From an uncultured Thermococci archaeon (GTDB taxonomy: Archaea; Methanobacteriota_B; Thermococci; Thermococcales; Thermococcaceae), in the NCBI GenBank assembly GCA_964487115.1, contig CAZAPD010000011.1, forward strand, positions 1-29,441: a stretch of DNA of 29,441 bases, given 5' to 3'. Of the stretch, positions 1 to 29,441 are shown one piece after another. How positions within the stretch are numbered: position 1 is the stretch's first letter; each line of letters starts with the position of its first letter. A program made the translations under genes and the position numbers. Under the pieces are notes generated by a model that saw nothing but the letters and a program-made list of their open reading frames with translations, was not told the origin of the DNA and searched no databases.

Positions 1-706
1 CTCTGAGCAGCTTTATAAGCATTTCATAGCTTCCAGCAACTACAAACTTACCATCCTCGCTCTCAATGAGAATTAAATCCCTCGCAGAACCCATTGAAAT
101 GGCCATTGAGAGGAGAGAAACCACAACGCCATAATAGATTAGAATTCCTAATCCAAGCTCCTGAGCTTCTTTCACTGCCAGAGGTAGAGAACCTAAAGCG
201 ATAAAGATGGACGCGTAGAGTTTAAACTTTTTGTTGGATAGCGGAAATGTGATGTAAGCCAGAAGGAAGAAACCGGACATGACTTCAAAGAGAAAAACAA
301 TGAGCACTGGTTTGGAAACGTCAGTCAGAACGCCTAAGTAGGGGATTAAGATTAGGAGTAATGGGCCAAGCAAAAGGCCGTGAAAATGCTTAAAAAATGT
401 CCATCTCCTGAGGAGGTTTATCCGAGCAATCTCCTTTATGGAATCCACATCGATTTCATACATAAAGATTCTCTTGGGAATGCCGTATTCCAGAAGCAAT
501 TTTTTCTCTGAAAGCTCAACCTTACCGCCTGCGGACAACCCCAAGAACACGATGGATAGAATTAGTAGAAATACGCCATTCCGGTTCAAAAGTAGGAACG
601 CAATGTTAAAGAGCAATACATAAAGCAGGAACATCATCCAAGGTGCTCCGGTGTAGGGAAGAGGGAAGAATCCTTTGGATTCTCGTGATGTATTCAGCTT
701 GGGCAT
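1..706 (-). CDS. Multi-pass membrane protein of unknown function, truncated by the window edge
   Basis: Not in the ORF track. Read by hand from ATG at 706 (GGTGAG RBS at 711-716): MPKLNTSRESKGFFPLPYTGAPWMMFLLYVLLFNIAFLLL... continuing to ...SYEMLIKLLR at position 2. Several hydrophobic segments. Confidence 0.75.
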   Translation of the reverse strand, partial: MPKLNTSRESKGFFPLPYTGAPWMMFLLYVLLFNIAFLLLNRNGVFLLILSIVFLGLSAGGKVELSEKKLLLEYGIPKRIFMYEIDVDSIKEIARINLLRRWTFFKHFHGLLLGPLLLILIPYLGVLTDVSKPVLIVFLFEVMSGFFLLAYITFPLSNKKFKLYASIFIALGSLPLAVKEAQELGLGILIYYGVVVSLLSMAISMGSARDLILIESEDGKFVVAGSYEMLIKLLR

Positions 707-725
707 AATACTCACCATGTAAAAC

Positions 726-770
726 CTTTAGTCAACATAAGTAGGTTGACTAAAGTTTATAAAATTTGCG
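726..770 (-). promoter_or_regulatory. BRE-TATA promoter followed directly by a perfect 11-bp inverted repeat (putative operator)
   Basis: Minus strand CGCAAA-TTTTATAAA (770-756). On the + strand CTTTAGTCAAC (726-736), an 8-bp spacer, then GTTGACTAAAG (745-755), covering the expected transcription start. Confidence 0.7.
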
Positions 771-896
771 ATAATCTCCAGATTTTATGGACATAAAAAC
801 ACACATAACTAAGAGGACATTAGTTGTAGGCGGTACTAACAGACAGAAATAACAGGAAAAGGATAAAACTTCAGGAAGAGCGAAGTCCAAGATCGC

Positions 897-2216
897 TCAG
901 CGGAATCTCCTGAGAGCCATCTCCGCCGCAATGCTTATCGGGTCTATCGTCGGGCTTATCGGCGGGGCATAGGCGGTCTCAAGGTAAACGACGTCCTCGA
1001 CCGTTGCGCCCTTCTGCGCTAAAGCCGAAAGCGTCATTATCCTGCCCCAGACCCTTTCTCCACCGACTATCTGCGCTCCGATTAGCTTTCTGTCGGACCT
1101 CCTGAAGATTACCTTAACTGTTATCGGCTTTCCGCCGGGGTAGTACTCGGGTTTTGTGCTCCCCTTGAACTTGCCAACGGCTATTTCAAGGCCCTCCTTC
1201 TTTGCCCTCTCCTCGGTTACCCCGAAGGTGCCTATCTCAAGGCCGAAGAGCTCTGTTATTGCCGTGTTGAAGACCGGCCTGAAGGCGACGTCCTTGCCCG
1301 CTATGTACTCTGCCGCGACCTTCGCCATCCTGACGGCAGAAGTCCCCAGCTGGCTGAGTGTCTTTTTGCCGGTAACTGCATCTACAACCTCCGCGCAGTC
1401 GCCTATTGCATAAATATCAGGATCGCTCGTCTGGAGGTGTTCGTTCACGACGATGCCCCAGTGCACGTCGAGACCTGCCTCCCTTGCAAGGTCGGTGTTG
1501 GCCCTGACGCCTGTGGCAACGAGCACGAGATCGGCTGGGACTTCCTCGTCGCCGATTTTTACAGCTCTGACTGGGCTTCCGATTATCTCACTAACTCCCT
1601 CGTTGAAGCGGAAAGTTATGTTGTGCTTCTCCATCTCTGCCTGGACGAGCTTGGCGGTGTCTTTGTCGAGCATGGTCGGCATGAGCCTGTCCATGAGCTC
1701 TACCACCAGAACCTCAATGCCGAGCTTCGCAAAAGCTTCGGCTCCTTCGAGGCCTATCAAACCAGCCCCAACCACAACAGCTTTCTTCGGCTTCCTCTCG
1801 GCGATGTGGGTCTTTATCCTCCTTACATCGTCGAGGCTCTTGAGGGTGAAGACTCCCTCATTCTCAACACCCTTAATCGGCGGGACAAAGGCCTTTGAGC
1901 CAACCGCTAAGACGAGCTTGTCGTAGGGAACTTCACCTTTATCTGTGATGACGACCTTCCTCTCGCGGTCTATTGCTTTGACTTCGGTGCTGAGCATGAG
2001 TTTGATCTTCTGCCTCTCGTAGAACTCGTTAGGGAAGACTATGACGTCCTCGGGCTTCTTTATCGTGCCGCTTATCACGTGCGGCAGGGCGCAGGGTGAA
2101 TACTGCATCGTCGGTTCTTTCCCGATGACAATGATCTCGGCCTTTCTATCGAGCTTCCTCATGAAGAGGGCGAAGTTGCTCCCGGCTGTTCCAGAACCTA
2201 CAACAACGATTCTCAT
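897..2216 (-). CDS. FAD-dependent pyridine nucleotide-disulfide oxidoreductase (NADH oxidase / CoA-disulfide reductase family)
   Basis: Start trimmed to MRIVVVGSGTAG (ATG 2216, GGTGATG RBS). GxGxxG FAD motif, single redox Cys in YSPCALP, NAD(P)H motif VVGAGLIGLE, IYAIGDC, C-terminal YAPP dimerisation motif. Confidence 0.9.
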   Translation of the reverse strand: MRIVVVGSGTAGSNFALFMRKLDRKAEIIVIGKEPTMQYSPCALPHVISGTIKKPEDVIVFPNEFYERQKIKLMLSTEVKAIDRERKVVITDKGEVPYDKLVLAVGSKAFVPPIKGVENEGVFTLKSLDDVRRIKTHIAERKPKKAVVVGAGLIGLEGAEAFAKLGIEVLVVELMDRLMPTMLDKDTAKLVQAEMEKHNITFRFNEGVSEIIGSPVRAVKIGDEEVPADLVLVATGVRANTDLAREAGLDVHWGIVVNEHLQTSDPDIYAIGDCAEVVDAVTGKKTLSQLGTSAVRMAKVAAEYIAGKDVAFRPVFNTAITELFGLEIGTFGVTEERAKKEGLEIAVGKFKGSTKPEYYPGGKPITVKVIFRRSDRKLIGAQIVGGERVWGRIMTLSALAQKGATVEDVVYLETAYAPPISPTIDPISIAAEMALRRFR

Positions 2217-2260
2217 AATCATCACCAAAGACAAATTGAAAAGGATGTATAAAAATCTAT

Positions 2261-2380
2261 TCAGCGCATGCACTTCCTCGCTATCACCGCGACGATGAGC
2301 GCCATGAAGACTGCTCCAGTTAGAGCCTCGATGGCGCTCAGGGCTTTGAGCCAACCTGTTGGATGCATGTCGCCGTAGCT
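2261..2380 (-). pseudogene. C-terminal remnant of a potassium-channel family (Ion_trans_2-type) gene
   Basis: Reads SYGDMHPTGWLKALSAIEALTGAVFMALIVAVIARKCMR*, i.e. the (G)YGD filter plus inner helix. The upstream in-frame sequence has no pore helix or first TM helix. Confidence 0.7.
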
Positions 2381-2589
2381 TTTTTGATGTCTTCCTTCAA
2401 ACGAAATCCTGCGTTCCTTTGCAAGAAGCTCGCTGGGGGCTTGTAGTGGAGGGAGAAGACCACTTCTTTGATTAACTCGCTTCGATATCTCCTTAAGAAA
2501 ACAGATCTTGATTACGGGCTTCCAATCACCGTGGAGCAACAGTCGAACAGAATACATAAACGTTGCCAAGCAAAATTGAAAGGAGAACC

Positions 2590-4535
<1,946 letters not shown>

Positions 4536-4536
4536 C

Positions 4537-6021
4537 TCAATCCCCCCTCGCAACAACTTTCATGCGCACGTTCTTAATGGGCGGCCTTGCCACAGGGAGA
4601 TCTATACTACCCATGTCAATTCCCGTCTTCTGAGAAATCAGCAGGGCTCCATTGAATAGGCAGAATCTTCCCTGACAAAAGCCCATTGCAAGGTGTGTCA
4701 GACGCTTGATTATCTGAAGGTCTGTTATCCCACTCATGACGACATCATGCACCTTTTTCAGAGAAACATCACATCCACATATCTGCACATTCTCAAGGTC
4801 CATTGAATCATAATCAATCCTGTGGAGCGGAACTGTTTCAGGTTCATACTTCTTGAGTTTTTCTCCATAAATACATGGAGTGGCATCAATACCGAACTCC
4901 TTTAAAATCTGAGCCCCGATGAACCTGCCTTCAATGTAATTGGCATAATGAGGTTTTATGCTGACGGAACTTCCAGCAACATAAATACCGTTGCGTATCC
5001 TGTGCTCTGCATCAAGAACCGGTGTGTAGTAACCTCTTCTGAAGCACAGCCTTCCTCCAGCTTGAGTTATCGGGTTTATATCCGGCCTTCTGCCGTCTGC
5101 TACTATCACGGCATCAACTTCATAGATGTTGCCGTTCATATCTACAAGCCTCTCAACGCTCTCCTTCCCCTCAACCCTTTTTGGATTTGGAACAACAATG
5201 TAATCTATGCCCCAGTGCTCTAATTCAGCTGTTATCTCTTCGGGTTTGCTCCCTACAACGGCCACATTCCGGCCAGGAGCAACACCCCAGACGTTCATAA
5301 CCTCAAGGGCAAATGATCTTCTAAAGATCCCCGGCATGTCATTGTTTTCAAACAGAAGGATATTATCAACTGCCCCTGTGGTCAGAGCTACACGCTTGGC
5401 GAGGATTTCTATCAGCTGGTTTCTTCTAACCGCAGGAATCAGGAAGTATTCTCCCTCGTCGAAAATTCCAAGTGCAGAAGTTTTCAGAAAAATCCTTACA
5501 TTCTGGTTGAGGCTGTCTCTCATGGCTTTAATGACCTCTTGGGGATTCTCGTCAAATCCCTCCTGTTTGACTCCCTTAAGCCAGAGATCTCCACCAAGCC
5601 AGCTTTTTTCTTCAATTAGAGCGGCTGTCAGGTGATCCTGAATCTCAAGAGCCACTCCCATTCCTGCGGGACCGCCACCTATAATTGCAACATCGACGAC
5701 GTATCTCAAGATAGGTTTTTCTCTGTCTATATCAACTTCTTCCTGAAACTCCCCGTAGTTTTGTCTCTCAATCCTCATACCTTCCTTTACCGGGGTCTTT
5801 CGTCCATCCATGTTCTTAATACCGTTTATAACCATTGGTAACGGGCCGAAGTAGAAAGCCCCTCTCTTTCTGCCTTCAGTGCTGGTTGTTAGCCAGTAGA
5901 TGCCGTTTGCCAGGAGGGCCACAGGTATTTTCTCTCCCTCATAGGATTCATATGCTCTGCCATCAAAATAGATTGTGATTTTCTTAGAAGGATCCTTCTC
6001 GGTAAGGTCGAGCGGCCTCAT
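4537..6021 (-). CDS. pdhA: Dye-linked L-proline dehydrogenase alpha subunit
   Basis: N-terminus MRPLDLTEK...ALLANGIYWLTTS, IIGGGPAG nucleotide motif, C-terminal CGC...GFCQGRFC four-Cys iron site, as in Pyrococcus PDH1 alpha. Confidence 0.9.
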   Translation of the reverse strand: MRPLDLTEKDPSKKITIYFDGRAYESYEGEKIPVALLANGIYWLTTSTEGRKRGAFYFGPLPMVINGIKNMDGRKTPVKEGMRIERQNYGEFQEEVDIDREKPILRYVVDVAIIGGGPAGMGVALEIQDHLTAALIEEKSWLGGDLWLKGVKQEGFDENPQEVIKAMRDSLNQNVRIFLKTSALGIFDEGEYFLIPAVRRNQLIEILAKRVALTTGAVDNILLFENNDMPGIFRRSFALEVMNVWGVAPGRNVAVVGSKPEEITAELEHWGIDYIVVPNPKRVEGKESVERLVDMNGNIYEVDAVIVADGRRPDINPITQAGGRLCFRRGYYTPVLDAEHRIRNGIYVAGSSVSIKPHYANYIEGRFIGAQILKEFGIDATPCIYGEKLKKYEPETVPLHRIDYDSMDLENVQICGCDVSLKKVHDVVMSGITDLQIIKRLTHLAMGFCQGRFCLFNGALLISQKTGIDMGSIDLPVARPPIKNVRMKVVARGD

Positions 6022-6065
6022 TATATCACCCCGAGGATTTTACGGAAGATGAGTGGAAAACCGGG

Positions 6066-6110
6066 CTTATAAACATTGGGTTGTTAAATTTATGTTCTGA
6101 ACCTTTGGTT
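6066..6110 (-). promoter_or_regulatory. pdhAB promoter with upstream SurR long motif GTTn3AACn5GTT
   Basis: TATA-like TTTATAAG on the minus strand at 6073-6066. GTT-ctg-AAC-ctttg-GTT at 6094-6110 fits the extended SurR consensus exactly. Confidence 0.6.
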
Positions 6111-6222
6111 GAATACATTGTACTGAGAAAACAGCTCAAAATTTAAACTAACTACACCGTTAAAATTTTTAAGATAAGTTGCATGGGCATGGATTTAAAT
6201 TAAAAATAAGAGAGGAACCGGT

Positions 6223-7842
6223 TCATATTAATCCGGTGGATATAACAAAGTCGGCAACATTCTCAACCTGACTTTTTGCTCTGGTTTCTGTTAGTCTTTT
6301 GCTTCTTATGTTTTCAACTGGAACTTTCTTAAATATCTGCTCATGGAGCTTTACGACATCTTCTGGGGGCTTGGTTAATAGACTGACGATTATTATGACA
6401 ATCAACGTTATGAAGAAGTTTATGAAGAACACTGGAACTCCATTAAACCATCCACCGATTGTTCCGAAGATTCCGGGGGCTTTTGGATTAAATGCCCATC
6501 CATAGATTTTGGCCTCCAGTATAACCTCTGAGATCAGACCGTAGGCCATTCCGACTATTCCACCTTCCTTCGTAACCCTCTTCCACCAGAGGCTCAGCGT
6601 CAGAATCGGGCCAAAACCAACCGCCAGTCCACCCCATGCAGTGGCTACCATCTGGTAGATGACCTTTGGCCCTGTTATGGCAAACCAGAGACCAACGAGG
6701 GCAACGCCTGCAACGACAATTCTCGAAATGTTAACCATCTGCTTCTTTCCAAGCTCCTTGCCGAGAACCTTGTGATAGAAGTCTCTGGCTATCGCAGAGG
6801 AAGCTACGAGCAGCTGTGAGTCAGCGGTACTCATGACAGCGGAGATTATGCCGGCTATAACAAATCCAGCGAGCCAACCGGGCATGAGCTCAACAGCCAT
6901 AGCCGGGACGACTTTTTCAGGGTCGCTTACCTGCAGGATACCAGCTTTATACAATGCCAAGCCTAAGAAACCGGCAAAAAATGCACCCCATAGGACGAGT
7001 ATTGTCCAAGTGCCGCTTATGAAGATACCCGGTCTTCTGAGCTTTCTCGGGTCTTCGACACTCATGTAACGGGTTACAATATGGGGCTGACCGAGATAAC
7101 CAACGATCCATGAGGCATAACCAATGGCAAAGACTATAGCGGCCAGTCCCGTTGCACCGCCGAAGGGGTGCAGTTTGGCAGGGTCTGCACTTCCTATTAT
7201 CTGAGTTGCTTTCTCAAGGCCACCTATCCTTGAAAGGGCAAGGAATGGGACTATAAGGAGGGTAAGAAGCATGAAACCCGCCTGAACGACATCAGTCCAG
7301 ACAACAGCGAAGAAACCACCGGTGATAACATAGGCCGTCAGTATGATGACCGTCAGGATTATCCCTGCATTGTCACTGATCCCGAAGCCTTCAGCAAAAG
7401 TCTTTCCACCGGCTGTAAACTGTGCCGCAACATAGGCTGTCATGAAGATTATGATAATCAGAGCACTTAGGATTCTTATCAGCTTGGTGTCGTCCTTGAG
7501 TCTGGCTTCTAAATAATCCGGAACGGTTATTGCTCTGAATTTTCCTGCATAAATCCTGAGCCTCGGACCTATGAGAACGTAATCCGCAAGAGTTCCGAAG
7601 AGACAGCCTATTGCAGCCCAGAATGCCCCGAGACCCGCTCTAAAAGCACTACCCGGGTAACCCAGCATGAGCCAACCACTGAAATCACTGGCTTTATCAC
7701 TGAGGGTAGCAGCAAGAACATGAACCTTCCTTCCACCGACAAAATACTGATCTTCGGTCTTGGTGTATCTGTTGGCCCACCACCCGATATAGGCAAGGAG
7801 AATTAAATATATCAGAAATCCAAAGAGCACTCCCGGGTTCAT
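6223..7842 (-). CDS. putP: Sodium/proline symporter (SSS family)
   Basis: About 13 TM segments; YFVGGR, ASDFSGWLMLGYPG, GGFFAVVWTD, LGQPHIVTRYM and SAVMSTADSQLL motifs; directly upstream of proline dehydrogenase. Confidence 0.9.
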   Translation of the reverse strand: MNPGVLFGFLIYLILLAYIGWWANRYTKTEDQYFVGGRKVHVLAATLSDKASDFSGWLMLGYPGSAFRAGLGAFWAAIGCLFGTLADYVLIGPRLRIYAGKFRAITVPDYLEARLKDDTKLIRILSALIIIIFMTAYVAAQFTAGGKTFAEGFGISDNAGIILTVIILTAYVITGGFFAVVWTDVVQAGFMLLTLLIVPFLALSRIGGLEKATQIIGSADPAKLHPFGGATGLAAIVFAIGYASWIVGYLGQPHIVTRYMSVEDPRKLRRPGIFISGTWTILVLWGAFFAGFLGLALYKAGILQVSDPEKVVPAMAVELMPGWLAGFVIAGIISAVMSTADSQLLVASSAIARDFYHKVLGKELGKKQMVNISRIVVAGVALVGLWFAITGPKVIYQMVATAWGGLAVGFGPILTLSLWWKRVTKEGGIVGMAYGLISEVILEAKIYGWAFNPKAPGIFGTIGGWFNGVPVFFINFFITLIVIIIVSLLTKPPEDVVKLHEQIFKKVPVENIRSKRLTETRAKSQVENVADFVISTGLI

Positions 7843-8018
7843 AGCTTACCCTCCTCCTTAAGGGTTGTCATAAGGTCTTCATCGTAGGCCAGAATTTCTT
7901 CATCGACGTAATATTCTTTGCCTGTTATTCTGTCCCAAAAACCATAGAGAAACATTGTTACTATCGCCAAAAATGTTGGAACCAGTAGAGTTGCCCAAGC
8001 CGCACCACTAAGGCCCAT
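7839..8018 (-). CDS. Small single-TM protein, putative symporter accessory subunit (59 aa)
   Basis: ATG 8018 with GGAGGTG RBS; one TM helix then an acidic tail; ATGA overlap with putP. Confidence 0.75.
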   Translation of the reverse strand: MGLSGAAWATLLVPTFLAIVTMFLYGFWDRITGKEYYVDEEILAYDEDLMTTLKEEGKL

Positions 8019-8203
8019 TTTGTAACACCTCCACACAGTTAGGCTGATTAAAGCGTAGCAATCTATACTATAGTTCTTGACCAATATAAACTTATTGCCA
8101 AAAATATGTCATTTTTAAACCAAAATGTACCATTGATTTGAATGAAAATTCATACGTAATTCTTAATAATTAAAGTGGCTAAGTTTAGCTGGGTGGAGGG
8201 ATA

Positions 8204-8683
8204 ATGAGGGTTAAGGTTATGAAGCCAATATTCAAACCTGACTTTTCAGAAAAATTTGTTCTCTATCCCTACTGGATATTCCATTTGAAGCTCTTTTATA
8301 AGAGATTGGGAAGGTCAGATAGGATTCTTGATTATTTTGCCTATGTTGACCTATACCGCTTTGGGGCTGAGAGAGGTGATAGGTTTATAGAGCTGTATGA
8401 GTGGGATGTGGATGAAAAGCAGGTAATGAAGCCACTCATCGATTATGAGGATGCCAAGATAAAAGCCTTTGAAAGTGCAATAACCTGGGGAAACTCACGA
8501 ATTGTTTCTTGGTGGCTTCCAAGGATTGAGATAGTCCGTGATGCTATGGCATATAAAGTCTTTTGGATTTTCGAAAGAGATGACGAACTGCTCATAATGG
8601 ACAGTCTCGATGGAAAGGAGTTTGATCTTGAAAAGCTCACGGGAAATGACGGGAGAAAGTGCAGGAGGTTGTTGTGCAGATAG
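8204..8683 (+). CDS. Hypothetical protein, aromatic-rich (159 aa)
   Basis: GGAGGG RBS, gene-like composition, divergent from the putP operon; no motif recognised. Confidence 0.75.
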   Translation: MRVKVMKPIFKPDFSEKFVLYPYWIFHLKLFYKRLGRSDRILDYFAYVDLYRFGAERGDRFIELYEWDVDEKQVMKPLIDYEDAKIKAFESAITWGNSRIVSWWLPRIEIVRDAMAYKVFWIFERDDELLIMDSLDGKEFDLEKLTGNDGRKCRRLLCR

Positions 8684-8712
8684 ATTTTGCATTGTCGGTT
8701 AATATCCGTCTC

Positions 8713-9876
8713 TTATCTCACATGTATCTCCACTATATCTCCATCTTCAAGGATGTGATCAGCACCAACCCTCTGTCCTGGAAACTTAACGCTCTTCCCC
8801 CATACCCTTGCATACTTGAAATTCCTTGCGAACTCTTTATGAACCTTCTTTGCAACATCCAGCACAGTAGAACCTTTTTTCATAGGTATTGGTGGGTAAG
8901 CCGGCTCTTCTCCGGGACTCTTTGTAAAGACCCTTATTATTCCAGCCAGCTCATAAAGGGCATCTTTAACCTCACCGAGATTTGCTCCGATTCTGACGGA
9001 TACGGGAACTATTCTAAATTTCTCCCCGTAGACTTTAACCAGCTTCTCATAATTCTCTCTGCTTCCGGGGGTGTCACCTTTATTCGCTATGATTATCGCT
9101 CTTTTCCAGACAAGACTCTCATCAAGCGCATCCGAGAAATCTTCAAGGGTCACTGGCTCTTTAACGGTAATCTCAGCAGAGTGTATCCTTTCTTCCCTGA
9201 GCATTTTCATAATCTCACTTATGTCACCCTTTATGTTCTCTTGTCCGTTAATGATTATTCCCCCTGAAGGCGTCTTCTTTATCTCGATTTTGGGCTTCCT
9301 CTTATTGACCTTTATTCCGGCCCTTTCAAATTCCCTGAGCAGAACATTCATCTGACTAACAGGATCCTGCGATAAGTCTACGACTATGGCTATGGCATCA
9401 GCGTTCCTTATAACGCTCAAAAGCTGTGTTCCCATCCCTTTCCCAAGGGCAGCACCTTCAACGAGACCCGGAACCTCGACGAGCTGTATTTGAACATCTC
9501 TATGATTCATCATTCCCGGTATCGGTTCAACCGTTGTGAATGGATAGTTTGCTATGTCAACATCCGCATTGGTTAGTTTCGTCAGGAGTGAGGATTTACC
9601 GACATTTGGAAACCCGACCAGAACAATTTGGGCCGCTCCTTCTTTTCTCACGCTAAATGAATAACCTCCTCCTTTTTTCTGTGTCTGTTGTTTTTCAAGC
9701 TCTTTCCTGAGCTCTGATAATCTTCTCTTTATCTGGAGCCTCAGCTTTTCTGTTCCTTTGTGCTTTGGAACCGTGGCATACATTTTTTCAAGAGCCCTTA
9801 TCTTTTCAGCAATAGTCTTAGCATTTCTGTATTCCTCCTCTGCCGCTAAGTACTCTGCGGTAACGTTGGTCGGCAT
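8713..9876 (-). CDS. DRG-family (OBG clan) GTPase with TGS domain
   Basis: VPKHKGTEKL N-terminus, GFPNVGKSS, YPFTT, EVPG, NKGD, C-terminal ARVWGKSVKFPGQRVG TGS motif. Confidence 0.92.
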   Translation of the reverse strand: MPTNVTAEYLAAEEEYRNAKTIAEKIRALEKMYATVPKHKGTEKLRLQIKRRLSELRKELEKQQTQKKGGGYSFSVRKEGAAQIVLVGFPNVGKSSLLTKLTNADVDIANYPFTTVEPIPGMMNHRDVQIQLVEVPGLVEGAALGKGMGTQLLSVIRNADAIAIVVDLSQDPVSQMNVLLREFERAGIKVNKRKPKIEIKKTPSGGIIINGQENIKGDISEIMKMLREERIHSAEITVKEPVTLEDFSDALDESLVWKRAIIIANKGDTPGSRENYEKLVKVYGEKFRIVPVSVRIGANLGEVKDALYELAGIIRVFTKSPGEEPAYPPIPMKKGSTVLDVAKKVHKEFARNFKYARVWGKSVKFPGQRVGADHILEDGDIVEIHVR

Positions 9877-10052
9877 TGAAAACCCCTCCCGAGAACTCTG
9901 AAATAAAGAGGGAGAGGCGTTTTATAAAAGTATGGTTTTGATACATACTGGAAATACCTTGAGAGATAAACTATCCGATTCTTTTGATAACGTGCTAATC
10001 CATATCGGCAAATTTATATACTATTCCGAAAATTTTTTATGTGGTGAGCACT

Positions 10053-10505
10053 ATGCGGGCAAATTTGGATGATATTGATAGGAAAATCCTCACAATCCTC
10101 CAGAAAAACAGCAGGACTCCGCTAAGGGAGATATCAAAAGAAGTTGGTCTTGCAGAATCGACTGTCTATGAAAGGATAAAAAAGCTTAAGGAGCATGGGG
10201 TAATCAAAAAGTTTACGGTTATCCTCGATCCAGATGCGCTCGGCTTCACGCTCCTTGCTTTTATCCTAATAAAGTCAAAGGCTGGTAAATACTCACATGT
10301 TGCATCCGAGTTGAAGAAGTATCCCCAGATAGTTGAGATATATGAAACCACTGGGGATTATGATATGTTAGTTAAGATAAGAACGCGGAACAGCGAGGAG
10401 CTCAATGAGTTTCTTGACACTATAGGGGAGATTGAGGGAGTTGTTGCTACCCATACCATGGTAGTACTAAAAGTGCATAAAGAAACAACTGAACTTCCTC
10501 TTTGA
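10053..10505 (+). CDS. Lrp/AsnC family transcriptional regulator
   Basis: LDDIDRKIL...LAESTVYERIKKL HTH and TGDYD RAM-domain motif; GGTGAG RBS before ATG 10053. Confidence 0.93.
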   Translation: MRANLDDIDRKILTILQKNSRTPLREISKEVGLAESTVYERIKKLKEHGVIKKFTVILDPDALGFTLLAFILIKSKAGKYSHVASELKKYPQIVEIYETTGDYDMLVKIRTRNSEELNEFLDTIGEIEGVVATHTMVVLKVHKETTELPL

Positions 10506-10572
10506 TTCCCATTTTTGTTCAAAAATACTTATAAGGGCATACTCTTATGATTACTGATTTGGAGGTGGTCTT

Positions 10573-11073
10573 ATGAGGATACTGTTCTTAAGCGCAGATG
10601 ACTTTGAAGACCTGGAGCTGATATACCCCCTCCACAGACTTAGGGAAAATGACCATGAGATCTGTGTTGCCAGCTTTGAGAGGGGGCAGATAACGGGCAA
10701 ACATGGGTATTCTGTTAAGGTCGACTTGGCATTCAGCGAGATCAATCCTGATGATTTTGATGCTCTCGTTCTACCAGGAGGAAAAGCTCCGGAGAGGATT
10801 AGGATAAACAGAGAAGCAGTTAGTATAGCAAGAAAGATGTTTCTGGATGGAAAACCTGTGGCGAGCATATGTCATGGTCCACAAATCCTTATCTCAGCCG
10901 GTGTTCTGAGGGGAAGAAAGGGCACAAGTGTCATTACGATAAGGGATGATCTGATAAATGCTGGAGCGGAATATATCGACGCAGAAGCCGTCGTTGATGG
11001 AAATTGGGTTAGCTCAAGGCATCCCGGTGACCTGTATGCATGGATGAGAGAGTTTGTGAAACTGCTGGGATGA
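10573..11073 (+). CDS. pfpI: PfpI intracellular protease / deglycase (DJ-1/PfpI family)
   Basis: FEDLELIYP, DALVLPGG and the SICHGP nucleophile elbow; 166 aa. Confidence 0.93.
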   Translation: MRILFLSADDFEDLELIYPLHRLRENDHEICVASFERGQITGKHGYSVKVDLAFSEINPDDFDALVLPGGKAPERIRINREAVSIARKMFLDGKPVASICHGPQILISAGVLRGRKGTSVITIRDDLINAGAEYIDAEAVVDGNWVSSRHPGDLYAWMREFVKLLG

Positions 11074-11159
11074 GTTTTTCTTCATTTTTGTACCTGTTTT
11101 AACGCTTTCAGTGAGTAAAGGTTATATATCACGAAAGCCACTTTCAAGCGGTGGATAGA

Positions 11160-11903
11160 ATGAGGAGAAATGGATTTGTGGTTACAGTCATCCTTGTAAT
11201 TATTGGGAGTGTATTGGCTTCTGGCTGTATTGGAGGGTGGGATCTGGGCAGAAAAATCGAGGGAAAGATGCATTCCATCGGAAATTTTAATGCAAGTTCC
11301 CTAATGATAGAGGATGTTGTTGGAGATGTTATCATCGAACAGGGCTCTTCCAATAGAATACAAGTGAAGACAACGCTTCCTCTTAAATACCGTAACGAAA
11401 GTCTGTTAGTGCTCTATTGTCCCAAAGAAAATGGAAGAAATAAGTGCAACGACTACAAAAATGGTATCGTAGTGATAAAAACGGGTAGATCGATGAAGGT
11501 CATCATAATCAGGGACACTGTTGGAGAAATAGAAAATACAGTCAACGCAGTTAACTTTAATGCATCGGATGTTGTCGGCAGGTTCAGGTTAAATTTTAAC
11601 ACTTCTTCCCTGAACATAAGGAACATCGTTGGAGACATGAAGTTTGTAGGCTCATTGAAAAGGGCGGAAATAGAGAATATTGTCGGCAAGGTAGAGCTCA
11701 CTCTGGAAAGTGCCAGAGAAATATCTATAAAAGATGTTGTAGGTGATATTGATGTGAAAGCTCCATCGGATGCACATGTTAGCTTACATTTTAAAGACTC
11801 CATAAACCTGAAGCTTGATGTGGATGAGAACATTTATAACGGCACTGAACCTCTTGAAATAGGCCTCCACAACATAATCGGCAAGGTAAAAATTGGAAAA
11901 TGA
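11160..11903 (+). CDS. Predicted lipoprotein with DUF4097/Toastrack-like beta-strand repeats
   Basis: Signal peptide ending in the LASGC lipobox; repeated [ED]x[VI]VG[DKE] units (EDVVGDV, RDTVGEI, SDVVGRF, RNIVGDM, ENIVGKV, KDVVGDI, HNIIGKV). Confidence 0.7.
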   Translation: MRRNGFVVTVILVIIGSVLASGCIGGWDLGRKIEGKMHSIGNFNASSLMIEDVVGDVIIEQGSSNRIQVKTTLPLKYRNESLLVLYCPKENGRNKCNDYKNGIVVIKTGRSMKVIIIRDTVGEIENTVNAVNFNASDVVGRFRLNFNTSSLNIRNIVGDMKFVGSLKRAEIENIVGKVELTLESAREISIKDVVGDIDVKAPSDAHVSLHFKDSINLKLDVDENIYNGTEPLEIGLHNIIGKVKIGK

Positions 11904-11915
11904 CGGGTGAAGAGC

Positions 11916-12329
11916 ATGGAGAAGAGACTTAGACGATCAAAAAAAGAGAGAGTTTTCTTGGGAGTTCTCGGAGGTATTGCGGGGTACCTTGACCTTGATC
12001 CTACCGTAGTGAGAATTGGATTCGTTGTGCTTTTTGTATTTGCTCCTGTAACAATGACACTGCTATACTTTCTAATGGCTCTGGTAATGCCCTTAGAGGA
12101 AGAAGCCCATGAAAAGCCACTGAATCTCAGAATAAATGAGATAGCCTATGAGACAAGAGAAGTTTTTTCAAAAACCTCTGATATGGGAACAATTGCACTA
12201 ATATTGATTGTAACAGGCGTGGCAGTCCTCCTCAAACCTTTCCTGCCACCTTCCCCTTTTACAAATGGAGAGACTCTCCTGGCATTATTGCTGATAGTCC
12301 TTGGAACACTCCTTATAGTGAGGGGGTGA
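11916..12329 (+). CDS. PspC domain membrane protein
   Basis: KRLRRSKKERVFLGVLGGIAGYLDLDPTVVRI...YFLMALVMP is the PspC signature, followed by two extra C-terminal TM helices. Confidence 0.88.
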   Translation: MEKRLRRSKKERVFLGVLGGIAGYLDLDPTVVRIGFVVLFVFAPVTMTLLYFLMALVMPLEEEAHEKPLNLRINEIAYETREVFSKTSDMGTIALILIVTGVAVLLKPFLPPSPFTNGETLLALLLIVLGTLLIVRG

Positions 12330-12333
12330 TTAA

Positions 12334-12564
12334 ATGAGGTCTCTCGGCATTATCTTGGTGTTTATAGGTTTTATCCTGCTTCTAAAACAGTTCAGACCTG
12401 ATTTTTTGGTGTGGTTGGAGCCTTATGCAGGTTATATAAAATCTGCCTTCTGGGGAGTCACACTGATAGCGCTGGGGCTTCACATTCTTGCAAAAAATAA
12501 AGCCCTGAAAGCCCTGATACTCGTTTTATATCTCCTCTATCTTGCCATCTATCTGGTGATGTAA
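12334..12564 (+). CDS. Small membrane protein (LiaI/LiaF-TM-like)
   Basis: GGTGA RBS; LGIILVFIGFILLL...FWGVTLIALGL pattern; three hydrophobic helices; within the pspC operon. Confidence 0.7.
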   Translation: MRSLGIILVFIGFILLLKQFRPDFLVWLEPYAGYIKSAFWGVTLIALGLHILAKNKALKALILVLYLLYLAIYLVM

Positions 12565-13467
12565 ATGGAGAGATGGAGAATCATCAAAGCGTTTCTTTTG
12601 GGACCTTTGCTCGAAGCTTCAATACCAAAGCCTGGAAATGTGAACCGCTATAGGGATTTCCCTGATCTGACGTTTTACCATTTCCTCTTCGGCAACGCTG
12701 CCTTCGTTGACATACTCCACGAAACTACGAAAATTGGAAGGCTGATAAAGAATGGAACGTATAGGCTCAATGAGGCAGGTATAGGGGAGCTTATAAAAAG
12801 GTCAGTTCAGAATTCAAAGGCCTATCAAGACTCTAATCCAAACTTTGGGGTTATAACCCTTGAAATTCCGCTTGTTATGGCACTTTCGATGTCGAAGCAT
12901 ATATATGAAGCGAGAGAAGCCGTCATGAGGCTCATAGATGAATCCACGGTAAGAGACACCATGGAGTTCTACCATGCTATAAGAATAGCCAATCCCAAAG
13001 GTGTCAGAAGCGGCGTCAAATATGATGTTTATTCGGAGAATGTTTTTGAGGAGCTTTTTAGGGATAGAGTAAACCTGAAGAAACTTGCCGAGATGAGCTG
13101 TGAAAGAGAGATCATATTCTGTGAATGGCTCAATGGCTACGAACTGAGCTATAAAACCTTTCTCCGACTTAAAGAGATTCTGCATGATAGGATTCTTGAG
13201 GATGGTGTTGTTGAGGTCTTTCTGGAGCTCCTGAGCAGGGTTCCTGACACACTCATAATCAGGAAAGCGGGAAAGGAAGAGGCGAAGCTCGTACAGAAAA
13301 AAGCAGAGGATGCACTTAATGGCATAATTACTCTGAAGGAACTTGATCAATTTCTAAGGGAAAAAGGAGATCTGAGAAATCCCGGAAGTCTGGCCGATAT
13401 AATGGCGATCTCTCTGAGCCTCCTTATCCTTGATGGATACAGGCTTACGCTCACTCCACGACCCTGA
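12565..13467 (+). CDS. citG: CitG-like triphosphoribosyl-dephospho-CoA synthase family protein
   Basis: LEASIPKPGNV, NPNFG, PDTLIIRKAG and NPGSLAD motifs. Confidence 0.85.
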   Translation: MERWRIIKAFLLGPLLEASIPKPGNVNRYRDFPDLTFYHFLFGNAAFVDILHETTKIGRLIKNGTYRLNEAGIGELIKRSVQNSKAYQDSNPNFGVITLEIPLVMALSMSKHIYEAREAVMRLIDESTVRDTMEFYHAIRIANPKGVRSGVKYDVYSENVFEELFRDRVNLKKLAEMSCEREIIFCEWLNGYELSYKTFLRLKEILHDRILEDGVVEVFLELLSRVPDTLIIRKAGKEEAKLVQKKAEDALNGIITLKELDQFLREKGDLRNPGSLADIMAISLSLLILDGYRLTLTPRP

Positions 13468-13732
13468 ATCTCCTGGCACCACCCATGCCAAGTCCGAGGC
13501 TTTTTGAGTCAATCACAACAGCATATTTTCCAAGTTCATCGACGATTCTGATTCTGAAGCCAGAAACTTCAGTAACCCCTTCATCCCCTCCAAACTCCTC
13601 GTTGACCTGAGCCTTCAAAAATTCGTATGCCTCCTTCCCGAAGAGAACAACATCCGGGTCGAATCCATCCATTTTTAGTTCATTTGCTTTCTCTTCAACA
13701 GCACTTAGAACCCTAATCAATTCTCCCCTCAC
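13451..13732 (-). CDS. Probable family 4 (A-domain-only, DUF1884-like) encapsulin protein, 93 aa
   Basis: GTG 13732 after GGGTGA RBS. EEKANELKMDGFDPDVVLFGKEAYEFL...SGFRIRIVDELGKYAVVIDSK resembles the Thermococcales DUF1884 family; lies directly downstream of osmC. Confidence 0.7.
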   Translation of the reverse strand: MRGELIRVLSAVEEKANELKMDGFDPDVVLFGKEAYEFLKAQVNEEFGGDEGVTEVSGFRIRIVDELGKYAVVIDSKSLGLGMGGARRFRVVE

Positions 13733-13835
13733 TCTTATCACCCTGTGATTCCATAGAAGGCAACGATTTAAAGGTTTTCTATCCAACTTCTTCTTGCTCT
13801 GAAAGGTGGGATAACTATTTCGGAAAAACCGGTTC

Positions 13836-14246
13836 TCAATCCTGTTTAATGATCTCGTAGGTGTAAGTTACTTCGGCACCGCTCAGTTTTATGTGAGCTG
13901 AGGCGGAGCAGTATCTATCTTGACTCAGCTCAATAGCTCGTTCTGCTTTCTTGGGGTCGACATTACCCTTTATTTTGTAGTGGAGATGCATCTTGCGGTA
14001 TATTCTCGGGTGCTCGTCTCTTCTTTCACCACTTATCTCGACTTCAAGGCCTTCTATTGGTTCTCTCATCTTTTTTAGTATCATGATAATATCATAGGCC
14101 GTGCATCCAGCGACACTCAGAAGGAGAAGCTTCATGGGGCTTATGCCACCCTCTCCAAGGATTACAGAGCACTTATCATCACTTATTCTCCCTATGAACT
14201 GATAATCCTTGACCCATTCTACCTTGCCTGTTACAGGTTTTTCCAT
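13836..14246 (-). CDS. OsmC/Ohr family protein
   Basis: SPMKLLLLSVAGC and SQDRYCSAS, with the two conserved Cys. Confidence 0.9.
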   Translation of the reverse strand: MEKPVTGKVEWVKDYQFIGRISDDKCSVILGEGGISPMKLLLLSVAGCTAYDIIMILKKMREPIEGLEVEISGERRDEHPRIYRKMHLHYKIKGNVDPKKAERAIELSQDRYCSASAHIKLSGAEVTYTYEIIKQD

Positions 14247-14262
14247 GATATCACCACCAAGA

Positions 14263-14295
14263 GTTGGAGAAGAATTTTAAATGTCTTTCTCCAAC
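14263..14295. promoter_or_regulatory. Divergent osmC / radical SAM promoter with a 9-bp inverted repeat around a shared TATA
   Basis: GTTGGAGAA (14263-14271), then 15 bp containing TTTTAAAT, then TTCTCCAAC (14287-14295). Confidence 0.5.
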
Positions 14296-14303
14296 CTTCA
14301 GTT

Positions 14304-15146
14304 ATGTATATCAGGCCATTCGATCCGTGGAAATCGAAGCTCTGCACATGTCCCTTTAAATACACCTTGAATATCTACACGGGCTGTGATCATGCGTGCG
14401 TATACTGCTACATAACCGCTTATATTCCCCGGGCATTTAAAGTTCGCGTCAAGGAAAATCTCCTCATTAGGCTTGAAAAAGAGTTGAGAAGGCTGGATAG
14501 GAGGTTTATAGTATCCCTCTCCTACTCCTCGGATCCATACCCGACGATTGAGAGAGAACTGGGAATAACCCGGAAGGTGCTTCAGCTCTTCAAGAGATAC
14601 GGTGTGAGGTGTATGATACTCACGAAATCGGATATATTCCTACGTGATTTGGACATTCTGAAGGAGCTCAAGTGTGCGGTTGGAATAAGTGTAACGAGCG
14701 TCAATGAGGAGAAGGCTTTCCTCTTAGAACCGAATGCTCCCAACCCAAGAAGCAGAATTAAAGCCCTTAAAAAGGCTAAAAAATCGGGAATTCCTGTCTA
14801 TGCCCGTATTGATCCCATAATTCCCTTCTATACATGGGATGACTTTGATGAGACGCTCGATGCATTGAGCTTTGTTGAGCATATAACCATTTCAACTCTG
14901 AAGTTAAGACCTGATTCATGGAGGAGAATGAGGGCTAAGTTCCCAGGACTTATGAAAAAATTGGGACCTCTCTATGAAAAAGGTGGCAGGATTGGTGGTT
15001 ATTATTATCTTCCGCAGGAGTTTAGGTTTAAACTGCTTGAAGAGGCCAGAGAAAAGATAGAAAGTAAGGGAATTACGTTTGGTTCGTGTCGGGAGGGTTA
15101 TTACTCTCATCCGACTTGTGATGGCTCTCATCTTGTTCCTCCTTAG
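14304..15146 (+). CDS. Radical SAM protein (spore photoproduct lyase-like family)
   Basis: YTGCDHACVYCY CxxxCxxC motif, SSDPY, LTKS and RIDPIIP motifs. Confidence 0.88.
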   Translation: MYIRPFDPWKSKLCTCPFKYTLNIYTGCDHACVYCYITAYIPRAFKVRVKENLLIRLEKELRRLDRRFIVSLSYSSDPYPTIERELGITRKVLQLFKRYGVRCMILTKSDIFLRDLDILKELKCAVGISVTSVNEEKAFLLEPNAPNPRSRIKALKKAKKSGIPVYARIDPIIPFYTWDDFDETLDALSFVEHITISTLKLRPDSWRRMRAKFPGLMKKLGPLYEKGGRIGGYYYLPQEFRFKLLEEAREKIESKGITFGSCREGYYSHPTCDGSHLVPP

Positions 15147-15930
15147 ATTTCTCCGATTCATGTATCTGGGCTGTTAATTCTCTGACTTCCAGCTCCCTCT
15201 TTGCTTTTCGGTATTCCTCTGACTTTTTGACGAGAGCGTTGAAGAGAGGTTGCATCTCATCGAGGTATTCTGCTCTCCACTGGACACCTATTATAAATTC
15301 TTCCTCACCTTCTATAGCTTCTATTATCCCATCAACGGTATAAGCGACCGGTCTTAACCCCTCCCCAATCTTTTTAATTGCCTGATGATGGAAGCTATTG
15401 ACACCGAGGAAAACCTCAGTAGTTCCCATTATATTCAGAGACTCCCTTAGAATCCCGTAAAGCTTTGAATCAACTTTTAAACGCACATCATGAACCTTCA
15501 AGGAGGGCTTTATCTTCGATAAATCCCAGTCATGCTTTAGAGCCCTTGGTATTTTTGTGGTTACATCCTGATAGAGCGTGCCACCAAGAGCGACGTTTAT
15601 AACCTGAGCTCCTCGTCCTAAGCCCAATGTTGGAATTCCGCGTTCTACTGCAGCTCTCGCGAGGGTTATTTCAAAAAAATCTCTTTCAACATCTATATCT
15701 CTCAAATGACTTGACGGGTCTTCGCCATAGAATTTTGGATGTATATCAGGCCCGCCAACTAATAACAGCCCATCAATAATACTCAAAACATCCTCAATGG
15801 AATTCATCTCATATTCAAAAACTATTGGGATACCACCTCCCTCCCTTATCCTTTTGAGGTGTATGGTATCGAGAATTAACTTGCTTTCATGCCAGTCTAC
15901 AGGTGCAATAATTCCGATCAGTGGCTTCAC
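15073..15930 (-). CDS. Class I glutamine amidotransferase (peptidase C26 / PuuD-like) with degenerate catalytic triad
   Basis: GTG 15930 after GGTGA RBS. DGLLLVGGPDIHP, ERDFFEI, GGTLYQD, VNSFHHQAI motifs; LGLGRG in place of LGICRG and VQWRAE in place of VQWHPE. Confidence 0.85.
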   Translation of the reverse strand: MKPLIGIIAPVDWHESKLILDTIHLKRIREGGGIPIVFEYEMNSIEDVLSIIDGLLLVGGPDIHPKFYGEDPSSHLRDIDVERDFFEITLARAAVERGIPTLGLGRGAQVINVALGGTLYQDVTTKIPRALKHDWDLSKIKPSLKVHDVRLKVDSKLYGILRESLNIMGTTEVFLGVNSFHHQAIKKIGEGLRPVAYTVDGIIEAIEGEEEFIIGVQWRAEYLDEMQPLFNALVKKSEEYRKAKRELEVRELTAQIHESEKSKEEQDESHHKSDESNNPPDTNQT

Positions 15931-16006
15931 AAAAATCACCTCACTGCATGATAAACGGGTTCGGGTATAAAATAATTTTGATAAAATTGAGAAGAGAATC
16001 GAGAGT

Positions 16007-17254
16007 TCAGCCTTCAATCTCTTCTTTTAAAACTTCAGCGAGCCTCTTGATGCCCTCTCTAATCTTTTCTTCTGGGACATATGTGAAGTTCAGGCGCATT
16101 GTGTTTTTAACACTCCTGTCAGCGAAGAAGGCTTCACCCGGTACATATGCGACTCCCTTTGCAATAGCCTTTTCAAAAGTCATCTTTGTGTCAATGCCTT
16201 CTGGTAGAGTTACCCATACAAACATTCCACCTTCCGGCTTTGTCCATTTAACCCCCTCGGGCATGTACTCCTCAAGAGCTTCAAGCATTGCATTCCTTCT
16301 TGGCCTGTAGAACTCAATGATCTTTGGAATCTGTCTGTCTAAGTGGCCATCTGCAACATATTTCCAAGCGATTACCTGACTGAATGTGTTCGTGCAGAGA
16401 TCAATCGCCTGCTTGGCAATTTCTATCTTTCTTATGAAATGGGGCTCTGCTGCTATCCATCCTATTCTAAAGCCCGGAGCAAGTATTTTTGAGAATGTTC
16501 CAAGATAGATGACTCTCCCCTCATCATCAAAGTGCTTAACAGGTTTTACAGGCTTTCCAGAGTAGCGGAGCTCACTGTATGGATTATCTTCGATTATCAG
16601 GAAGTCATATTCATGTGCAAGCTCAACGAGCTTTTTCCTTCTTTCTTCGCTCATTGTAACACCAGCGGGATTCTGGAATGTGGAGACAGTATAAACAAAT
16701 TTGATTTTTTTGCCTTCTGCTTTCAACTTCCTCAGCTTTTCTTCTAAAATATCTGTTATCATTCCATCGTCATCCATTGGAATCGACATAAATCTGGGCT
16801 CATAATATCTGAATGCATTTAAAGCGGCGAGATACGTTGGAGCCTCGACAACAACGGTATCCCCGGGATTTATGAAGACTCTGCCTATGAGATCCAATGC
16901 CTGCTGTGATCCAGCTGTAGTCATAATCTCGACTTTTGACATCGGGAGATCATAGCGTTTCCTCATCCACTCAGCTAAAGCTAAGCGTAGCGGCGTATAG
17001 CCTTTGGTCGTGCCATACTGGAGAGCCTTGTCCGCATGCTTCTCAAGGACTTCTTGGGCGATTTCTCTAATGGTCTCAATCGGGAACGTCTCAGGAGCAG
17101 GCAGACCTCCGGCAAGTGAAATGACATCTGAGCTTTCAACGAGCTTTAACAATTCCCTAATCTCTGAAGCCTTCATGCCTAAGGCTTTTTCCGAAAAATA
17201 AGCCTCAAAATTAAGGGTTCCAGCTTCCAATTTTTTCATGAGCTTTTCCTCCAT
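16007..17254 (-). CDS. PLP-dependent class I aminotransferase (aromatic / 2-aminoadipate type)
   Basis: ISLAGGLP, ALQYG, FQNPAG, EDNPY, GTFSKILAPGFRIGW (PLP lysine) and MRLNF motifs. Confidence 0.93.
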   Translation of the reverse strand: MEEKLMKKLEAGTLNFEAYFSEKALGMKASEIRELLKLVESSDVISLAGGLPAPETFPIETIREIAQEVLEKHADKALQYGTTKGYTPLRLALAEWMRKRYDLPMSKVEIMTTAGSQQALDLIGRVFINPGDTVVVEAPTYLAALNAFRYYEPRFMSIPMDDDGMITDILEEKLRKLKAEGKKIKFVYTVSTFQNPAGVTMSEERRKKLVELAHEYDFLIIEDNPYSELRYSGKPVKPVKHFDDEGRVIYLGTFSKILAPGFRIGWIAAEPHFIRKIEIAKQAIDLCTNTFSQVIAWKYVADGHLDRQIPKIIEFYRPRRNAMLEALEEYMPEGVKWTKPEGGMFVWVTLPEGIDTKMTFEKAIAKGVAYVPGEAFFADRSVKNTMRLNFTYVPEEKIREGIKRLAEVLKEEIEG

Positions 17255-17501
17255 TTCAACACCTCCAAATGAACATCTCCGTTCATGTCCTCAATTCTAT
17301 ACATAGAAACTTTGCGGCGATTAAATATAAATCTTTCTGCAATGGTCGTTAATGGGGTTTATATATGTAAAGAATTTTTTGGAAGTAATTTTATGAACAT
17401 CAAAGTTCTTTTAAATTCATCAATGAACAAAAGCGATAATGCTGTTTGGGTGAAGTATATAAACCTTAATACCTTAATTCTGGGTTACTGGGAGGTGGTG
17501 A

Positions 17502-18473
<972 letters not shown>

Positions 18474-18493
18474 ACTTAGAGCTTCCCGGATAT

Positions 18494-18973
18494 TCACAGA
18501 GCCTGCAGATAGCCCATGTCATTTCTATTTTTCATGTTTATTGTCCGTATAACAACGCCACCTCCATTCTTGGCTTCCCTGACTCGGTAAACATCTTCGG
18601 CAAAAGTCAGAATGAAAGCCTCTTTTTCTCCAAACCTCAGTCTTGGCGGAGTTAAGGAGATGGATGTCCTTTCGTCCAATGGGTTCTGACTTTAGGATCC
18701 TTAAGAGTGAAAAGAAGTAGGGGTAGATTCGTTTTCTCCTGAGTTCTGTCCTAACTACCTCGATATGTCTCTCCTCGTTGTCTCGTGCATATAAATGACT
18801 TTTTCAAAATCTTCTCTTTTGAATGGATCCCATTTTCCAGTCAGCATCCCAAACGCTTCAAGCACCGAACTCTTCCCACTTCCGTTTGGGCCAATAAGCA
18901 GGTTTATTTTTGAAAACTCAAGTTCGGCCTTTTCAATCGACTTATAGTTCTCGATAATGAGTTTTGTAAGCAT
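18494..18973 (-). pseudogene. Decayed ABC/SMC-like AAA ATPase gene (AAA_15/AAA_21, OLD-like N-terminus)
   Basis: MLTKLIIENYKSIEKAELEFSKINLLIGPNGSGKSSVLEAF (Walker A) stops after 72 aa. The downstream fragment AFILTFAEDVYRVRE...GVVIRTI resembles the post-H-loop C-terminus; Walker B and signature motif are missing. Confidence 0.75.
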
Positions 18974-19115
18974 GAGATACCATCTGAAATATTTCCTTTC
19001 AAACTTATTTAGGAGTTAAGGATTTATCCTCTTCAAAGCTTGGGACTATCACCGGGATCCTTAAAAGCCTATACCCTTTTATATCTCTTAAGCGAAAAGA
19101 GGAAAGGTGATGAGA

Positions 19116-20363
19116 ATGAAAGCATTCATAGCTGAGAATGTGCGTGGCATCTATGCCTTTGATGGGGACGGCAATGTAATCGCACATAGAACCTTTGAAA
19201 AAGTGGGGAACCTTGACAGTCTCCTTATGGGAGAGCTAACGGATGAGATTCTGAATCTTCTCGAAGAGCTGAAGGGCAAGGGTTATGATGAGATTGTCTT
19301 TGAGCATTCTGAGCTGAGCAGAAAAGCAAAAGAACTTGGATTTAACGCTGATTTTGAGTTTCCAAATTTAGCCGGTGAGATTCTCAGAGAGAAACCAGAG
19401 GAGTTCTTGGGTGAGAACTGGTTTGATGAATACTTCAAAGCAGGTGTCGAACTAACAAGAGCAAGGATTCAGGAACAGAGCGGTGCCCGGGACAAGATGG
19501 TCATTCAGGCGATAGAGGCGCTGGATGACATTGATAAGGTCACGAATCTTATGGTATCAAGGCTCAGAGAGTGGTATTCACTGCACTTTCCGGAGATTGA
19601 TGAGATTCTTCCAAAGCATCAGCAGTATGTCGTTTTTGTCAGAGAAACCGGTCTTAGGGAGAATATTACAAGGGAGAAACTTGAAAAGCTTGGTCTCAGT
19701 GAAAGCAAGATTGAAAAGATCTTGAGAGCTAAAGCAAGATCAATGGGGGCTGTGATGGGTAGGAAAGATATTGAGATTATTCAGATGTTAGCGGCTGAAA
19801 TAGACGACCTCTACAGGCTGAGAGAGAAAATAGAGGACTACCTCGAAGATGCCATGGACGATGTTGCTCCAAACCTCAAGGCACTCGTCGGGGCAAAGCT
19901 GGCGGCAAGGTTGATAAGTCTCGCTGGTGGACTTAAAGAGCTTGCCATGATGCCATCGTCAACGATTCAGGTTCTTGGGGCCGAGAAGGCTCTCTTCAGA
20001 CACCTGCGCTCTGGAGCTAAACCGCCCAAGCATGGAGTTATCTATCAATATCCTGCGATAAACCGCTCACCGTGGTGGCAGAGAGGTAAGATAGCAAGGG
20101 CATTGGCAGGAAAGCTCGCAATAGCGGCGAGAGTTGACTATTTCTCGGGTGAATACATTGCCGAGGAATTAAAGCAGGAGATTGAAACAAGAATCAAAGA
20201 GATAAAAGAAAAATATCCAAATCCACCAAAGAGAAAAGCTGAGAAACCAAAGAAAAAGGAGAAGTTCAAGGGTAAGAAATTCAAGAAGGGTAAAGGAAAG
20301 GAGCGGTTCAAAGGCAAGAAGGAGAAAGGCAAAAAGAAAGAAAAGAAGAGGAAAAAGAGGTGA
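19116..20363 (+). CDS. nop5: C/D box sRNP protein Nop5 (Nop56/58)
   Basis: RLREWYSLHFPE, APNLKALVG, QVLGAEKALF, PKHGVIY motifs and a Lys-rich tail. Confidence 0.96.
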   Translation: MKAFIAENVRGIYAFDGDGNVIAHRTFEKVGNLDSLLMGELTDEILNLLEELKGKGYDEIVFEHSELSRKAKELGFNADFEFPNLAGEILREKPEEFLGENWFDEYFKAGVELTRARIQEQSGARDKMVIQAIEALDDIDKVTNLMVSRLREWYSLHFPEIDEILPKHQQYVVFVRETGLRENITREKLEKLGLSESKIEKILRAKARSMGAVMGRKDIEIIQMLAAEIDDLYRLREKIEDYLEDAMDDVAPNLKALVGAKLAARLISLAGGLKELAMMPSSTIQVLGAEKALFRHLRSGAKPPKHGVIYQYPAINRSPWWQRGKIARALAGKLAIAARVDYFSGEYIAEELKQEIETRIKEIKEKYPNPPKRKAEKPKKKEKFKGKKFKKGKGKERFKGKKEKGKKKEKKRKKR

Positions 20364-20368
20364 TCTGA

Positions 20369-21049
20369 ATGAAGATTAAGAAGCACAAATTCCCTGGCGT
20401 TTATGTCTTCATCGATGAGGATGGTAGTGAGAAGATAGCGACAAAGAACCTTATTCCGGGCCAGAAGGTCTACGGTGAGAGGACTGTCAAATGGGAGGGA
20501 GAGGAATACAGAATCTGGAATCCGAGAAGGTCAAAGCTTGGGGCTGCTATATTAAATGGCCTGAAACACTTCCCGATAAAGCCCGGCTCAACGGTTCTCT
20601 ACCTTGGAATAGCCAGTGGAACAACGGCAAGCCATGTTAGCGATATCGTTGGATGGGAAGGAAAGATATTTGGAATAGAGTTTTCACCGAGGGTTTTAAG
20701 GGAGCTCGTACCGATAGTTGAGGAGAGGAGAAACATAATCCCAATTCTCGGCGATGCAACAAAACCTGAGGAGTATAGGGCGCTGGTCACAAAGGTCGAT
20801 GTTATCTTTGAAGATGTTGCCCAGCCCACACAGGCAAAAATCCTGATAGATAACGCAAAGGCTTATCTCAAAAGTGGCGGTTATGGGATGATTTCTGTAA
20901 AAAGCAGGAGCATAGATGTAACAAAAGAGCCGGAGCAGGTCTTTAAGGAGATCGAAAAGGAGCTTGGAGAGTACTTTGAGGTTGTCGAGCGTCTTAGTTT
21001 GGAGCCCTACGAGAAGGATCATGCACTTTTTGTTGTTAGAAAACCGTGA
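20369..21049 (+). CDS. flpA: Fibrillarin-like rRNA/tRNA 2'-O-methyltransferase
   Basis: [29 protein letters not shown] and DVAQP motifs. Confidence 0.96.
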
Positions 21050-21050
21050 A

Positions 21051-21070
21051 CCCTTTATTTTTACCCTTTT
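21051..21070 (+). terminator. Oligo-T archaeal terminator after flpA
   Basis: CCCTTTATTTTTACCCTTTT directly after the stop codon. Confidence 0.5.
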
Positions 21071-21256
21071 GGGTGTTTGTTCTTCCTCTTGGGAGTCCTT
21101 GCACCGCTTTTGGCGGTCTTCTCTTTCGTGACCTTAAAATGATGCATGAGTATAGCGTTGGCTCCCTTGCTCTTCATGGGAGGTATGGGCTTGCATTTGG
21201 AAAACCTGTATGATCTCTAATTCTTTCTGAGGATATCACAGAACGGTGAAAAATGA
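21071..21256 (+). pseudogene. Possible remnant of a membrane-protein gene
   Basis: One frame reads GCLFFLLGVLAPLLAVFSFVTLK*CMSIALAPLLFMGGMGLHLENLYDL*FFLRISQNGEK*, with no start codon or RBS. Confidence 0.3.
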
Positions 21257-21278
21257 GAGTTAACAATAAAAATAGAAA

Positions 21279-21950
21279 TCAATCCCTGCCCTTCGGCAGG
21301 TGGGGAATTATCCAGCTTATAAAGCTGTCCATGCTTCTCGTCTGTATGTAGAGCGTTCCTGTACCGTAGAATTCTGCCACAAGCCCTTCTCCGCTGAAGA
21401 GCGTACTCTTTAAACCTCCGACTCTCTTAACATTGAAATCCAGACCGTCTGTGAAAGCCACCATGTGGCCGGTATCTATGACAAAGCGCTCATTGTGAAG
21501 TTCCTTCTTATATATGGCTCCAAAGCTTGAAAGGAATGCCATACCCCTTCCACGCATCTTCAGGAGGAAAAGGCCTTCCCTCCCAAAGAATGTCTTTGCT
21601 CCTCCCCATTTTGTATCTATACTTATTCCCTCGCTGCTGGCCAGAAATGCTCCGCTCTGGGCATAGAGCGTTCCTTCAATTTCCAGAGCTTCAATGTCCC
21701 CTGGGTATGCGGGTGCAAGTCCCAAGGTTCCGGCTCCTCCTTCTGCACGGAAGGTATTGATAAAGAAGCTCTCACCGCCAAGCATCGACCGTTTGAGGGC
21801 CCCAAAAACCCCTCCTTTGGCTTTTGTTTCCAGCTTTATTGTGGGGCTCATGTGGACCATGGCTCCCGCCTCTGCCTGAACAGATTCTCCTGAGGAGAGT
21901 TCAATCTCAAGCAGAGAAAAGCTTGGTCTGTGGTTTATCTGATATTTCAA
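21279..21950 (-). CDS. TIGR00266 / AIM24 (DUF124) family protein
   Basis: TTG 21950 after GAGGTGA RBS. AEAGAMV, GGESFF, FFGREGLF, IDTGHMVAF and SGEGLV motifs. Confidence 0.88.
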   Translation of the reverse strand: MKYQINHRPSFSLLEIELSSGESVQAEAGAMVHMSPTIKLETKAKGGVFGALKRSMLGGESFFINTFRAEGGAGTLGLAPAYPGDIEALEIEGTLYAQSGAFLASSEGISIDTKWGGAKTFFGREGLFLLKMRGRGMAFLSSFGAIYKKELHNERFVIDTGHMVAFTDGLDFNVKRVGGLKSTLFSGEGLVAEFYGTGTLYIQTRSMDSFISWIIPHLPKGRD

Positions 21951-22104
21951 AAATGTCACCTCATGAGTATTATGAGGGGCCCCTTTATATACCTCTGCAT
22001 CGCCAATTGTCGAAAACATCTTTCACTTTTACCGAAAGACTTTTATAATGACCCGGTTTAGCACTAAAAGAACGTTTAAGGCTCAACTTTTGTAGGTGAT
22101 GACC

Positions 22105-23157
22105 ATGGGAAAACTGCTGAAACCCATTAAAGATGTCGGTATCGTTGGCTACGGTGCATACATTCCAATGTACAGAATTAAAAACGAGGAGATAGGAAGA
22201 GTCTGGGGTGTTTCGAGCTTTCCCATTAAGGAAAAATCTGTCCCTGGATTAGATGAGGATGCAATAACGATTGGGATTGAAGCCGCGAGAAATGCCCTCA
22301 AACGGGCACAGATTGATCCCAAGCTTATAAGGGCACTCTGGTTTGGAACTGAATCAAAGCCCTATGCTGTCAAGCCTTCGGCAACTGTCATAGCTGAAGC
22401 TATCGGTGCAACTCCTGAGCTTGATGCAGCTGATTTTGAGTTTGCATGTAAGGCCGGGACTGAAGCTTTGCAGGCGGCCATAGGCTTTGTTGCATCTGGA
22501 ATGGCTGAATATGCGATGGCCATCGGTGCTGATACATCGCAGGGAAGACCTGGCGACCATCTGGAATTCACGGCGGCGGCAGGTGGAGCGGCCTACATCG
22601 TTGGTGAGAAGAGCAGCGAAACCTTGGCTTATTTTGAAGGAAGCTACTCCTATGTTACAGATACTCCTGACTTCTGGAGGAGACAGCACGAGCACTATCC
22701 AAGGCATGGAAACAGATTTACAGGTGAACCAGCTTACTTCCATCAGGTTATAAGCGCCGCTAAAGGGTTGATGGAAGAGCTCGGCTATTCTCCTGCTGAT
22801 TTTGACTATGCTGTATTCCACCAGCCCAACGTCAAGTTCCCGCTTACGGCAGGTAGGATCCTCGGGATTCCAAAGGAAAAAATTCTTCCGGGACTGCTCA
22901 GCGGCATCATAGGGAATACATACAGCGGAGCAACTCTCGTTGGAATAAGCGCTGTTCTCGATGTGGCAAAACCGGGCGACAGAATTCTGTGGGTTTCTTT
23001 TGGCTCGGGAGCAGGAAGCGACGCCTTCAGCCTCGTTGTGCAGGATGCTATAGAGGAGAAGAGGAATCTGGCACCAAAAACTATGGACTACGTCAACAGA
23101 AAGAAGTACATTGACTATGCACTCTATGCAAAAGCCAGAAGGAAGTACATAATCTGA
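22105..23157 (+). CDS. Hydroxymethylglutaryl-CoA synthase (archaeal type)
   Basis: [19 protein letters not shown] (catalytic Cys), FHQPN, GNTYSG and SFGSGAGS motifs. Confidence 0.95.
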
Positions 23158-23167
23158 GGTGATGGAG

Positions 23168-24328
23168 ATGGAGAAGCCTGTTATAATTGGTGTGGGAATG
23201 ACTCCCGTAGGAGAGCATTGGAGACTTTCCCTCAGGGAGCTTGCTGTGGAGGCTATCCTGAATGCAATGGATGATGCTGGAGTAGATAAGGTTGATTCCC
23301 TTTACGTTGGAAATATGGTCTCGGGTTCATTTGTAGAGCAGGAAAATCTCGGAGCTCTGATAGCTGACTGGGCAGGTCTGGGGAACATCCCTGCTGTTAA
23401 AATCGAAGCCGCATGTGCCTCAGGAGGTGCGGCTCTTCAGGAAGGTGCCAAAGCCGTCATGAGCGGTCTTGAGGACGTTGTTGCTGTGGTTGGTGTCGAA
23501 AAAATGACCGATGCATGGCCAAGCGATGCCACAAGATACCTTGCTTATGCAGCGGATGCAGAGTATGAACACTTCCATGGAGCAAGCTTTGTGGCTTTGA
23601 ATGCCCTGATAATGCGCTACTACATGCACCAATATGGTTATACTGAGGAGGATTTAGCTTTGTTTGCTGTCAATGCCCATGCCAACGGTGCAAAGAACCC
23701 ATATGCCATGTTCAAGAAGAAGATAACGGTTGACACAGTGATGAGAAGTCCATACATAGCTGACCCAATAAAGCTTTTCGATGCCTCTCCTGTCTGTGAC
23801 GGTGCTGCCGCTGTAATAATTACCACAAAGGCGAAGGCGGAGGAGCTTGGAGTTCCAAAGGAGAAATGGGTTGAGGTTGCTGGATTTTCAAGGGCAATCG
23901 ACACGATTAACCTCGCAAACAGAGAAGACTTGCTCACCCTAAAAGCGGCAAAAGTTGCCTCTGAAAGAGCATACAAAATGGCGGGAATAACCGTTAAGGA
24001 CATTGACCTATTTGAAGTTCACGATGCATTCACAGTTATGGCAGCTCTCAGTCTTGAAGCGATAGGAGTGGCTGAAAAAGGAAAAGGGGCAATGCTGGCT
24101 AAGGAAGGACAGATTGCAATCGATGCAGATTATCCGATTCAGACAATGGGAGGCCTAAAAGCCAGAGGTCATCCTGTCGGAGCAACTGGAATGTATCAGA
24201 CAGTTGAAGCAGTTCTCCAGCTCAGGGGAGATGCTCCAAATCAAGTGCCGGATGCTGAGGTAGCTCTAACCCAGAACATAGGTGGAACCGGTTCAAACAT
24301 AACAATCACGATTTTGAGGAGGGTTTGA
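23168..24328 (+). CDS. Acetoacetyl-CoA thiolase
   Basis: EAACASGG, GVEKM, DGAAA, EVHDAF and GGLKARGHPVGATG motifs; between HMG-CoA synthase and DUF35. Confidence 0.93.
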   Translation: MEKPVIIGVGMTPVGEHWRLSLRELAVEAILNAMDDAGVDKVDSLYVGNMVSGSFVEQENLGALIADWAGLGNIPAVKIEAACASGGAALQEGAKAVMSGLEDVVAVVGVEKMTDAWPSDATRYLAYAADAEYEHFHGASFVALNALIMRYYMHQYGYTEEDLALFAVNAHANGAKNPYAMFKKKITVDTVMRSPYIADPIKLFDASPVCDGAAAVIITTKAKAEELGVPKEKWVEVAGFSRAIDTINLANREDLLTLKAAKVASERAYKMAGITVKDIDLFEVHDAFTVMAALSLEAIGVAEKGKGAMLAKEGQIAIDADYPIQTMGGLKARGHPVGATGMYQTVEAVLQLRGDAPNQVPDAEVALTQNIGGTGSNITITILRRV

Positions 24329-24329
24329 A

Positions 24330-24734
24330 ATGGGGAAGCCGATGCAGGTCGCCCGTTACTGGAGGCATTTTAAGGAAAAATATCGCCTGATTGGGGGCAA
24401 ATGTGAGAATGATCATGTTTTCTTTCCAAAAAAGTCAGTCTGTCCAGTATGTGGTAGCAGGAATGTGGAGGACTTCCAGTTCAGCGGAAGGGGTAAGGTT
24501 CTCAGCTGGACTATAGTGAGAAATCCGCCGAGTGGTTTTGAATATTACAAACCCTTCCCCTTAGCTCTCATTGAGCTTGAAGAGGGACCAGTGGTTCTGG
24601 CACAGCTCACTGATGTTGAGCCCGAAGAAATTGACTTCGGAATGGAAGTTGAAATGGTAACGAGGAAAATACGGGAGTTTAGCGAAGATGGAATAATCCT
24701 CTACGCATACAAGTTCAGACCGCCCATGAAGTGA
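24330..24734 (+). CDS. DUF35 Zn-ribbon/OB-fold scaffold of the thiolase/HMG-CoA synthase complex
   Basis: C..xxH..FP...CPVCG zinc ribbon, GKVLSWT, YKFRP; conserved third gene of the operon. Confidence 0.92.
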   Translation: MGKPMQVARYWRHFKEKYRLIGGKCENDHVFFPKKSVCPVCGSRNVEDFQFSGRGKVLSWTIVRNPPSGFEYYKPFPLALIELEEGPVVLAQLTDVEPEEIDFGMEVEMVTRKIREFSEDGIILYAYKFRPPMK

Positions 24735-24795
24735 AACTCCCATCTATCTTTGCGTTTTTCTTTTGCTCCATGTTTGCGGCGAGGATATGCCACTG

Positions 24796-25350
24796 CTAAT
24801 CAACCCGTCTCGAGTGTGGTTCACTGTGTCCTTCCTCCGTGGAAAGGTTATGGGGGGAGGCATTCATCTTCTCATTTTTTCGTACCATCCTGACCCATAT
24901 TCCGCTCTGACCGACCTTCCTGAAGCCATATTTCTCATAAAAACTGATAGCTCCTTCGTTTTTTTCCCCAACCCAGAGCTCTACCTTATCGTTATAGCGT
25001 TCCAGATACTCAAGACCCTTTTCCATGAGTTTATGCCCTATTCCGTGCCCCTGATATCTCTTATCAACGACGAACTCATGAATTGCCCCAACTACTTTGC
25101 CTTCATATCGGCTGAACCAGTCGTTGTCACATACTATGAAGCCCGCTATTTCATCATCAACCTTTGCAATGAAAAAGCCGTCTCTGGCCTTGCTCCAGCA
25201 CCATCTCAGGTAGCGTTTTGCATAACTCTCCCCTTCGCCCCCGTATTCTCTCATGCCCTCATAGCCTTTCATATATATCTCTATGAGTCTCTCCAGTGTC
25301 TCCTGATCAAGCTTCTCAAGTTTTTCTATCTTTACCTTTTTCTCCATCAT
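24796..25350 (-). CDS. GNAT family N-acetyltransferase (RimI-like)
   Basis: VDKRYQGHGIGHKL acetyl-CoA motif A and NEGAISFYEKYGF motif B. TATA about 25 bp upstream of the ATG with no RBS, so probably leaderless. Confidence 0.9.
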   Translation of the reverse strand: MMEKKVKIEKLEKLDQETLERLIEIYMKGYEGMREYGGEGESYAKRYLRWCWSKARDGFFIAKVDDEIAGFIVCDNDWFSRYEGKVVGAIHEFVVDKRYQGHGIGHKLMEKGLEYLERYNDKVELWVGEKNEGAISFYEKYGFRKVGQSGIWVRMVRKNEKMNASPHNLSTEEGHSEPHSRRVD

Positions 25351-25425
25351 CGTTCTGAATTTTGCAGGGATGGATTTATAAAAGCTAACCATAAATTTAA
25401 GCTCAGGAAGGAGAAGGTGGTTTTT

Positions 25426-25962
25426 ATGGGAAAAGCAAAGCCCAAAATCTGTGAAATTTGTGGGGCAACAATACGGGGACCGGGGCATACGATAAGAATA
25501 GAAGGTGCCGAGTTGCTCGTTTGCGATAATTGCTACAGGAAATACGGCAGGAAAAAGCCGGGAACCTTCAGTGTTATGCCAACTGGAAGGGAGCCGAGGA
25601 GGAGAGTTTATTCAAGACCAAGGTCGAAACCACAGCAGAAGCCTAAAAGGGAGAGGCCTTTATACAGCGAAGAAATTGTTGAAGACTACGCGGATAGGGT
25701 CATGAGAGCTATTCAGAGGAGTGGAAAAACCTATGAAGAACTTTCCCATGAAGTTGGCCTCTCAATGAATGATCTGAGAGCAATTGCCCACGGTTATCGT
25801 GAGCCCACGATAAAGGAAGCCAAAAAGCTGGAGAGGTATTTCAAAATAGTCCTTGTTGAAAAGGCTGAGGAGATACCCCGGGAGAAGGCTACGATACCCA
25901 GAGATTATGAACCAACCCTTGGAGACATAGCAAACATCAAAATCAGGAAGCGGAAGAAGTGA
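25426..25962 (+). CDS. mbf1: Archaeal multiprotein bridging factor 1 (Zn ribbon + HTH)
   Basis: True start MGKAKPKICEICG (ATG 25426, AGGTGG RBS). CEICG...VCDNC zinc ribbon, Cro-like HTH, terminal TLGD motif. Confidence 0.9.
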   Translation: MGKAKPKICEICGATIRGPGHTIRIEGAELLVCDNCYRKYGRKKPGTFSVMPTGREPRRRVYSRPRSKPQQKPKRERPLYSEEIVEDYADRVMRAIQRSGKTYEELSHEVGLSMNDLRAIAHGYREPTIKEAKKLERYFKIVLVEKAEEIPREKATIPRDYEPTLGDIANIKIRKRKK

Positions 25963-25997
25963 AATTCGGATTAGGATAGACTTATCAAGCAAAGGGG

Positions 25998-26378
25998 CTA
26001 ACTGTGTTTTTCTCCAGCTTTTGTTTTCTTCGGTGGATGGAAGCCCTTGAGCTTTTCAAACGTTCCCCACAATCTTAAGAGTTCTCTATGAACCTCGGTG
26101 TCAGGAGGTATCACGAGTATGTGTGCGGGAGGGTGGATATCCATCAGTCTGCCTATGGCTTTTGAAGGGGATAGGTTTATCTGGGCAACTACATGAGCCT
26201 TAAATTTCTTTCTCGGCTTCTCACCAGAGATTTTTTCAAATGCCCAATCTGATAGAGCCGGCGGAATTATTCTCGGGTCTCCTCTAATATCCATTCGCCC
26301 GTATCTCACGAGATCAGCCAAAGCCGTGCTCGCCTTCTGGAAATTGTCAGTCCTTACTAAAACTATCGTGTTTAACAT
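25998..26378 (-). CDS. DUF356-like conserved archaeal protein
   Basis: ALADLVRYG, PRIIPP and IHPPAHILVI motifs; GGTGAG RBS. Confidence 0.7.
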   Translation of the reverse strand: MLNTIVLVRTDNFQKASTALADLVRYGRMDIRGDPRIIPPALSDWAFEKISGEKPRKKFKAHVVAQINLSPSKAIGRLMDIHPPAHILVIPPDTEVHRELLRLWGTFEKLKGFHPPKKTKAGEKHS

Positions 26379-26439
26379 GCTCTCACCTAACTAAACTTTC
26401 TGTGTCAGTTTTTAAGTATGTTGGAAGCTAAAGCTAAAC

Positions 26440-26479
26440 TTTAAAAACCCAAGATGGTAGTTTATAAAGGGTTTTTAAA
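26440..26479 (+). promoter_or_regulatory. tbp promoter with three TATA-like boxes and an 11-bp inverted repeat
   Basis: TTTAAAAACCC (26440-26450), then 18 bp containing TTTATAAA, then GGGTTTTTAAA (26469-26479). Confidence 0.55.
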
Positions 26480-26502
26480 CCCACCATCCGGGGGTGTAAT
26501 AC

Positions 26503-27075
26503 ATGGTAGATATGAGTAAGGTAAAGCTTAGAATTGAGAATATCGTCGCATCTGTTGACCTTTTTACGTCATTAAACCTTGAGAAAGTTATTGAGATATG
26601 CCCCAATTCAAAATACAACCCCGAGGAGTTCCCGGGGATAATCTGCCGCTTTGATGAACCGAAAGTTGCCCTCTTGATATTTAGCTCGGGAAAACTTGTC
26701 GTTACAGGAGCAAAAAGCGTGGAAGACATAGAAAGGGCTGTCCAGAAGCTCATCCAGATGCTTAAGAAAATCGGGGCAAAATTCGCTAGGGCTCCCCAAA
26801 TAGACATTCAGAACATGGTTTTCAGCGGTGATATAGGTATGGAGTTTAACCTTGATGCTGTTGCATTGAGTCTTCCGAACTGTGAATATGAGCCGGAGCA
26901 GTTTCCAGGCGTTATATACCGCGTTAAGGATCCAAGGGCTGTAATTCTGCTGTTCTCCTCTGGTAAAATCGTGTGTTCAGGTGCAAAGAGTGAACACGAT
27001 GCATGGGAAGCGGTTAGAAAGCTTCTCAGAGAGCTTGAGAAATATGGTTTAATCGAGGAAGAGGAGGAATTCTGA
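26503..27075 (+). CDS. tbp: TATA-box-binding protein
   Basis: Two repeats (YNPEEFPG / [23 protein letters not shown] / [15 protein letters not shown]) and an acidic tail. Confidence 0.98.
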
Positions 27076-27091
27076 AGCCTGAGGGAGCTTT

Positions 27092-28093
27092 ATGCTCCGT
27101 ATCTTTTATTCACCCGTTTTCCTGCAGCATAAAACCCCCAGTTATCATCCTGAAAGTCCAGAACGGCTTGAGATTGCCGTAAATGCCCTGAAGAAGCACG
27201 GTTTCTGGAGAAATGTGGCTGAGCCTGATATGCCTTCAGCTGATGAGCTTCTTAAAGTGCATTCGAGGGAATACGTTGAGATGATAAGGAACTCGTCAGA
27301 GGTATTTTCTCGGATTGATCCTGATACTTATGTCTCTCCGGGAACATGGAAAGCAGCGTTAAAGGCCTTTGGAGCATCTAAAGAGGCTGTGCTGTCAGCA
27401 TTGGAAGAAAAGGGACTTCATCTGGCACTCGTCAGACCTCCCGGACATCATGCCGGAAGATCTGGGAGGGCATTCAACGCTCCAACACTTGGATTTTGCA
27501 TCTTCAACAACATCGCAGGAGCGGCAAAGCTTGTTGAAGATCTTGAAGGAAAAGCAGTCATCATAGACTTTGATGCCCACCATGGTAACGGGACTCAGGA
27601 GATTTTCTGGAACGATCCCTATGTAATCCATATCGACCTTCATGAGAGGGATATTTATCCGTGGAGTGGCTATGAATATGAAGTGGGTGGGAAAGGAGCT
27701 GAAGGAAGCAAGATAAACATTCCAATGCCTCATTCCTCCACAGATGATGATTTTATCTATGCTTGGAACCAGGTTGTCCTTCCGATTCTGGAACAAATTA
27801 AACCAACGGTCGTTTTGGTCTCAGCAGGATTTGACGGCTTCGCTGGGGAAAACTTAACAACGCTGAAATTAAGCGGGAGATTTTTCCACTATGCAGGTTC
27901 CATTCTCTCAAAATACAGCCTCGCAGTGATTTTTGAGGGCGGGTATAGTGTTGGGCTGAGAAAGGGTCTGCCAGCTTTCATCGGAGCCTATCTTGACGGG
28001 AAGATAGAGGAGGAAAAAATTTCTCCAAGCTATGAAACTCTAAAAACAATTAGCAATGTGTGGGAAATACAAAGGGAATGGTGGAAGCTGTAG
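27092..28093 (+). CDS. Zn-dependent histone deacetylase family (HDAC/AcuC/AphA) amidohydrolase
   Basis: HPESPERL, RPPGHHA, GFCIFNN, DFDAHHGNGTQ, SAGFD and EGGY motifs, all intact. Confidence 0.93.
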   Translation: MLRIFYSPVFLQHKTPSYHPESPERLEIAVNALKKHGFWRNVAEPDMPSADELLKVHSREYVEMIRNSSEVFSRIDPDTYVSPGTWKAALKAFGASKEAVLSALEEKGLHLALVRPPGHHAGRSGRAFNAPTLGFCIFNNIAGAAKLVEDLEGKAVIIDFDAHHGNGTQEIFWNDPYVIHIDLHERDIYPWSGYEYEVGGKGAEGSKINIPMPHSSTDDDFIYAWNQVVLPILEQIKPTVVLVSAGFDGFAGENLTTLKLSGRFFHYAGSILSKYSLAVIFEGGYSVGLRKGLPAFIGAYLDGKIEEEKISPSYETLKTISNVWEIQREWWKL

Positions 28094-28128
28094 CTTACCC
28101 GGGGGTAAGTAACTTATTCGGGAGTAAA
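28094..28128. repeat. 35-bp element of two tandem 16-bp palindromes (copy 1, at the ATPase stop codon)
   Basis: CTTACCCGGGGGTAAG-TAA-CTTATTCGGGAGTAAA fills the entire gap between the two convergent stop codons. Confidence 0.85.
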
Positions 28129-29220
28129 TTACAGGCTTCTGACGACTTCAGCAACAATTGGATCAGGAATGGTATATCCACCTCCTGTTTTTTCAAGGTA
28201 ACCGTATTTGATGAGATTTTTTAACAACGCGGAGAACTTTGCATCGTTTACATGGCCGCTTTTGAGCTCAACATAGTCTCTTATCTCACTCCATCTGTGA
28301 TTTCCGAGCGCCACTGCCTTGAGGATAAAACCATAACGTCTGCTGTAGGACAAAAGCGCGGCCAACTCCTCTTTCACGAGTGCGTTGGCTTTTCTGAACA
28401 GTTCCTCAAGGGCCTCTTTCTCGGACAGTTTTCTAACACCCCGCAGATAGCCATACATGGTGAGCCAGCCAACTATACCATCAAGCCTATCAACGGTTTT
28501 TCTGATCTCTTCCCGGTTTGTTTTAATGCCAAGCTCCTCAAAGCCTTTAATAAGAAAGTCCTCGCTCTGCTTCCTTGTGAATCTCTCAAGCACAATCTCT
28601 CTGGCGTACCTTCCAAAAAGGGGCTTTTTCGGGTTATCAAGGCCGAGAAAGTTATGAAGCATACCGATCTCTGAGCCTGTGAGCACAAAGGTAATGTTTG
28701 GCAGATTATCCACAGCATATGCAATGACACCATCGTATTGAATTCCCGACAGGCGGAGATACTGTGCTTCGTCGAAGGCGAGAACAACCCTCGTTCCTTC
28801 CCTTTCTGCCCATGAGTTGATTTTCTCCAGAAGCTCATCAAACTCTGGCTTTTTCTCGAACTCCACATGAACCCCCGAGATGCGAATCCCCTTTATGGAA
28901 GCGAGTGCTCGTGTAAATCCAAGTCTGAACTTTCCACGAGGGGAAATTGACTTTAAGAGGGAACTCAGGATTCTCTTTGCTAGGATCTCCTGCGGGATTG
29001 AACCGTGCGTGAAGTACAGAGAGCGAACGTCTATTTTGGCGTGAGGCAGGCTTGACTCGGAGAGCGCCACGTTGAGTAGGGAACTCTTGCCCAGACGCCT
29101 TATCCCGAGAAGAAGAATGAGTCTCTCTCCGAGCCTTAAGGCATCGTTAAATTCATGGAGCTCCTTATCCCTATCATAGAGGTCTTCTCTCCTTGTCTTG
29201 GGTTGCAGATCAAACAGCAA
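28129..29220 (-). CDS. Archaeal STAND-type P-loop ATPase (ATPase_2 / PH-type) with C-terminal winged helix
   Basis: TTG start (MLFDLQPK...LYDR), Walker A GIRRLGKSS, Walker B VVLAFDEAQ, sensor FVLTGS, LFGR, DGIVGWL, and C-terminal WSEI...LKNLIKYGYL...YTIPDP. Confidence 0.9.
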   Translation of the reverse strand: MLFDLQPKTRREDLYDRDKELHEFNDALRLGERLILLLGIRRLGKSSLLNVALSESSLPHAKIDVRSLYFTHGSIPQEILAKRILSSLLKSISPRGKFRLGFTRALASIKGIRISGVHVEFEKKPEFDELLEKINSWAEREGTRVVLAFDEAQYLRLSGIQYDGVIAYAVDNLPNITFVLTGSEIGMLHNFLGLDNPKKPLFGRYAREIVLERFTRKQSEDFLIKGFEELGIKTNREEIRKTVDRLDGIVGWLTMYGYLRGVRKLSEKEALEELFRKANALVKEELAALLSYSRRYGFILKAVALGNHRWSEIRDYVELKSGHVNDAKFSALLKNLIKYGYLEKTGGGYTIPDPIVAEVVRSL

Positions 29221-29255
29221 CTTACCCCACCGTAAGTAACTTACCCAGGGGTAAG
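29221..29255. repeat. 35-bp element of two tandem 16-bp palindromes (copy 2, between the ATPase TATA box and start codon)
   Basis: CTTACCCCACCGTAAG-TAA-CTTACCCAGGGGTAAG; 26/35 identical to copy 1, with an identical 12-bp core GTAAGTAACTTA. Confidence 0.85.
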
Positions 29256-29269
29256 TTATAAAGGTTTCG
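29256..29269 (-). promoter_or_regulatory. BRE-TATA promoter of the ATPase gene
   Basis: Minus strand CGAAAC-CTTTATAA, 35 bp upstream of the TTG start. Confidence 0.7.
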
Positions 29270-29281
29270 AAAAATAAAGAG

Positions 29282-29441
29282 TCAGCTGAAGCTCGCGAAA
29301 CCTATCTCGTAGAGCTGGCGGAGCATGCGGAGGACTTTTTTAGCTGTGTGTTTGAAGTGGAAGTTGCTCTCGTACTTCTTCCAATTCGTGAGCATTTCGA
29401 TTATTGTCCTACTGTTCAGTTCTTCAATGTTCTGAGGCGAC
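29282..29441 (-). CDS. 3' end of an unidentified protein entering from beyond the window
   Basis: Open frame ...SPQNIEELNSRTIIEMLTNWKKYESNFHFKHTAKKVLRMLRQLYEIGFASFS*, followed by a T-rich terminator-like tract (TCTTTATTTTT on the minus strand). Confidence 0.7.
   Translation of the reverse strand, partial: SPQNIEELNSRTIIEMLTNWKKYESNFHFKHTAKKVLRMLRQLYEIGFASFS

Follow-up and report, generated by a model that had tools for sequence, protein, structure and literature searches.

Why does a single ATPase gene of a Thermococci archaeon lie exactly between two copies of one palindromic element? The window analyzed here, the whole 29,441-nucleotide stretch of DNA, encodes on its minus strand an ATPase with a winged helix (28129..29220), and a 35-bp twin element touches each end of this open reading frame. 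The 3' element (28094..28128) occupies the entire gap between the stop codon of a convergent HDAC-family gene (27092..28093, plus strand; the stop ends at 28093) and the stop codon of the ATPase gene. The 5' element (29221..29255) directly adjoins the ATPase start codon and reaches from there to the TATA box. The original prediction offered three explanations for the second copy: recombination sites that make the gene a movable cassette, paired operators bound by the ATPase's own winged helix, or control of an antisense transcript or of read-through from the convergent genes.

The positions and letters of both elements were confirmed, as were their abutment with both ends of the frame, their mutual identity of 26/35 and the TTA that follows each of them. 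The identity is equally 26/35 when one copy is inverted. Two details of the original description had to be amended. Each copy holds two 16-bp palindromic units at a 19-bp period, as proposed, but only one unit per copy is perfect (0 and 4 mismatches in the left copy, 2 and 0 in the right), and the asymmetric TAA spacer shared by the two copies is not conserved in relatives. An RBS-like GGTGGGG (29225-29231, minus strand) lies inside the gene-proximal unit of the 5' element. Outside this element is a BRE/TATA-like promoter (29256..29269, minus strand), called from the archaeal consensus and conserved in sequence among orthologues.

The encoded protein (363 aa, TTG start) scores 46.2 bits against Pfam ATPase_2, above the curated cut-off of 33.2. 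Residues 1-361 match PDB 2QEN (E 2e-66) and PDB 2FNA (SSO1545; E 2e-45) in full-length sequence matches, and the protein belongs to the same family of ATPase plus winged helix, PF01637, which we take to be part of the MNS clade of STAND. G44, K45, D150, E151 and R204 are invariant among 52 aligned homologues, with intact Walker A and Walker B motifs. A winged-helix profile covers the C-terminal residues 293-346 (28183..28344, minus strand). Within it, D326 (28243-28245, minus strand), the residue that covaries with the second base of the half-site, would lie in the recognition helix. Domain profiles detected neither a nuclease or other effector domain nor a transposase domain in the ATPase. 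Other members of PF01637 carry DUF234, whereas the window's protein does not; among the PADLOC models it gives weak matches only (PDC-S27, E 8e-8), and a DUF234-bearing relative matches strongly (E 4e-40). For both the gene and the element, NCBIfam, Rfam and a sigma-70/terminator scan, the last being ill suited to archaea, returned nothing.

The core motif CTTACCCnnGGGTAAG has exactly two perfect matches in the genome (2.06 Mb, 132 contigs), both at the ends of the ATPase gene. Twin arrangements with up to 8 mismatches occur three times in the 2.06 Mb, and two of these are the elements themselves. An identity of 26/35 between start and stop regions is reached by 3 of the genome's 1,368 ORFs of at least 200 aa, the matches of the other two looking like the starts of similar neighboring genes, and a search of the window allowing 3 mismatches gave 3 matches against 1.13 expected. 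Because both the 26/35 identity and the window count are weak alone, the case rests on the genome-wide uniqueness of the perfect motif and on its conservation. With at most one mismatch, the motif was found in 48 of 97 family genomes, compared with 10 of 97 for a reversed control. The 30 matching loci that were read comprised 21 at an orthologue, 5 orphan sites at the same locus and 4 unrelated positions. The outcome that the original prediction had named as contrary to it, a motif scattered through the genome independently of ATPase genes, was not seen: perfect copies occur only here, and 26 of the 30 loci are at the gene or its vacant place. The palindrome is thus neither spread through this genome nor scattered in the family genomes. 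No further convincing sites that would indicate a wider regulon were detected in the genome, so the protein's DNA target is probably only its own gene. A single near-match palindrome stands just before what is apparently the same gene in two genera (G000:C93:6696 and L020:1501), with a presumably purA-like start; it may be due to chance or be another regulator's site.

Twin or single palindromes of similar build precede the start codons of paralogues in relatives, with a sequence that differs from clade to clade. The same 5' pattern occurs in records labelled Thermoproteota, Bathyarchaeia, Nitrososphaeria, Hadesarchaea and Thermotogota. The half-sites follow the form A-[C/G]-T-nnn, and a G/C run occupies the centre of each unit. 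After rows with stops, short rows and duplicates had been removed, 149 genes were kept, of which 125 could be called and 24 were left uncalled. The residue aligned to D326 was D, E or G with aCt in 90/90 genes and N with aGt in 35/35. Both traits change 4 times on a tree built without the winged helix; the independent contrasts number 3 pairs, which all agree but are too few for significance (sign test p = 0.25). Read from the tree, three separate branches combine a K/R-N pair with an AGT/GGT triplet. These clade-specific sites and the residue-base covariation favor the operator part of the original prediction, in which the winged helix of the ATPase reads the elements, and we infer that the encoded protein reads its 5' site directly; looping of the gene, also part of that proposal, would be a possible further step. 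The hallmark of an autoregulatory operator, a palindromic site that overlaps the gene's own promoter and is specific to its ATPase clade, is present at the level of sequence. The 5' element is therefore likely to be such an operator, its position pointing to autorepression. Its arm positions are 95-100% conserved among 23 alleles.

Some paralogues depart from this pattern. On contigs C132, C130, C51, C3 and C66 of the window's own genome (G000), more distant ATPase_2 paralogues have AT-rich palindromes of a different build before their start codons. A clade-B gene cut by the contig end (G000:C63:1-360) has its own twin element; it also has a further, long palindrome upstream of the TATA box, which G013 and G040 share.

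The distribution of the 3' copy was assessed by scoring each stop region against the gene's own site, after 4 truncated loci had been dropped. Scores of 15-18 of 18 were reached in 33 of 88 genes, and none of the 444 in-gene control windows exceeded 14. The genes with a 3' copy fall in clades A (22), B (6), C (4) and G (1), each with its clade's own sequence, and nearly all belong to one genus. Of 45 scorable genes in records not labelled Thermococcales, 1 has a 3' copy; in clade D it was found in 0 of 22 distinct genes, and in clade B it is patchy. Orthologues without a 3' copy had been named as evidence against the original prediction, and here the result was divided: the 5/5 intact orthologues from two other genera lack it, but the 23/23 full clade-A alleles of the window's genus keep the 3' palindrome with at most 2 mismatches in its 10 arm bases. 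In these 23 alleles most arm positions of the gene-proximal 3' palindrome reach 91-100% conservation, with one arm base at 82%, and the spacer (56-69%) and third codon positions (65%) are conserved less; the centre bases of the element vary freely. The copy stays when the downstream neighbor changes. One subclade (L061, L069, L071, L072) has let it decay and kept the gene.

The two ends also resemble each other to different degrees in different alleles. The 3' copy is identical to the 5' copy at 39/39 positions in L340, 34/35 in L095 and 33/35 in L101, the RBS half included, and the number of units varies, with as many as 4 at the 5' end and 1-3 at the 3' end. These near-exact duplicates and the varying unit number indicate that sequence has passed between both ends more than once. 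The largest tandem arrays, with four 19-bp units at the 5' end and three at the 3' end (L246:1420-1500; L348:180-240), are either real expansions or assembly artefacts.

Relatives with an empty site that holds one copy were foreseen by the original prediction and were found, and presence/absence variation proved common. Empty alleles keeping one site occur at three loci, designated A, B and C. Locus A lies between iorB and HDAC/TBP. Among its 23 HDAC-bearing genomes without an orthologue, 8 clearly keep a leftover element, 1 is doubtful, 2 have broken genes, in 9 HDAC and iorB join cleanly, and 3 are of other kinds; a pattern search added 5 further orphan sites. Orphans make up 5 of 30 loci at locus B and 17 of 31 at locus C, including one in the window's own genome. 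In-silico excision of the ORF plus one element from full clade-C alleles reproduced the observed empty junctions in 4/4 pairs, which had been chosen for matching flanks. In several empty alleles the BRE/TATA-like promoter remains in the chromosome. Leftover sites consist of one or two units, with varied breakpoints and with or without the TATA box. Sites are still perfect in 4 of 9 HDAC-anchored orphans as against 18 of 23 full alleles, and several orphans found without bias have decayed. Because orphans often remain perfect, conservation of the element may not reflect binding.

Clade D, which has no 3' copy, retains intact orphan 5' elements at 4 of 10 loci checked. Orphans consequently do not require two copies and can be made by other deletions, and the idea that they need two copies was rejected. 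Orphans are plausible landing sites at which a 3' copy would first arise. In the clade-D orphans L357-L360 the element is perfect, and behind it lies a filler of about 40 nt, of two kinds, which was not shown to derive from the ORF, the shuffle support being borderline. At L074/L346, L327 and L331, internal ATPase deletions begin at the edge of the 5' palindrome, which suggests that the 5' element is a breakpoint hot spot. In L288, L291, L298 and L303 a gene of another ATPase clade lies immediately behind an orphan clade-C element, in convergent orientation; members of the family thus gather at these loci. The empty clade-C site of the window's own genome (G000:C106:141-155) is, with its 3' flank, 98% identical over 93 nt to the distant G017, which suggests a short transferred tract.

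Metagenome runs were examined as well. In run X1, the probable source metagenome, a 76-nt contig matches the window up to 28110 and then passes directly to 29257-29269 (joint 28110..29257), leaving one palindrome. Depth was 14.8 for the gene contig, 25 for the empty-allele contig and 52 and 46 for the flanks, values that do not equal shares of cells. On its right the contig offers just 13 unique letters where the bridging rule asks for 31, no joint was listed, and a SNP at 28078 is linked to it; for these reasons the empty allele is best read as a co-existing strain. The SNP points to a second strain rather than to excision within one clone. Run X2 covers both flanks and not the gene, although missing cover is no evidence of absence. 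No circle joint was found in X1, X2 or 19 metagenome loci, all searched as contigs, which drop rare forms. None of the full alleles read and none of the metagenome runs showed the ORF flipped with respect to its promoter, so that a flip switch is unsupported. ORF clustering, with a minority of the ORFs scanned against families, recognized no recombinase-like ORF in 32 neighborhoods. The gene had no match among plasmids, and among viral contigs there was one partial match.

Alleles with 3' copies occupy one locus per clade within the genus. The clade-A ATPase tree mostly follows those of HDAC and of TBP (26503..27075, plus strand), a backbone marker, so that inheritance in this clade is largely vertical; a few genomes are discordant. 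G064 shares 88% and 92% identity with G062 in the flanks and 70% in the ORF, and in G049 the lineage switches about 10 nt before the 3' element. These two short-window cases, to which no statistical test was applied, are suggestive only of ORF exchange bounded by the elements. A similar ORF swap in G034 was rejected, as its TBP agrees with its ATPase. The proposal of a movable cassette is thus upheld in part: loss between the copies is precise and there are hints of element-bounded exchange, but no circle, no recombinase and no movement to new sites was found.

The reading that we favor, with a probability of about 55%, is that the elements are clade-specific operators, likely bound by the winged helix of the protein whose gene they flank, that double as recombination repeats. 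The protein would occupy four half-sites per end and repress its own promoter, as suggested by a 5' site that extends from TATA box to start codon, and ATP-dependent contacts between proteins at both ends may bridge them. Crossing-over between 19-bp units, in or out of register, would excise the promoterless ORF, leave the promoter with one or two units, change the unit number and rewrite the 3' copy from the 5' copy. Allele exchange, or integration at an orphan site, would then probably restore full alleles. Host recombination in cells with many chromosome copies would probably excise, duplicate and exchange the ORF in this way, possibly helped by protein bridging; PMC4502288 gives 7-19 chromosome copies for T. 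kodakarensis. A bolder version, which we regard as possible but with the odds clearly against it, is that effector-less ATPase-winged-helix genes are self-addressed cassettes that combine a private palindromic code with an ATP-dependent synapse, and that bring about their own precise excision and their re-entry at cognate empty sites with no recombinase of their own. If true, such a gene would amount to a minimal element, mobile or phase-variable, whose protein-DNA code can be rewritten.

Several other explanations of the 3' copy have to be weighed against this reading. It is unlikely, although worth serious thought, that the copy is selected as an auxiliary operator for DNA looping and tighter autorepression, with excision as a one-way by-product and no re-entry. 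Conserved arms beside a varying spacer and varying third codon positions would be expected under it, as would mostly vertical inheritance, and the invariant R204 and Walker motifs fit ATP-dependent oligomers. Most family members nevertheless lack a 3' copy and one subclade has let it decay, and exact copies of the 5' element, RBS half included, together with the discordance of ORF and flanks, need recombination beyond deletion. Retention of a recognizable 3' palindrome in 23/23 full clade-A alleles, whose third codon positions are near saturation, and the decay of several orphans found without bias make it rather improbable that the copy has no function and is only a neutral scar left by an earlier duplication or re-integration. 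Conservation would then be only apparent, because palindromes and tandem units self-correct, and three observations agree with this: orphans that are perfect without the gene in clades C and D (found by exact pattern, and hence biased), the patchiness of the copy within clade B and the free variation of its centre bases.

The remaining readings fare worse. A promoterless ORF between palindromic sites, a promoter left behind and base-precise junctions would all suit true site-specific recombination sites, integron-like att sites served by a recombinase in trans, with the ATPase as a directionality or targeting factor. This is very unlikely, since the site sequence changes with the ATPase clade and tracks the winged helix, crossovers fall in different units with no single fixed crossover point, no cargo but the ATPase was seen between paired sites and ORF clustering recognized no recombinase-like ORF in the 32 neighborhoods. 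Control of antisense transcription or convergent read-through, with the 3' element as a protein roadblock or RNA hairpin, was the third explanation originally proposed, and it found no support. At the loci that have 3' copies, the usual downstream neighbor is indeed a convergent housekeeping gene (HDAC/TBP, RNA ligase, Lhr-like helicase or valine-tRNA ligase), but clade D abuts its convergent gene without a 3' copy in 22/22 cases, two clade-A orthologues do the same, and the element persists when the neighbor changes, its sequence following the ATPase clade and matching nothing in Rfam; we consider this explanation barely credible. The least probable reading is a selfish mini-origin made up of the gene and its sites, comparable to orc1/cdc6 beside ORBs, at which the replicative helicase would be loaded. 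The AAA-plus-winged-helix build and the G-run sites beside the gene agree with it, as does a link between STAND NTPases and the CDC6/Orc clade made in PMC8195603. However, hhalign against the genome's own Cdc6-like protein gave a probability of 1.2% (E 0.044), the PDB profile search returned no Orc1/Cdc6 chain, and between the sites lies only the ORF and no AT-rich unwinding element, the 5' site covering the promoter.

Placed beside known systems, the favored arrangement of operators that serve as repeats is apparently undescribed: it is like an autoregulated repressor, and partly like orc1/cdc6-ORB or an integron. The autoregulated repressor lambda CI is encoded between OL and OR, and likewise the regulator gene here lies between arrays of its own predicted sites, with the 5' array over the promoter. 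Here, however, the protein is an AAA-type ATPase and no second gene under its control was found; the arrays directly touch the start and stop codons, and deletion between the two is frequent. Integron cassettes are promoterless single ORFs with palindromic sites, whose promoter stays in the chromosome, and this likeness holds; in contrast to integrons, no IntI and no arrays of varied cargo were seen, the site is specific to the clade of the enclosed gene and the crossover varies. Neither the dedicated recombinase nor the fixed crossover point that define integrons was thus found, although a recombinase could act in trans. RAYT genes are flanked by their own REP palindromes. Both these and the ATPase-nuclease mobile elements of Zhang et al. 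2016, as cited in PMC8195603, resemble the present case in having a vertically kept gene between palindromes that differ by clade, but the present gene encodes neither a transposase nor a nuclease domain, and its palindrome is not dispersed in the genome. The transposase and varied target sites that mark transposons and insertion sequences were likewise absent from the gene and its loci. In PMC8195603, STAND NTPases are grouped within the CDC6/Orc clade, and a transposase-related origin is cited for them. According to PMC4595724, orc1/cdc6 genes adjoin their cognate ORB repeats; shared features are paralogue-specific G-run sites beside an ATPase-winged-helix gene and gain or loss as a unit, whereas the present sites cover a promoter and a stop codon. 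Neither a significant Cdc6 profile match nor an AT-rich region flanked by ORBs, as in Orc1/Cdc6-ORB systems, was found.

For the family of PF01637, 2QEN and 2FNA, the literature searched yielded neither a cognate DNA site nor a recognition code, and neither 3' copies nor empty alleles. Full-text searches gave no description of these sites, and they go unmentioned in the available parts of PMC4158269, PMC3632139, PMC5760070 and bioRxiv 10.64898/2026.01.04.697583; Zhang et al. 2016 and the SSO1545 structure paper may bear on novelty. This expanded archaeal ATPase family has two solved structures, with no DNA target or function found in the literature searched. From the present analysis each clade gains candidate cognate DNA, and one base of the half-site is predicted from one residue (D/E with aCt, N with aGt). 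The site of the 2QEN protein is predictable because this protein carries the clade-G motif EPRLY. The findings also point to a route for precise, recurrent presence and absence at fixed Thermococcales loci that have defence-like genes beside them. Should the ATPase turn out to promote its excision, it would connect mobile elements with autoregulated STAND/ORC-like ATPases, and the clade-specific pairs of protein and site would form a natural collection of heat-stable repressor-operator parts.

The surroundings of the gene vary as well. The HDAC-family gene is missing beside some orthologues. Upstream, the window ends in the 3' end of a McrB-like AAA gene (29282..29441, minus strand), which in relatives stands behind a DUF2357/PD-(D/E)XK gene. 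The module to which it belongs is variable, and the name McrBC-like is a putative one, taken from its domains. McrBC-like and ATPase-DUF234 genes are gained and lost beside these loci in the manner of small defence islands (29282-29441 of the window; L089:49-3914; L187:1858-3186). Elsewhere in the window, the 399-aa ORF at 24763-25962 probably has a much later start, as relatives match its C-terminal part only.
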